A stretch of DNA of 64,000 nucleotides from an uncultured delta proteobacterium (GTDB taxonomy: Bacteria; Desulfobacterota; Binatia; UBA9968). Below are positions 1 to 64,000 of the stretch, piece by piece. Position numbers and translations under genes: made by a program. The number at the start of each line of letters is the position of its first letter. Within the stretch, counting starts at the first letter, position 1. The DNA lies in contig CAWDPO010000015.1 in assembly GCA_963804165.1 (NCBI GenBank), positions 32,001 to 96,000 of the forward strand, in the 5' to 3' direction. Below the pieces are notes generated by a model, which was not told where the DNA came from, did not search any database, and saw only the letters and a program-made list of their open reading frames with translations.

Positions 1-215
1 CGCACACCACGACGTTAAAATACCCATCACCGACACTTTTCTCAGCGACGGTTGCGGTCTCGGACGTTTAAGCTGCTCTGAAATGCGCCGCCAATGAGAA
101 ACAAGAATTCTCAATTAGTTTTTTGTTCTGCTACGAACCGACGATCCTTATTTCTTAGCAAGTCAATGAACCCTTCCTGAAGCTGCCATCGGCCGTTTTT
201 TGTCTCCGTTCTCTT

Positions 216-3200
216 ATGTCCCTCTACGTACCACTATGGTGTAAGAGCAATTTTTCTTTTCTCGAAGGCGCGAGTCATCCGGACGAATTGGTGGACGAAG
301 CCCATCGGCTTGGACTGCCGGCGATTGCGCTGACCGACCGAGACGGCGTTTACGGCGTCGTGCGCGCGCATGTGAAGGCGCGTGACCTGGGCATGAAGCT
401 CATCATCGGCTCCGAGGTCACGGTGGAAAATAATTCCACGATCGTGCTGCTGGCGCAGGACCGCGGCGGCTATGCAAATCTCTGTAGGCTCATTACCAAA
501 GGACGACTGCGTTCGGAGAAAGGCGAGAGTGCAGTCGGTTGGGATGAAATTTGCGCACATGCAGCGGGATTGGTTGCGTTGTGGAGCGGTCAGGACACGA
601 ATCTGGATTCCCGCTTTCGCGGGAATGACGGAAAAAAAAGCGAAAGCGGACGGGCCAACATCGCTGCCGGTTCGGATCAAGTCGTCGGCGATTTGCACGA
701 CGCTTTCGCTGATCGGCTTTATGGCCTGATGGCGCGGCACCGGCGCGAGGAAGAAATCAATCAGGAAGTGCGTTTGCGCGCACGGGCGGCGCGATTTGAC
801 ATTCCGTTAGTCGCAGCCAACGAGGTGCTCTATCACAGCGCTGCGCGCCGCCGTTTGCAGGATGTGCTGACGGCGATTCGCCACGGCATCCCGGTCGCGT
901 CTTGCGGCACGAAATTAAAGCCAAATGCCGAATATGGATTAAAGCCGCCTTACGCTTTTGGGCGTCTTTTCGGCGACGAACCCGCGGCGATCGATCGGAC
1001 ACTGGAAATTGCCGAGCGCTGTAATTTCTCTCTCAACGAAATTCGCTATCGTTATCCGTCGGAGCAGTTGCCGGACGGCACGACATCGGCCGGGTGGCTA
1101 AGGCGGCAGACATTGAACGGCGCGCGGCGGCGCTATGGCGAGCGGATTCCGAATGACGTTGCAACGCAGATCGACAAAGAGCTGGAGATCATCGAGGCGC
1201 TCGATTATCCCGGTTATTTCCTCACCATGTGGGAGATTGTCGAGTTCTGTCGCGCCCACGATATTCTCTGCCAAGGCCGCGGCTCGGCAGCGAACTCCGC
1301 CGTCTGTTATTGCTTGGGCGTAACCGCTGTTGATCCGGTGCGCATGAAATTGCTGTTCGAGCGCTTTATCTCCAAAGAACGCGCCGAGCCGCCGGACATC
1401 GATCTCGATATCGAACATGACCGGCGCGAAGAAGTGATCCAGCACGTCTATCAAAAATACGGCCGCGACCGCGCCGCGATGGTCGCCAACGTGGTGCGCT
1501 ACCGCTCGCGCTCGGCATTGCGCGACGTCGGCAAGGCTTTAGGACTTTCCGAAACCGCTCTCGATCGAGTGGCGAAGTTTCTTTCTTCCTACGAGAACGT
1601 GCGGCCCGAAGTGCTCGCACAGATGGGCATCGATCCGACCGACGGCTTGCACGAGCATTTGCTTCAGATCTCCAATGAGATTTTAGATTTTCCACGCCAC
1701 TTGTCGATTCACCCTGGCGGCTTTCTGCTCGGCCACGAGCCGGTGCACGACATGGTGCCGATCGAGAATGCGACCATGCCGGAGCGTACGGTGATTCAGT
1801 GGGACAAGCTCGACGTCGAGGATCTGGGACTGTTCAAAGTCGATTTGCTTGGTCTTGGCGGCCTTACGCAGCTCGATCTCTGCTTCAAGCTTTTGCGCGA
1901 GCATCGCGGCGTCGAGCTGTCGATGGCGACGATTCCCGCGGACGATAAACTGACGTTCGACATGATCTGCATGAGCGACACCGTGGGCGTGTTTCAAATC
2001 GAAAGCCGCGCGCAGATGGCGATGTTGCCACGGCTGAAGCCACGAAATTTTTACGACCTCGTGATCGAGATCAGTATCGTTCGACCCGGGCCGATCACCG
2101 GCGGCATGGTGCACCCATATCTGCGCCGGCGCCAAAACAAGGAAGTGGCGAAATCTCCCCATCCGTTATTGGACACTGTGTTGGAGAAAACCCTCGGGGT
2201 GCCGCTGTTCCAAGAACAAGTGATGCGGCTCGCGATGGTGGTGGCGGATTATACGCCGGGTGAAGCCGACCAATTGCGCCGCGACATGGCGGCGTGGCAT
2301 CGCACCGGACGGATGGAGCGCCATCGCGAGCGGCTGATCACGCGCATGCAATCGAAAGGCATCGCCGTCGAATTCGCCGAGCGCGTGTTTGAGCAGATTC
2401 GTGGTTTCGGCGAGTACGGTTTTCCCGAAAGTCACGCAGCGAGCTTTGCGCTGATTGCTTACGCTACAGCTTGGCTCAAATGCCACTATCCGGCGGAGTT
2501 CGCCTGTGCGTTGCTCAACGCTCAGCCCATGGGATTTTACATGCCGGCGACGATTGTCGAGGACGCCAAACGCCACGACGTTGCCGTTCGGTCTCTCGAC
2601 GCGCAAATCAGCGAGTGGGATTGCACTCTGGAGCCGTGCGCTGAAAGTAGCGGCGGTTTCGCCGTGCGCATGGGGCTCAGATATGTGAAGGGACTCGGCG
2701 AAGGAGAATGGGACAGAATCGTCGAAGCACGCGGCGTTGCGGCGTACGCATCACTACGGGATTTTGCCCGATGCACCGGGTTGGATGAAGGCTCTCTTAC
2801 CGCGTTGGCGGAGGCGGGGGCGTTCGATAGCTTTGGCATCGACCGGCGCACGGCGCTCTGGGATGTGCGGCGCTGGCACGTGCGCAGAAAGATTCTTTGT
2901 CATTGCCGGCGCGCGAGCGCCAACCGGAGTTCGCGCCTTTGACCGACTTCGAAGAAGTCGGCTGGGATTATCGCCGCACCTCGCACAGCGCGCGGCGCCA
3001 TCCGCTCGAACCGATGCGCGCCGAGTTTGATTCGCCAAGGTCTTCCGGATGCGCGCACGGTCGCGGCGATGAAAAACGGTGAGAAGATTCGCTACGCCGG
3101 TTTGGTGATTTGCCGGCAACGGCCCGGAACCGCGGGCGGTGTGGTGTTTATGACGCTCGAAGATGAAACCGGTTTCGTAAACGTCGGTGATTTGGGAAAG

Positions 3201-3363
3201 CGTATTTCAACGCTATGCGGTGTTGGCGAAGACCGTGAGCTTTCTCGGCATCACCGGCAAGCTGCAAGTCGAAGACGGAGTCGTGCATCTGGTGGCGGAA
3301 GAATTATGGGAGCCGCGAGTGGAGCTAAAACCGGCGAGCACGCGCAGCCGGGATTTTCATTAG
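216..3363 (+). CDS. dnaE2: Error-prone DNA polymerase III alpha subunit DnaE2 (frameshifted near the 3' end)
   Basis: PHP domain ([22 protein letters not shown]), polymerase motifs [10 protein letters not shown] and PPDIDLD, GFPESHA, OB fold [20 protein letters not shown], and the diagnostic C-terminal SRDFH-stop (AGCCGGGATTTTCATTAG ending at 3363). ORF pieces 216-2942, 2897-3082 and 3027-3398 imply several indels. Confidence 0.93.
603..629. repeat. REP/RPE-like palindrome embedded in frame in dnaE2
   Basis: CTGGATTCCCGC-TTTC-GCGGGAATGAC with a perfect 8-bp stem, translated as [10 protein letters not shown] related intergenic copy lies at 16385-16473. Confidence 0.8.
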
Positions 3364-3390
3364 AAAGGGAAATTTCACCACAGAGGCGCA

Positions 3391-5260
3391 GGACATGAGA
3401 AAAAATACCCGGCGGCTCAGGGGCGTAGTATATATAGGAGCATACTGAAGTTCAGAGCAAGAGCCGGACTCTTATAATAGAAGTCAGACGTGAAGCGGAG
3501 CGGACGAGGAGAAAAGAGAGTGGGGATTGAACAAGGGAGATTGGCGGGGTGTGAAGCGGCGGTTTTGAGTGAAGCTGAAGGGGAAGGCAGGCCGAAGTCT
3601 GAAGCCAGGTTTAGCAAGCCGCGCAACGAAGTGATCGACCGCGAGCAGCTGTGTTGGCGGCGGGTGGATGTAGAGCGGCTGATCGGGGAAGAGCATGCGG
3701 CGCGAGCGATCTGGGAATTTGTTGGGCGGCTGGATATGAGCGGGTACCGAGAAGAGGTTCGAGCGGTGGAGGGCAAAGCGGGACGGCCCGGGTGGGAGCC
3801 GCGGTTACTGATCAGCCTGTGGGTGTATGCGTACAGTCAAGGAGTCGGATCAGCGCGAGCGATCGAAGAGTTATGTGAATGGGAGCCGGCCTACCAGTGG
3901 CTGACGGGATCAAGAGTGGTCAATGCCCATACGCTATCGGACTTTCGCGTCAAGCACGACAAGGCGCTCCAAGGATTGTTCGTCCAGATCCTGGGGCTGT
4001 TGAGTGCCGATGGACTGATCACGCTGGAACGGGTGATGCAGGACGGGACCAAGATTCGAGCGAAGGCGGCCCAGGATAGTTTTCGGAGAAAAGAGCGAGT
4101 CGAACAAGCGCTCAAAGAAGCCAAGGAGCAAGTCGCCGCGCTCCAAGCGCAGAGCGAAGAGGAAACCAGCCGGCGCATGGCCACGGCACGCCAGCGAGCG
4201 GCCCGCGAACGCCAGGAGCGGTTGGAGCAGGTGCTTAAGGAATTTGAGCAACTGGAGAAAGAAGGCAAGGACAAAGAGCACAGACGAGTCAGCACGAGTG
4301 ATCCTGAGGCGCGAGTGATGAAGCAACCTGACGGTGGCTTTGCGCCGAGCTACAACGTGCAGATCGACACCGATGCGAAGAACTGTGTGGTGGTGGCGGT
4401 GGGAGTGGTGCAAGCGGGCAATGACTTCGAGCAATTGGAGCCTGGGATTGACCGAGTGCAACGGAACCAAGGCGAGACCCCTAAAGAGGTGGTCACCGAC
4501 GGAGGATTTGTCAGCCGAGATACGATCGTGGCGATGAAGCGGCAGGCCATAGAGTACATCGCCCCCTGTGTCGATGAGGCGGGCAAGGGACAGAGTTCCT
4601 ATGACAGCCGCGGCGTGAGCGCCGAGTATCAAAGTTCCCAGTTTATCTACGATGCCCAGAGCAATAGTGATCGCTGTCCGCAGGGAAAGATACTCTCGTA
4701 CGAGGGCAAAGAAGAGCGCCACCTGCAGCTGAGCTAGCGGTATCGAGCGCAGAGATCGGACTGCGAGGGATGTCCGATGAAGAGCCAATGTTGTCCTGGG
4801 AATCGAGTGACGGGGCGATCGGTGCATCGCAGCGAAGAGTTGGCCGAAGTGGCTGAGTTTCGCCACAAGATGCAGAGCGAAAGAGCGCGCGAGATCTACA
4901 AAACCAGAGCGCAGGTGGCCGAGACGCCCAATCTGTGGATCAAGGCGAAGTTTGGGCTACGCCAGTTCAGCGTGCGCGGGTTAGTCAAGGTGGGGATGGA
5001 GGCGTTGTGGGCTTGTCTAACTTATAACATCCGCATCTGGATTCGTCTGTGCTGGAGACAAGTGGCAACGGTACCCGCGTCCTGAAAAGGGAGAAGCAGC
5101 TCGTGTAGAGGGGAAAATCGCGAGTTGGGGCGGCTAATGAGCCCAACAGCGTGTCCGAATCGGCTCAACCACTGAGCACGGATGGTTTTTCTGCAACTGA
5201 GAAAACCGCCGACATGCGAGAACGACTCACGTCGCCAAGTTTCGATTTTTTCTCACGACC
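3391..5260 (+). mobile_element. IS1182-family insertion sequence
   Basis: Terminal inverted repeats GGACATGAGAAAAAA (3391) and TTTTTTCTCACGACC (5260; reverse complement GGTCGTGAGAAAAAA). GCA is duplicated at 3388-3390 and 5261-5263. A transposase lies inside. Confidence 0.88.
3490..5085 (+). pseudogene. IS1182-family transposase with an in-frame TAG at 4735-4737
   Basis: DUF772-like N-terminus (GRPGWEPRLLISLWVYAYSQGVGSARAIE), DDE motifs (QDGTKI, STSDPEARVM, TDGGF) and C-terminal R..VAET...IK..FG.RQF..RGL. The 4777-5085 ORF is in the same frame as 3490-4737. Confidence 0.88.
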
Positions 5261-5503
5261 GCAGAGAACGCAGAGAGAAAATCCTCTCGGGAAACTCCGT
5301 ATTACTTAGTTGAAAATTTGCGCGACCTACGCAAATGATCTGGAAGCTCAAAGCACTCGGAGTCGGAAATTCCTCCCGCCAAGGCGCAAAGTCGCCAAGT
5401 TTAGAGGGGAAGATGAAAACTCTTACGAATGGCGGACTTTGCGTCTTTGCGCGAGATAATCCGATTGGGTTGCGGCTCTGCCGCGCTGGGTCTCCGCGGT
5501 GAA
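5261..5503. repeat. Nested REP-like palindromic repeats; the left arm is split by IS1182 and starts at about 3374
   Basis: The rebuilt left arm TTCACCACAGAGGCGCAGAGAACGCAGAG pairs with ...TCTCCGCGGTGAA at about 5491-5503. An inner pair CGCCAAGGCGCAAAG / CTTTGCGTCTTTGCG is also present. Confidence 0.65.
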
Positions 5504-5517
5504 TATTTAGGTTTTGG

Positions 5518-6612
5518 TTAGGCCACCGCTTTGGTTTCGGCTTTTTCTACTCGGGCTTTGAGCCGCGGATAAAAGCGCAGAGGGTTGTCCCAGAAGATTT
5601 TCCGCTTCAGCTCGTCGCTGACGTCCTTTCGATTGATCAGATTCGGGATGTCGCGGCTGAAGTCGCGTTGATCGCGCTCGTGCGGATAGTCGGACGCCCA
5701 GATGAGTGCGTTCTCATTCGCCACCTGTGCCGCCAGAGGCAGCGCCGATTCTTCGACTTCGACGGCGAAAAAGATGTTCCCTTTCTTGACGTATTCGCTT
5801 GGCTTGAGCTTGCAGCGCGGCGAGTAGTGGCCCTTGCGCTCTTGCTCTTCGTCCATGCGATCCATCATGTAGGGCACCCAACCGACGCCGCATTCGATGC
5901 AGCCGAATTTGAAGTTTGGAAATAGTTCAAACACGCCCTCGAACATGAGCGCGGTGAATTGGCGAATCTGGGCGAAAGGATGTTCCAACGTGTGGCCGAT
6001 GGTGAAATTGTTCACCATGTCGAGACCGAGCGCCGGCATGCTCAGTCCGCCGTGGGTCGAAACCGGCACGTCGAGCTTCTGCGCCTCTTCCCAAAGCGGA
6101 TAAAACTCAGGACCGCTGTAAAGTCTTCCGGCCGGAGCGACTGCGGGCAACACGGCGCCGACCATGCCCAATTCATTCACCGCGCGACGCAGCTCTTTCA
6201 CTGCTTCAGAAATATCCTGGATCGGCAGAAGCGCGACGCCGACCAGACGCGGGCTGACTTTCATGAACTTGTGACAGAGCCAGTCGTTGTAGGTGCGCGC
6301 CATGCAGATCGCCCAGTCTTTGTCCTGGATTGCGCCGTGGGTCAAACCTTGCGTCGGATACAGAACGGTCAGTTCAATCTTGTTGATGTCGAGAAAGTTC
6401 AACCAATCCTTCGCATGCGGGCCGGTACCACCGCCCGCCCAACCGCCCGGCTTGCGTAGCGAACGTAGGAAACCGTCCATCGTGAGTCCGGGCCAAAACG
6501 AGTAGCTTTGGTGCCATTCGAGATCCTTGTACGGCGGGCCGATGAATTCGCGCAGCTCGCTGTCGAGTTCCATCACATGTCCGTCGGCATCGATGATGCG
6601 ATAATCAGCCAT
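5518..6612 (-). CDS. Amidohydrolase_2 family metal-dependent hydrolase/decarboxylase
   Basis: IIDADGHVME N-terminus, VSTHG, CIECGVGWVPY, WASDYPH. Start placed at MADYRIID. Confidence 0.88.
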   Translation of the reverse strand: MADYRIIDADGHVMELDSELREFIGPPYKDLEWHQSYSFWPGLTMDGFLRSLRKPGGWAGGGTGPHAKDWLNFLDINKIELTVLYPTQGLTHGAIQDKDWAICMARTYNDWLCHKFMKVSPRLVGVALLPIQDISEAVKELRRAVNELGMVGAVLPAVAPAGRLYSGPEFYPLWEEAQKLDVPVSTHGGLSMPALGLDMVNNFTIGHTLEHPFAQIRQFTALMFEGVFELFPNFKFGCIECGVGWVPYMMDRMDEEQERKGHYSPRCKLKPSEYVKKGNIFFAVEVEESALPLAAQVANENALIWASDYPHERDQRDFSRDIPNLINRKDVSDELKRKIFWDNPLRFYPRLKARVEKAETKAVA

Positions 6613-6790
6613 CTTCTTGTGCTCCTTCCAGGAATTCTTTGCCGCCAGAGGCAGCGCATCGCGACGATTACGTTCCGAATCATAGGTGGACCTCGATCTA
6701 CTGTCAACGAATCTCCTCATTTCGTTGACAGTCCTTTAGCGCGGTGTTAAGTGACCGCATAAAAAGCGACGCATGGGGGAGGTAAGGACG

Positions 6791-7537
6791 ATGCGCTTCA
6801 AAGATAGCTCCGTGGTCATCACCGGTGGGGGCGGGAAGATCGCAAAAGCATACGCGGTCGCCTTCGCCAAAGAAGGCGCCAAGGTCGCGCTGCCTGACAT
6901 TGCCAGCGCCGATCACGTGGTGAAAGTCATCCGAGACATGGGCGGGACCGCCATCAGCATGGCTTGCGACGTTTCGGATGAGAAAAGCGTGAAAGGGATG
7001 GTGGAAGAAACGGTGAAGCATTTTGGCACCGTCGACATTCTCATCAACAACGCGGCCTATTTTATGACCGTCTGGAAAGGGCCGTTTTGGGAAATGACCG
7101 TGGAGGAGTTCGACAAAGCGATGGCGGTCAACGTGCGCGGCTCGTGGTTGTGCGCAAAGGCCGTCGTTCCCCACATGCAAGAGCAGAAAAAGGGAAAGAT
7201 CATAAACATTTCATCCAACGTCGCTCTCACTGGCAATCCCAACTACATTCACTACGTCACTTCAAAGGGAGCGATCATCTCTATGACCCGCGCCATGGCG
7301 CGCGAGTTGGGAGACTGGAATATTTGTGTCAACACAGTGAGCCCAGGATTCGTGGTCACCGAGGGCCGCCATGTCGATCCCGAGTATGAAAAAATTCGCG
7401 CCCAGCAACGCAGTTTAAAACGTTCTCAGGTCGAAAATGATCTGGTCGGGACGGTCTTATATCTCTCCTCTGCAGAGAGTGATTTCATGACCGGACAACT
7501 CCTGAACGTGGACGGTGGGTATCACTTCGTCGGATGA
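6791..7537 (+). CDS. Short-chain dehydrogenase/reductase (SDR)
   Basis: VITGGGGKI, DILINNAA, YVTSK catalytic motif, VNTVSPG, TGQLLNVDGG. Confidence 0.92.
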   Translation: MRFKDSSVVITGGGGKIAKAYAVAFAKEGAKVALPDIASADHVVKVIRDMGGTAISMACDVSDEKSVKGMVEETVKHFGTVDILINNAAYFMTVWKGPFWEMTVEEFDKAMAVNVRGSWLCAKAVVPHMQEQKKGKIINISSNVALTGNPNYIHYVTSKGAIISMTRAMARELGDWNICVNTVSPGFVVTEGRHVDPEYEKIRAQQRSLKRSQVENDLVGTVLYLSSAESDFMTGQLLNVDGGYHFVG

Positions 7538-7668
7538 GAATTTAAATCATTTTTCAACGGTAGAAGCCTCGGGTCCGTTTAATTCTCAGGCCAGGGCGGA
7601 CTAAAACTGCAGTTTTTTGACCGCAGTTTAGTTTGTCAGTTGTTTGGCCGCGGATTAGAATACGGCGT

Positions 7669-9414
7669 ATGGTCGATCAAGATCGCTCAGAACACCGCCC
7701 ACAATTCCCGGTATCTTTTCTCAACTACGCCCCGGTGCCACTAACATTCGGCACCAGTGGGTTGCGCGGCCTGGTCAAAGACATCACCGACCTCGAAGCT
7801 TACATCAACGTCAAAGGGACGCTACGTTACTTGTTGGCCATCGGCGATATTCGGGCCAAAAGCACTGTGGTCATCGCCGGCGACCTCCGCCCGAGCACCG
7901 ACCGGATCATGCGCGCGTCAATTCAAGCTATTATCGACCTGGGATTACTAGTCGAGAACGCCGGCAAGATTCCTACGCCTGCGTTGGTTGCGCGAGCTAT
8001 TTCCAATGGACACGCCGGTGTGATGGTGACCGGTAGTCATATTCCCTTCGATCGTAACGGCATAAAAATCAATAAGAGCGCTGGCGAGGTGCTGAAATCT
8101 GATGAGGCCGGTATCATCGCCGAGGTGGAACGGATTCGAGCTGAAGAGTATGGCCGCAACGCGGAAACGTCGATGTTCGACGCCTCCGGCATGCGCAAAC
8201 ACGCGCCCGAATTACCGACGCTCGATCACGCCGCCGAGGATGCTTATGTGACTCGCTACTTGAATTGCTTCCCCCACGGCGGTCTTTCCGGCATGCGGGT
8301 GCTCGTTTATCAGCATTCCGCCGTGGGGCGCGACATCTTGGCGCGGATCCTCCGTGAGCTCGGCGCTGAAGTCGTGACCGTCGGGAGGAGCGATACATTC
8401 ATTCCCATCGATACCGAAAATATCACCGACGAGCAGCTCGACCGTTTGCAGGAATTCGTCAATGCCGTCGAGGCGGATGGCGGCGCGGCACATGCCATCG
8501 TGTCCACCGACGGCGACTCGGACCGGCCGCTGGTGACCGCGGTGTTGCCTACGGGCAGCGCTATGCCAAACGGCAAGCGCGTGCGCTTTTTGCCTGGCGA
8601 TTTACTCGGCGTCGTGGTTGCCGAGTATCTGCGCGCGGATGCGGCGGCGGTTCCGATCAGCGCCAACGACGCCGTCGAGCGCCGCTTGCGCGAACGGAAT
8701 ATCTTGCTTGAAAAGACCAAAATCGGTTCGCCGTACGTGATCGCCGCGCTCGACGAGTTGCGTGGCTCTGGAAAATTCCAACGAGTCGTCGGCTGGGAAG
8801 CGAACGGCGGTTTTTTGACCGGCAGCGATATCATAGTAGGGGAATCCAGGCTGGCGGCGCTGCCGACGCGCGATGCGATATTGCCGATCTTGGCGAATTT
8901 GTTCGCGGCCGCGCAGCAGGGGATCAGCTTATCCGCTCTATGGGATCGTTTGCCCACGCGTTTAGGACGGGCTGGATTGATCGATAATTTTCCCGTAAGC
9001 GCGAGCCAAGCCATTCTTGCCCACCTGATTTCGTCCGGGGACACCATCATCGAAGTGGAGTTCGATGACGCAGGCGGAATTATCGATCGCACGCGCGCGG
9101 GTGGGAGCTCCGTCCGACTGACGGGCCGAGTTGCCCAAGAGTGGCAACAATGCAAAGTGATTTTACAGAGTTTTTTTACCAGCTCGCAGGGATTCGACGA
9201 GATCGTGCGTATCAACGTTCTCGACGGCGTGCGCATATATTTTCGTAATGGCGACGTCGCGCACGTCCGGCCATCGGGCAACGCGCCTCAGCTGCGAATT
9301 TATGCCAATGCCGATTCACAAGCGCGCGCCGACGAAATCGTCAACCTAGCGGTGTGCGAACCTGACGGAATTTTGCGTCAGATGGAACGAGCGTTCACGA
9401 AAAATACGGCGTAA
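7669..9414 (+). CDS. Phosphomannomutase/phosphoglucomutase
   Basis: FGTSGLRG, VTGSHIP (phosphoserine loop), STDGDSDR (metal loop), GWEANGG, HVRPSGNAPQLRIY. Confidence 0.92.
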   Translation: MVDQDRSEHRPQFPVSFLNYAPVPLTFGTSGLRGLVKDITDLEAYINVKGTLRYLLAIGDIRAKSTVVIAGDLRPSTDRIMRASIQAIIDLGLLVENAGKIPTPALVARAISNGHAGVMVTGSHIPFDRNGIKINKSAGEVLKSDEAGIIAEVERIRAEEYGRNAETSMFDASGMRKHAPELPTLDHAAEDAYVTRYLNCFPHGGLSGMRVLVYQHSAVGRDILARILRELGAEVVTVGRSDTFIPIDTENITDEQLDRLQEFVNAVEADGGAAHAIVSTDGDSDRPLVTAVLPTGSAMPNGKRVRFLPGDLLGVVVAEYLRADAAAVPISANDAVERRLRERNILLEKTKIGSPYVIAALDELRGSGKFQRVVGWEANGGFLTGSDIIVGESRLAALPTRDAILPILANLFAAAQQGISLSALWDRLPTRLGRAGLIDNFPVSASQAILAHLISSGDTIIEVEFDDAGGIIDRTRAGGSSVRLTGRVAQEWQQCKVILQSFFTSSQGFDEIVRINVLDGVRIYFRNGDVAHVRPSGNAPQLRIYANADSQARADEIVNLAVCEPDGILRQMERAFTKNTA

Positions 9415-9475
9415 TTTCCTTGGTGGCGCGCCATCTTCTCGTGACGAAAGTTTCGAGGATGGGCGGCAATCCCCG

Positions 9476-10534
9476 TCAATATCCGCGTTGCCAGTCGATC
9501 ACGTTTTCCAGCGGTTGGCCTTCCAGATAGCGCGCCAAGTTGTCGCAGAATAAATTTCACGCCTTGATGCTCGGAGACGTCTGTAACCGCGGAAACATGG
9601 GGCGTGATGACGACGCGCTTATCGTCCCACAGGAGCGCATCGGGGGCGCGATCAAATTCACCGTCATAGACGTCAAGTGCCGACGCCGCGAAGTTTGCCC
9701 TCAGCCAGAGCGACGCAGAGCCTTTTCGTCGATGATCTCGCCGCGAGAAATGTTGACTAAAACAGTTCCTGGTTTCATCGCTATGAAAGCCTTTTGTCCG
9801 ATAAGGTGCTTCGTCTCCTTTGTCCACGGACAACAAACGGCAACGAATTCACTCTCGCCCAGCAGTTCATACAATGCGTCGGCGCATTCCAGGCGCGTAA
9901 AGGCGTAGAGGTATGCGGCGCCCGGTGCGATGCTCCGCCGTGTGCCGACGACACGCATCCCGGCCGCCGCGCAGAGCTTCGCGACTTCCTGGCCGATCCC
10001 TCCCGCGCCGACAACGCAGACAGTCTTGTCGCGAATGATTATCGGATCGTAAGTGTGATGATCGAAACTGTGCCGCCGTTGATCGCGGTAACTCAAGTGA
10101 AAGCCGCGAGAAAAATGGAGAAAGCTCGCCAATACATACTCGGCCATGGGGCGCCTATTGGTAAGCCCCCGTGAAGTGGTCACGATAACATCGGAACCCC
10201 AGAGATCGGTATCCAGAAAATTGCTCGCTCCCGCGGGAGTTTCGTGGACCCATTTCAAGAGTGGTGCGCGGGCGCGTATATCCTTTAATGGCGGCCAGCC
10301 GATCAGCACGACCTCGGCGCAAGCCAGCGCATGGTTGCGCTGATCGAGACTTGTCGGAGGATACTTCCGATTACCGAGATACCGATCAATGGTCCATTGC
10401 GGCCAAGTAGCGCGCAGCTCGGCATCAAACCATCCCCTGGCATCGACGACTTTGACTCGTGCATTGACGTCGGCAATTCGGTCGAGCACCTCGTTCGGCA
10501 CTTGCGGGATTACCAACACTTTGACGCTCTCCAT
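9476..10534 (-). CDS. D-2-hydroxyacid dehydrogenase family protein (frameshifted)
   Basis: VVGAGGIG, VNISRGEIIDE, then in shifted frames ALDVY..ITPHVSA and DWQRGY-stop. Confidence 0.85.
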
Positions 10535-10773
10535 AGGGCACGTTATCTAGAGGCGGATTCGAGAGACACAATAGAGATTTTCTGGTACAAATTCAGAGCG
10601 GTGGAACGCCGACACTGTATATTCACTCCCTTGCCTCAGGGATAAACTAAATCAAGCCCAGTTTCCTACCACGGTAGCAACGGAAAGATCCGGGGCATGC
10701 ACCAGCAACTCTGAGTTCGTCTCTCGCGTAATGATTTCCGCGACCGACCGCGATCGACTGCATCTCCGAATGC

Positions 10774-11304
10774 CTACTGACCCGATGACGGTTCGAGTCG
10801 GACAGTGGCGGTACCCGAATCTACCATGTCCAGTGCTTTTGCCGCCGCCTGCGATAGATCGATGATGCGATTTTCGACGAAAGGGCCACGATCAGTAATC
10901 TCTACTTCCACAGACTTTCCATTGGCGAGATTAGTAACCTTGATCTTGCTACCGAAGGGTAGGCTTGCATGTGCGGCGGTAAGCCTGGCTTGATCATAAA
11001 TTGTTCCGCTGGCCGTCTGTTTCCCTTGATGTTGCGCGCCATACCAGGAAGCTTGCCCGGTTTGTGGCAATTTCTCTGGTACGGCGGGAGGTTTCTTAGC
11101 CGTGGGTTGAGCGGGTGCAGGTCGGCCCGGTGTTTCGACCGGCGCGGCAATATCCGGCGGACGTTGAAGCAATGCGCAGCCCTGAGAAAGCAGCAGACCT
11201 AAACAGCTCGCTAATAGACACGAGCGCTTCTCGGAAAAACCGCTGGCAACGAATCTGAGTAGCGACAAAGAGAAACCATTCGCCATCTGCACCTCGTATG
11301 GCAT
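10774..11304 (-). CDS. rlpA: Septal ring lytic transglycosylase RlpA family lipoprotein
   Basis: GQASWYG, TASG, TAAHASLPFGS, ITDRGPF, RIIDLSQAAA (DPBB domain), preceded by a lipobox-like SQGC. Confidence 0.88.
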   Translation of the reverse strand: MPYEVQMANGFSLSLLRFVASGFSEKRSCLLASCLGLLLSQGCALLQRPPDIAAPVETPGRPAPAQPTAKKPPAVPEKLPQTGQASWYGAQHQGKQTASGTIYDQARLTAAHASLPFGSKIKVTNLANGKSVEVEITDRGPFVENRIIDLSQAAAKALDMVDSGTATVRLEPSSGQ

Positions 11305-11556
11305 TTCGCCTATGTTAACAAGGCAAGCCGCCGTGGTCTACCGTCTGAATTTGAGTTTCAACAACGGGACAAGTCAAGCCTGATTGTCGTTTTGTAAGTG
11401 CGGCTGAAAATGCTGATGGGTTGGGGGGAATAACCAAAGAACGATTTGAGGTGTCGGGAGTCTTTTTCAGTTTCGAACCAACAGGTTCACTTTGATGGCT
11501 TACGAAGTTTTGAAATGTTAAATCTAAATCACTCTTACAACGTCCGAAGCTGGGGG

Positions 11557-11853
11557 CTACCTTTTAGGCGGAACTAAAAAGATTTGCTGGATGTTTTTCT
11601 GAGTGGAATGTCTGCCTGTCATCGGGCAGGACACGCCATTATTGGCAAGGTCTGCGAGGTTTTTCGGAACGGGTTTCCCTTTGTACAGCGCGCCGATGCT
11701 TTGTTTGTCGACGGGGCCATCTTCCAATGCAACGGAAATCCCCAGCTCATGGATTCCCCCACATTTGTTGCAAGTAACGAGGACCTCGTACAGGGTTTGT
11801 GAACTCTTCGCAATAAGGGGGTCTGCTGCCAGTATCGTTCGGTGTGGGTGCAT
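11557..11853 (-). CDS. Small hypothetical protein, possibly zinc-binding
   Basis: CNKCGGIH ... CPMTG spacing. Start codon uncertain. Confidence 0.55.
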   Translation of the reverse strand: MHPHRTILAADPLIAKSSQTLYEVLVTCNKCGGIHELGISVALEDGPVDKQSIGALYKGKPVPKNLADLANNGVSCPMTGRHSTQKNIQQIFLVPPKR

Positions 11854-11956
11854 TAAGTGCGTCCGACGTTAGTTATGCCGGCTCCGTTGTTTGGAAGAGA
11901 AAAACGAACAAGTCTTCGATCGACAATAGAGTCGGTTTCTGTTGGTGGGGAGCCTG

Positions 11957-11974
11957 CCCTGAGTGAAGTCGAAG
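11957..11974. repeat. Half REP of the GCCCTGAG...GTCGAAG family
   Basis: GCCCTGAGTGAAGTCGAAG. Its reverse complement CTTCGACTTCA-CT-CAGGGC resembles the rebuilt IS110 target. Confidence 0.5.
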
Positions 11975-12016
11975 AGATCCACTATTGGTTAAAGCCATTT
12001 ACCTGTTACAGCCTTA

Positions 12017-12535
12017 CTAGTTCAACTTGTTTTCACCGGGTTCAAGCGCGCTGTCAATTCGTGCCTCTGCGGCAGTTTTGCTTTCCCCCATGACTTCCGA
12101 GATCTCGCATATCAGGAGCTTTCTCGCGCGATACAGCGTCTCCCGCTCGCGCGCTGCCAGGGTCTTGGTGCTGCTTAGCTGCGTCAGCGACTCGACCATG
12201 TGGGCCAGTTCGAATACGGTTCCCGAGCTGAATAGTTTCAAATTGTCCAGCTCGCGCTGGCGCCAGTTTTTGGCTGTTCCAGGAACTTTAGTTATTGCGA
12301 CGCGGGCCTTGAGATGGCGTAACAGCTTAGGAATCTCAGAGCGGGTCAGCAACGCCCGCATACGTAGATCGTCGGATTTATCGACCGGCACAAACAACTC
12401 GGCCCTACTATCGTCCAAGAGGGCTAATCGGTAATAGCTCGCCGCCCTTCCACAAACCATTTTCTGAACGACCGCACCAATAAGACAGGGACCGCGACCC
12501 GGATAAACAACTTTCTCGCCAACTGTCAGAGTCAT
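12017..12535 (-). CDS. carD: CarD family transcription factor
   Basis: VGEKVVYPGRGPC Tudor-like RNAP-interaction domain, NWRQR with the conserved Trp, and ERETLYRARKLLICEISEV. Confidence 0.85.
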   Translation of the reverse strand: MTLTVGEKVVYPGRGPCLIGAVVQKMVCGRAASYYRLALLDDSRAELFVPVDKSDDLRMRALLTRSEIPKLLRHLKARVAITKVPGTAKNWRQRELDNLKLFSSGTVFELAHMVESLTQLSSTKTLAARERETLYRARKLLICEISEVMGESKTAAEARIDSALEPGENKLN

Positions 12536-12777
12536 TCGAATCTCCATTTCTGCTGGATTTTGGGTAAAACTCGTCGTCCAGTGCTTACGCGGCATCGGAG
12601 AGCGTGTCAGATACTGAGGTAAACAGGAGAAAGTAACTACGATCTTCGGTGTAGAGGAACTCTACCACGTCTGTCTGGAATAAGATATAGCTTGCAAGGT
12701 CCGAGTTTACACCGCTATATCCTGGGTCGCGTCGCTCTTTCGGCGTAATCTCGGCGGCGCACCGCTAGCCGATTTGA

Positions 12778-13572
12778 CTACGCCGCCGTTTCCCACTTAT
12801 CGACGTCGACTTCCCAACCTTTGGTTTGCGATAGATCCAATGCGTTCCCTTCGATGTCGCGGAAGCGGAATTCGGCGTACGGTCGGGTCGAGGGGCGGGG
12901 CGTGATTTTTAACACGCTGCTCAACTCGGCTATCGTCGCCTGCATCGTGTTCGTTAAGAAACCAATGTGATTGATGCCGAACTTGGCTTCGTGGCCCTCG
13001 ATGCGATTGTAGAAGGGATGAATGGCGAGATTGGTTTTACCGTCAGCGCAGAAGCGGTTGCCGCGGCCTTGCTGGCGGCGCAGATAGCTCGACGGGATTT
13101 CGCGCAAGCCGAAAACCTGGGTGTAGAAGAGCAGCATGGTCTCCGGATCGAGAGCGTTGTAGGCGATATGGCGCACGCGTGGAAACTGCTTCTCTCTGCT
13201 CGCCGGCACTCCGAAACTTGTCGTCGATACCGTGACCGGGCGGCATTCCGGGTCATGTAGGCGGATCTCGCCATGCTGGAGGTCGTTGGGTTCCTGGATG
13301 ATCACGCCGCGCGGGTTCAATTTCAAAAAACGGCCTTTCACCTCTTCGAGATCGTCGACTTGCAAGCCGATATGATGCAACCCGATGTCCATGTGTATCT
13401 CACCGAGTGCCGGACGCTTTCTAAAAAACGTCAGGTTATAGAAACCGTCGGTGATCGTGATATCCCCTTCGTCAGAGCGGCCAAGCTCTTCAGTACCGAG
13501 GAAACGGTGATAGAAATTGACTAGCTTCGCCGGATCCTCAGCGAGATAGGCGACGTAACGAAGGGCGGACAT
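12778..13572 (-). CDS. VOC (glyoxalase/extradiol dioxygenase) family protein with two domains
   Basis: Repeated GLHHIGLQV / GINHIGF, RHIAY, DPE and DIEGN motifs. Confidence 0.85.
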   Translation of the reverse strand: MSALRYVAYLAEDPAKLVNFYHRFLGTEELGRSDEGDITITDGFYNLTFFRKRPALGEIHMDIGLHHIGLQVDDLEEVKGRFLKLNPRGVIIQEPNDLQHGEIRLHDPECRPVTVSTTSFGVPASREKQFPRVRHIAYNALDPETMLLFYTQVFGLREIPSSYLRRQQGRGNRFCADGKTNLAIHPFYNRIEGHEAKFGINHIGFLTNTMQATIAELSSVLKITPRPSTRPYAEFRFRDIEGNALDLSQTKGWEVDVDKWETAA

Positions 13573-13605
13573 GGGAATCTCCTTGTAAGTTGAGCTTCGA
13601 AGCAA

Positions 13606-13690
13606 TTGGAGTGGTGGAGTATTGGAGTGATGGGTAGGGCGAATCCGAGTTACCCAATACTCCAGTATTCCAACACTCCATCACCCCAAT
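13606..13690. repeat. GGAGTA/TACTCC-type REP-like inverted repeat
   Basis: TTGGAGTGGTGGAGTATTGGAGTGATGG ... CCAATACTCCAGTATTCCAACACTCCATCACCCCAA. Confidence 0.75.
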
Positions 13691-13692
13691 TC

Positions 13693-14790
13693 TCAGTCTC
13701 TGATATTCTGCGTAAACCACTCCAGCGGCAGCGGGTGACCGAGTCCCTTGGCTTTTGCCAAGTTATACGCCGTTCCGCCGACTGCAGCGAATTGCAGTCC
13801 TTGAGTTCCTTGGTTGTTGAGAAAAGTAATCTGTTGATCGTTGGCTCTGCCGACCCAACGGCCCGCGATAATGTCCGGTACAGTGCCTATGTTCGGGTTG
13901 TCGATCTCATGATGCGGGGACGCGGGGATTTTCTTCTTCTCGTCCGCATTGCCTGCGATGAAGCCAAACATGCCGTCGCTGCCGGTGACGACTTCGGGAG
14001 CGCTGCGATCGGCGAAGAGAGTGGAGGTACCGAGGCGCGCTCTTACATCGGCGCGCGCCAGCACGTCGGCGCCGGCTTCGTTGTTGCGCACGTTGTTGAC
14101 GTGCATGCCGGGTTCGAGCCACTCCGCTTTGATCACGGGAACCAACGAGTCGGTCGTCAGCGACACGATGTCGGCGCCTTTGAGGGCTTTTTCGGGCGAG
14201 TCCAGCGCCGTGACTTCGATGTCTAATTTTTCTGTCATCTCGGCTGCAAAGGCTTCGCGATTCTTTTTGGTCGGACTGAAGACGCGCATGGCTTCGATGG
14301 GCCGGACATGTTTGATCGCTTCCGCGTAGGTGCGCGCCATGCCGCCGGAGCCGATCATTGCGAGGACCGTGGAATTCTTCCGCGCCAGATACTTCGTGCC
14401 TATGCCGGCGCAGGCGCCGACGCGCATGTGCTGCAGGTAACCGTCGTTCATCAGCGCGAGGGGTTCGGCGTTGCGCGTGCTCAGCAGGAAAATTAAGCCG
14501 CAATAACGGCCGCGCTCCATGCAGAACTTGTCCTCGACCATGAAGCCGTCCTGATTTTCCCAGGCGAGCATGTCGGATTTCATGCGGATGGCGAAGACGC
14601 CGAGCTTGCGCGAAGCGCCTTCCATCGTCCCCCAGCGATAGTAATGCGGTTCCTCGGGCACATAAAAATCGATACGCGGGCGGTAGCCGGCGCGCTGATC
14701 GTTCAAGTCACGGTAGGCCTCTTCCATGGCGTCGATGCAAGTTTTCATGTCGAGAACCTGCTCGATCTGTTCGTTGGTCAGAAAAATCAT
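13693..14790 (-). CDS. Ornithine cyclodeaminase/mu-crystallin family protein
   Basis: LQHMRVGA, LAMIGSGGMA, ADIVSLTTDS, WLEPGMHVN, GLQFAAVG. Confidence 0.88.
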   Translation of the reverse strand: MIFLTNEQIEQVLDMKTCIDAMEEAYRDLNDQRAGYRPRIDFYVPEEPHYYRWGTMEGASRKLGVFAIRMKSDMLAWENQDGFMVEDKFCMERGRYCGLIFLLSTRNAEPLALMNDGYLQHMRVGACAGIGTKYLARKNSTVLAMIGSGGMARTYAEAIKHVRPIEAMRVFSPTKKNREAFAAEMTEKLDIEVTALDSPEKALKGADIVSLTTDSLVPVIKAEWLEPGMHVNNVRNNEAGADVLARADVRARLGTSTLFADRSAPEVVTGSDGMFGFIAGNADEKKKIPASPHHEIDNPNIGTVPDIIAGRWVGRANDQQITFLNNQGTQGLQFAAVGGTAYNLAKAKGLGHPLPLEWFTQNIRD

Positions 14791-15060
14791 CGCCGACTGC
14801 TCCTCCGTCTGCGTTGATCGCAAACGTCTTAGCGAGTTTCACCTTTGAGATGCATATAGCCCGTCACTGATTCCCTGTAAACCCTGACATGGAGTCGAAG
14901 GGGTACCTAACAACCGATGCTCGCACACGCACAAGCATGGCGCGAGAAGATTGGCGGAAACTTTTTTGAAAAGTGACGCCCTTTTCTTTGATTGTTTGGG
15001 AACAATTCTATAAATTGTGTAGCTAAAGACGTTTTTCTCTAGTTGGCGTTCACTGCGCGC

Positions 15061-16329
15061 ATGAGCAACCAATCCATCAAGATGAAGCTTCGAGACTCTG
15101 CGCGGCGTTGTCTGTACGTCGGCGTGCTCGCTGCTGTAGCGCTTTTATGCGCGCCGTTTGTGAATTCGTCGCGGCGGGAGCCAGAGTTAACGCCGCCGGC
15201 GGTGGAACCCCCTAAATCTCAATCGCGCGTTGGTGTGACGCTGCGCCGCGGCGACACCCTAGTTTCGGTTCTCAAGCGTTTCGGCATCGAGCCGCCGTCG
15301 GCGCATGCGATGATCGAGAAGGTTCGGCCTTTCGTCAATCCCAGAAGAATTCGCCCGGGCGACAACGTCCATGTCGTGCTCAATGCCCGAGATCGAACCG
15401 TCGAAGCCATGGAGGTCGTCGTCGATGAGGATTTGATTCGCGTCAAAGCGACCGAGGGCGGTTGGTTAGCCGAGCGCCACGAAATCCCGTTCGTCCGGGA
15501 ACGCCGTCTGGTCCGAGGTACGATAAAGGGAAGTCTTTATGAGAGCGGCACGGATGCCGGGCTTTCGCCGCAACAAATTTTAGATTTGGCGAAGATCTTT
15601 GAATACGACATCGATTTCTTTTCTGATTTTCACCCCGGGGACAATTTCACCGTGATCGTTGAATATATCCGTTACGCCGATGGGCGGCGCGGCGCCGGAC
15701 GGATCGTCTCGGCTGAGTTGGCTGCGGAAAACGATATTTTCGACGCCTTTTATTATGTCGGCAAGGATGGCAACGGGGATTATTACAATAGCAAGGGCGA
15801 AGCTTTGCGCCGTTCGTTTTTGCGCGCTCCATTGAGCTATCTGCGGATTTCCTCGCCGTTTAATCGCAATCGACTTCATCCGATTTTCCGGACGCTGCGC
15901 CCGCATCTTGCCATCGACTACGCCGCGCCTGTGGGCAGCCCAGTCGTGGCGATCGGGCGTGGTGAGGTCGCGTTTGCGGGATGGCGCAATGGCTACGGCA
16001 ACGTCATTGATATTCGCCACGCGGGGAATTATATGTCGCGTTATGCACACTTCTCGCGTTTCGCGGCGAAGCTTCGCCGCGGGCAGTCGGTAAATGCCGG
16101 AGACGTGATCGGCTATGTTGGGCAAACCGGACACGCTACCGGACCGCATTTGCATTTTGAGTTTCTCCGCGGCGGCACAAAGATTAACTTTCTCGATCTT
16201 CGCATTTCAAAGACGCAACAATTGGCGGGAGTCGATCTGCAACGTTTCAATCGCCTGCGCGATCAGCAGCTGGCACTGCTGCACAACAACAACGATAGCG
16301 TCGTCGGCAACGCGCAAAAGGGTCTCTAA
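15061..16329 (+). CDS. M23 family peptidoglycan DD-endopeptidase (MepM/OapA-like)
   Basis: N-terminal transmembrane helix, LysM-like RGDTL segment, HLAIDYAAP (HxxxD) and TGPHLHFE (HxH). Confidence 0.9.
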   Translation: MSNQSIKMKLRDSARRCLYVGVLAAVALLCAPFVNSSRREPELTPPAVEPPKSQSRVGVTLRRGDTLVSVLKRFGIEPPSAHAMIEKVRPFVNPRRIRPGDNVHVVLNARDRTVEAMEVVVDEDLIRVKATEGGWLAERHEIPFVRERRLVRGTIKGSLYESGTDAGLSPQQILDLAKIFEYDIDFFSDFHPGDNFTVIVEYIRYADGRRGAGRIVSAELAAENDIFDAFYYVGKDGNGDYYNSKGEALRRSFLRAPLSYLRISSPFNRNRLHPIFRTLRPHLAIDYAAPVGSPVVAIGRGEVAFAGWRNGYGNVIDIRHAGNYMSRYAHFSRFAAKLRRGQSVNAGDVIGYVGQTGHATGPHLHFEFLRGGTKINFLDLRISKTQQLAGVDLQRFNRLRDQQLALLHNNNDSVVGNAQKGL

Positions 16330-16384
16330 TCTCTCGAATGCCACTCGTGTCGTGGAATTAGCGGAGTGACTTCCTCCCGGTTCC

Positions 16385-16473
16385 GTCATTCCCGCATGTT
16401 TCTAGCGGGAATCCATCTTCCGATTAAGAGTCCTCGCGCAGTCGTCTGGATGCACCGCTTGCGCCGGCACGAC
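16385..16473. repeat. GTCATTCCCGC...GGAATCCA REP-like element
   Basis: GTCATTCCCGCATGTTTCTAGCGGGAATCCA ... CTGGATGCACCGCTTGCGCCGGCACGAC between convergent genes. Confidence 0.7.
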
Positions 16474-16567
16474 GAACTCTCACTTAAGGGATCAACCATC
16501 TCCGAGACAGACGTTAATCCGCCGCGCTGTCACTCGCCGATGCAACTGCCAGGCATAGTGCGGCGCT

Positions 16568-17650
16568 TTACAATCCATACAACGCCTTGGCGTTGTGTGA
16601 GAGTATTTTTTCTTTGACGGTGGCGTCGATGCCTTCCATGCGTTGGAATTCGTTCAATGCGGTCACGGCGCTGGATGGGTCGGTGTGGCCGTAGTCGGTA
16701 CCGATCACCAGGCGATCTTCGCCGGCGCAGCTCACAATATAGGGCACATCGTCGTTGACTTGGCAGGTAACGAAAATATTGTAAGCCTCGAAGACGTTCT
16801 CCGGGAAAGATCGATTAGCGACCCGGTAACGAATTTTTGCCTCGCGATAGATCCATGGCACCCACTGCGCCGAGGCTTCTATAAAGCCCCAGCGGAGTTT
16901 CGGGAACGTGTCGTGCAGTTCGCTCATGATGACGTCGAAGCAGGCGGTTACGGTCGGCACGCGGAATTGCGCGAAGCGGCCGGCGGGAGCTAAGCGATAA
17001 AGGTCCGCGTTTTCCGGGTTGCCGTTGGCGATGTGCACGGCGATCGACAGGTCGAGATCGCTGGCGATTTCATAGAGCGGATAAAAATAGGGGTCCGATA
17101 GATGGCGCTCGCCTTCGAGAGGCCGCATGCACACCGCGGCAGCGCCGTTTTCCTTGGCGAATTTTATTTCCTCGATCGCTGCATCGATGTTCATCGCAGG
17201 CATGACGCAGGAATAAAATAATCGCCCATGACTTTTCTTCGAGATATCGGCCAGCCAGCGATTCCAACTGCGGCACAAAGCGACCTCGGCGTCGGGCCGA
17301 GTGGTGATGCGCTCGATCCAAAACGTGTTGTGCAGCACCTGAATGTCGATGCCCAGTTCATCCATATGCTTCAGACGCAGATCGACATCGTCCAGCTCGC
17401 GCGCGGCTTGCGGCGTTTCGAAGTTTCGCCCGGTGCGCTGGGCGAAGTCGCGAAGTTCTTGTTCAGATAAAGTTAAGAAACGAAAGCCAGCGATCTTGTC
17501 GTCGATGACCCAGTACTGCCGGGTCGGATCTTCGGGAGTGGAATAGAGCTTGGGGCGAAATTTACGCTCTGACGCGTCGAGATAATCCCAAGTGCGCTCG
17601 GTTTCAATGACGTGGGCGTCGGCATCGATGATTGGAATTGAATGGTTCAT
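16568..17650 (-). CDS. Amidohydrolase_2 family protein
   Basis: IIDADAHVIE, AVHIA, FIEASAQWVP, IGTDYGH. Confidence 0.88.
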   Translation of the reverse strand: MNHSIPIIDADAHVIETERTWDYLDASERKFRPKLYSTPEDPTRQYWVIDDKIAGFRFLTLSEQELRDFAQRTGRNFETPQAARELDDVDLRLKHMDELGIDIQVLHNTFWIERITTRPDAEVALCRSWNRWLADISKKSHGRLFYSCVMPAMNIDAAIEEIKFAKENGAAAVCMRPLEGERHLSDPYFYPLYEIASDLDLSIAVHIANGNPENADLYRLAPAGRFAQFRVPTVTACFDVIMSELHDTFPKLRWGFIEASAQWVPWIYREAKIRYRVANRSFPENVFEAYNIFVTCQVNDDVPYIVSCAGEDRLVIGTDYGHTDPSSAVTALNEFQRMEGIDATVKEKILSHNAKALYGL

Positions 17651-17863
17651 GGCGATTCTCCCTTCGGGCCGCAGGTCTCTGGCGCTACCCGAAGGTATTG
17701 CGGTGATGAGGCGCTGTCAAGATTGAATTGCGCGCGGCAGGTCCTCGTGGTGCGATAATTTTCGCTTGACTCTAATTTCGCGCCATTGGCATATAACCAA
17801 CCAGTCGCAGCTATTTCTCGTGAGCGTGCGTTGTTGCGCTGAATTCTCGTCGCGTGGAGGGCC

Positions 17864-19027
17864 ATGGTCATGAAAAGCGCTTACGGTCTAATGATTCCTG
17901 AACCCGATCCCACGCTCCCGCGGGTCGGGCCGGGCACGCCGTGCGGCGAGCTGATGCGTCGCTACTGGCAGCCGGTGTGCCTATCAGCGGATCTCACAGA
18001 CTTGCCGAAAGCGGTGCGCATTCTCGGCGAAGACTTGATCGCCTTTCGCGACGGCGAGGGCAGGGCGGGACTCTTATTTCCGCTGTGCAGCCATCGCGCT
18101 ACGTCGCTCAAGTACGGCCGCGTCGAACAGCACGGGCTTCGCTGCTGCTATCACGGCTGGCTTTATGATGTCGAAGGCAACGTCTTGGAGATGCCGCTGG
18201 AGCCAGCCCGTAATCCTTATTTAAAACAGATCCATCATCCCTGTTACCCTGTGCGCGAGTTCGCCGGCTTGGTGTTCGGCTACCTGGGGCCGCTCGACAA
18301 GGTGCCGGAATTTCCCGTTTATGATATCTGGCAGACGGCAGGCGGCACGCTCAAGGCGCGCATGGGACCGCGGGTCGGCGGACCGGTGAACTGCAATTGG
18401 CTCCAGGCCGAAGAAAATCTTATGGACGCGCTGCACACCTTCTGGCTGCATACCCGACACAGCGGCGCGCAGTTCCCTTCGCAAGTCTACGGCGTCGACC
18501 CCGACGCCCTGGAGTATGAAGAGACTGAAATGGGCATGCGCTTCGTGCTCACACGGAAATTGGAAAACGGCAAGCGGTGGGAGCTCATCTGGGAGATGAT
18601 CATGCCGCTCAACGTTCACTTGGTCTATACCGATGAGCCCAACACCGAACGGGTGCGCTCGGTGAGCTACTGTGTGCCAGTGGACGATACCCATCAACTC
18701 GGCGCGAGCATTCGCTGGCTGCCCGACGGCGAGCCCGAAACGCTTTCCGGCCGTGAGCAGCTTGCGCCCGGCGGGCGCAAGAACACGAGCTACGAATACA
18801 CCCAGCGCCATCCGGACGATAAGGAAGCGGTGGAAGGGCAGGGCCCGATCGCGCTACACGGCTTGGAACATCTGGTCACGTCCGACAAGGGCGTGGTGAT
18901 GTTCAGAAGGATTCTGAGAAAAGCCATCCAGGCAGTCGCGCAGGGTGACGACCCGAAGGGAATTTTTCGCGACCCGGTTAGAGCGTCATTCGTTGCCACA
19001 AGCGCCGGCAGCGTCGTTAGGGATTAG
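17864..19027 (+). CDS. Rieske non-heme iron oxygenase alpha subunit (phthalate 4,5-dioxygenase-like)
   Basis: Rieske motif CSHR...CCYHGW and mononuclear iron motif EENLMDALHTFWLH. N-terminal VGPGTPCGELMRRYWQP and EHLVTSDKGV are typical of this clade. Confidence 0.9.
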   Translation: MVMKSAYGLMIPEPDPTLPRVGPGTPCGELMRRYWQPVCLSADLTDLPKAVRILGEDLIAFRDGEGRAGLLFPLCSHRATSLKYGRVEQHGLRCCYHGWLYDVEGNVLEMPLEPARNPYLKQIHHPCYPVREFAGLVFGYLGPLDKVPEFPVYDIWQTAGGTLKARMGPRVGGPVNCNWLQAEENLMDALHTFWLHTRHSGAQFPSQVYGVDPDALEYEETEMGMRFVLTRKLENGKRWELIWEMIMPLNVHLVYTDEPNTERVRSVSYCVPVDDTHQLGASIRWLPDGEPETLSGREQLAPGGRKNTSYEYTQRHPDDKEAVEGQGPIALHGLEHLVTSDKGVVMFRRILRKAIQAVAQGDDPKGIFRDPVRASFVATSAGSVVRD

Positions 19028-19060
19028 GCACTTCCCCCGCACAAGGTCGCTCTCGGCGGG

Positions 19061-20650
19061 TTAGCGCCGACTTGCTGTCTTGCGTGAAACCGGTTTGTCG
19101 ATCGCTTCGCCCCAGCGGGTGAGGAACGTGAGCAAGAACTCACTTTGTTGAGCCGGTTCGACCGCTAGCGGCGCCAGTGACATCGCGACGGTAAGGGCGA
19201 TGTGGTAGCCGATCGAGCGCGATACGAGCGCCCGGTGATATGCAGGGTGGGCGCGATTGACCCAGACCGTCGATTCAACGAGGCGCCCGAGATCCGTACC
19301 GTCGGCGCGATCCTCGAATTGAATATCCAGTCCATAATGGGCGGGGCGGCGAACAGCGGATTTGCCCGGCAACTGCAGCTCCTGCGTCTTATCGGTTACG
19401 TTCCCCGCCGGTTCGTTCACGCTTGGGTTTCCGCCTTCTCGGTCTGCCGCGCTTGGGGTGATTTCTTCGGTTCGCGGTTCGTCCGTTTCTGTTTGGGCGC
19501 TTACAGACGCGGCAACGAAGCTCCGCGCATCGCCGTTACTCTCTCGCGCTGCCAGCGGCAATCGCTTTTGTCCGCCGGCCCGCCGTTCCACCAGACTCGC
19601 TAGCAGCGGAAAATCCATGGCCAAATCTTCAAGCAGATGCGCAAGATCGCGCTGCAATGGGCGTAGCTCGCGCGGCGGCGCTTGTTCGTCTGCAGGCGGC
19701 GCATCGCCCCATTCGGCGAGCTGTTTAGCGACCGCTTGCTGAATCGCTTTGCGAAACGCCAGATAAGTCGCGCCGCGCGCGCCGGTGCGGATGAAATCGC
19801 CCTTGTTCAACGTCAAGCATGCCGCCAGTTCCGGCACCTCGATCAAGCCGCCGATCCGTTCCGGCGCGCTCGGCGTCATACCCAGCCAATCCCAGCCGCG
19901 CCGGATCACCTTGCCGAACGTGCTGATGGCGAGACCGCGTTGATCATCAAGCAGGGCATCTTCTTCGCGAAAGAGGTAACCCAACGCCGACGGTTTACGC
20001 CGGCGCAGCAGACGGATTTCCACCGGCGCCTGCAACGGTGCGAGGGAACGCTGTTTTTCCAGGCGCCGGCCGTTGACGTCGATGGCGATGCTTTTGGGAT
20101 AGTGCGCCGAGAGAAATTCATCGAAAGCGGAATCGAGCAAAGGCTGGAAGTGACGTCTGAGAGTGCCTTCAAGAAATCCGGCGTCGAGCAATGGCGACAA
20201 CGGGTTGCGAAGCTTGAGCCGCACTGCGGTGCCGCGTTCGCCGATCAGTCCCGGAGCAGGCACCCATTTCCATGGCGCGCGATGGCGGGACGCCATGTGC
20301 CATGACGATGCCACGTGATTTTTACCACGCCGGGTTTCGGTCAGGACTTCCTCGCAAATGAGCAATCCGAGCTTGATGCCGACCCCGGCGAAGCCGATGC
20401 CTTGGCCGCGAATCTTATTGCTTGACGCGATGTCATGGAATCGCGCCAGATCGCGCCGCTGCATGCCCGAGCCGTTGTCGACGACCATCAGTGTGCTTTG
20501 CGCCGGATCTGACTGGAAAGAGATCAGCGACGCGCCGGAGTCGAGCGCGTTGGCCATGATCTCGGTAAGAATGGTTTCTTCAAGGGAGCCGGGATAAGCA
20601 TCCCGCAGATCTTCGAGGAGATGCAGCAGGTCTACACGAGTTTCACCCAT
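19061..20650 (-). CDS. GHKL (HATPase_c) ATPase, MORC-like
   Basis: TEIMANALDS (N box), DNGSGM (G1), GFAGVGIK (G2), GTAVRL (G3), S5-like region ending LTLNKGDF, and C-terminal VNRAHPAY. Confidence 0.8.
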   Translation of the reverse strand: MGETRVDLLHLLEDLRDAYPGSLEETILTEIMANALDSGASLISFQSDPAQSTLMVVDNGSGMQRRDLARFHDIASSNKIRGQGIGFAGVGIKLGLLICEEVLTETRRGKNHVASSWHMASRHRAPWKWVPAPGLIGERGTAVRLKLRNPLSPLLDAGFLEGTLRRHFQPLLDSAFDEFLSAHYPKSIAIDVNGRRLEKQRSLAPLQAPVEIRLLRRRKPSALGYLFREEDALLDDQRGLAISTFGKVIRRGWDWLGMTPSAPERIGGLIEVPELAACLTLNKGDFIRTGARGATYLAFRKAIQQAVAKQLAEWGDAPPADEQAPPRELRPLQRDLAHLLEDLAMDFPLLASLVERRAGGQKRLPLAARESNGDARSFVAASVSAQTETDEPRTEEITPSAADREGGNPSVNEPAGNVTDKTQELQLPGKSAVRRPAHYGLDIQFEDRADGTDLGRLVESTVWVNRAHPAYHRALVSRSIGYHIALTVAMSLAPLAVEPAQQSEFLLTFLTRWGEAIDKPVSRKTASRR

Positions 20651-20766
20651 CGATCGTCGCTCTCTTCACCCTTGATATGAATGTATCAGGGCAGCGTCGG
20701 ATGCAAGCGTCGCCCGTCCGGGAACACGTTACTGGCTCGCGTTCAACTCGCCGTACAAACGAATAA

Positions 20767-21183
20767 TCATCCGCTGATTCCGATCCGGCCGGCAAGCCAC
20801 TGGCCGGCGACCATCGCGGCGACGAACAGCACAATCTCAAGTGACCCCGAAGCTAAACCTGCCAAGGCTGGGCCAGGGCACAGACCGCCCAGTCCCCAGC
20901 CAATACCGAAGATAGCGGCGCCAAGGACTAGCGGCAGGTCGAGTTGCGTTTTTACCGGCAAGGCGAATTTTTGTCCGAGAAGTGAGAAAGGCCGGCCCGA
21001 AATGAGCGGAAACATTGTCACCGTAACCGCCAGCGCGCCCGCCATGACCAGCACCAGCGTGGCGTCCCAGCGGCCGGTCACGTCGAGGAAGCCGATGACG
21101 CGGGCCGGATTGATCATTTCGGAAATGCTCAGACCCAAGCCAAAGAGCATCCCGACCGCGAAGCTGCTCAGAACGAAGATCAT
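20767..21183 (-). CDS. YeeE/YedE family sulfur-compound transporter subunit
   Basis: Hydrophobic, with GLGLSISEMINP..V.GFLD..G.WD and FGIGWGLGGLCPGPA. Overlaps the upstream gene as TGATG. Confidence 0.85.
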   Translation of the reverse strand: MIFVLSSFAVGMLFGLGLSISEMINPARVIGFLDVTGRWDATLVLVMAGALAVTVTMFPLISGRPFSLLGQKFALPVKTQLDLPLVLGAAIFGIGWGLGGLCPGPALAGLASGSLEIVLFVAAMVAGQWLAGRIGISG

Positions 21184-21602
21184 CAGAACAACTGCTTCAT
21201 CAGGTATACGGTAATGATTCCGCAAAGCATGAAAGTGATCGTGGCGACAAACGAGCGCGGCGAGCGGCGGGCTAAGCCGCAGACACCATGCCCGGATGTA
21301 CAGCCTGAACCGAGTCTGGTGCCGAACCCGACGAGTAGTCCGGCAGCCACCAAAGTCGGGCCGTGGGTGTGGAGTCGCTGCGGTAATCCGCCATGGATGA
21401 GCGAATAAAGTGCAGCGCCCGCGGCCAATCCCAAAACGAAAGCGAGGCGCCAAAGACGCTCGCCAGAATTATTTGAGCTAACTACGCCGCCCAATATCCC
21501 GGAAACACCGGCGATGCGACCATTTAACGCGAAAAGCAGGACGGCGGCCAAGCCGATCAAAAGCCCGCCGATTAAGCCGCCGGTGACATTGGGTTCAGCC
21601 AT
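21183..21602 (-). CDS. YeeE/YedE family sulfur-compound transporter subunit
   Basis: GGLLIGLA, GRIAGVSG, GTRLGSGCTSGHGVCG. Confidence 0.88.
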   Translation of the reverse strand: MAEPNVTGGLIGGLLIGLAAVLLFALNGRIAGVSGILGGVVSSNNSGERLWRLAFVLGLAAGAALYSLIHGGLPQRLHTHGPTLVAAGLLVGFGTRLGSGCTSGHGVCGLARRSPRSFVATITFMLCGIITVYLMKQLF

Positions 21603-21623
21603 ATCGCCTGAGCTTCCGACTCG

Positions 21624-22672
21624 CTACTCCTTGGCCTTCGCTTTGGCCTTGGCCTCGTCGATGATCGGCTGGAGTTTTTTCTTGAGCCCGGGATTGAGCT
21701 GAAAGGCTTTTTGGAAATCGCCGTCAGCCTCCTTGTCCTTGCCCTGATAGACTCGGATGATGCCGCGATAGACGTAGGCGTCGGCATTCTTCGGCTGCAT
21801 GCTGATTACTTCGCTAAAGTCGCGCGCGGCGTAATCGTACTTATCGATTCGCAGATAGGCGAGGCCGCGATTGAACGGCGCCTCTGGATCTTTGGGATTG
21901 ATCCGCATCGCTTCGCTGTAAGTCTTCGATAGCGTCCTCGAATTTGCTGAGCTTCATTTTTGCTAAGCCGCGATTGTAGAAAGCTTCGGTGGATTTGGGA
22001 TTCGAGCGAATCACTTCATCAAAGTCGCGTATCGCCTCGTCATATTTGTTCGCATCGGCGTAGGCGATGCCGCGGTTGTAATAGGCGTCGGTGAGTTTAG
22101 GGTCGCGGCTGAGGGCGGCATCGTAGTCGCTAATCGCCTCTTCTTTCTTATTCAGCGCCAGATAGCTATTGCCTCGGTTGTAGTAGTTTTGCGCGTCCTT
22201 GGGCTCGATGCGTATCGCCTCGCTGAAATCCTTTGCCGCGCTGTCATAGCGTTTGGCGTCGAAATGGATGCTGCCGCGGTTGGTAAACTGCGCGCGTCGT
22301 CCGGATTGAGCTTGATCGCCGCGCTGTAGTCATTGAGCGCGGCCGTTTTCCTGTTTGAGTCGCCGATAAGCATTGCCGCGATTATAGAAAGCCTCGGCGT
22401 CTTTCGGATTGAGCCGGATCGCCTGGCCGTAGTCTTTGACCGCTTGCTGATTTTCGCCGAGGTCGTAGTACGCGTTGCCGCGGTTGAAATAAGCTTCGGC
22501 AAGTTTCGGATGGGATTTTATGACTTTGTCATACTCGGTAATCGCTTCTTTGAGCTTGCCCGATTCGTGCAGCTCCAGGGCTGCTTTGAGCGGATCTTCG
22601 GCCTGAGCGGACCAAACCCGCGCCGCCGTAGCAAATCGCGAACGCGACGATCATCGCAAGTCTCGCTCCCAT
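21624..22672 (-). CDS. Exported tetratricopeptide-repeat protein (multiple frameshifts)
   Basis: Signal-like MGARLAMIVAFAIC, followed by repeated AYFNRG/AFYNRG/AYYNRG...DY..AI..NP units spread across frames. Confidence 0.75.
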
Positions 22673-22686
22673 GGGTTCCAGTTTCC

Positions 22687-23523
22687 TCATCGTTTGCCGG
22701 GGTCATCAGCGGCTCGAGTTTATTCTTGAGGGCAGGATCGAGCTCGAGCGCTTTTTGAAAATCTTTCTGCGCGTCGTCGCTCTTGCCTTGACGCGCCCTG
22801 ATCACGCCGCGGTTGGCATAGATTTTCGCGTTTTTGCCGTCGAGCTTGATCGCTTCATCGTAATCTTTAACCGCGTCGTCATACTTGCCGAGCACCGAGT
22901 AGGCATTGGCGCGATTGTTATAGGTCTCGGCGTTTTTCGGCGTCGAGCTTGATCGCCTCGTGAATAGTCTTGAACCGCCAGCTCGTTCTTACCGAGACGG
23001 CGATAGGCGAGAGCCGCGGCCGTAGTAAATATCGGCGTCTTTAGGATCCAATTTCTGCGCCTGATTAAAATCTTGAATCGCGTTGTCGAATTGTTTCAGA
23101 CGCAATATGGGCGAGGCCGCGCTGGCGATAAGCTCTCGGCGCTTTGGCATCGTTCTTGATGACCTCGTCGTAATCTTTGATCGCGCGGTCGTAGTGATTC
23201 TGGCTAAATGGGCGTTGCCTCGGTTGAAATAAGCGTCGGTCAGTTTTGGATTGAGCTTCAACGCTTCATCGTAGTCTTTAATCGCGCTATCGATCTGGCC
23301 GAGCTTGAAATACGCCAAGCCGCGGTTGTTGTACGCTTCGTCCGACTTGGGCGCGGCTTTGAGGGCGCGGTTAAACGCCACGACGGCGTCTTTAAATTTC
23401 GCCGCCTTGTAAAGCTTCACGCCATCATTGAAGGCATTTTGTGCCTCGCCGGCGAGCAACCCCGGCGGGCAGCAGCAGTAATAGAACGAAGCAACTCGCC
23501 GCCGCGCGATTTATTGTTCTCAT
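22687..23523 (-). CDS. Exported tetratricopeptide-repeat protein (multiple frameshifts)
   Basis: AYNNRGLAY..DYDEALKLNP repeats. Its C-terminal DFQKALELDPALKNKLEP is paralogous to the neighbouring TPR gene. The 3' end is approximate. Confidence 0.75.
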
Positions 23524-23655
23524 AGCTTAAAATTCTTTAACGTATGCCTACGCCAATGTCCAATTGCTTGGACGGCGCACAGCGCCGCTGGACAAAAATC
23601 GCAAAAAAGAATAATGATGAAAGAAATCAGGGTCGTAACTACAGGAGGATAAGCT

Positions 23656-24716
23656 ATGAGCACAGCCGCTGCGGTCAAGCGAACCGCGGAACAAGTACTG
23701 GGAAAAGATAAGATCATTTCGTCGGATTCCCATATCATGGAGCCGCCAGATCTATGGGAAGCCAACCTGACGCCAAGCCTCAAAACCAAATTTCCGAAAT
23801 TTCCGCCACGAAGCTCGGCCGGTGAAAAACCGGGCGGACACGATCCGAAGGCGCGCCTGGATGAGATGGCGGTCGACGGCGTCAGCGCCGAGGTGTTGTA
23901 TGCGACTCACGGCCTGCGACTTTATGCGTTGGAAGACGCCGATCTGCAAGAAGCCTGTTTTCAGATCGCTAACGATTGGATGATCGATTACTGCCAATCC
24001 TCACCGGGGCGGCTGTTCGGTATCCCGATGATCTCGATGTATAACATCCCGAACGCTATTAAAGAGCTCGAGCGCTGCAAGAAGCAGGGCATGATCGGCT
24101 GCATGATCTGGCAGGTACCGCCCGAGCATTTGCCGTTTACCAGCGACTATTACAATCCATTCTGGGAAGCGCCTCGGAGCTCGACATGCCGGTCAATGTG
24201 CATATCTTGACCGGGTTCAACTATAGCCGCTTCGAGCGCAAGGGTTTGGATACGTATCGGATGACCGTAAATCAGAAGCTCACCGATGCGGCGAATACCT
24301 TATTTGATTTCGTCTTCGGCGGCGCGTTGGCAAAATACCCAAAACTGAAACTCGTCTACGTCGAAAATGAAGTCGGTTGGATACCGTTCTATTGCCACGA
24401 GTGGGATAAATATTTCGTGCGCCACAGCCCTAAGGCGCCGTTGGCGTATATGAAAAGGCTGCCGAGCGAGTACGTGCAAGATCAGGTTTTCGCGACTTTC
24501 TTCAGCGATCCGTGTGGCGGGCGCATGATGGATTGGTTCGGCGAAAATAATTTCATGTGGTCGAGCGACTATCCGCACGCAGCGTCGACGTGGCCCCATT
24601 CGCGCCAAGTCATCGCCGACGAGCTCGGCCATCTGCCGAAACCGGTCATCGACAAAGTCGTACGAAGCAACGTGATCGATCTCTATCACCTAAAGGTTGA
24701 CGGCGTTAACAACTAA
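23656..24716 (+). CDS. Amidohydrolase_2 family protein (one frameshift at about 24175)
   Basis: IISSDSHIMEP, PVNVHILTG, VENEVGWIP, WSSDYPH. Confidence 0.85.
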
Positions 24717-24744
24717 ATCAAAAACCACCTTGAAAGGAGTTCCT

Positions 24745-25227
24745 ATGAACGCAGCAAGAAAGTTAGAAGCCACGGAGAAACCGAAGACGCAAAAGTTTTC
24801 GCTACGCACCCCATACATGAAGCAGGGCCGGATCACCCAGTTGGTCGCGGAAACCGAAAACATGTGGATTCATACCAAGATCAACTACGAGGGCGGCGAG
24901 AACGAGATTCACTGTCATCTCGATGAAGACCATTCGTTCATCGTGCTCGAAGGCCAAATGAGCGTCTTCGATGAAAACGGCAACGAGATCAAGGTCGAAA
25001 AACATCAGGGCGTCATGATTCCCAAAGGCGCCTATTATCGTTATCTCAATACCGGCAGCGAAAATTTAGTCGTGATCCGCGTCGGCGCGGGGGTTAAAGG
25101 TCAGAAGCAGGGCGGGGAAGAAATGCGCGTTCGTCCGGATGGCAAACCGTTGATCGCTTCCTCTGAGGAAAACAAGACCGTGCCGCCGATCGAAGATACG
25201 CGATTTTTTGCCGACTCGGCGGGCTAG
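24745..25227 (+). CDS. Cupin domain protein
   Basis: HCHLDEDHSFIVLEGQM cupin motif 1 and VMIPKGAYY motif 2. RBS AAAGGAG. Confidence 0.85.
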   Translation: MNAARKLEATEKPKTQKFSLRTPYMKQGRITQLVAETENMWIHTKINYEGGENEIHCHLDEDHSFIVLEGQMSVFDENGNEIKVEKHQGVMIPKGAYYRYLNTGSENLVVIRVGAGVKGQKQGGEEMRVRPDGKPLIASSEENKTVPPIEDTRFFADSAG

Positions 25228-25262
25228 GCGTCGAGCGATCAATCAACTCATAGGGTTCGATG

Positions 25263-25300
25263 CACCGGCCACTGATCTTTTCAGTGGCCGGTGTCGTTTT
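25263..25300 (+). terminator. Strong hairpin after the cupin gene (possible intrinsic terminator or stabilising stem)
   Basis: CACCGGCCACTGA-TCTTT-TCAGTGGCCGGTG is a perfect 13-bp stem followed by TCGTTTT. Confidence 0.5.
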
Positions 25301-25312
25301 GAGGAGGCGAAT

Positions 25313-25877
25313 ATGGCGCAAGAGATCAGAGAGATGCCCGAGGAAATGGATCCGGGGTTGTGGCGCGGCTTCAAGTCACCCAGTTCCGCGTGGCAAGGCA
25401 GCGTCGCAGCGATTTTCGTGACACCGGAATCCTCCGGCGACATGGTTTCGCTGCCCGCCGTGCGCGCCTTTGCCGACCGCGGCCTGGAAGGAGATCGTTT
25501 TTTGCGTGAATCTTGGGATGCCGTCAATCGGCCAGACAAAGCTGTCACGCTAATCGAAGCCGAAGTCCTGGAACTGGCCGCTCGAGGAGCTTGGAATGGC
25601 ATCGATCGCGGCCAAGACGCGCCGCAATATCGTCACCCGCGGCGTGCCGCTGCTCGAATTATTGCACCGGGAATTTACTATCGGCGGAGTGCGGATGCGC
25701 GGCATTCGTTTGTTCGAACCCTGCGGCCATCTAGTCAAAGTCTCCGAGCTGCCGGGTATTTTCAAGGCGCTGAACCATCGGAGCGGCCTGAAGGCGGCGA
25801 TTCTCACCGACGGCGAGATCCATGTCGGCGATTCGTTGACGCTCGTTGAACCTCAAGCAGCGGTTGTCTCCGCCTAA
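25313..25877 (+). CDS. MOSC domain protein (one frameshift)
   Basis: GLEGDRF, VTLIEAE, TRRNIVTRG, FEPCGHL, GEIHVGD. Confidence 0.85.
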
Positions 25878-25971
25878 TGTGCGGTCGTTGCTTGCCTCTC
25901 GATTTCACCTGAGTTAGTTTCCAGCGTGGCCGTACCCGCGGCCATCGGTCCAATAAATTTACGGAGACTCT

Positions 25972-26907
25972 ATGGAATTCGGACTCCATTTGCCCGCGTC
26001 CACGGCAAGGGTCAAGGCGGAGGATCTCATCCGCTTCGCCCAGCGAGCCGAGACTCTGGGATTTTACTGCATCACCGTCGCGGACCACGTCATCGTTCCG
26101 CGCGACATCTCGGTACCGTATCCCTATACCACCGACGGTAAATATCCCGGCACGGGATACCACCTGGAAACACTAATGACCATGGGGTTTCTCGCCGGCG
26201 CGACGCAGCGCATTCGCTTTATCACCAGTGTCATGATCCTGCCGTACCGCAATCCCGTTGTTACGGCGAAGATGCTCGCGAGCCTCGACGTATTGTCTGG
26301 CGGGCGCGTGATCGTCGGCGCGGGCGTCGGCTGGATGAAGGAAGAATTCGAGACGCTGCGCACCGAGCCGTTCGCGGAGCGCGGCAAAGTTACTGACGAG
26401 TATATCGCCGCGTTTCGAGAGCTGTGGACCAGCGACAATCCGAGTTATAGCGGCAAATATTGCAACTTCTCCAACATCGTCTTTCTGCCCAAACCTGTGC
26501 AGAAAACGATCCCGATCTGGATCGGCGGTCACAGTAAACAAGCGATCCGCCGCGCCGCGCGCCTGGGCGACGGCTGGCATCCCATTGGCGGCGTGCCGAC
26601 GATTCCTCTGGAGCCAGAGGACGTCGCCGCAGATCTGTCGATGCTGAGAGACTACGCCGAAAAAGCCGGGCGCGATCCTAAAACAATCCGTGTCGCTTTG
26701 AAGGGCTCGCTCTTCGACCGTGAAAAACAAATTACGCCGGGAAAACGACGGCGCTTTATCGGCAGCGCCGAAGAGATCGCGTCGGACATCCGCGACTATC
26801 GCGCTGTAGGTGTCGACACGATGATCTTCGACGTGCGCAGGCCGAGTGTCGCGGAAACATTGGAGAGGATGGAGTGGATGGCCAAGGACGTGTTTCCAAA
26901 AGTGTAG
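25972..26907 (+). CDS. LLM-class (probably F420-dependent) oxidoreductase
   Basis: VADHVIVP, VMILPYRNP, LDVLSGGR..GAGVGW..EEF, PIWIGG..A.RRAARLGDGW. Confidence 0.88.
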   Translation: MEFGLHLPASTARVKAEDLIRFAQRAETLGFYCITVADHVIVPRDISVPYPYTTDGKYPGTGYHLETLMTMGFLAGATQRIRFITSVMILPYRNPVVTAKMLASLDVLSGGRVIVGAGVGWMKEEFETLRTEPFAERGKVTDEYIAAFRELWTSDNPSYSGKYCNFSNIVFLPKPVQKTIPIWIGGHSKQAIRRAARLGDGWHPIGGVPTIPLEPEDVAADLSMLRDYAEKAGRDPKTIRVALKGSLFDREKQITPGKRRRFIGSAEEIASDIRDYRAVGVDTMIFDVRRPSVAETLERMEWMAKDVFPKV

Positions 26908-26986
26908 TGCGATTTTTCTAAAGGTCGCTGAATATCTCATGGTTTCCGATTTAAGTATCGGCCGTTGCCAAGAAGCTGCGGAATAA

Positions 26987-27053
26987 TGTCATCCTGAGGC
27001 AACGCCAAAGGATCTCGCCTTGGCGACTTACGCTTCGGACGAGATTCTTCACT
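26987..27053. repeat. GTCATCCTGAG...AGATTCTTC REP-like element (right arm truncated)
   Basis: Same family as the complete copies at 48008-48095 and 52432-52518. Confidence 0.7.
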
Positions 27054-27120
27054 ATGTCGCGCGACCGCCCTTCGGCTTGAGGCCAAGAGAACGTTCGTCA
27101 TGCCGACCCTTCGACGGGCT

Positions 27121-27356
27121 GCTGCTATGTGGATGTCAAGTCAATAACTCGCAAAGGCTCTTAAATTCTCCTATGACTTTTTCTCCCTACCCACCCAAGA
27201 GAGACTCGCTGCTATACGTGGCACGGCACTGGGCCGTCACACTGACTTGCGATGCGCCCTCTTTGGCACTAAGCCCCGGGATCTCTGTCTCAAGGGTCGA
27301 ACCTTCAGGAGTCTTGTTCTCCTGGTACTGGCCGTCGTCGAGTCGTTCCCTGGGGC
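27121..27356 (-). ncRNA. Candidate bridge/seek RNA of the IS110 element
   Basis: Stem-internal loop-hairpin containing GCTGCTAT (27208-27215, equal to element end 27121-27128) and GACTTG (27244-27249, reverse complement of CAAGTC at 28550-28555). Transcript boundaries are inferred. Confidence 0.6.
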
Positions 27357-28462
27357 ACAGTCTCCTCTTGGGTCAAAGGAGCCGATTGAACTTTTTCTCT
27401 CACTTCGTAAGGTCTTTGTTGCATCAACACCACCGCGGCCCGCACACACAGTTTATGGGCCACCGCCACAATGGCCACTCGAGGACCGAGATGACGCGGA
27501 TGTTTTTTCGCCACGGTGCGGAAGAACTCTCTCAACTCGCCGTCCTGGCGGATCGCCGACCAAGAGGCTTGAATGAGTTTGCTGCGCAGTCTTGGATCTC
27601 CGCTGTGAGTAATCGAGCCGCGAGTGGTTCTCTCTCCGGTGGAGCTCTCGGTGGGTACCAACCCCACAAAGGCCGGCAGCTCACGAATGTTATTGATCTG
27701 GCGCCAGTCCCCGATACGGGCCATCATCTGGCTGGCCACGATCCAGCCGATCCCAGGAAGCGTTTTCAGATACTCGATACACCGAGACAGTTCCGGGTCG
27801 TTGTGGCAAAAGCGGCGAATCTCACGGGTGACCTTAAGGACTTGCTTCTCCCCAAACTCCAGATTGTCCAGCAACTGATCGAGCTTAAAGCGCACCACCG
27901 AAGAGCAGGGAAGCTTTCTCAGCTTGGCTTTGACCAAAAACGACCACTGGCTGCCGGCCGGAGCCGGGGGAAACTCCAGCCCTTCCATCAGCAACAGCGA
28001 TTTGATGCGTTGCTTCATCGCCACCACCTCGCTGACCAGAGCGTCGCGCAGTTGAGTCAAGTGACGCAGCTCTCGATACAAGGTTGTGGGCACATGAATG
28101 CTCTTGAGCTGTCCGGCGCGCAGATTCTCTGCCAATCCCACGCTGTCGAGCCGATTGGTCTTCACTCGCTGTCCTGGCGCTTTGGGGATCATCGATGGAG
28201 AGGCGATCAAGCAAGGGTACCGTTGAGCGACCAACCCGTCATACAGTCCATAGCCCGTCGGTCCCGCCTCATAGGCAAAGGCTACTTTCTTATCGCCATA
28301 GTGCTTACGAACATGGTTTACAAGATACTCGACATTGTACGGCATGCGCATCGACTTCACAGATCCCTGATGATCGGTAAAGGTCACCGAAATGCTTTTC
28401 TTGTCCACATCGAGTCCGCCAAACACATCGTAATCGCGAGGGATGAAAGTTTCGATTCCCAT
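27305..28462 (-). CDS. IS110-family DEDD recombinase/transposase
   Basis: GLDVDK, AYEAGP, KTNRLDS RuvC-like motifs, TLPGIG, GLVPTESSTG (catalytic Ser region), AIVAVAHKL. RBS GGAGG. Confidence 0.93.
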   Translation of the reverse strand: MGIETFIPRDYDVFGGLDVDKKSISVTFTDHQGSVKSMRMPYNVEYLVNHVRKHYGDKKVAFAYEAGPTGYGLYDGLVAQRYPCLIASPSMIPKAPGQRVKTNRLDSVGLAENLRAGQLKSIHVPTTLYRELRHLTQLRDALVSEVVAMKQRIKSLLLMEGLEFPPAPAGSQWSFLVKAKLRKLPCSSVVRFKLDQLLDNLEFGEKQVLKVTREIRRFCHNDPELSRCIEYLKTLPGIGWIVASQMMARIGDWRQINNIRELPAFVGLVPTESSTGERTTRGSITHSGDPRLRSKLIQASWSAIRQDGELREFFRTVAKKHPRHLGPRVAIVAVAHKLCVRAAVVLMQQRPYEVREKVQSAPLTQEETVPQGTTRRRPVPGEQDS

Positions 28463-28690
28463 CGTAGTGCCTCCCTGGTCCAACGGCCGATAAGTTTCGG
28501 CCACTGTACTATCACGGAGCACTCGCGGTACAGCTCGACATCCCTCATACAAGTCTCAGGGTTAATTCCAACCGGCATCCAGGTTCGTTTTCAGTTCGAG
28601 TTCGAAACCCACCCGGCTTCGACAAGGCCAAAAAGAAAAGACCCGTCAGGACTGCTCCGCGCGCTAATTTCCCTCAAGTCGCAAGAGAGC

Positions 28691-29542
28691 CTATAGCCCC
28701 GCCTTGGGCTGGGGAATATCCGCCGGCCAGTTCTCGATGTAAACCGGCTCCGGCGGAAAGCCGAGGACATTGAGATAGAGATACTCCCGCCATGCGGGAA
28801 ATCTCCGCACGTTTTCCACCGGCACGTTGAAATATTTCCGCAGAAACTCGCGGCGCGGCGGATCGAAGACCGTGCGCGGGCGGCTGTTGAGCGCTTGCCT
28901 TTCGATCTCGCCGATACGCCGGCGAATCGGCGCCTCGCCCCAGATCTCGATCTGCTCCCACACGTAGTCGTGGAGTTTCTGCAAAATGGCGTCGTGATGG
29001 CTCCGCTCTTCGGCATGCACCACGCGTTCTTCGAAATCGAGCAGCTTCGGTGTTGTTATCTGGATGCTCTGGATGCTCGCTGCGGTGACGTGGCCGTAGG
29101 GCCACAAGTTGCCGGAAAAAATGTAGCTCAAAAAATCGCGCTTCATGATCTGGTGGTGCTCGACGCGCGGTGTCAGACCGTATTGCCGCTCAAACTCAGG
29201 GTCGGGTTTGGAGTGATCGCGGCTTGGGTCGATGGCATTGGCTTGGCGGATGTACCCCCAGCCGTGGCCGGCCTCGGTGCCGGCATGTTCGGCGAGAAAA
29301 TAACGCCATTCGCAGTCCATTTCGAAGTGCGCCATGGCGTAACACGCCGTGCCGACCGTGACTTCGAGCTCGTCGCGGCCGCGGTGCGCCAGCCAGCGGG
29401 CCAAACGTTCGCGCTCCTCGTCGTCCTTAGGCGGCCGCTTGATATTGTCGCGACTTTTGCGCAGTGCCTCGATCTCCGCGCCGATCGGATTGTCCTCACT
29501 GTACGTGATTTTTTTCCCGACTCCCCTGATATCTTCTGCCAT
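28691..29542 (-). CDS. Uncharacterised protein with ferritin-like diiron motifs
   Basis: Helical sequence with RDELE...EAGH and EERSH (two ExxH motifs). Family not recognised. Confidence 0.6.
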   Translation of the reverse strand: MAEDIRGVGKKITYSEDNPIGAEIEALRKSRDNIKRPPKDDEERERLARWLAHRGRDELEVTVGTACYAMAHFEMDCEWRYFLAEHAGTEAGHGWGYIRQANAIDPSRDHSKPDPEFERQYGLTPRVEHHQIMKRDFLSYIFSGNLWPYGHVTAASIQSIQITTPKLLDFEERVVHAEERSHHDAILQKLHDYVWEQIEIWGEAPIRRRIGEIERQALNSRPRTVFDPPRREFLRKYFNVPVENVRRFPAWREYLYLNVLGFPPEPVYIENWPADIPQPKAGL

Positions 29543-29564
29543 GACGACCTCCGAAAAATTATCC

Positions 29565-30569
29565 TTATTTCGTCGAATAGAGCGACCTGACAAATCCTTC
29601 CTTTTCAATGCGCTCGAGCAAACTCATATCCAACACGCCGAACGGGTTGCGACTGGACGGCGCAGTTGAAAGCTTGACTACCGTCTCGATCGCTTCCTTG
29701 GGAACCGTCGGTACACGCTCGTATGCCGCGACCGCACGCTGATAGACTTCTTCGAGAGTTTCCGGATCGGTGAGCCGCATGTTTCGGCTCAATGCTTTCT
29801 TTGCCATATCGGGATTGGTCAACGCAAGTTTGATCCCGTGAAGTATCCCTTTGAGAAATCGCTCCAACGGCGCCGATGATTTTTCCAACGCGGCTCTGGT
29901 GGTGACGACCGAAGTGAAGGGGCACGGGATCCGCGCCGTGGCCAGATCCAAGACCATGCGCATGCCGGTTTTTTTAGCTTCGATGGTATCGGCCGGTGAC
30001 AAAAGCGCGGCGTCGACAACACCCGTGAACAGGGACTGGGAGACGAGCCCCAAACGGCCGAACGCCACCAGTTTCACGTCCCTCAGTGGATCGAAGCCCG
30101 CTCGTGTGAGTAAAATCTGGTTGGCTAAATTGAGCGACGTCCCCGGTGGAGTGTTTGCAATCAGCTTTCCTTTGAGATCCTTGAGCTGAGAAATCTCCGG
30201 CTTCGCCCAAAGTTGAAAGGGCACGATGTTTACGAGCCCGCTGATGATCCGAACGTCCACGCCTTTCAGATAGGCGCTCAGCGCTTGGCCGCCGCCCACG
30301 ATGGCGACCTGCAAGCTGCCCGAATCGAGGGCACGTATCATGGTCGTGCCCGCCGATTGGGTCAATTCGACGTTCACACCGTAAAGGTCGAACAACTTCT
30401 GATCGACGGCCAAGTAGCCCGCCAACTGAGTTGAGCTCGCTCCAGAAAATCCCAGCCGGAGAGATTCCGCTGCCCAAACGATCACGCAGTTATGAGCGAG
30501 CGTGAACGCTGCGAGAGCAAGGACCACGGTTGACTTGGCGAAGAAACAGAAAATATTTTTCGACAGCAT
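29565..30569 (-). CDS. ABC-type substrate-binding protein (NMT1/SsuA/TauA-like)
   Basis: Signal peptide, LRLGFSG, LKDLKGKLIA, G.VDAALLS, FLKGILHGI. Confidence 0.85.
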   Translation of the reverse strand: MLSKNIFCFFAKSTVVLALAAFTLAHNCVIVWAAESLRLGFSGASSTQLAGYLAVDQKLFDLYGVNVELTQSAGTTMIRALDSGSLQVAIVGGGQALSAYLKGVDVRIISGLVNIVPFQLWAKPEISQLKDLKGKLIANTPPGTSLNLANQILLTRAGFDPLRDVKLVAFGRLGLVSQSLFTGVVDAALLSPADTIEAKKTGMRMVLDLATARIPCPFTSVVTTRAALEKSSAPLERFLKGILHGIKLALTNPDMAKKALSRNMRLTDPETLEEVYQRAVAAYERVPTVPKEAIETVVKLSTAPSSRNPFGVLDMSLLERIEKEGFVRSLYSTK

Positions 30570-30839
30570 TGAAGAGTCTGGCCGCGTGTAGGTATTTGGC
30601 CTCTAAAGATCAGGTCCGAAATTCCTTCTAACACTCAACTGCCGGAAATCGCAACCAAAAGAAGTCTGCTTTCTCTCCCCGTTTGCACTGTAGATATTGG
30701 ATCGGACTACGGATCGTGGAAACACAGATGAGCTGCCGGGTTTTATCAACTGAGCGCGATAGCCGCAACGAATAGTCGACGGTGCAAACCGACGAATTCC
30801 GACTATTCGGATTGACCTTTCGTACACACGCCCGAGCGA

Positions 30840-31493
30840 ATGATGTATTATCCGCGGCGGGTTATGCGAACACTCCTTGTTTTAGCAATTATCATCGCAC
30901 TCGTCCTTGGCTTTGGTTACTATCACGCCGCCACTCACGGCTGGCTATACATCGACTTAGTCGACACTTCACAAAAGTCTCATTCCGCCAATCTTCGCGA
31001 CGCCGAAATTCGCTTGCTCGATGGTCAAGGCAGGTTCCTCGCCAACGCCAAGTCTGATCACAAATACGGCGTGGTTCGGCTCATCCATCCCGAGGCCGGA
31101 GATTGTTCAGTCGAAGAGCGCAACGCGTCGTCGTCATCATCGGCGCGCGATCAGTGGCAGAAGTGTTTTGAAGCCTTATCGACTTGGTTGATCGGCTGGG
31201 TACGTCAGGTTCGCATTGCCGACGTAAAGTTCGCGGGCTGCGATCTCAAACGAGTACCGGTAGATCTAAACGAAAGCCGTGAAGATTGGTGGCTTTGGTG
31301 GGTGCCGCTGCCGCATATCGGCGGTAAGCCGTTTACTTATTTCCGCGTGCCGATCAGAGTCGACGGCGCGAATTGTTCGCCGCTCGATAAACATCTCGCC
31401 TCATTGTATCCCCGTTACGATCGTTCCATTTGTATCTTCTTCGAGGCCTTCGGCGCAATGCGTCCATCGAGGCCGTCAATGGCCGCCGTTTGA
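30840..31493 (+). CDS. Hypothetical membrane-anchored/exported protein
   Basis: N-terminal transmembrane helix, several Cys residues and an unusual WWLWWVPLPHIGG motif. Confidence 0.6.
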   Translation: MMYYPRRVMRTLLVLAIIIALVLGFGYYHAATHGWLYIDLVDTSQKSHSANLRDAEIRLLDGQGRFLANAKSDHKYGVVRLIHPEAGDCSVEERNASSSSSARDQWQKCFEALSTWLIGWVRQVRIADVKFAGCDLKRVPVDLNESREDWWLWWVPLPHIGGKPFTYFRVPIRVDGANCSPLDKHLASLYPRYDRSICIFFEAFGAMRPSRPSMAAV

Positions 31494-31798
31494 CTCTGGT
31501 CACAGGGATCCTACGAGGGAAACGTCCATCCCGCCCGGACGCTAAAACGTAATCTTTGAAACTGTGAAACGGTATTTCGTCAGGCCCGTCTCTGATTACC
31601 GGTTATCCTCACCGTATAAATTTGGGGCAGGCGCGCAAAATTTGCCTATACAAAAATGAACGCCTGGCAATAAAAGGAGTTTCAATAAAAGTCACATTTG
31701 CTTCTCTGAAGGTGATGAATTTCCTAGTCTCGCCAAGGAACTCCTTAAATACCTCCCCGTTGTGAGCAAAGCATGCCACGCTTCGACCGGCACCGGTA

Positions 31799-32275
31799 AT
31801 GCAATACCGTTCGTACGTGGCCTGCAAACAAAAGATACTCATCGTCGAAGACAATTCCGACTGCCGAGAACTGCTCGCTCTCGTTCTCAGACGATCGGGC
31901 TACGAGGTTGCTGAAGCGGCAACGGGGCTCGCGGCCGTAGAACAAGCATATGCAACCCAGCCTGATTTAATTCTTATGGATCTGGGCTTACCGGGAATTA
32001 CCGGCGATGAAGCGACGGCGCGTCTTAAAGCAGATCCGTCCACTAGAGACATTCCCGTGATTGTTAACACCGCCTTCAACAAGGGGACACTTGTGGATCG
32101 CGCTATCGCCGTTGGTGCCGCGGAAATATTGCACAAGCCTATCAGTTTCGAAGCTCTTCATGCGGTCGTGCGTCGATATTTATTATCGGACGATATGCCC
32201 AATACGTCGCATAGTCGTGCGAATCGCCAAGTTCTTCGATCGTCCGACCAAACAGTTCTATCTGCCCAGAAGTAA
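31799..32275 (+). CDS. Single-domain response regulator (receiver)
   Basis: KILIVEDN, PDLILMDLGLPGITG, IPVIVNTA, LHKPI. Confidence 0.88.
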   Translation: MQYRSYVACKQKILIVEDNSDCRELLALVLRRSGYEVAEAATGLAAVEQAYATQPDLILMDLGLPGITGDEATARLKADPSTRDIPVIVNTAFNKGTLVDRAIAVGAAEILHKPISFEALHAVVRRYLLSDDMPNTSHSRANRQVLRSSDQTVLSAQK

Positions 32276-32410
32276 GCCTCAATTTAATCCTGAGAATTTG
32301 AGGATCCGAATCCTCGTCCCTGGCAATGCTGTGGCGGGAACGTGCTCGTTATTAGTGGGAAATCTATTAACGCAAGTTGCGGCGAATTGACGGAAGCGAA
32401 TTGGTGTTGC

Positions 32411-32590
32411 TCAAGACCCAGTTTTCTGACGTTGCTTTAGCGCTTCGATCTTTGTCATATTTTCTTTGCCCACCATGATGCTGTTAAAAATTGATGGTGC
32501 AGTCGGAGACTGAAACACGACACATCCGCAGCCACACCCGTTAGGTACGTGAGATTTTTCGCCATGCTTACACTTTTGACACTTTTCCAT
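32411..32590 (-). CDS. 59-aa Cys/His-rich small protein (absent from the ORF track)
   Basis: Manual translation gives MEKCQKCKHGEKSHVPNGCGCGCVVFQSPTAPSIFNSIMVGKENMTKIEALKQRQKTGS*. It starts 12 nt after the upstream stop, with a purine-rich AAGGGAAC RBS. Confidence 0.55.
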   Translation of the reverse strand: MEKCQKCKHGEKSHVPNGCGCGCVVFQSPTAPSIFNSIMVGKENMTKIEALKQRQKTGS

Positions 32591-32602
32591 ACTGTTCCCT
32601 TG

Positions 32603-32902
32603 TTATCTGCGTGACGCTCGACAACCGTCGGCGATAGCGTCAGCCGGACTTGCGTAGCATTTCTCCGGCTTCGACTTTTCGTAAAACCGGCCGCCCGGGG
32701 CGTGGAAGATGCAACGTTCGCCACTAGCGGTTGTAAAATTGCCTTTGATCACGTGACTCGCCGGGCAATGAAACGGATCGATTGGAGCCAAGCTGCCCCG
32801 TTGTTGCGCAATCGCTTGCGAGAATGCCGCTTCACTGGACCAGTACCGACTCAATCCCGCCGCAGCCACATAAAAAATGAGACAGACCAAAAACCATTTC
32901 AT
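32603..32902 (-). CDS. Small exported protein with an IKGN...H.PG..Y...C domain
   Basis: Signal peptide, then CPASHVIKGN..CIFHAPGGRFY..PEKCY....A...GCR, a pattern typical of thermonuclease C-terminal/Ada-like small domains. Confidence 0.65.
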   Translation of the reverse strand: MKWFLVCLIFYVAAAGLSRYWSSEAAFSQAIAQQRGSLAPIDPFHCPASHVIKGNFTTASGERCIFHAPGGRFYEKSKPEKCYASPADAIADGCRASRR

Positions 32903-33211
32903 CGGACCCCCGCCTTTCTCGCACGTTTGTCACTGTGCTATTAGCGAAAGGCATGCCGTCCACGATATTCCCTTTAATACACCAAAGTGCGGTAAATTCT
33001 GTTTTGGAAGTACAAACGCCTGTCACGATCCGACAGATGGTTGTGCGGTGACGTAATCTAGCCGGTTAGGGTAGGGCGACGCAGCAGCAAATCTTATATG
33101 CCGTGTAGTCGGTAAAAGGCGGCCAAGGATAGACGCTCATTTGCTATTTGCACTCGTCCACCTCGCGTGCGCAAACATCCGCAAGTGTAGCAAAGGCCAG
33201 TTTCCTAATGC

Positions 33212-33469
33212 TTACAGCGTGCGTGGAGAGAGATCGCTGCCGCAGTGTTTGCATTCAAACGTGGTGTGCCTGATTCGTTTGGAGCATTGCGGACAGACCT
33301 TTGTCGAGCCAATCCAATAGATCGCTGCGCCAACTGCCATCAAAGTGACGCCAGGCATCGTCCTGCCGCCTGACGCTCCAAGCATCGACCCTACCACCCA
33401 TCCAACGACGGTGATCATCACGCCGAGACAAAAAATTAAACGACCAAAGAGTTTGACAAGAACGCTCAT
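33212..33469 (-). CDS. Small two-TM protein with a C-terminal zinc ribbon (copy 1)
   Basis: Two hydrophobic helices followed by CPQC...CKHCG. Confidence 0.75.
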   Translation of the reverse strand: MSVLVKLFGRLIFCLGVMITVVGWVVGSMLGASGGRTMPGVTLMAVGAAIYWIGSTKVCPQCSKRIRHTTFECKHCGSDLSPRTL

Positions 33470-33899
33470 TCTAGCAGTTTCCCCATTCTATCGCCGCCAC
33501 CACCGTGCGAGTACCAATCGACCGATGATCGTGAGGAGATAAGTAGCGGTGAACCGAAACGCCGACTGTTGCCCCGGCCGAATGGTTTAAACATGCCAGC
33601 CATTAGTGAATGAATCTCAAGACCCTCAAAGGGACACTTTTTTATTAATTCAGCTTGTCGATCAACGTTGACGGAGCAAAGTCACCGCCGTCATTTCGCT
33701 TTCATGTTCTTGTCCATATTTCGATCATTAGTCTTGTGCTGCGCTGCCATCCCCCTAGTCATTTTGGAAAACCGGCGATATAGTCAGCGCGGATCTTTAT
33801 CAGGGAAGAGTCAAAGCTCTGGATTTACCCACGGCCTTTAAAAGAAAGACTTAACCCTCCAAGCTTTGTTTGGCGTATGGATTTCGAGGAGACCCTCTG

Positions 33900-35015
33900 A
33901 TGAAAACTCACGTCGCCATCAATCTGCCATTTCTGCTTTCACTCATTTTTCTGACAGCGGACTTGCACGCCGACTGGAACAGCGACTGGAAGCAAACCGT
34001 CGCAGCGGCTAAGAAAGAGGGGCGGTTGAATCTCTACGTCGGCCGGTACGGACAAGCGGCGCTGCTCGACGAATTCAAAAAGGACTACCCGGAGATCAAG
34101 ATCGTCTCGGTCAACGGCACCGGCGATCAGCTCGCCACCCGGATCGCCGCGGAGGTGCGCGCCGGGAAAACCATCGCCGACATTTACAGCGGCGGGCCCA
34201 ACTCGAGCTATAGCTTGCTTTACCGCGGCAAGATTCTCGACTCGATCAAGTCCGCGTTTATACTTCCCGAAGTGCTCGACGAGTCCAAATGGTACGGCGG
34301 CAGGCATATCTTCACGGACAGCGAGAACCAATTCATCTTTGTCTACATTGCGCTGCCCGGCACCCGCGGCCTATCTTACAATTCCAACCTCGTCAACGCG
34401 AAAGAGTTTAAATCTTACTGGGACCTGACCAATCCAAAATGGAAAGGGAAAATCACCTCGCAGCGGCCCACCGAGACCGGGCTCAGCGTCAACTTGCAGT
34501 TCTATTACTACCAGCCCGAGCTCGGACCGGAGTTTGTCAAGCGCGCCTTCGGCGCGATGGAAGTCACGTTCGGCGATCGGCGCACGATCACCGACTGGCT
34601 GGCGGTGGGGAAGTTCGCCATCTGTCACGGCTGCCGCCAGATTGAGAAGGCCTCTGGTCAAGGATTGCCGGTGGAGGATTTTGAAACCGGGGATTGGAAA
34701 GAAGGGCAACCGCTGAGCACCGGCGGCGGTTCGATCAGCCTGATCAAAGGCGCGCCCCATTCCAACGCCGCGCGGGTGTTCATCAACTGGTTTCTCTCGC
34801 GCAAAGGACAGACTGCCATGCAAAAATCCAATGATCTTTACGGCGAGCTGCCGCCGAACTCTCGCAGAACAGACATTCCCAAGGACATGCTTCCCGCAGA
34901 AAACCGATTGGTCGAAGGAAGAAAGTATTTAGACGTAGCTCGCCATGAGTTTGCCGACATGACTCCCGTGCTCAACCTGGCGAAGGAAATTGTCAAAGCT
35001 CTGGAGCAGAAATGA
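33900..35015 (+). CDS. Extracellular solute-binding protein (iron/thiamine AfuA-like)
   Basis: Signal peptide, AAKKEGRLNLY, SYWDLTNPKWKGKI, APHSNAARVFINWFLSRKGQ. Confidence 0.85.
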   Translation: MKTHVAINLPFLLSLIFLTADLHADWNSDWKQTVAAAKKEGRLNLYVGRYGQAALLDEFKKDYPEIKIVSVNGTGDQLATRIAAEVRAGKTIADIYSGGPNSSYSLLYRGKILDSIKSAFILPEVLDESKWYGGRHIFTDSENQFIFVYIALPGTRGLSYNSNLVNAKEFKSYWDLTNPKWKGKITSQRPTETGLSVNLQFYYYQPELGPEFVKRAFGAMEVTFGDRRTITDWLAVGKFAICHGCRQIEKASGQGLPVEDFETGDWKEGQPLSTGGGSISLIKGAPHSNAARVFINWFLSRKGQTAMQKSNDLYGELPPNSRRTDIPKDMLPAENRLVEGRKYLDVARHEFADMTPVLNLAKEIVKALEQK

Positions 35016-35230
35016 TACTGGAGAATTGAAGAGGTCCCGAGAAAGCTCGTGAGGAATAAAAATCCCATTGATGAAACCAGCGGGGCACTATTGAATCTCG
35101 CGATAATCCGACCCGAGCGACGGCACAATCGCTTAAAGCTTTGAGCAAGTTTAAGAATCAAGCGTCCTGACCCTCCAATGGCTTCTGTGCTGGACAATTA
35201 AAGTTATATGTATCTCGCAAAGGCGAGCTC

Positions 35231-36160
35231 ATGAAAACCCTTTACAAATATTTGCAATATGTCACGGTTGTGACGCTTCTTCTCATCGTCATTATTGCAG
35301 TTATTCATTTTCCCTATAGCGTCGACACTTCCCTCACTCAGCAGGAAATAGAGGCTGCGCGAAAATTCTACACAGAGGCATATCAGAAGCCGGTAATCAA
35401 AAACCAAGCAGAATCCGAATATGAGACAGAATATCTTCGAGTAGCTCAGACCGGAGCAGAAAAGTACCGCATTAAAGAACGGGTGAGTGCGTTTGTTAAG
35501 CAGTTTAATCTAAGCGATCGGCCTGTCCTCGAAATTGGTTCAGGCCGAGGCTATTTACAGGACGTGGCGCAAAACTATACCGGTTTGGATATCTCTCCAA
35601 ACGTGGCACGTTTTTACCATAAGAGATTTGTTCTGGGTTCGGCCACGGCGTTGCCATTTCCAGATGACAGCTTTGACGGGGTTTGGTCGATCTGGGTGTT
35701 CGAGCATGTACCTAATCCCGAGCAGGCGTTCCGCGAGGCTCGGCGGGTTACACGTGACAATGGACTACTTTTCCTCGTTCCGGCGTGGAATTGCGCGCCG
35801 TGGGCTGCCGAAGGGTACAATGTGAGACCCTATTCCGATTTCAACTTGCCGGGGAAAATCATCAAAGCGAGTATTCCCCTACGATCCTCCACTTTCTTTA
35901 TGACAATAACCCTGGTGCTAAATCGTATTGTCCGCAAGGTTTCAGCTCAATTCGGACCAACGAGATTACGATATCGCCGGTTGACTCCGAATTATCAAAA
36001 ATATTGGGAAGCGGACAGCGACGCAGTTAATTCGCTCGATCGTTATGAAGCGATGTTGTGGTTCGTGAGCCGAGGTGATGAATGCTTGAACTGCAAGAGA
36101 TCTGCGATAATTTCTCGTTGGGGACCGCTCATCATTCGCGTTCATAAACCGGCGGGCTAG
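35231..36160 (+). CDS. Membrane-anchored class I SAM-dependent methyltransferase
   Basis: N-terminal transmembrane helix, VLEIGSGRG, GLDIS, LPFPDDSFD, VFEHVPNP. The sequence is visibly more AT-rich than its neighbours. Confidence 0.85.
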   Translation: MKTLYKYLQYVTVVTLLLIVIIAVIHFPYSVDTSLTQQEIEAARKFYTEAYQKPVIKNQAESEYETEYLRVAQTGAEKYRIKERVSAFVKQFNLSDRPVLEIGSGRGYLQDVAQNYTGLDISPNVARFYHKRFVLGSATALPFPDDSFDGVWSIWVFEHVPNPEQAFREARRVTRDNGLLFLVPAWNCAPWAAEGYNVRPYSDFNLPGKIIKASIPLRSSTFFMTITLVLNRIVRKVSAQFGPTRLRYRRLTPNYQKYWEADSDAVNSLDRYEAMLWFVSRGDECLNCKRSAIISRWGPLIIRVHKPAG

Positions 36161-36578
36161 CACAGCGTCCTAGGAGTATTACAAGCGCGGCAGATAACAT
36201 CCTTGACTCGAGTTTGCGAGAAAGCATCCCGACGCCTTTGGCCGGATTAACCTCACTTCCGATAGGTCGGCTGCTGGGGTCGAATCTTTTACTTTGGGAT
36301 CCTGCCCCTGCGCGGTAGCTTGGCCGTTCTCATCCCAGCGCACTTTGATCTGCCCGCTTGCGATCTGTAGTCCCGGCGCTTCTACCACCTGTTGACGTAC
36401 CATCAACCCCGCATCTTAGCCTCACCCATCCTCTCAAAACGAAATTATCCTCACTCTATCAGACGCTTGCACTCTTCCGATCGCGTGAATCGCTGTTTCT
36501 CGGGTTATAGAAATCTGACCCAGTCGGTTGTCGAAGGAGAGTTAGTAAAGATACGCAACTCTGACAGAAGTACGCGTG

Positions 36579-36839
36579 TTAAAGTGTGCGTGGGGATAGA
36601 TCGCTGCCGCAGTGTTTGCATTCGAGCGCAGCGTGTTTGACACGTTTGGAGCATTGCGGACAGACCTTTGTCGAGCCAATCCAATAGATCGCTGCGCCAA
36701 CTACCATCAAAGTGACACCAGGCATCGTCGTGCCGCCCGACGCTCCTCCAAGCATCGACCCTACCACGCATCCGACGACGGTGATCATCACGCCGAGACA
36801 AAAGATTAGACGACCGAAGAGTTTCGCAAGAAAAGGCAT
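36579..36839 (-). CDS. Small two-TM protein with a C-terminal zinc ribbon (copy 2)
   Basis: Near-identical to 33212-33469 (KLFGRLIFCLGVMITVVG...IYWIGSTKVCPQCSKR...ECKHCGSDLSPRTL). Confidence 0.75.
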   Translation of the reverse strand: MPFLAKLFGRLIFCLGVMITVVGCVVGSMLGGASGGTTMPGVTLMVVGAAIYWIGSTKVCPQCSKRVKHAALECKHCGSDLSPRTL

Positions 36840-37297
36840 TTTAACCGTTCAAATCTACAGCTTCTTCCTTCCGAGGCAAGACCCTTGGGATGAGACACGG
36901 ATAGGTAAGAAATCCCGATGAACACGGCAATCAGCAGTGCCAGATTTTGATCAAGTCAGCAAAATAGTCGAGTCGTAGAAGACCCTTCTGCGCTTGTTTG
37001 CTCGTCGCTAGTTTCGACTAACGATGGAAATGTTAAGTTTGGCGCCCCGGGACCAGAATAAGTGGGTTGAGCATTCCAACATCACTGTTTATCGTCAAGA
37101 TGTGCTACAACCCGCACACAGAGAACGACTAATAGAATTGAACACAATTTCTAAAACCGTCCAAATTTCACCGACTGGTATTGCATGCGTCGAGGATAGT
37201 ATCCGCTCTTCGTATAGATCAACGGATGAAGTTGTGCGACGGCTATCGATCCCCTTTTCCAATATCAATCCAAAACGTCGAACCTCATTCGGCAGAA

Positions 37298-38362
37298 CTA
37301 GTTCTCCCACACCGGTTTGACGGCGGTGTCGAGCCACTTTCGCGCGTCCTCGATATAAGACTTATTCGCAACCACGATGGGTTTTGTGTTGGGGCCCCAG
37401 CCATTTTCGATGGAAGTTTTGGATTTGAATCCCTTCCGGGAACTTGCTCTACCAACCGCGTCGATCGCCGCTTGCCCTTCGGGCGAGGTCAGCCATTCGG
37501 CAAATAGCTTGGCGGCCGTCGGATGGGGCGCTTTGGCATAGATCGCCGCCTGCTGGGGCGAGACCACCGGCGGAGCGCCTCTGGCGAAATCGAGAGGACT
37601 GCCGATTTCCTTTTCGCGCACGACGTCGTGGAAGAGCGCCGGCATCGCGATGGAGTATTCGCCGGCGACGGCAAGGCGAATCATCGCGCTCGTGCTTTTG
37701 TGAATCGAAACATTCAAAGCCTTGAGCCTCTTGATGAAATTGGCCCAGCGCGCGTCGTCCTTCCACTCATCTTTGAAGGCGGCCAGCATGGAGCTTAGCG
37801 GGCCCGCTCGCAAGGGATCGTCCAGCGCCACTATCCCTTTGTACTTTGGATTCGTCACGTCCTCCCAGCTCTTCGGCGCCTCTTCCTGTTTCAGTTTCCT
37901 GGTGTTGTAAGCGAGCGCTTGAATCTGCAGGCTGACCACTGGTGCGATAGCATCGTGCACGATCAAGGAATTGGCCTGCACGGTGGTGTAACCTTGCGAC
38001 GCGCCGGCGTTATGAAGAACCAGCGGCGCTTCGGTAAGAATCACATCGACGCTCGCCTGATTTCCCTGGTATTCAGTCAAGGTCCGGGTCGTCACTTCCG
38101 ATCTCGTCGCCTGCCAGTAGGAAGTGTTGATGCCGGGAAAGCGTTTGCTAAAGGCTTCCGTTAGCGAGCGAATGTGATCGACATCCCAAACGGTGTAGAC
38201 GACCAGCGCCCCTTCCTGTTTGGCCTTGGGATAGAACTCTTTCGCCAGTTTTTCGAAGCGGGGATCGGTTTCGGGTCGCGGCTGGGCAATCGCAAACTTG
38301 TTGGTCAACGCGAGGACGAAAATCACGGGGAGGAAAGACGAGAATAATAGTTTCTTCGCCAT
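37298..38362 (-). CDS. Extracellular solute-binding protein (AfuA-like)
   Basis: Signal peptide, AKQEGALVVY, PKSWEDVTNPKYKG, APHPTAAKLFAEWLTSPEGQ. Confidence 0.85.
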   Translation of the reverse strand: MAKKLLFSSFLPVIFVLALTNKFAIAQPRPETDPRFEKLAKEFYPKAKQEGALVVYTVWDVDHIRSLTEAFSKRFPGINTSYWQATRSEVTTRTLTEYQGNQASVDVILTEAPLVLHNAGASQGYTTVQANSLIVHDAIAPVVSLQIQALAYNTRKLKQEEAPKSWEDVTNPKYKGIVALDDPLRAGPLSSMLAAFKDEWKDDARWANFIKRLKALNVSIHKSTSAMIRLAVAGEYSIAMPALFHDVVREKEIGSPLDFARGAPPVVSPQQAAIYAKAPHPTAAKLFAEWLTSPEGQAAIDAVGRASSRKGFKSKTSIENGWGPNTKPIVVANKSYIEDARKWLDTAVKPVWEN

Positions 38363-38838
38363 GCCAGACTCCTTTTTCTTCTGTTCGAGTGAAACAACCT
38401 GAACAGTTCAAACGGCTCAGAACCTTTCACGGCCCCAAACCGTCGCCGTTTGGTTTCGCCAAAGCGCAACCTAGTCGACTCTCAGTCTTTTAGTCAAGAA
38501 GTAACCAGTGATGCTAGGAAATGGAGCGACCCGCTGGAACTGGACAGGAAGGGAGGTGAATTTAGAACGCCGATCGTAGGGAAACGAGGAGGGAAGATGA
38601 GAGAGCGGCGGAGATTTTCCTTGGCTTCAGAAAGATCGGTGGTTTCATGCCTTTCACGAGTGACTTCTATGTTTGCCGCGTGTACCGGCAAAAAAAACCG
38701 ACTTGCAACTGGAGCCGATCCTTAGTCTATGAAAAAAAGTCCAGTATGGCTTCGTTCCGATGGCGCCGTCCGCAGTCAGCGAAACAGCCGATCGCAATCA
38801 AACCAATGGGGCGCCGAGTTACCTTAGACGGGGCACTC

Positions 38839-38919
38839 ATGTCGGGAGTCTTTGTCAGCTACCGGCGGGACGACAGTCTGACCGATGCCAGAAACCAGAA
38901 ATTGCACCAGCTTGACTGA
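38839..38919 (+). pseudogene. Remnant of the N-terminus of a TIR-domain gene
   Basis: MSGVFVSYRRDDS matches TIR box 1 (vFiSYrr.D), and the frame stops after 26 codons. Confidence 0.5.
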
Positions 38920-39068
38920 CAAGAAGTCTCGTCAGCGAGTTCAGACTTTGACAAGTCAACAAAGATAGTGGAGTTGTAGATACCTGACTTGATATAGTTG
39001 AGGTGGTCGCACGTCGGCACAGGTCGTGGAACCGGGCGAAAGGCTGAAACCGACGTAAAGGAGATAAA

Positions 39069-39665
39069 ATGCGCGAGATCCTGACGGATATCTTTACTTG
39101 GCCGTGGTTTTCGGAACCGCACGGATACAATTTTAACGGGCACTTTATTCGTTACGCTGGTGGTAATCTCTGCGTCGATCCGGTGGAGCCCAGTGACGAG
39201 GATCTGGCGGAGCTGGCGCGGCAAGGCGTCGCTCGCATTCTCATCACCAATCGCAATCACTCGCGGGCGGCGAACAAGATTCGTGCCCGCACGGGCGCGC
39301 GGACGGCGATCCATCCAGCCGATGCGCCCCACGCTCGCAAAGAGGGCGCGGAGCTGGATGACGAACTAAACCCAGGCGACAAGGTCGGTCCGTTCGTGGT
39401 GATCGACTCGCCGGGAAAATCGCTGGGAGAAGTTGTCCTTCACTGGCCGGAACGAAAAATTCTGCTCGTCGGGGACGCTGTGGTGGGCGATCCGCCTGGG
39501 AAGTGCAAGCTGTTGCCGGATAAGGTAGTGGACGATCCACCGCGATTTCGCGACAGCGCGCGAGAACTGCTTGCCCTCGACTTCGATATTTTATTGGTCG
39601 GCGACGGCGTGCCGATTCTCCAAGGGGCGAGGGAGCGGCTGCGGGAATTAGTCAATACGTTTTAG
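39069..39665 (+). CDS. MBL-fold metallo-hydrolase (degenerate metal motif)
   Basis: CVDP, ILITNRNHSR, SPGKSLGE, LVGDA, LLVGDG. Confidence 0.75.
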   Translation: MREILTDIFTWPWFSEPHGYNFNGHFIRYAGGNLCVDPVEPSDEDLAELARQGVARILITNRNHSRAANKIRARTGARTAIHPADAPHARKEGAELDDELNPGDKVGPFVVIDSPGKSLGEVVLHWPERKILLVGDAVVGDPPGKCKLLPDKVVDDPPRFRDSARELLALDFDILLVGDGVPILQGARERLRELVNTF

Positions 39666-39782
39666 CATCCATAAAGGTTTCAATCGTTCCAGCCGTTCCA
39701 AGAGCTTCGTCACTGTCTTGGAACTGAACAACCCTCGGCTGCGAAGGGTTCTGCGTCTAGACGGAAAGTCCAGTGCTACTCG

Positions 39783-39900
39783 CGTCATTCCGACGGAAGC
39801 CGAAATGCAGTCGGTTTTGCGCTTGAACTCAAAACGAACCTGAATGCCGGCAGGAGTTTGGCGTGAGATCCGTCGAAGGGCCGGCAGTGACGAACATTCA
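39783..39900. repeat. Uninterrupted copy of the composite repeat targeted by the IS110 element
   Basis: Its reverse complement ATGTTCGTCACTGCCGGCCCTTCGACGGAT-CT-CACGCCAAACTCCTGCCGGCATTCAGGTTCGTTTTGAGTTC aligns with 27091-27120 joined to 28557-28600. Confidence 0.75.
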
Positions 39901-39982
39901 CTCGCCTGAAAGCGAGGGATTCCAGCATCCCCGACAGAGACATTAAGCCCGCCGTGATTTACGTGGAATTGACCGGATTCCG

Positions 39983-40270
39983 CTATTTCTGCGGCTTGGC
40001 CGGTTTGGCGACGGGTTTCCGGGGATCTTCGGCATCGGGCAAGCAGAGATAGGTCATCGAGCTGTTGTTGCTGGTAAACGTCACGCTGTTACCCTCGAAC
40101 TTGGCGTCTTTGAATTGGCGCCACATGTCGAGCTTATCCTTCACACTGGCGTGGCATTTGTCTTGAGTCCCAAATCCCGGCGCCGGGGCCCAGGTATCGG
40201 ACGTCGGCGTTTGAGTTCTGGTCCACAAGGTCCAGGCAAGTAAGAGGCTTAAGCAACAGGCTTTCTTCAT
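39983..40270 (-). CDS. Small exported hypothetical protein
   Basis: Signal-like N-terminus, AWTLW, C...CLPD..DPR motif. Confidence 0.65.
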   Translation of the reverse strand: MKKACCLSLLLAWTLWTRTQTPTSDTWAPAPGFGTQDKCHASVKDKLDMWRQFKDAKFEGNSVTFTSNNSSMTYLCLPDAEDPRKPVAKPAKPQK

Positions 40271-40493
40271 GAGATGAGTTTCCCCTTTTTGCGTTAGACG
40301 CTCGGCGCGCTAAAGTCTTCGTGCCCGTGAACTCCAGTCGATTCGTCATCGACTCGTTACCATCATTGGCGCCCGCAGCTCAAGTCCTTTTCTGTCAGAT
40401 CGGCTCTTACGAGCGCGAGATTGGTCCCTTGACACATAGCTCCGATGGGGCGTACACGAAGGACAAAGACCAAAAAGCCGGGAGGTAACGCAA

Positions 40494-41519
40494 ATGGCGA
40501 TAAATTTTGAAGTCATCGATGCCGACGGCCATATCACGGAAGAGGACGCGCAGCTCAAAAAATACATGCCGAAGGCGTACGTTAAACGCGCCGCGACGCT
40601 GACGCCGCGAGATAGTTGGGACCGTTCGTTCAGCGGCAAATTGGGCACGCGGGCGGGGGACGCCAAGAGCTGGCTCGATGCGATGGACAAGGGCAGCGTA
40701 TCCACCGCGGTGCTCTATCCGACCAACGGCCTGAGCGTCGGTTGGATCCGCGAGCCGGACGTAGCGGTGCAGTACTGCCAGGCGTGGAATGATTTCTGTT
40801 CGGAAGAGTTTCAAAAAGTCAGCCCGCGCCTCAAATGCGTCGCGTTGGTGCCGTTTCAGGATGTGCCCGAGGCTGTCAAAGAGCTGCGCCGGGCGGTTAC
40901 AGGAACTAAAACTTGTCGGCTTGATGCTGCCGGCAGTCGGCCTGCGCTTGCCGCTGGGCCACGAGAGCTTCTGGCCGATCTATGAAGAGGCGGAAAAACT
41001 CGGCTGCATGGTCGGCGTCCACGCTACCGTGCGCGGGCCGCATTATTTCGCCGGCGATATGTTCGACCAGTTCATCGAAGTGCACACCTTGTCGCATTCC
41101 TTCGCCCAGATGATGCAATGCTGCAGCTTCATGTTTCGCGGCGTCTTCGACCGATTTCCCAAGTTGCGCGTGGCTTTCATGGAAGCGGGCTGCAGTTGGG
41201 CGCCGTATTGGTTCGGCCGCATGAACGAGGAGTGGGAAAAACGCGGTGAAGTCGAGGCGCCCATGTGCAAAAGGAAGCCGACCGATTATTTGAAAGATGG
41301 GCGGATCTATTTTCCACGCCGAAGACTATGAGCCGATGATCGGCGCGACGACGGAGGTGTTGACCCATAAGGTGATCTATTATGCTTCCGATTACCCGCA
41401 CTGGGACACGGAGTTTCCGGAAAATATCGCGCATCTCGAGCAGGCGCGAAGATCTGAACGACGAAGCCAAGAAATGGCTGTTCGCCGAGACCGCGAAGAA
41501 ACTCTATAACCTGCAATGA
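40494..41519 (+). CDS. Amidohydrolase_2 family protein (frameshifted)
   Basis: VIDADGHITE, VGVHA, FMEAGCSW and YASDYPHWD across three ORF pieces. Confidence 0.85.
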
Positions 41520-41525
41520 GGGATT

Positions 41526-42549
41526 ATGCCAGCAAAACGCAAAGTCTGTTTTACCGGGCCGATGCGTGTCAACGTCGCCGAGCAGACTCTGCGCCACGCG
41601 GGTTGCGAGCTGGTGCTGGGAAAGCCGCAGGACGATTTTCGCAAGTTTCGCTATGAGCGCAAGGATTTAGTTAATCTGGTCGGCGATGCCCAATTGTCTT
41701 TCCATCTGGACGCGATGTTATCAGTGCGGAAATTTTGGACTCCTGTCCGGATCTCCAAGCCGTCGTGAAATCGAGCATCGGCATCGAGACCGTCGACGTC
41801 GATGCCGCGACCGACTTGGGGATTCTTTGCTGCAACAGCCCGACGCCGGAGAATTACATGGGCGTGGCCGAGGCGACCATGGGTTTGATGGTGGCGCTGT
41901 TCAAGCGGTTGAAGCTCAACGAAAGCACATGCGCACCGGCGGCTGGAAAGAACTGCATAACCGCGGCACGCTCATGCTGGGCAAAACGGTCGGCATCATC
42001 GGCGTCGGCCGCATCGGCCAGAACGTCGCCAAACGGCTGGGCGCGTGGGGCATGAAAGTGCTTGGCTACGATCCTTATGTCAAGCCGGAGACCGTCGCCG
42101 CCACTCGGCGTGAAGATGGTGTCGCTGGAAGAGTTGCTGCAGCAGTCCGATCTCGTCACGCTACACGTCGTCTTGACGCGGGAGACCCGCGGCATGATCG
42201 GCATGCGCGAGTTCAAGCTGATGAAGCCGACAGCGTTTATCGTCAATACCTCACGCGGGCCGGCGATCAAGGAAGCCGATTTAGTGCAAGCTTTGAATGA
42301 AAAAATCATCACCGGCGCGGCGTTGGATGTATTTGACGAAGAGCCGCTGCCCATGAGCGATTCGCTTCGCCAAGTCGATCCGCTGCGCCTGATCCTGACG
42401 CCGCATAATATCGGCGCCAATCCCGGCTCGGCGGAGGCAGGCCAGAGGATGGCGGCGCAGAGCATGCTGGCGATCCTCGACGGCAAAATCCCGATACCGT
42501 GGTCAATCCTCTGGCGATTCCGCGCTGGAAAGAGCGCTTTTCGACGTAG
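41526..42549 (+). CDS. D-isomer-specific 2-hydroxyacid dehydrogenase (frameshifted)
   Basis: [36 protein letters not shown]. Confidence 0.85.
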
Positions 42550-42566
42550 GGCTTACACCCCTCTTT

Positions 42567-43589
42567 ATGCTCTTGATGGTCGCGGCGCGACACAAATTAT
42601 TCACCCTCGTGTTCGTGGGCGTGTTCGTGATCGTGGCGAACGGCACGGGCGCTCGACGAGATTCATTCGGCGCCGACGTTGCGCTGCGCGTCGGCTATCC
42701 GCAGCCAAGCGGGGCGATGCTGCCGCTCTGGCTAGTCAGTGAAGCCAAGCTCGATCGAAAATACGGCGTGCCGGTGCAGAATATTTTTATTTCCGGCGCC
42801 GCGCGGATGAATCAATCGATGGTCGCCGGCGATATCGATCTCGCCAGCATCGGCGGCGCCGTGGTGAATACCGTCTTGGCCGGCGGTGACTTGGTCGCCA
42901 TCGCCGTGGGCGTGCCGACCTACGGTTTTTCTCTTTACGCCCGACCCGAGGTGAAGGACATCGCCAGCCTGCACGGCAAAGTCGTCGGCATCATGAGCAA
43001 GGGTGCTTCCTCGGAGCACGCCGTCATCGCGCTGCTGCAGCGTCACAACCTGCAACCCGGCAAGGACGTGAAGTTTATCTATCTCGGCGGCGTGCGCGAA
43101 GTGCTGGCGGCCATCGAGCGCGGCATCGTTTCCGCCGGCGTATTGTCGTCGCCGACGACTCTGGCGGCTCGTCGCCTGGGTCAAAAAGAATTGGTGAACA
43201 TCGCATCGCTCAATTTGCCCTACATGCACAGCGGCGTGGCAACCCGGCGCGTCTTTACGCGCGCCAGCAACCGGAAGCCGTGAAGGCTTATCTGCGGGCC
43301 TATATCGCCGCGATCAAGATCGCCAATGAAGATGCCGAGACCAGCAAGCGCGCGCTGAGCCGCTATCTCGTGACCAGCGACAGCGCGATTCTGGACGAAG
43401 CTTATCAAACTTTTCGGGGAATTTTTCCGCGCGTGCCTTACGTCACCGAGGAGTACATCAAGTCGGTCATCGCTGTTGTCGGACAATCCCAAGGCGGCCG
43501 GCGCCAACCCCAAGGATTTTTTTGACAGCCGATTTTTGAAAGAGATCGAAGACAGCGGCTTTGTCCAGGATCTTTATGGCCGGCGTTAG
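42567..43589 (+). CDS. ABC-type substrate-binding protein, NMT1/SsuA-like (frameshifted)
   Basis: LRVGYPQPSGAMLPLW, GKVVGIMSKGASSEH, C-terminal FFDSRFLKEIEDSGF. Confidence 0.82.
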
Positions 43590-43640
43590 CTTCTTCTCGG
43601 ATCGCTACAGCGCCGAGGTTCGCATAATTCCGAATTCGTT

Positions 43641-44619
43641 TTGGTGTTGTCGGATGGTTGGCAATCGCAGCGCATGTTTTGCCATTCGGTTTTTGCCTGC
43701 CGCGCCCAACGCACGGCTAACCGCGTCGGCTATCCGCAGCCGAGTGGCGCGATGCTGCCGATCTGGGTCATGGCTGAGGCCAAGCTCGACCAGAAATACG
43801 GCGTCGAGCTGCAAAATATTTATATTTCCGGCGGCGCGCGGCTGACTCAAACGGTCGTCTCCGGCGACATCGATATCGCCGCCACCGGCGGCGCAGTGGT
43901 CAACGCGGTGTTGAGCGGCGCCGAACTTGTTTACATCGCGTCCGGCGTGCCGACTTATGGTTTTTCTTTGTATGCCCGTGCCGATGTGAAGGATGTGCCG
44001 TCGCTTAAAGGCAAAGTCGTCGGTCTGATGACCAAGGGCGCTTCGACGGATCATGGCATGACGGCGCTGTTACGCCAGTACAACTTCGTTCCGGTCAGGA
44101 TGTCAAAGTTTTATATCTCGGTGGCGTGCGCGAGGGGTTGGCGGCGCTGGACCGCGGCATCGTCGCGGCGACGACGATTTCGGCGCCGACGACACTCATG
44201 GCGCGGCGGCTGGGCTACAAGGAGTTGGTGAATTTCGCGACTCTGAAAATTCCCTACATGCAGCTGGGCATGGTCGTCGCGCCGGTCGTTACTGCGCCAA
44301 CAGCCGGAGCGGATGAAAGCTTTTCTCAAAGCGTATGTCGCGGCGATCAAAGTGGTCAACGAAGATGCGACACCAGCAAGCGGGCGCTGGCGAAATATCT
44401 GGCGACGAACGATGGCGCGATCATCGAGGAGGCCTACCAGGCCTATCGCGGCATCTATCCGAAAGTACCCTATACCACCGAGGAGCAGATCGTTCGATCC
44501 TGGCGGTCGCCGATCACCCGAAGGCCGCCGCCGCCGACCCCAAAGAGTTCTTTGACAACCGCTTCATTAAAGAGTTAGAAGATACAGGATTCATCAAGGA
44601 ACTTTACGGTCAACGCTAA
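43641..44619 (+). CDS. ABC-type substrate-binding protein, tandem paralog (frameshifted; start uncertain)
   Basis: RVGYPQPSGAMLPIW, GKVVGLMTKGASTDH, FFDNRFIKELEDTGF. Confidence 0.8.
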
Positions 44620-44636
44620 TCGAGAAAGCAAGGCCA

Positions 44637-45640
44637 ATGAGCAAGGCGAACCGCTCTGCGACGTCGATTTCATTGGCGCTGTTGATCGTCGTGGCCACTC
44701 ACATGTACAGGCGCGGCGGCGCCGGACAAGCTCGTCGGTATCCATTCCGCCCGCGTCATGTCGCAATCCTTTCCCTGGATGGCGCAGGAAGCGGGCTTGT
44801 TCAAGAAATACAATCTCGATTTCAATTTGGTGTTTATTTCCTCGTCGGGCATCGTTACCGCCGCATTGCTCGGCGGCGATGCCGAGATGACCATCACCGG
44901 CGGCATCGGCAACGTCGCGGCTTATGTCAGAGGCTCGACGGACATCGTTTTCACCGGCGGCATCAAAAACATCATGACGCAAACCCTGGTGGCCGGCGGC
45001 AATATCAAAAGGCCGGAAGATCTGAAGGGCAAGCGGATCGGCGTCAGCCGGATCGGCGGCAACTCGCATTATTTTACGATCCAGGCGCTGCGCCGCTTCG
45101 GCATGGAGCCCAACCGCGACTACAGTTTTCTCCAAACCGGCGGCGATCCCGAAACCTTCGCGGCGTTGATGAGCGGGCTCGCTTGAAGTGGCCAACTTGA
45201 CGCCGCCGACCGATGCCCAAGCGATTGCCAAGGGCTATCATTATGTAATTTACGGTCCGGATTTAAAGATTCCTTACGTCGGCAACGGCGTTTGTCACCA
45301 AGCGCTCGGTGATGGCCAAGCGGCCGCAATGGTCGCCAATTTCATGCGCGCCATGGCGGAGACTTCCAAGATGGTGCACACCGACCGCGAGTTTGTTTAC
45401 AAAGTGCTGGGCAAATATCTTCGCGTTACCGACCGCAGCCGTCCTCGATTCGGCTTACAACGCCGAGATCAAAGCGCTGGAACCGCGCTTGGTGATCAAG
45501 CTCGAATCCTTGCAAGCGATTCTCGACGAGCTGGCGCCCACCGAGCCGGCCAAGATGTCAACCGCAGGAAATGATCGATAACCGTTATCTGGATGAATGA
45601 AAAGAGCGGCTTCATGGATCAGCTGTGGAGCAGGAAGTGA
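44637..45640 (+). CDS. ABC-type substrate-binding protein (frameshifted)
   Basis: WMAQEAGLFKKYNLD, EDLKGKRIGVSRIGG, FMRAMAE, GFMDQLW. Confidence 0.8.
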
Positions 45641-45773
45641 TGGGCTGTTAACCACGAGTGAATCCAGACCGATGAGCGGGCGAAGAACTGGAACCGATGC
45701 GGTTAAATGATATGGAAAAGAGTGGATTTTTCGATCAACTATGGGCTAAAAGATAAGATAAAGAGGAGGAGCT

Positions 45774-46916
45774 ATGGAACAATCAATTGTCTCGTCGGAT
45801 TCTCACGTGATCGAAGTGCCGGATCTTTGGGAAAAGGGTATGCCGCGTCGCTTCAAGGAGCGCGCGCCAAAGACGTTCTTCGACGAAAAGCGCGACGCCT
45901 GGATGTTCGGTTCGCCGGAAGTGCAGATTCAAGCCGTCGGCGGGTTGTTCATGGCCGGCCAGCAGCCCGAGAATCTAGAGAAGTTTCGCAAGGCGGGCTT
46001 CGCCGTGGCGCGCCCCGGCGGCTGGGATCCGATCGAACGCCAGGCCGACATGGTCACCGACGGCGTTGCGGCTGAAGTGCTCTATCCGAGCTTGGGCTCG
46101 GCTTGTTCTGCGTCGAGGATGCCGCACTGCAAGAAGGCCTGTTTCGAACTTACAACGACTGGATCATCGATTACTGCCAAAAAGTTCCGGATCGTTTGTT
46201 CGGCATCGCGCTGATCTCCATGTACAACGTCGATCACGCCATCGCCGAGATGGAACGCTGCAAGAAAGCAGGGGCATCGTCGGCACGATGATCTGGCAGG
46301 TGCCGCATCCGAAGTTTGCCGTTCACCTCGGATCATTATGAGCGCTTCTGGGCGGCGTCGCAGGATCTCGACTTGCCGGTGCATCTGCACATCTTGACCG
46401 GTTTCGGCGACAGCATGCACCGCCAGACCAGCCACGGCATCAAACGCTACCGCATCGGCGTGCAACAGACCCGCGAAATCGAAAACGCGCTGTTCGAAAT
46501 GATTTTTCCCGGTGTGCTCGAACGTTATCCCAAGACTGAAGATCGTCTCGGTGGAAAACGAAGATGGGCTGGATGCCGTTCTGGTTGGGCAAGTGCGACA
46601 AAGGCTTACAAACGCCATCGCCACTCGGAAAAAGTCCAGATGAGCAAGTTGCCGAGCGAGTATTTCGCCGAGCAGATTTACGCGACTTTTTTTAACGACC
46701 TGGTCGGCGGCAAGATGTTCTCCTGGTGGGGCGTGGACAACTGCATGTGGTCCAACGATTATCCGCATCAGAATTCCACTTGGCCGAACTCCCGCGCGGT
46801 CATCGAGCGCGATATGGCCGCAACTGTCCGCTGCGGACCGCGAGAAATTGCTCAATACCAACGTGCGCAAGCTATACAAATTGAACGCGCCGGCTTCGTT
46901 GCCGAAGGCGGCGTAA
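45774..46916 (+). CDS. Amidohydrolase_2 family protein (frameshifted)
   Basis: VSSDSHVIEVP, PVHLHILTG, WSNDYPH. Paralog of 23656-24716. Confidence 0.85.
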
Positions 46917-46960
46917 GATCGCGCAGCCGACTTCAGTGACCATTTCATCGAGGAACGTTT

Positions 46961-47981
46961 ATGGAATTACGTGATGCCATAAAAGTTTTGGATTCCGACG
47001 CCCATGCGCGCGATCTCGACAACGATATCAAACCCTATCTGCCCGAGCCCTATCGCAATCAAAAAGCGTCCTTAATTCCCGAGCGAGCATTACGATCGCA
47101 ATCTCGGCGGCACATTCGGCCGAGCCGCCGCGAAGGTCGAAGAGCGGTTGGCGGCGATGGACACCCAGCAGATCGACACCGCGGTGATGTTTCCCACCAG
47201 CGGTTTGGGCATCGGCCGGGTGCGCGAGCCGCAATTTCAAGCCGCGCTTTGCCGGGCCTACAACGATTTCATCTCGGACTACTGCAAGGCGTCGCCGCGC
47301 TTGAAAGCGGTGGCGAATCTGCCGGTGAACGATCCGGCCGAATGCGCCAAGGAGCTCAATCGCGCCGTCACCAAGCTGGGTTTATGCGGCGGCATGCTGG
47401 TGGCGCAGGCGCACCGCAAGAATCTCGGCAGCGCGGAATTCTATCCGCTCTACGAAGAGGCGCAGCGGTTGAACACGCCGGTGACCATTCATGCCTTCGG
47501 CGGCGACGAGCCGGGCAGCGAAATTTTCGATCAGTTTATTTGCCTGCATACCTGCGGCCATCCGTTTCCGGTGCTGCGCCAACTGACGGCGATGGTGTTC
47601 GGCGGCATTCCGGAGATGTTTCCCAAAGCTGAAGTCGGCTATCTCGAAGTCGGCTGCGGCTGGCTGCCCTATTGGGCCGAGCGCATGGACGAAGAGTGGG
47701 AGAAGCGCGGCAAGGTCGAAGCGCCGCTGTGCAAAAAGAAACCGAGCGAATATTTGTTCAGTGAGAACAGCTACTACGGCTGCGAGCCGGAAGAGAAGAT
47801 GATCAGCTACGTCGCCAATGAGATCGGCTCCAAGACGCTGATGTACGCGTCGGATTATCCGCACTGGGACATGAGCTGGCCGGAGTCCGGCAGCATTCTG
47901 TGGGCGCGGGAAGACATTTCCCTCGACGCGAAAAAGGATATCCTGCTCAACAACGCCAAGCGATTTTACAATTTGTCATAG
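46961..47981 (+). CDS. Amidohydrolase_2 family protein (frameshifted)
   Basis: VLDSDAHA, VTIHAFG, YLEVGCGW, YASDYPHWD. Confidence 0.85.
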
Positions 47982-48007
47982 TCGCGCTTGGGCAACAGCT
48001 TAAGCTC

Positions 48008-48095
48008 TGTCATCCTGAGCGAAGCGAAGGATCTAGCACGCATCGGATGGAACGCGGATTAGATTCTTCGTCGCTTTCAGCTCCTCAGAATGACA
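48008..48095. repeat. GTCATCCTGAG REP-like inverted repeat
   Basis: TGTCATCCTGAGCGAAGCGAAGGATCT ... AGATTCTTCGTCGC...CTCAGAATGACA. Confidence 0.8.
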
Positions 48096-48156
48096 AACGA
48101 GGGAGCCAGGGCATTTTCGCATATGATTTTAACTGCATAAGAAAGAGGAGTTGAAA

Positions 48157-49891
48157 ATGATTCAAACCAAAGGATTGACCGGAGCGCAGTCGATGCTGCG
48201 CGTGCTCGCAAAGATGGGCGTAGAGAAAATTTTCGCATCGCCGGGATCGGAATGGTCGCCGCTGTGGGAAGCGTTGGCGGAGCCGGGCGTCGAAGGCATG
48301 CCGCAATATTAAAGCACGCGCCATGAAGAGATCGCCGTCGGCATGGCGAGCGGTTATGCCAAGTCGACGGGCAAGCTGCCGGCGGTAATGATTCACACCA
48401 CGGTGGGTTCGCTGCATGCGACCATGGGGATGCGCGCCGCGATGCACGAGCAGGTGCCGATGGTGGTCTTTGGCGGCGAGTCGATCGGCTTTGGCGAAGA
48501 CGAAGGGCCGGATCCAGGGGCTCAGTGGCTGGGCCATCTCTCTAATATGGGCGGTCCGGCAAAGCTGGTCGATCAAACGGTCAAATGGAGCTTCGGCGTC
48601 AACACCAAGGCGATTTTGCCGGCGACCATGCAGCGCGCTTGCCGCCTGGCGATGGCGGACGCGCAAAGGGCCGACGTTCGTGTCGATGCCGATGGAATAT
48701 CTGTTCGACAACATGACCAAGGATGTGCCGTGGGATCTCGGATTCGCGCCCGGGCGACCGCCGATCCGAAAGGCATCGAAGAGCTCGCGAATTTGCTCGC
48801 CGGCGCGAAGAATCCGGTGATCGTCACCGAGGATGCCGGCCGCACGGAGAAATCGGTGAATTGCCTGGTCGAGATCGCCGAGCTGCTGGGCTGTGCGGTC
48901 GTCGAGACCCGCAGCACGGGTGCGCTCAACATTCCGCGCACCCATGCGCTGCACAGCGGCTACGATCCGCGCAAGGCCTTAGCGGGCGCGGACGTGATTT
49001 TTCTCTTGCGGTCATCGCGCCGTGGCATCCGGCTTCGATCACGCCTTCGCAGGGCGCGACGGTCGCGATTCTCGATGAGAATCCGCTGCGCCTCGATATG
49101 CCGTACTACGGCTATCAGGCGGATCTCTGCCTGACCGGCGAGATCGAGTGGTCGCTGGAGCATCTGCTCGCGGCGTTAAAGAAGAAAGTTTCGGCGGGAG
49201 ATTCGTCGCGCAAGCAGCGCGCGGAAGAAATCGGCAAGAAAAACAACGCGCAGAGAAAAGCGTGGCGCGATGAGGCGATCGCGCTCGCCAGTCAGAAGCC
49301 GATGGACACCCGCTGGGTGGCCCACGAGATGAGCCAGGTTTTGCCAAGCGACGCGATGGTGGTCGAAGAGACCATCACGCATCGTCTGGCGGTGCATCGC
49401 TACCTCGACAAGGTCACGCCAGGATCGTTTTTTGCCGGTTGCATCGGCGGTCTGGGCACCGGCCTTTCGACCGCGTTGGGAGTGAAATCGGCCAATCCGA
49501 AACGGCCGGTGATCTGCCTGATCGGCGACGGCTCGTTTAACTACGATCCGGTCCCCGCCGTGTACGGCGCGGCCCAGGAGCATAACCTGCCGTTCCTGAC
49601 GATCATGTTTAACAACCAGGGTTATCTGTCGCAGAAATCAGGTATTCCGAGATATTATCCGGAGGTTGGGCGGTCAAGTCCAAGAATTTTTCCGGGCTAC
49701 ACATCGCGCCGTGCCCGGAATACTCGCAGATGATCAAAGCCTTTGACGGCTACGGCGAGAAAGTCGAAGAGCCGGGTGAAGTGCGCAAAGCGATCGAGCG
49801 CGGCCTGCGCGCGGTGGCCGGCGGACAGTCGGCGCTGCTCGATATCCGGCTGAAACCGGTCGAGGAGATCGTCGAGCGGGGAGAAGGGTAG
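48157..49891 (+). CDS. Thiamine-diphosphate-dependent enzyme (benzoylformate decarboxylase/ALS-like; frameshifted)
   Basis: RHEEIAVGMASGYAK, HTTVGS, ThDP motif GDGSF...FNNQGY. Confidence 0.85.
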
Positions 49892-50068
49892 TTGGTCAAG
49901 AAAATTTGATTCGTAAGGCGACCGTGCCGGGCTATGTTCGATGTCAGAGTCGGACATCGCCCTTGTTGTTTCAAGTTAGGAATCTAGATCGCTATGTAAA
50001 AGTTATCCTTCTTTGACAACAACCCCACGTCATTCGATAGCATAGTGCCGGGCACTTGAGAGCAACCC

Positions 50069-50794
50069 ATGAATAAGACGTTTCACGATCAGTTGATCGC
50101 GACGCGCGACAAAAATCACAGCAAGAACCATCCGTTTTTCGATCTCTGGGCAGCCGGTAAGCTCACCAAGGAGCAGACGGCTTTTTATTGCACGCAGCAC
50201 TTTCATTATGTCGGCGAATATCTGAATTGGCTGGCCTATGAGGCGTCGCAGATTCCTCAGCGCGACGTAAGGCATTACCTGTTCGAAAATCTTGGCGACG
50301 AGGAGAACCCCGACGACCGCCACTTGGACATGTTGAAAGACTACGTCGCGGCGAGCGGCGTCGATCGCGATAGTGTCGAAACTTCGATCTTTTGCCGGGC
50401 ACGGATCAGTTGCAGAACTGGGGATGGCGGATGGTCTATCACAAACCCTGGCAGGCCGCGCTGGCGGGCATGTTCATCGGTTTGGAGTCCCAGTTCCTGG
50501 ATATTTGTAAAAAGATCGTGCCGGCGTTGCACAAACACTATGGCTACAAACCGCGCGCCCGCGAGATCCGTTTTTTCGAAGAACATATTTATGCCGATGA
50601 AATTCATGGCTCCAAAGGATTCGCGATCGTCGAGAAATATTGCGACTACGGCGGAGCTGCAGGCGCTCGCCATAAAGCAGATCGAAGAAGCGACGGTCCG
50701 GCGCTGGCGTTACATGAACAACATTTACTGGTATGCGTTGCACGGCAAGGTCGACGACACGCCGGCGTTGCCGCGTAGCTTTTTCTACGACTGA
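50069..50794 (+). CDS. Heme-oxygenase-like diiron protein (CADD/PqqC/TenA superfamily; two compensating frameshifts)
   Basis: HPFF..WAAG.LT, ENLGDEE...H, and in the shifted frame LESQ and FFEEHIYADEIH. Confidence 0.8.
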   Translation: MNKTFHDQLIATRDKNHSKNHPFFDLWAAGKLTKEQTAFYCTQHFHYVGEYLNWLAYEASQIPQRDVRHYLFENLGDEENPDDRHLDMLKDYVAASGVDRDSVETSIFCRARISCRTGDGGWSITNPGRPRWRACSSVWSPSSWIFVKRSCRRCTNTMATNRAPARSVFSKNIFMPMKFMAPKDSRSSRNIATTAELQALAIKQIEEATVRRWRYMNNIYWYALHGKVDDTPALPRSFFYD

Positions 50795-50883
50795 ATGTGT
50801 TCGCCCTTCGGAGAGGGAAGAGTGAGGGCGCACGATAGACAGGTTTCCCTCACTGTGCAAGAAAATCAAAAAAGGACGTCATC

Positions 50884-52334
50884 ATGAGTATTCGCATTGA
50901 CGGTGGCGTAGTCGTGGGCTGGTCCGGCACGGGCCATGAGATATTCCTAACGGTTCGGTCTTGATCGACGGCAACAGGATTAAGTCAGTCGGCACCGATA
51001 AGTCACCAGCCGCCGACCGCGTCATCGACGCAGCGGGAAAGATCGTTTGCCCCGGTTTTATCAATCTGCATGTGCACTCGCAGCTCAATGTCGGCGATTA
51101 TCTGCTGACCGATGTCACCAAGAAAGATTATCTTGCCGCCAACTGGTTTGTCTTCGGCGCGCCGTTGAAAGAAAAAGTCGAACCACCAGCGCCGCCGGCG
51201 GTGGCGATGGGACGGAAGTATGCGCTTTACAGCGCGCTGCAGAAACGGCGCGACGACCGTCCTCGATCCCGGCGGCGGCCCGGGCGCGCTCGATGATTAT
51301 GTCGCCATCGTCGGACAAACCGGCGGGCGGGTATTTTTCAGCCCGCCGTTTCGCAGCCACGATATTTTCACCGACGCCGAGGGGCGGCACTACTATGAAG
51401 AGACGGCCCGACAAAGGACGGCCCGGATTGAAAGTGGCCGTCGACTTCATCAAGAAATTCCACGGCGCTCACAACGGCCGTCTGCAAGGCATTTTAAATC
51501 CGGCGCAGGCGGAAACCTGCGAGCCGTCGCTGTTGAAAGAAATCGGTGGCCGCGGCGAAAGAGTTGGACGTGCCGCTTCATATTCACGCCGGCGGCAACT
51601 TTCGCGAGTTCCTGGAGATTCTAAACAAGTATCGTAAACCGGTGGCCGAGTATCTCGCCGACGTCGGCATCCTCGGGCCGCGCACGACGCTCGGCCATAT
51701 GGCGATCACCGGCGGCCACTCGCGGGTCGATTATCCGCTCGGCGACGAAATGAAGATTCTCGCCGAGACCGGCGCCACCGTCGGCCACTGCCCGCATAAG
51801 TGCGCCAAGATGGCTTTTGCCATGGAATCATTTGACCGGTATCTGGAAGCCGGCGTGCGAATTGGCTTGGGCACGGATACTTATCCCCTCGATATCGTCT
51901 CGGAGATGCGCTACGCGTCGTTGATCTCGCGCCTCGTCGACAGAAAAGCTTCGGGCGCGCGCGCTGCGGATGTCTTTAACGCCGCGACCATCGGGGGCGC
52001 GAATGCGCTCGGCCGCGCCGATTTGGGTCGGCTCGCTGGCGGGGCAAAGGCTGACGTCGTGATTATCAATCTGCGCACCACTCGTTATGGTCCCGTGCGC
52101 GACCCGATCAATGCGCTGGTCGAGTACGGCAGCGGTGTCGACGTCGAAACGGTGATCGTCGACGGTGAGGTGGTGGTCGAGAACGGCCGCTCCACGCGGA
52201 TCAACGACGACGAGTTATTCACGCAGGCGCAAACCGGCGCTAATCGCGCCTGGGATGGTTGGTCGGCGCGCGATTGGAACGGCCGAAGCGTCGACCAAAT
52301 CATCCCGCCGGCGTTTCCGACGAGGAAGATCTGA
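50884..52334 (+). CDS. Amidohydrolase (chlorohydrolase/deaminase subfamily; frameshifted)
   Basis: PGFINLHVH, GATTVLD, LHIHAG, GHCP, GLGTD, GRLAGGAKADVV. Confidence 0.85.
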
Positions 52335-52431
52335 TCCGCAAGTGCGATTGTTGCTTGCCTCATGCCAGTTCAACGACAGTTTGATACGAATCCAAATACC
52401 GATGCTCTCACCTCGAGAGACTGTGTCGCAA

Positions 52432-52518
52432 TGTCATCCTGAGGCGATAGCCGAAGGATCCTGTCTGTCTATGTAAAGGACCACGATGCGAGATTCTTCG
52501 CTGACGCGCAGAATGACA
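52432..52518. repeat. GTCATCCTGAG REP-like inverted repeat
   Basis: TGTCATCCTGAGGCGATAGCCGAAGGATC ... AGATTCTTCGCTGACGCGCAGAATGACA. Confidence 0.8.
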
Positions 52519-52840
52519 TCGAAGCGGCTTTTGCGGTTGCGACACAGCCTCCGATGGAGGAGAGTTAGAGTTAGGGGTGATAGTTTCGCACCAAGGCATC
52601 ACCCCCATCTTCATCTTGCCACGTCGAGGGGGAAGAAAGTCTAACCTCGCTCAACGGCGGAACAAAAGGCGTTCCGCTTCTTGCTGCAAAGTCTTGCAAT
52701 TATTTCTGCGCAGAAAGTGAGTTCACTTTCCTTCCGGTCCAAATATTTTCGCAATTCAATTGACCCACCGTGAATTTTCCTGCTATCAGAGTCAAACTTT
52801 CAATTCAGATAGTTAAGTTACTTGACTGGAAAGGTATATA

Positions 52841-54390
52841 ATGCGTTACGGATTTCTCATCGATCAGAATCGTTGCATCGGCTGCCACGCCTGCACGGTG
52901 GCCTGCAAAGAAGAGCACAACATGGCGCTGGGCGTAAATCGGACCTGGGTCAAGTACATCGAGAAAGGCCGTCTATCCCGACACACGGCGCCATTTCGCC
53001 GTGCTGCGCTGCAATCACTGCGACGACGCTCCGTGTATCGAGATTTGCCCGACGGTCGCGCTTTTTCGCCGGCCTGATGGCATCGTCGATTTCGACAACG
53101 AACGCTGCATCGGTTGCAAATCCTGCATGCAGGCCTGTCCTTACGATGCCCTCTACATCGATCCCGACCGCAACACCGCCGCCAAATGTAACTTCGATGC
53201 CTCCCGCGTCGAGATGGGATACAAGCCAGCCTGCGAAGTAGTCTGTCCGACGCAGGCGATTCTTTCCGGCGATCTCGACGATGCGAACAGTCTATCAGCA
53301 AGCGATCGCGAGGAAAAAGTCAGCGTGCGCAAAGCCGGAGAAGGGGACCAAGCCAAAATTGTTCTATGTCGGCGTCGACGGCGACCTGTTGAACCCGACG
53401 ATGATGGAGCCGCAGGCGAGCGCACTTCTGGTCGGACAAATCGCCCGGCGAAGATCTCTATGCTTTAAAAAGCGCCGTTCAGAGCGCGCGATTCCCGGCG
53501 CGGCGCGCGAAGTTTACGACGTGCCGCACGCGACACCGTGGGGAAAGAAGATCGCATCCTATCTGTGGACCAAGTCGATCTCCGCGGGCGTGCTGCTTTT
53601 GTCGGCTTTGTTTTTAAATATGGGATTTGAGCAGGACGCCGTGCTGCTCAATGTGATCAGCCCGGCGCTGTCGCTGCTGTTTCTCGCCGCGACCATGATT
53701 CTTTTGGTTTTGGATCTAAAAAAGCCCGGCCGGTTTTTCTTTCTGCTCACCAAGCCGAATTTGGATTCTTGGCTGGTGTTGGGCGGTTACGTCCTGATGA
53801 TTTTCGGCTTCTTGTTGAGCGGTCTGGCTATTCCAGATTTACACGCGGGCATGGAGTATCGCCTTGGGTTATTTGGCCCGCGGCACCTTCGCCGATTGCG
53901 TCTGCCGGCTATTCGGCCTTTCTTTTCGCCCAGGCGCGCGGCCGCGATTTTTGGCAAAGCCCGATGTTATTTTGGCATCTGCTCGTCAAGGCCGTGCTCG
54001 CGGGCGCAGCGATGCTGATCTTGATCGGCTCATTGGAATTGTCACGCCATATCAATTTGTAAGTCCGCAGCTGTTCGCTTGGCTGGTCAATATTTTGGTG
54101 ATCTGCGCTGCTCGCTAGCGTGGCGATGATTTTCGGCGAGCTGTTCATGAAGCATGGCGCGGAGGATGCCGTGCGAGCCGGCGACCTCTTGCTGAGCGGC
54201 CCGTTGAGCAAATCGTTTTGGCTTTTCGCCGTCGGGCTTGGAATTGTGTTGCCCGTAGGAATTATCCTTCGTGCCCATCGGCTCGCTGATTCCCTTGTAT
54301 ATGGTCGCACGCCGGCCTGGCGCCTTTTCGGCTTATGGATTTACGAGCATCTCTGGATCAGAGCCAGGTCAGGCATTGCCGCTTAGCTGA
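52841..54390 (+). CDS. Fused 4Fe-4S (NrfC/DmsB-like) and NrfD/PsrC membrane subunit (frameshifted)
   Basis: CIGCHACTVAC, CNHCDDAPC..CP, CIGCKSCMQACP, KCNF..PAC..CP, followed without an evident new start by WGKKIASYLW and LVLDLKKPGRF (NrfD motifs). Confidence 0.8.
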
Positions 54391-54405
54391 TAAGGAATTA
54401 AGCAA

Positions 54406-57237
54406 TTGAGTCGATAACAGATCCGCCACTCCATCCCGATGCGTTGCGCTTGGAAGCCGCGAGTGGCGGTTTGGCAAGTTATCCGCCCGTGGAAAAATGG
54501 GACGACTGGGTCGAGTACGACACCGCCCAGTGGCCGCGTAAAGTGGAAAAACATTGCCGGATTATTCCGACCATTTGTTTTAATTGCGAAGCGGCCTGCG
54601 GCCTGTTGGCTTTTGTCGAAAAGGACACCCATCGCATTCGGCGCTTCGAAGGCAATCCGGAACATCCCGGAAGCCGCGGTCGAAATTGCGCCAAAGGACC
54701 GGCGACACTCAATCAGGTTAACGATCCCGAGCGAATTCGTTATCCGCTGAAACGCGTCGGCAAACGCGGTGAAGGGAAGTGGGAACGGATCACTTGGGAC
54801 GAAGTGCTCGACGACATCGCTGCACGCGTACGCCAAGCGCTCCAGGAAGAACGGCGCAATGAGATCATGTATCACGTCGGCCGCCCGGGCCATGAGCTGC
54901 TTTATCACCAGCGGATTCTTCATTCTTGGGGCATCGACGGTCACAATAGCCACACCAACGTTTGTTCCGCCGGGGCGCGCGCCGGTTATGCGTTTTGGTC
55001 GGGAATCGACCGGCCTTCTCCGGACCACGCCAACGCCCGCTTCATTTTACTGCTGAGCTCCCACCTTGAAGCGGGGCACTATTTCAATCCACACGCGCAG
55101 CGGATCATCGAAGCGAAAAACGGCGGCACCAAGATCTGCGTGATCGACACGCGATTGTCGAATACCGCATCGAAAGCCGATTACTGGATTTCGTCGTGGC
55201 CGGGCAGTGAGGCGGCGATCCTCCTGGCGATGTGCAATATCATTTTGCAGGAAGATCTTATTGGACCGCCAGTTCGTGCGCCAGTGGGTTAACTGGGAGG
55301 ATTATCTGCGCGAGGAGCACGCCGACAAACCGCAGACGTTCCAAAGCTTCATCGCCGTTTTAAAGGAAACCTATGCCCAATACACGCCGGAGTTCGCCGC
55401 CAAAGAAGCCGGTATCGACGCCAAGGTCATCGTCGAAGTCGCGCATGAAGTCGCCAAAGCTGGCTCCGCTTTCTCGTCCCACGTCTGGCGCAACACGGCT
55501 GCGGGAAATCTCGGCGGCTGGCAAGTAGCGCGCGCGCTGCAATTTCTCGTCGTGCTGGTCGGCGCCGTGGGCACGCCCGGCGGCACGGCGCCCAACGCCG
55601 CGAATAAATACATTCCGGCGCCGCCGCTGATGCCGCCGCCGGCGAAAGTTTGGAATGAGCTGTTGATTCCGCCGGAATATCCGCTGGCGTTTTTCGAGAT
55701 GAGTTTTTTACTGCCGCATTTGATCAAAGAAGGTCGCGGCAAGCTGGCGATGTATTTCACGCGGGTTTACAACCCGGTGTGGACCAATCCTGACGGTATG
55801 AGCTGGATCGAGATGCTTTCCGACGAAAGTAAAGTGGAGCGCCATGCTTGTCTCACGCCGACATGGAGCGAGACCGCGTGGTTCGCCGATTACGTGCTGC
55901 CGATGGGTCACGCTTCGGAACGCCACGATCTGATGAGCCAGGAAACCCAAGCGGCGCGCTGGATCGGCTTTCGGCAGCCGATTCTGCGCGTTGCATTGGA
56001 AAAAGAAGGCAAGAAATTCAATACGACATATGAGGCGCACGAAGCGGCCGGTATCGGACAGGTTTGGGAAGAAGATGAGTTTTGGATTGAACTCTCGTGG
56101 CGGGTCGACCCGGACGGTTCGCTGGGCATTCGCAAATATTTCGAGTCGCCTTACGAGCCGGGCAAGAAGATGACTGTCGACGATTACTATCGCTGGATCT
56201 TTGAGAACAGCGTGCCCGGTCTGCCGGAAGCCGCGGCGAAGGAGGGTTTGAAGCCGCTCGCGTACATGCGCAAGTACGGCGCGTTCTTGGTCGAAGATAA
56301 TGTTTATAAGGTCCACGAAACCGGCATTAAGTCGAGCGAGCTGCACGATGCCGAGACCGATCCGAGCAGCAATCTAATCCTGAAAAATGGCAGCGCGATC
56401 GGCGTCGAGGTGGATGGCAAAGCCTGCGTCGGCTTTCCCACGCCGTCGCGCAAACTGGAATTCTTTTCGAAAACGTTGAAGGATTGGAAATGGCCGGAGC
56501 ACGCGATTCCCGGTTACATCAAGAGCCACGTGCATCCGGAGAATATCGATCTCAACGCCGGCGAAATGTTATTACTTCCCACTTTTCGCTTGCCGACTTT
56601 GATTCACACGAGATCCGGCAACGCCAAGTGGTTGTACGAAATTTCTAACCGCAACCCACTTTGGATCAATTCGAAAGACGCGCAAAACCTCGACGTTAAA
56701 ACCGGCGACCTTCTCAAGGTCCATACGGAAATCGGTTATTTTATCGACAAGGTGTGGGTGACTGAAGGGATCAAACCCGGCGTCGTTGCCTGCTCACACC
56801 ATATCGGCCGCTGGCGCTTGGCCGAAGATCAGGGAGGGGAGAGGTGGTCGACGGCGTTGGTCGATTTGAAACAATTGGGCGAGGGCAAATGGATGATGCG
56901 GCATGTGCACGGCATCAAACCGTTTAAAAGCGATGATCCCGACTCGGAGAGAATTTTCTGGCAAGACGGCGGCGTGCATCAAAATCTGACTTTCCCCGTG
57001 CAACCCGACTTCATCAGCGGACAACACTGCTGGCATCAGAAAGTGCACGTGACCAAACCAGGGCCGGATGAGAGATACGGCGACATATTTGTCGATACCA
57101 ACAAGTCGCACGAAGTTTATAAAAAGTGGCTCTTGAAAACCCGTCCGGCGCCGGGACCAGACAACTTGCGGCGACCGCTGTGGCTGCCAAGATCGTATAA
57201 GCCCGCGGCGGAAGCGTATTATTTGAAAAAGGTCTAA
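54406..57237 (+). CDS. Molybdopterin oxidoreductase catalytic subunit, DMSO reductase superfamily (frameshifted; start approximate)
   Basis: CFNCEAAC...NCAKG FS0 cluster, RIRYPLKR.G.RGEGKW, HTNVC (Mo-ligand Cys region), SETAWFADYVLP, HTRSGN. Confidence 0.88.
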
Positions 57238-57317
57238 AATTCGCGGCGGTCGCGTTTTATTCGAGGTGGAAGGTCAGCCTTGCAATGTTCGAGTCGGACT
57301 TTCACTGATACTTCAAC

Positions 57318-59171
57318 TTACATGTCCAGCGGCAGCCGATTTTTACGACAATAAGTCTCGATGGTTTCGAGAAAACGCTGCCCGATATCAGCGAGTTTGC
57401 GTTCACCGACGCCGCGGATGCCGAGAAGCGCGCTCGGCGATCCCGGCCTGACTCGCGCCATGTCGCGCAGTGTGGCGTCGTTGAACAAGACGTACGCCGG
57501 CACGTGGCGCTCGTCCGCAAGTTGGCGACGTAGATTACGCAAGATTTCGAACAAACCCGAGTCGACACTTTCCCAGGATTTTTCGTCGAACCGAGTCTTT
57601 TTGACTTTGGTTTTCGGCTGCAGCAAGCGCACAGTGCGATTGCCCCGTAAGACTTCGCGCGAGGCGTCGTTCAGGCACAAGACGGGACGCTCATCGGTTG
57701 TGCGCTCCAGTAAGCCGTCGTCGATGAGCTGATAGATTATGTTGGTGAGAGCCGGCCTGGCCGTGTCCTTCATCAAGCCGTAGGTGCTGAGCGCTTCGTG
57801 ACCCCAGCGGCGAATTCGTTCGGTATGCGCTCCCACCAGAACGTCGACGATGTGCTCGGCGCCGAAGCGCTCCCCGGCGCGGGCAACGCAGGAGAGAATC
57901 TTTTGCGCGGTGACCGTGGCATCCGCCAAGCCTTCGACCTCGTTCAGACATACGTCGCAGGCCTCGCAATTTGGTTTGCTGTATGCCTGTCCGAAATATT
58001 CCGTCAGTTTGCGGTGGCGGCAATGCACACCGCTGCATATTCTGCGCATGTGCTCGAGGAGTTCGCGCGACGCGGTGATAACCTCAGCTGAAGCGTCGGC
58101 TTCCGCGGCGCTCTTTTCGATCAGCGATTCCCAGCGCAGAACGTCGGCGGCGGAATACAGCAGCACGCATTCGGCTTCCAACCCGTCGCGCCCGGCGCGG
58201 CCGGTTTCCTGTTGATAGTGTTCGATGGACTTCGGCATGGCGGCATGAATCACGCAGCGCACGTCGCTGCGGTCAATGCCCATGCCGAAGGCGACCGTCG
58301 CCGCCACGACGTCGAGCGCTTCCGATGCGAAATCATCCTGTGTTCGCCTTCTTTCATCAGCGTCCATGCCGGCGTGATAAAAAGCAGCGCGCAGCCCGTC
58401 AGCCTGAAGGAACGACGCCATGGATTCCGTGTCCTTGCGGCTGATGCAGTAGACAATGGCGGCCTGGCGGCGATGGCGTTGCAGAATTTCACGCACTTGC
58501 GCGCGCGCGTCGATACGGGGAACGATGCGATAGACAAGATTGGGCCGATCGAAAGTTCCGACCAGCACCGCCGGCTTGTTCAATTTCAATTGCTGGGCGA
58601 TATCGGCGCGCACGCGCTCCGTCGCCGTAGCTGTGTAGGCATGGATGCTGGCTTTGGGAAAGCGGCTCTTGATCTCTGCCAGGCGCCGATACTCGGGGCG
58701 GAAATCGTGCCCCCAGTGGCTGATGCAATGGGCTTCGTCAATGGCGAAGGCGCGTACTTGCACGTGCTCGATCAGCTGCAAGAAACGGGGCGCAAGCAGC
58801 CGCTCCGGCGCCACGAACAGCAGTCGATAGCGCCCGGCAAGGAACTGCTCTTCGGTCTCACGCAGGACGTACTCCGGGGGGCCGCTATATAGCGCTGCCG
58901 CCGGATAGCCGCATTCGCGCAGGCCATCGACCTGGTCCTTCATCAAAGAGATCAGCGGCGACACGACAATGTCAGTCCGATGTGCCAGTTCCGGCGGCAC
59001 TTGATAGCACAGCGATTTGCCGCCGCCCGTCGGTAAAACGACGAGCGAGTCCCGTTGTTCCAATCCTGCGTTAATGGCCTGCTCTTGCAGAGGCCGGAGC
59101 TCGGAATACCCCCAATAACGGCGGACGGTGGTGAGGATGTCGCTGATCGAAAAATCGTTCGATGCGGTCAT
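57318..59171 (-). CDS. recQ: ATP-dependent DNA helicase RecQ
   Basis: PTGGGKSLCYQ, DEAHCISHWGHDFRPEY, ATVAFGMGID, QETGRAGRDG, zinc-binding CRH..CEACDVC, RQC and HRDC domains. Confidence 0.95.
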   Translation of the reverse strand: MTASNDFSISDILTTVRRYWGYSELRPLQEQAINAGLEQRDSLVVLPTGGGKSLCYQVPPELAHRTDIVVSPLISLMKDQVDGLRECGYPAAALYSGPPEYVLRETEEQFLAGRYRLLFVAPERLLAPRFLQLIEHVQVRAFAIDEAHCISHWGHDFRPEYRRLAEIKSRFPKASIHAYTATATERVRADIAQQLKLNKPAVLVGTFDRPNLVYRIVPRIDARAQVREILQRHRRQAAIVYCISRKDTESMASFLQADGLRAAFYHAGMDADERRRTQDDFASEALDVVAATVAFGMGIDRSDVRCVIHAAMPKSIEHYQQETGRAGRDGLEAECVLLYSAADVLRWESLIEKSAAEADASAEVITASRELLEHMRRICSGVHCRHRKLTEYFGQAYSKPNCEACDVCLNEVEGLADATVTAQKILSCVARAGERFGAEHIVDVLVGAHTERIRRWGHEALSTYGLMKDTARPALTNIIYQLIDDGLLERTTDERPVLCLNDASREVLRGNRTVRLLQPKTKVKKTRFDEKSWESVDSGLFEILRNLRRQLADERHVPAYVLFNDATLRDMARVRPGSPSALLGIRGVGERKLADIGQRFLETIETYCRKNRLPLDM

Positions 59172-59229
59172 TGAGTTGTGATTGCGATGGAAATATCGAT
59201 ATGCCTAGCTAAGATACATAAATCGAGCA

Positions 59230-59547
59230 CTAAGATATTACTTCAACCAAGCTGAATGGCTTCGCTGTGTCGATGGCGGCGATGACGTCATTGATTTGCC
59301 CTTCGATCAACGGCCAACTGGTAGTGGCCAAGACCACGACCGTCAAGCGGTAGTTCGCAAGATTTTGCTGGTGTTTAAGGTTTTGGTCCGTTGTTACGAA
59401 TATCTCAAACGCCTCTTGCTCGGCAGCACGCAACAAGTCGCCGTTCTGCAATGTGCTCCAACCCTTCTCAAAGACGGTCGCGACGGAATGATGTGGGAGG
59501 TAACGGCGCAGAGGAACCGGGGTTCCCTGATCAAAGAGAACCCGCAT
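59230..59547 (-). CDS. PIN-like toxin (DUF5615/VapC45-like)
   Basis: MRVLFDQGTP, GW..L.NGDLL..AE, FVTTDQNLKHQQN. Confidence 0.8.
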   Translation of the reverse strand: MRVLFDQGTPVPLRRYLPHHSVATVFEKGWSTLQNGDLLRAAEQEAFEIFVTTDQNLKHQQNLANYRLTVVVLATTSWPLIEGQINDVIAAIDTAKPFSLVEVIS

Positions 59548-59552
59548 CGTTC

Positions 59553-59777
59553 TCAGGATCCGTCAATTTGGAGGCTGCGCTGGGCGTGCTCGAGAACCAC
59601 TTCGACTTGTTCTCGAGATACACCGGGAAACCATGCGAGAAAGTCATCTATGCGCGCACCACTTTCGAGATTCTCGAACAGCGCCGTCACCGGCACTCGC
59701 GTGCCGCGAAATGTCCATACGCCGCTTACTCTGCTCGGATCGCGTTCGACCGCCGAACATGTAGACCAGTCCAACAT
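59553..59777 (-). CDS. DUF433 antitoxin
   Basis: SGVWTFRGTRVPV..LFENLESG...DDFL..FPGV..EQV. Lies directly upstream of the PIN gene. Confidence 0.88.
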   Translation of the reverse strand: MLDWSTCSAVERDPSRVSGVWTFRGTRVPVTALFENLESGARIDDFLAWFPGVSREQVEVVLEHAQRSLQIDGS

Positions 59778-59821
59778 CGCTACAAGGCTAACGTGGAACC
59801 GAGAAGTCGGCAAGTCATGAT

Positions 59822-60535
59822 CTAGATTCCCTCTCCCATACCTCGCTGCGTGCCTTGGATCGGCGTGCGGTTCCATTCGAGGGCTTCCTGGATTTTGCGG
59901 GGCAGGGGAGGCTTGCGCGAGGTCATGAAGTGGACGAATTCCTCTTTGCTGGCGATCAGCATGCGCGCATTATTTTGTTTCTCGTCGCCGAGGTTCGACA
60001 CGGCTTCACGGTAGTCATGGCCCGGATACACGCGGATTTGATCGCCGAGTGCTTTGAGTTTTGCCAGGCTCTCGTATTGCGACTCGGCGTTGCCGCCCGG
60101 CAGATCGGTTCGGCCGCAGCCGCCGATCAAAAGAGTATCGCCGGTAAAAATTCGATCTTTGGAAAGCAGGCACATGGCGTCCTGCGTATGGCCGGGAGTG
60201 TAGATGACCTTGAGAGATTGCTGGCCGAATTGGATCTCATCTCCGTCGTCGACGCGCAGATCAATATACGGCGCGTCCGTCGCCCGGTGCATAATGACCT
60301 TTGTGCCGTAGCGCTCGCGCATGATTTTGCATGCCGAATTATGGTCGGCGTGCGTGTGGGTATCGATAGCGTAAAGCAATTTCGCTTTAAGGAAATCCGC
60401 CAATCCGACGTAATCATCGGCTTTGTCGATCTCAGGGTCGATGACGACGCAGATTTTCTCCTTTGCGCATCCCAAAAGATAGGACAAGCAACCGGCTGAA
60501 CGAATCTGCTCGAAAAAAATTTCTTCACCGGCCAT
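59822..60535 (-). CDS. MBL-fold persulfide dioxygenase (ETHE1/Sdo-like)
   Basis: GCLSYLLG, DTHTHADH, TPGHT, FTGDTLLIGGCGRTD, YPGHDY. Confidence 0.82.
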   Translation of the reverse strand: MAGEEIFFEQIRSAGCLSYLLGCAKEKICVVIDPEIDKADDYVGLADFLKAKLLYAIDTHTHADHNSACKIMRERYGTKVIMHRATDAPYIDLRVDDGDEIQFGQQSLKVIYTPGHTQDAMCLLSKDRIFTGDTLLIGGCGRTDLPGGNAESQYESLAKLKALGDQIRVYPGHDYREAVSNLGDEKQNNARMLIASKEEFVHFMTSRKPPLPRKIQEALEWNRTPIQGTQRGMGEGI

Positions 60536-60561
60536 AATTACGCATTCCGAATTCGCCCCCT

Positions 60562-61116
60562 TTAAACCTTCGCCACTGTGCCTTTTTCAGGGGAGTAGCG
60601 GTAGCGCTCGATCTTCTCCAAGTCATAACTCAGAAAACGAAACACAACTCCAGGACCTTCGACGGCGCTGGTCGAATGAATGTCGCCCGGCAGATAGGGC
60701 ATCACGACGCCGGGCGTTAGACGATCGAGTCTTTCTTTTTCCAAGGTGGCGATGCCGGGCTGCGAGCCGTCGTCGGTGCGTCTATATTTGGTAATCTCGG
60801 TCACGCCCTTGAAAGATCCGTAGACAACCCAACAGGGGCCGTGATCATGCGGCCTGTTGCCGTGGCCCTGTTTATGGATATGTCCCATTTGGATAAATCC
60901 CAGTTCCGGGTCGCGGTACAATTCCCGCGACGGTTTGCCGTCGTGAATCAGCTCGGCCATCCACGGATCGTCCGGGCTTGTCGATGCAAAGAGCTTTTCC
61001 ATCAACGCCGCCACTCTGAACGGCAACTGGGGGTCTTTGCCGTCGCCCCAAGCAGCGCGAACTTCGCCGATGTAGCGATCCAAGGAATTTTCCGCTTTGC
61101 GTTCCTGCACGGCCAT
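60562..61116 (-). CDS. Cysteine dioxygenase-like cupin protein
   Basis: PHDHGPCWVVYG...G.TEIT.Y and PGDIHS (three-His site). Confidence 0.72.
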   Translation of the reverse strand: MAVQERKAENSLDRYIGEVRAAWGDGKDPQLPFRVAALMEKLFASTSPDDPWMAELIHDGKPSRELYRDPELGFIQMGHIHKQGHGNRPHDHGPCWVVYGSFKGVTEITKYRRTDDGSQPGIATLEKERLDRLTPGVVMPYLPGDIHSTSAVEGPGVVFRFLSYDLEKIERYRYSPEKGTVAKV

Positions 61117-61257
61117 GTTTCACCTCCGTCCGTATGGCGATTTTTACCATGTTACGCGCGCGCGCGTCCAGCGCGATCAGAAAATAGCCATTGCATTGAC
61201 AGAGTGAGGCGGGCTCTGTTACCTGTTGTAAAACTTTCGAAGAGATCGAGAGGAGTC

Positions 61258-61734
61258 ATGGCAATCGAACCGCAGGAACTGCGCCGCGTGATGGGTCACT
61301 TCGCGACCGGAGTCACGGTGATCACCACCAAAGATCAAGGCGGCAACCCGAACGGCCTCACCGCCAACGCTTTTATGTCCCTTTCGCTAAATCCGCCGCT
61401 GGTGGTGATCAGCGTGGACAAAGGCGCAACCTGTTACGCCTGCTTTGAATTGCAAAATGGCTTTACGGTCAATTTTCTGAGCGAAGATCAAGAGGAGATT
61501 TCGCGGCGCTTTGCCACTAAAGGGGCGGACAAATTTGCGGATTTGAAATGGCACCCCGGCAGCAATGGCGCCGCGATCATCGACGGTGTCATGGGTTACG
61601 TGGAGTGCACCATTACCGAGTGCCACGATGGTGGCGATCACACTATCGTCGTCGGTGAGATCGTCAACGCCGGCGCTACGGGTGAACGCCCTCTGCTTTT
61701 CTTTAAGGGAAAATATCAGCGTCTGCCAGGGTAA
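61258..61734 (+). CDS. Flavin reductase family protein (HpaC-like)
   Basis: RRVMGHFATGVTVITT, SLSLNPPLV, GGDHTIVVGE. RBS AGGAG. Confidence 0.9.
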   Translation: MAIEPQELRRVMGHFATGVTVITTKDQGGNPNGLTANAFMSLSLNPPLVVISVDKGATCYACFELQNGFTVNFLSEDQEEISRRFATKGADKFADLKWHPGSNGAAIIDGVMGYVECTITECHDGGDHTIVVGEIVNAGATGERPLLFFKGKYQRLPG

Positions 61735-61743
61735 GATAAACCC

Positions 61744-61824
61744 GTTTCGCGTTCCGTGTTTCGAGTTTCGGGTTAGGGAAAGCCCAAGGTGTGAATTCCG
61801 AAACTCAAACGCGAACCCTAAACC
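61744..61824. repeat. GTTTCGN heptamer inverted repeat between convergent genes
   Basis: GTTTCGC-GTTCCGT-GTTTCGA-GTTTCGG ... CCGAAAC-TCAAAC-GCGAACC-CTAAAC. Confidence 0.65.
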
Positions 61825-61826
61825 GA

Positions 61827-62804
61827 CTAAGCTCCCAGCGCCATCGCCGTGATGCACGGCAGTCCTTCGATGATCGTGCGTGTTTCGCCGGATGAGGTCA
61901 CGGTAACCACTTCGCCATCCGCGGTGGCGGCAAGGACGCCGTCGCCGTCCGGCGCGGCGCATACATCCATGACGCCGCCGGACATTTTTTCAGTAAGCAG
62001 TTCCCAGTTGGCGCCGTCGGTGGATTTGAAGATCGCGGTCTTCGCCCGTCCCGCGCGCGTCCACGTCCGTGGACGATCTCGCGTGATCCCTAGATAAATT
62101 GTCCCGTGATCATCTTCTGCGAGCGCGTTGCCGTACGTGCGCCCGCCTGGAGGCGTGACTTTTTGCCAATGATTGCCGCGATCGGTGCTGCGCGAAACAC
62201 CCTCACCGCAGGCCGTGACGACCAGGCCGGGGGTTTTCTTCGACGGTAAAATCTGGTGAATGTCCGGATCGGTCAAGCCATCGTTGGCAGCCTGCCAGCT
62301 TTGACCGTCATCGTCGCTCACGAGAATTCCCGCGACTTCGATGCCGGCAAAGAGGCGCCCGCCGTTGGTTTTCTCCTTGGTGAGCACTCGGGTGCGCGCG
62401 GGAAAATCCGGGTTCGGCGGAAACGTCCCGCCGGCCGCTCCCTGTCGCACGCCTTTGAGCTCCTGCCAGCCGCTGCCGTCAACGGTGCAATATAATGCCG
62501 CCGGCATGGTACCGACTAAAAGCTTCCCGGGCAAAGCGAGCATCGATGACATCGTCAAGCACGGCACATTGGGATTGGCGCGAAACCAATCCTTGCCGCC
62601 GTCGTTGGTGACAAACATGCCGGAGTGCTCCGTGCCTATATAAACGTGGTTCGGCTCGTCGGGATCGACTTGGATACAGGACATTTGCCAGAAGGTGAGC
62701 GCCCGATCGACCTGGCCCCAGTCCGCGCCGCGACGTTCGAATCGATACCACCCGGAATGGGTGGCGAGATGGAGAGCTTCCTTGGGTTTTTCGTTGATGC
62801 TCAT
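61827..62804 (-). CDS. BNR/Asp-box beta-propeller protein
   Basis: Repeated Asp-boxes TNDGGKDW, SDDDGQSW, STDRGNHW, STDGANW. Confidence 0.82.
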   Translation of the reverse strand: MSINEKPKEALHLATHSGWYRFERRGADWGQVDRALTFWQMSCIQVDPDEPNHVYIGTEHSGMFVTNDGGKDWFRANPNVPCLTMSSMLALPGKLLVGTMPAALYCTVDGSGWQELKGVRQGAAGGTFPPNPDFPARTRVLTKEKTNGGRLFAGIEVAGILVSDDDGQSWQAANDGLTDPDIHQILPSKKTPGLVVTACGEGVSRSTDRGNHWQKVTPPGGRTYGNALAEDDHGTIYLGITRDRPRTWTRAGRAKTAIFKSTDGANWELLTEKMSGGVMDVCAAPDGDGVLAATADGEVVTVTSSGETRTIIEGLPCITAMALGA

Positions 62805-63241
62805 GGCGGCACCTCCTCGGGTTTTCGCTCGATCGCGTAAAAAGATACGTCGACCGGGATCGTCGATGCAAGTCAAATTCGCCTTTTTATGCCGACCTGT
62901 CCCAAAGGTCTTCGAACTGTTTTACCGACCCCGGAGCGAAGCCGGCATAATGATTGTTGAAAACGCCCCCTTGTTGACGATCTTTTTAAGCTCGGCAATC
63001 CAAATATTCATCTCCGGGGTTTTGTTTTCGATCAGCTTATCCCATCTCTTAGTTTTCGCTTCGATGTCCTTACGATCGCCGACAAATCAAACTCATTAGC
63101 GTTCTTCACCACAGTCCGACACAACGGTCAATAGTCGAGGGGGTTCGGTCTCAATTCGATAGCGCTGCGTCGTAGCGCGTCGCCCAAGAGCATGGCGACC
63201 AACTCATGAAAAACTGAAAACCCATCTGAAGGCCGGTTTCA

Positions 63242-63294
63242 TTGACAATCCGGGGTGGGCAGTTTACTTTAATGAAAACAGCATTGTTTTCATT
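63242..63294 (+). promoter_or_regulatory. Sigma70 promoter with a perfect palindromic operator
   Basis: TTGACA (63242)-17 nt-TACTTT (63265), immediately followed by AATGAAAACA-GCAT-TGTTTTCATT (63271-63294). Confidence 0.72.
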
Positions 63295-63311
63295 TTCTCA
63301 GAGGACCGCTA

Positions 63312-63788
63312 ATGGAGACGTTCGACAGCAAAACGGCGAGCCGGATCGTTGGTGTTAGCCTGCGCCAACTACAATACTGGGACGAGCAGAATTTTCTCCG
63401 TCCCTCGGTAAAGTCAGCTGAAGGGCGAGGAACCAAACGTCTTTACTCATTCAACGATCTCATTTGCCTCAAGGTCGTAAAGGATCTTACGCGCCACGGT
63501 TTCAACCTGCAAAAAATCCGCCGTTGCGTTAAGCCGCTGAAGGAAAACTCGGCGCAAACCGAGCGTCCGGCGGTGTCGCTAAAGTATTTGACGGACGGTG
63601 AAGATCTGTTTGTCATTACCAGCGATCGACAAAAGATTCTCGCTGCCATGGAGCACCAGTTCGTGCTGTCTTTGGGGATCGGTAATTTGGTGCGTGAATT
63701 GGGCCGTGAAGCCCGCCGCGCGGCGCTGACTCGTAAGTCTGGAAAGAAAACTCCGCAACTTGAGGAACGGAACACCGGATCTGCGTAG
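63312..63788 (+). CDS. MerR-family HTH regulator (Rv1830/McdR-like)
   Basis: ASRIVGVSLRQLQYWD...PSV..A.G.GTKRLYSFNDL..LKVVK.L...G..LQKIR. Confidence 0.85.
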   Translation: METFDSKTASRIVGVSLRQLQYWDEQNFLRPSVKSAEGRGTKRLYSFNDLICLKVVKDLTRHGFNLQKIRRCVKPLKENSAQTERPAVSLKYLTDGEDLFVITSDRQKILAAMEHQFVLSLGIGNLVRELGREARRAALTRKSGKKTPQLEERNTGSA

Positions 63789-63804
63789 GCGATTATAGGC
63801 GATT

Positions 63805-64000
63805 ATGGAAGCCGGCAAAGTAACCCCGATGATGCGGCAGTATCTGCAGATCAAGGATCGCTATCGCGATGCGATCCTGTTCTTTCGTCTCGGCGATTTT
63901 TACGAGATGTTCTTCGAAGATGCTCGTACCGCGTCGAAGATCCTCGATATCGCGCTGACGGCCCGCCACAAGACCGAAGACGGTTCGGTTCCCTTGTGCG
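63805..64000 (+). CDS. mutS: DNA mismatch repair protein MutS (5' part; runs off the window)
   Basis: Manual translation gives [40 protein letters not shown], containing the GDFYE mismatch-binding motif. Confidence 0.95.

What the first reader, a model, noticed from the sequence alone, without database searches (positions are those of the whole stretch)
27091..28600. IS110/IS1111-type RNA-guided recombinase element in a REP, with donor-matching guide loops visible in its 3' non-coding region
Seen in sequence: removing 27121-28556 leaves CCCTTCGACGGG-CT-CAGGG, with a CT dinucleotide at both junctions. The predicted circle junction (donor) reads CATACAAGT-CT-GCTGCTATG. Downstream of the recombinase, an outer stem (CCAAGAGAG at about 27195 pairing with CTCTTTGG at about 27259) encloses GCTGCTAT (27208-27215), a hairpin (ACGGC/GCCGT) and GACTTG (27244-27249). 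These two short segments match opposite strands of the donor, one on each side of the core. Established knowledge: IS110 bridge RNAs (IS621) and IS1111 seekRNAs use internal loops of this kind; IS621 uses a CT core and targets REPs; IS1111-group elements have sub-terminal inverted repeats and a downstream non-coding region. Inference: this is a complete, potentially reprogrammable bridge-recombinase system in a poorly studied lineage.
Basis: partly seen in the sequence, partly recalled or inferred. Interest (0 to 1): 0.85.

Follow-up and report, generated by a model that had tools for sequence, protein, structure and literature searches.

The report
Soil-bacterium jumping gene with guide RNA
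This is an intact insertion sequence of the IS110/IS1111 kind that carries its own bridge (seek) RNA to choose where it inserts; the mechanism has been known since 2024, so this is a well-documented new member and not a new kind of system.

Summary
Window 27121/27124-28554 is a 1.43-kb IS110-family element on the minus strand. It sits at a CT core in a REP-like repeat and has four copies in the genome that differ at 2-9 of 1437 positions, plus uninterrupted paralogous sites. I add three things:
- handshake positions that follow the IS621 rule (71 of 75);
- a promoter split across the two ends, TTGACA, 17 nt, TATGAG/T.

I correct three things:
The conserved closing stem (91%) pairs 27193-27206 with 27359-27373, which lies inside the transposase ORF.
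- The RNA therefore spans about 27193-27373 and overlaps the last 23 codons.
- The left boundary is ambiguous by one GCT.

The architecture is IS1111-like: short LE, long RE, sub-terminal inverted repeats, RNA downstream. Oddities are Asn at the third DEDD position and a sliding left-target-guide register. RNA expression and protein binding are untested. Verdict: a new member of a known kind, of moderate interest.

The parts
27107..27120 (.). Left half of the REP-like target (CCCTTCGACGGG) plus one copy of the CT core (27119-27120).
   Evidence: The same motif is uninterrupted on C25. Motif census.
27121..27123 (.). Ambiguous GCT. It is either the last 3 nt of this copy's right end or part of the target.
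   Evidence: Present in the window and L002 copies. Absent in L003, L004 and every related locus with this junction recovered. Guide register argues for 'element'; promoter spacing and the C17 paralogue argue for 'target'.
27124..27140 (-). Right-end (RE) terminus, reading ...CTTGACATCCACATAGC on the minus strand. It holds the sub-terminal inverted repeat (27131-27140) and the -35 hexamer TTGACA (27134-27139).
   Evidence: 99.1% mean pairwise identity in 13 elements. Inverted repeat I10. Promoter spacing.
27141..27192 (-). Poorly conserved spacer between the RNA and the RE terminus.
   Evidence: 64.6% mean pairwise identity.
27193..27373 (-). Bridge/seek RNA gene, about 181 nt. A closing stem P1 encloses a target-binding arm and a donor-binding loop.
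   Evidence: Consensus fold. Pair counts on 67 distinct sequences. 85-88% identity against 75% in the CDS. G-U pairs fit the minus-strand transcript only.
27359..27373 (-). P1, 5' strand (ACCCAAGAGGAGACU), inside the transposase ORF.
   Evidence: Pairs with 27193-27206. Helix paired in 90.8% of cells. Exact 9-nt inverted repeat I11.
27330..27337 (-). Left target guide (RNA CGACGGCC) on the 5' strand of the target-binding loop.
   Evidence: Eight positions are complementary to the flank next to the RE in 49-62 of 77 unique RNA/target pairs. 0 of 20,000 shuffles as good.
27301..27326 (-). P3 hairpin of the target-binding arm. It contains the transposase stop codon (27305-27307).
   Evidence: One A-U to G-C compensatory change in 4 sequences.
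27287..27296 (-). Right target guide plus handshake. In RNA order: CCC (27294-27296), unpaired U (27293), UGAG (27289-27292, covering the core and 2 nt), then AC (27287-27288), which matches the first two LE bases.
   Evidence: UGAG is identical to the flank in 70-74 of 74-75 pairs. The triplet after a 1-nt skip gives 162 of 222 against 129 shuffled, 0 of 20,000.
27244..27249 (-). Left donor guide (RNA CAAGUC): 5 nt of the LE terminus plus the C of the core.
   Evidence: Complementary to LE positions 1-5 in 28, 31, 21, 26 (30 with G-U) and 29 of 31 unique pairs.
27218..27242 (-).
   Evidence: 99.8% of cells paired in 67 sequences.
27208..27215 (-). Right donor guide AUAGC (27211-27215), core-pairing AG (27209-27210) and handshake C (27208).
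   Evidence: AUAGC-AG present in 14 of 15 distinct guide/RE pairs. The handshake base equals the first target base after the core in 71 of 75 pairs, with three states C/G/U.
27305..28462 (-). Transposase/recombinase gene, 385 aa from the ATG at 28462. RBS GGGAGG at 28470-28475.
   Evidence: Of the 120 related protein clusters listed, at 85-93% identity, most are 385 aa.
28463..28554 (-). Left end (LE), 92 nt. It holds the terminus ACTTG..., the -10-like TATGAG (28544-28549), the sub-terminal inverted repeat (28534-28543) and a possible anti-Shine-Dalgarno hairpin (28516-28524 with 28467-28474).
28555..28565 (.). Second copy of the CT core (28555-28556) and the right half of the target (CAGGGTTAA).

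Best explanation
An active IS110-family insertion sequence with IS1111-type layout.

Proposed cycle (inferred by analogy with IS621 and ISEc11):
1. The element excises as a circle.
2. Joining the ends builds a sigma-70 promoter: TTGACA in the RE, 17 nt, TATGAG in the LE.
3. That promoter transcribes the recombinase gene and, continuing through its 3' end, an RNA of about 181 nt (window 27373 to 27193, minus strand).
4. The RNA folds with one closing stem around two guide-bearing loops.

Guide layout, with the target and donor written so that the core reads CT:
[quoted passage not shown] - Donor loop: does the same with the joined ends (CAAGU+C and AUAGC+AG).
- One or two bases 3' of each 3' guide match the other DNA. 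These are handshake positions, which would favour strand exchange.

The recombinase then inserts the circle at the CT of a REP-like repeat without a duplication.

Shown here: the anatomy, the copies, the empty sites, the conservation and the covariation.
Inferred by analogy: transcription, RNA-protein binding and the chemistry.
For: Family: PF01548 + PF02371 and NF033542 at 202.5 bits against a cut-off of 140.

Mobility: four copies that differ at 2-9 of 1437 positions lie at different sites. Uninterrupted target paralogues exist.

Relatives: 22 related loci from genome contigs and 80 from metagenome contigs (67-95% aa identity over complete matches) show the same terminal motifs in every case where an end was recovered.

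Conservation: the RNA region is more conserved than the CDS (0.85-0.88 against 0.755). Third codon positions are 0.84 identical in the 69-nt overlap against 0.56 in the CDS proper.

Structure: the consensus fold has 47 pairs. Pairing holds in 95% of cells on 67 distinct sequences against 28-53% when slid. G-U pairs fit only the minus-strand transcript.

Guides:
- Left target guide: complementary in 49-62 of 77 pairs at each of 8 positions. 0 of 20,000 shuffles match it (16 pairs).
- Right target guide: 70-74 of 74-75 for UGAG. The 3-nt extension gives 162 of 222 against 129, 0 of 20,000. A clade targeting ...CAGAG has AGAG in the guide.
- Donor-loop handshake base: equals the first target base after the core in 71 of 75 pairs (C 53, G 14, U 4). 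This is the rule described for IS621 (passages).

Promoter: TTGACA, 17 nt, TATGAT/G/A in 81 of 81 elements with both ends, counting the RE as ending in ...ATAGC. No sigma-70-like site was found inside the linear element.

Guide order: the top-strand match lies 5' of the bottom-strand match, as reported for IS1111-family seekRNAs (section read).
Against: - No direct evidence that the RNA is made or bound. RNA-library contigs of relatives cover the region only at low depth, and DNA carry-over is not excluded.
- The stems are almost invariant. Only 3 of 42 pairs show a change on both sides, and 49 of 500 shuffles reach that. The fold rests on conservation more than on compensatory change.
- No Rfam family matches.
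- The donor guides are nearly invariant, so the donor loop is supported mainly by the handshake base and one covarying position. LE position 3 is mismatched (A opposite C) in 8 of 31 pairs.
- The 5' guides pair with only one of the two core bases (0 of 77 at the other). This differs from IS621, where all four guides include the core.
- Left-target-guide register: 62 of 77 pairs are standard and 15 fit better when slid by -2 to +3. Those 15 include all four copies when every right end is counted as ending in ...ATAGC. Only the window copy returns to the standard register (7 of 8), and only if its extra GCT is counted as element.
- The third DEDD residue is Asn.
- With this copy's extra GCT counted as element, the promoter spacer would be 20 nt.
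Confidence: 0.88

Rival explanations
1. SeekRNA-only reading. Only the target-binding arm (the ~85-nt P2-enclosed part, 27273-27356) is the working RNA, as with the 82-96-nt seekRNAs of ISEc11, ISPa11 and ISKpn4. The element ends are recognised through the target-derived flanks and the sub-terminal inverted repeats, and the 'donor loop' is scaffold or precursor.
For: - The short seekRNA was reported sufficient for ISEc11 movement, and target-derived flanks were needed for circle formation (sections and passages read).
- The P2-enclosed arm here is of that size.
- The donor guides barely vary, so they cannot be tested by covariation.
Against: - The donor-loop 3' strand carries a base that tracks the target in 71 of 75 pairs with three states. 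That is hard to explain unless this loop meets DNA during strand exchange.
- CAAGU-C and AUAGC-AG match the two ends exactly at the core.
- LE position 4 covaries with the guide (26 complementary, 30 with G-U, of 31).
- The donor-loop part is as conserved as the target arm.
Confidence: 0.08
2. The conserved 3' block is not an RNA. It reflects a conserved C-terminal peptide plus protein-binding DNA sites, and the matches to the ends and flanks are by-products of repeated insertion into one repeat family.
For: - The ORF runs 69 nt into the block.
- Most of the 120 listed clusters keep a 385-aa ORF.
- The stems show little compensatory change.
Against: - Conservation continues 112 nt beyond the stop codon at 0.877.
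- Third codon positions are frozen in the overlap (0.84 against 0.56).
- Indels in the hairpin loop break the frame in some relatives (for example L004 and L009) without loss of the block.
- Guide segments change together with the flanks in many lineages.
Confidence: 0.02
3. The copy in the window is a dead or crippled relic: Asn in the catalytic tetrad and a 3-nt longer right end that spoils the junction promoter.
For: - KTN in place of KTD.
- The extra GCT would give a 20-nt spacer.
- The -10 is TATGAG, not TATGAT.
Against: - All 20 clade proteins aligned share the Asn, as do 2 of 5 distant plasmid homologues in which the motif could be read (Sinorhizobium, Novosphingobium). It is therefore a lineage trait.
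- The four copies are nearly identical and lie at different sites. The ORF is intact in three of the four copies, including the window's. L004 has a 1-nt insertion near the ORF's 3' end that alters and lengthens the tail.
- Two copies with the longer end sit at unrelated sites.
Confidence: 0.05

Closest known systems
IS1111-group elements with a downstream seekRNA / bridge RNA (ISEc11, ISPa11, ISKpn4; Siddiquee 2024; Durrant 2024 Fig. 6)
   Same: - Short LE, long RE and sub-terminal inverted repeats.
- Guide RNA 3' of the recombinase gene.
- Top-strand match 5' of the bottom-strand match.
- Junction promoter.
- GL-P----(S/T)G motif (here GLVPTESSTG).
- A REP as target, as for ISPa11.
   Different: - Only 24.9% aa identity to IS5075, the one named IS1111-group protein I could fetch.
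- ORF of 385 aa against 330-350 reported.
- The RNA starts 69 nt inside the ORF.
- Asn at the third DEDD position.
- Placement in the IS1111 clade by phylogeny was not resolved.
- I could not see the published figures or supplements that show IS1111 RNA folds.
IS621 bridge RNA system (IS110 group; Durrant 2024, Hiraizumi 2024)
   Same: - Two loops, each with guides to both strands.
- CT core.
- Target loop 5' of donor loop.
- Handshake bases 3' of the RTG and RDG that match the non-cognate DNA.
- REP-type targets.
- Circle-junction promoter.
   Different: - The RNA lies downstream, not in the LE.
- One closing stem encloses both loops here.
- The 5' guides reach only the C of the core.
- The right target guide has a skipped base.
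- The protein is very distant (phmmer E 9e-7 to 8WT6, C-terminal domain only).
ISPpu9 / ISPpu10 of Pseudomonas putida (IS110 family in REPs)
   Same: They insert into REP sequences. ISPpu9 has a small RNA gene downstream of the transposase (abstract start seen in the search listing).
   Different: I read only listing abstracts and made no sequence comparison. No orphan copies of the RNA gene were found in this genome, unlike the extra ssr9 copies reported.

Membership tests
IS110 family (DEDD recombinase IS) | N-terminal DEDD/RuvC-like domain (PF01548) and C-terminal PF02371 domain. | tested here: met
   PF01548 E 2.2e-14 and PF02371 E 1.3e-20, both above their cut-offs. NF033542 equivalog at 202.5 bits against 140.
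IS110 family (DEDD recombinase IS) | Four acidic catalytic residues D-E-D-D. | tested here: inconclusive
   By sequence alignment the tetrad reads D (GLD), E (YEAGPTGY), N (KTN) and D (RLD). The Asn is in all 20 clade proteins aligned and in 2 of 5 distant plasmid homologues in which the motif could be read. IS5075, ISCro4 and the genome's other IS110 have Asp. No structure was compared. That IS621's catalytic residues are D11, E60, D102 and D105 comes from passages.
IS110 family (DEDD recombinase IS) | Site-specific insertion at a short core without target duplication, via a circle. | tested here: met
   CT at both junctions and single in uninterrupted paralogous sites. The circle itself was not observed.
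IS1111 group | Sub-terminal inverted repeats of 7-17 bp. | tested here: met
   10 nt at 90% (27131-27140 / 28534-28543), conserved in relatives. Inverted repeats of this size are common by chance in 1.5 kb (58 pairs), so the evidence is position and conservation.
IS1111 group | Long RE and short LE, with the guide RNA downstream of the recombinase gene. | tested here: met
   LE is 92 nt. Stop codon to RE end is 181-184 nt. The conserved RNA block lies at 27193-27373.
IS1111 group | GL-P----S(t)G motif, and top-strand match 5' of bottom-strand match in the RNA. | tested here: met
   GLVPTESSTG. Order of guides. Criteria come from sections read.
IS1111 group | Recombinase clusters with the IS1111 clade; length 330-350 aa. 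| tested here: inconclusive
   12-row tree with long branches and only two named references (IS5075, ISEc21). BLASTP gives 70 bits to IS5075 and 32 bits to ISEc21. The ORF is 385 aa, and the family profile ends at residue 350.
Bridge RNA / seekRNA | Loop segments complementary to both strands of target and donor that covary with them. | tested here: met
   Target loop. Donor loop: exact matches, one covarying position and the handshake base.
Bridge RNA / seekRNA | The RNA is transcribed and binds the recombinase. | not testable with these tools
   Only contigs from RNA libraries of relatives were available, at low depth.
REP (repetitive extragenic palindrome) as target | Short, many-copy, intergenic, imperfectly palindromic repeat. 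| tested here: inconclusive
   109 motif copies with consensus ...CCTTCGAC-N3-GCTCAGGACGAGCGGA. The window site is intergenic, between a luciferase-like monooxygenase gene and an unassigned ORF. Some copies show an inverted partner. The intergenic location of the other copies was not checked.

The most novel reading that the evidence does not exclude
This soil-wide clade may be a distinct sub-type of bridge recombinase system with four departures from IS621:
- a D-E-N-D active site;
- a bridge RNA whose closing stem and left target guide are encoded inside the recombinase ORF, so that translation to the stop codon in the P3 hairpin and RNA folding are mutually exclusive on one transcript, a possible built-in switch between making protein and making guide;
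- 5' guides that read only one core base;
- a left target guide that tolerates sliding by 1-3 nt relative to the cut site, which lets one RNA use REP variants with different spacers.
Probability: 0.25. Interest if true: 0.5.

Novelty: new member of a known kind. Interest (0 to 1): 0.35.

Why it matters
The element shows the bridge/seek RNA logic working in uncultured soil lineages. Related loci come from MAGs labelled Binatia, Acidobacteriota, Nitrospira and Syntrophobacteraceae.

It also gives a natural 're-programming' series. There are at least 10 distinct left-target-guide variants among the first 16 unique guide/target pairs, and more among the 77 pairs. Each is matched to its own REP variant, and the handshake base follows suit.

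That is useful comparative material for rules on guide length, register tolerance and handshake design in the less-studied IS1111-type systems. It does not change what is known about the mechanism.

Tried and rejected
Folding.
- Single-sequence folds are not better than shuffles: z -1.29 for 293 nt and z +0.59 for the 184-nt non-coding part alone. The shorter stretch lacks the 5' half of the RNA. Single-sequence energy therefore gave no support.

RNA family search.
- Rfam at E <= 1 on 26500-29200 gave 0 matches.

Right target guide.
- In the first 17-20 loci, covariation beyond UGAG was not significant in any register (p 0.16 at best). It became significant only with the metagenome loci.

Promoters and terminators.
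- The scan of the linear element found 0 promoter-like sites. It found 2 terminator-like sites, both inside the CDS, which is no more than the shuffles give.

Sequencing runs.
- Six RNA runs held 8-15% of the sampled words.
- I laid four of them, from four studies. They gave 19 listed contig pieces of relatives at 90-99% likeness, scattered over the CDS and the RNA region at depth 2-7. These are contigs, not reads, and DNA carry-over is not excluded.
- This shows no transcript ends and no proof of transcription. Parts without cover mean nothing.
- One contig's loose end stops at 27121, which agrees with the boundary region.

Phylogenetic placement.
- The IS1111-versus-IS110 question was unresolved (12 rows, 2 of 9 inner branches well supported). 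My trimming also cut the N-terminus of the ISEc21 row.

Other attempts.
- The ISEc11 reference locus was not in the E. coli collection.
- The anti-Shine-Dalgarno hairpin gave a mixed tally: 31 concordant of one type, 3 of a second type, 5 discordant and 1 other, of 40. My pattern missed a third type.
- No orphan RNA-gene copies were found in the own genome.
- I did not search the papers specifically for this clade, so I make no claim that it is absent from print. ISfinder was not available.
- Supplements and figures of the four papers read could not be seen. They may already show IS1111-type folds like this one.
Full report
WHAT IS THERE.

The minus strand of window 27305-28462 encodes a 385-aa protein (ATG at 28462, RBS GGGAGG 7 nt upstream). 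It has the two Pfam domains of IS110-family recombinases, PF01548 and PF02371. It reaches NCBI's equivalog model 'IS110 family RNA-guided transposase' at 202.5 bits against a cut-off of 140.

The genome that holds the window (7.5 Mb, 46 contigs, 55.8% G+C) has four copies of the element. Pairs of copies differ at 2-9 of 1437 aligned positions, and the copies sit at four different sites.

Aligning the copies and their flanks gives these ends. On the window's + strand the element follows ...CCTTCGACG(N2-4)G-CT and ends ...CATACAAGT-CT, followed by CAGRG. Uninterrupted versions of three of these sites, or of their paralogues, exist in the same genome:
- CCTTCGACGGGCTCAGGG on C25;
- CCTTCGACGACGCTCAGAG on C12;
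- CCTTCGACGGTGCTCAGGG on C34 and C45.

The target motif is a repeat. A relaxed pattern finds 109 copies with the consensus ...GGAGTCCTTCGAC-N3-GCTCAGGACGAGCGGA. The window's site is intergenic, between a luciferase-like monooxygenase gene and an ORF without a Pfam match.

Every coordinate given is right. The 8-mer GCTGCTAT by itself is not rare enough to prove anything: 3 in the window against 1.14 expected, and 11 of 100 shuffles reach 3. The test therefore had to be comparative.

RELATIVES.

One scan of species genomes gave 22 loci with 67-93% aa identity over complete matches; one short fragment reached only 51%. The MAGs were labelled Binatia, Syntrophobacteraceae, Acidobacteriota, Nitrospira and 'delta proteobacterium'. 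One scan of metagenome contigs gave 80 more, at 77-95%.

DNA alignment runs from end to end of the element and stops at the same terminal motifs. A protein search lists 120 clusters at 85-93% identity, most of them 385 aa. Fourteen DNA runs labelled soil, sediment or metagenome, or with a coded organism name, hold 43-75% of the element's sampled words.

THE RNA.

The most conserved part of the element after the extreme RE terminus is a block from 27373 to 27193. Mean pairwise identities in 13 diverse elements are:

| Region | Identity |
|---|---|
| Block, part inside the ORF | 0.847 |
| Block, part beyond the stop codon | 0.877 |
| CDS | 0.755 |
| LE and the spacer after the block | 0.65 |

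Third codon positions are 0.84 identical in the overlap against 0.56 in the rest of the CDS.

RNAalifold on 17 sequences gives a closing stem P1 that encloses four further elements:
- an arm made of stem P2, a large internal loop and hairpin P3;
- a small hairpin P4;
- a second loop;
- hairpin P5.

On 67 distinct sequences my version of this fold is paired in 95.0% of cells, against 28-53% when the partners are slid. P1 alone is paired in 90.8%. G-U pairs (for example 37 G-U and 26 A-U at one P3 pair, and 64 U-G at one P4 pair) fit only a transcript of the minus strand.

It is paired in only 57.9% of cells, and its two A-U pairs exist in 2 and 4 of 67 sequences.

The stems hardly vary. Only 3 of 42 pairs change on both sides, and 49 of 500 shuffles do as well, so the fold is supported by conservation and not by compensatory change. 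Single-sequence folding energies are unremarkable. Rfam has no match.

THE GUIDES.

I extracted the four loop strands, both flanks and both ends from 102 element copies and counted on unique RNA/DNA pairs. The element is written in the transposase orientation, so the core reads AG.

1. 5' strand of the first loop (RNA CGACGA-NNNN-C/G-AG).
   - Eight consecutive positions are complementary to the flank next to the RE in 62, 60, 49, 60, 60, 58, 61 and 60 of 77 pairs.
   - The first of them pairs with the G of the core. The next RNA base is never complementary to the other core base (0 of 77).
   - Shuffling targets among guides never reached the observed match (0 of 20,000; 16 pairs).

2. 3' strand of the first loop.
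   - It reads ...YCC-U-UGAG-AC.
   - UGAG is identical to the last four bases of the left flank including the core (73/74, 74/75, 70/75, 74/75).
   - A clade that inserts after ...CAGAG has AGAG.
   - After one skipped base, three more bases match: 162 of 222 against 129 for shuffles, 0 of 20,000. Without the skip the result is 79 of 222, and 495 of 20,000 shuffles reach it.
   - The AC that follows equals the first two bases of the LE (38 of 39 and 31 of 39).

   - RNA CAAGU-C is complementary to LE positions 1-5 in 28, 31, 21, 26 (30 with G-U) and 29 of 31 pairs.
   - Position 4 covaries. Position 3 is A opposite C in 8.

   - AUAGC-AG matches the RE end plus the core in 14 of 15 distinct combinations.
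   - The next base equals the first target base after the core in 71 of 75 pairs (C/C 53, G/G 14, U/T 4).

Points 2 and 4 are what Hiraizumi et al. call handshake guides. These are bases 3' of the RTG and RDG that pair with the non-cognate DNA after strand exchange (passages read).

[quoted passage not shown] This holds if the DNA is written so that the core reads CT, which is the window's + strand.

In the transposase orientation the top-strand match comes first. Siddiquee et al. report that order for IS1111-family seekRNAs (section read).

OTHER ANATOMY.

The RE ends ...CTTGACATCCACATAGC and the LE begins ACTTGTATGAG. Their sub-terminal inverted repeat is 10 nt at 90%.

If the ends are joined through one core, TTGACA and TATGAG (TATGAT in 63, TATGAG in 17 and TATGAA in 1 of 81 elements) are 17 nt apart. 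No sigma-70-like site was found in the linear element.

Such a junction promoter is described for both families. It is presumed to transcribe the transposase gene and the non-coding region (passages).

The transposase stop codon lies in the 3' strand of hairpin P3, and the RNA starts 69 nt (23 codons) inside the ORF.

WHAT DOES NOT FIT NEATLY.

(a) Boundary.
- The window and L002 copies have GCTGCTGCTATG at the junction, where L003, L004 and every related locus with this junction recovered have GCTGCTATG.
- For 'the extra GCT is element': paralogues of L002's site lack it, and the window's left target guide then fits in the standard register (7 of 8).
- For 'the extra GCT is target': a paralogue of the window's site on C17 has GCTGCT, and the promoter spacer stays at 17.
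- I leave the boundary as 27121 or 27124.

(b) Register.
- 62 of 77 guide/target pairs fit best in the standard register, 12 at +1 (mostly RNAs with GAG, not CAG, after the guide), 2 at -2 and 1 at +3.
- With every right end counted as ending in ...ATAGC, none of this genome's four copies fits best in the standard register. Only the window copy does if its extra GCT is counted as element.
- The REP spacer length varies from 1 to 6. The left guide therefore seems to follow the CGTCG block and not a fixed distance to the cut.

(c) Active site.
- The recombinase reads KTNRLD where relatives read K(T/S/N)DxxD.
- All 20 clade proteins aligned share the Asn, and so do the Sinorhizobium and Novosphingobium plasmid homologues.
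- IS5075, the Burkholderia and Bacillus homologues, ISCro4 and the genome's second IS110-family element have Asp.
- By recall, not from a call, RuvC-like nucleases such as Cas9 carry His at the corresponding position, so variation there has precedent.

(d) Expression.
- Contigs from four metatranscriptome runs of four studies cover parts of the CDS and of the RNA block at 90-99% likeness and depth 2-7.
- This does not show transcription.

CLASSIFICATION AND NOVELTY.

The element meets the architectural criteria of the IS1111 group. However, it is only 24.9% identical to IS5075 and at most 36% to any plasmid-borne homologue. A small tree did not resolve its placement.

Bridge RNAs were predicted in 93.0% of IS1111-group elements, in the RE, and seekRNAs were shown for four of them. 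The kind is therefore known. This is a new, abundant, well-supported member with some variant details.

Papers:
- PMC11187229: I read the outline, sections 6, 8, 9 and 13, and passages.
- PMC11208160, PMC11208158 and PMC13604230: passages only.
- The ISPpu9, ISPpu10 and 'half-match' papers: only the listing lines.
- Figures and supplements were not available.

Noticed in passing
G000:C17:396156-396914 and at least 7 other places (not in the window): The genome holds a second, unrelated IS110-family element. It is about 25% aa identical to this one and has the canonical KSDKLDA motif.
   Followed up: no
window 27090-27120 and 28557-28600; paralogues on C17, C42, C20, C25: The REP-like unit that was hit sits inside the loop of another repeat (GTTCGTCATGCCGG ... 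CCGGCATCCAGGTTCG). Copies on C20 and C25 have a plain 6-nt loop there. Copies on C17, C42 and the window carry the CCCTTCGAC..GCTCAGGG unit, so one repeat is nested in another.
   Followed up: partly
window 28149-28166 (codons of KTNRLD): Asn stands at the third position of the DEDD tetrad in all 20 clade proteins aligned and in 2 of 5 distant plasmid homologues in which the motif could be read.
   Followed up: partly
window 28516-28524 with 28467-28474: A possible anti-Shine-Dalgarno hairpin in the 5' UTR (GAGUGCUCC with GGAGGCAC). The tally in 40 distinct UTRs is 31 of this type, 3 of a compensated type (GUCCUC with GGAGGGAC), 5 discordant and 1 other.
   Followed up: partly
flanks of L009-L110, positions +1 and +4 after the core: In the targets, the first base after the core and the base three further on are complementary to each other in about 95% of sites. 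One RNA guide position therefore looks 'identical' to a target base it does not pair with. Unexplained.
   Followed up: no
window 26985-27020: Further short repeats of the GTCATCCTGAGG...AAGGATCTCG type lie just left of the insertion site. Similar units are seen beside other copies.
   Followed up: no
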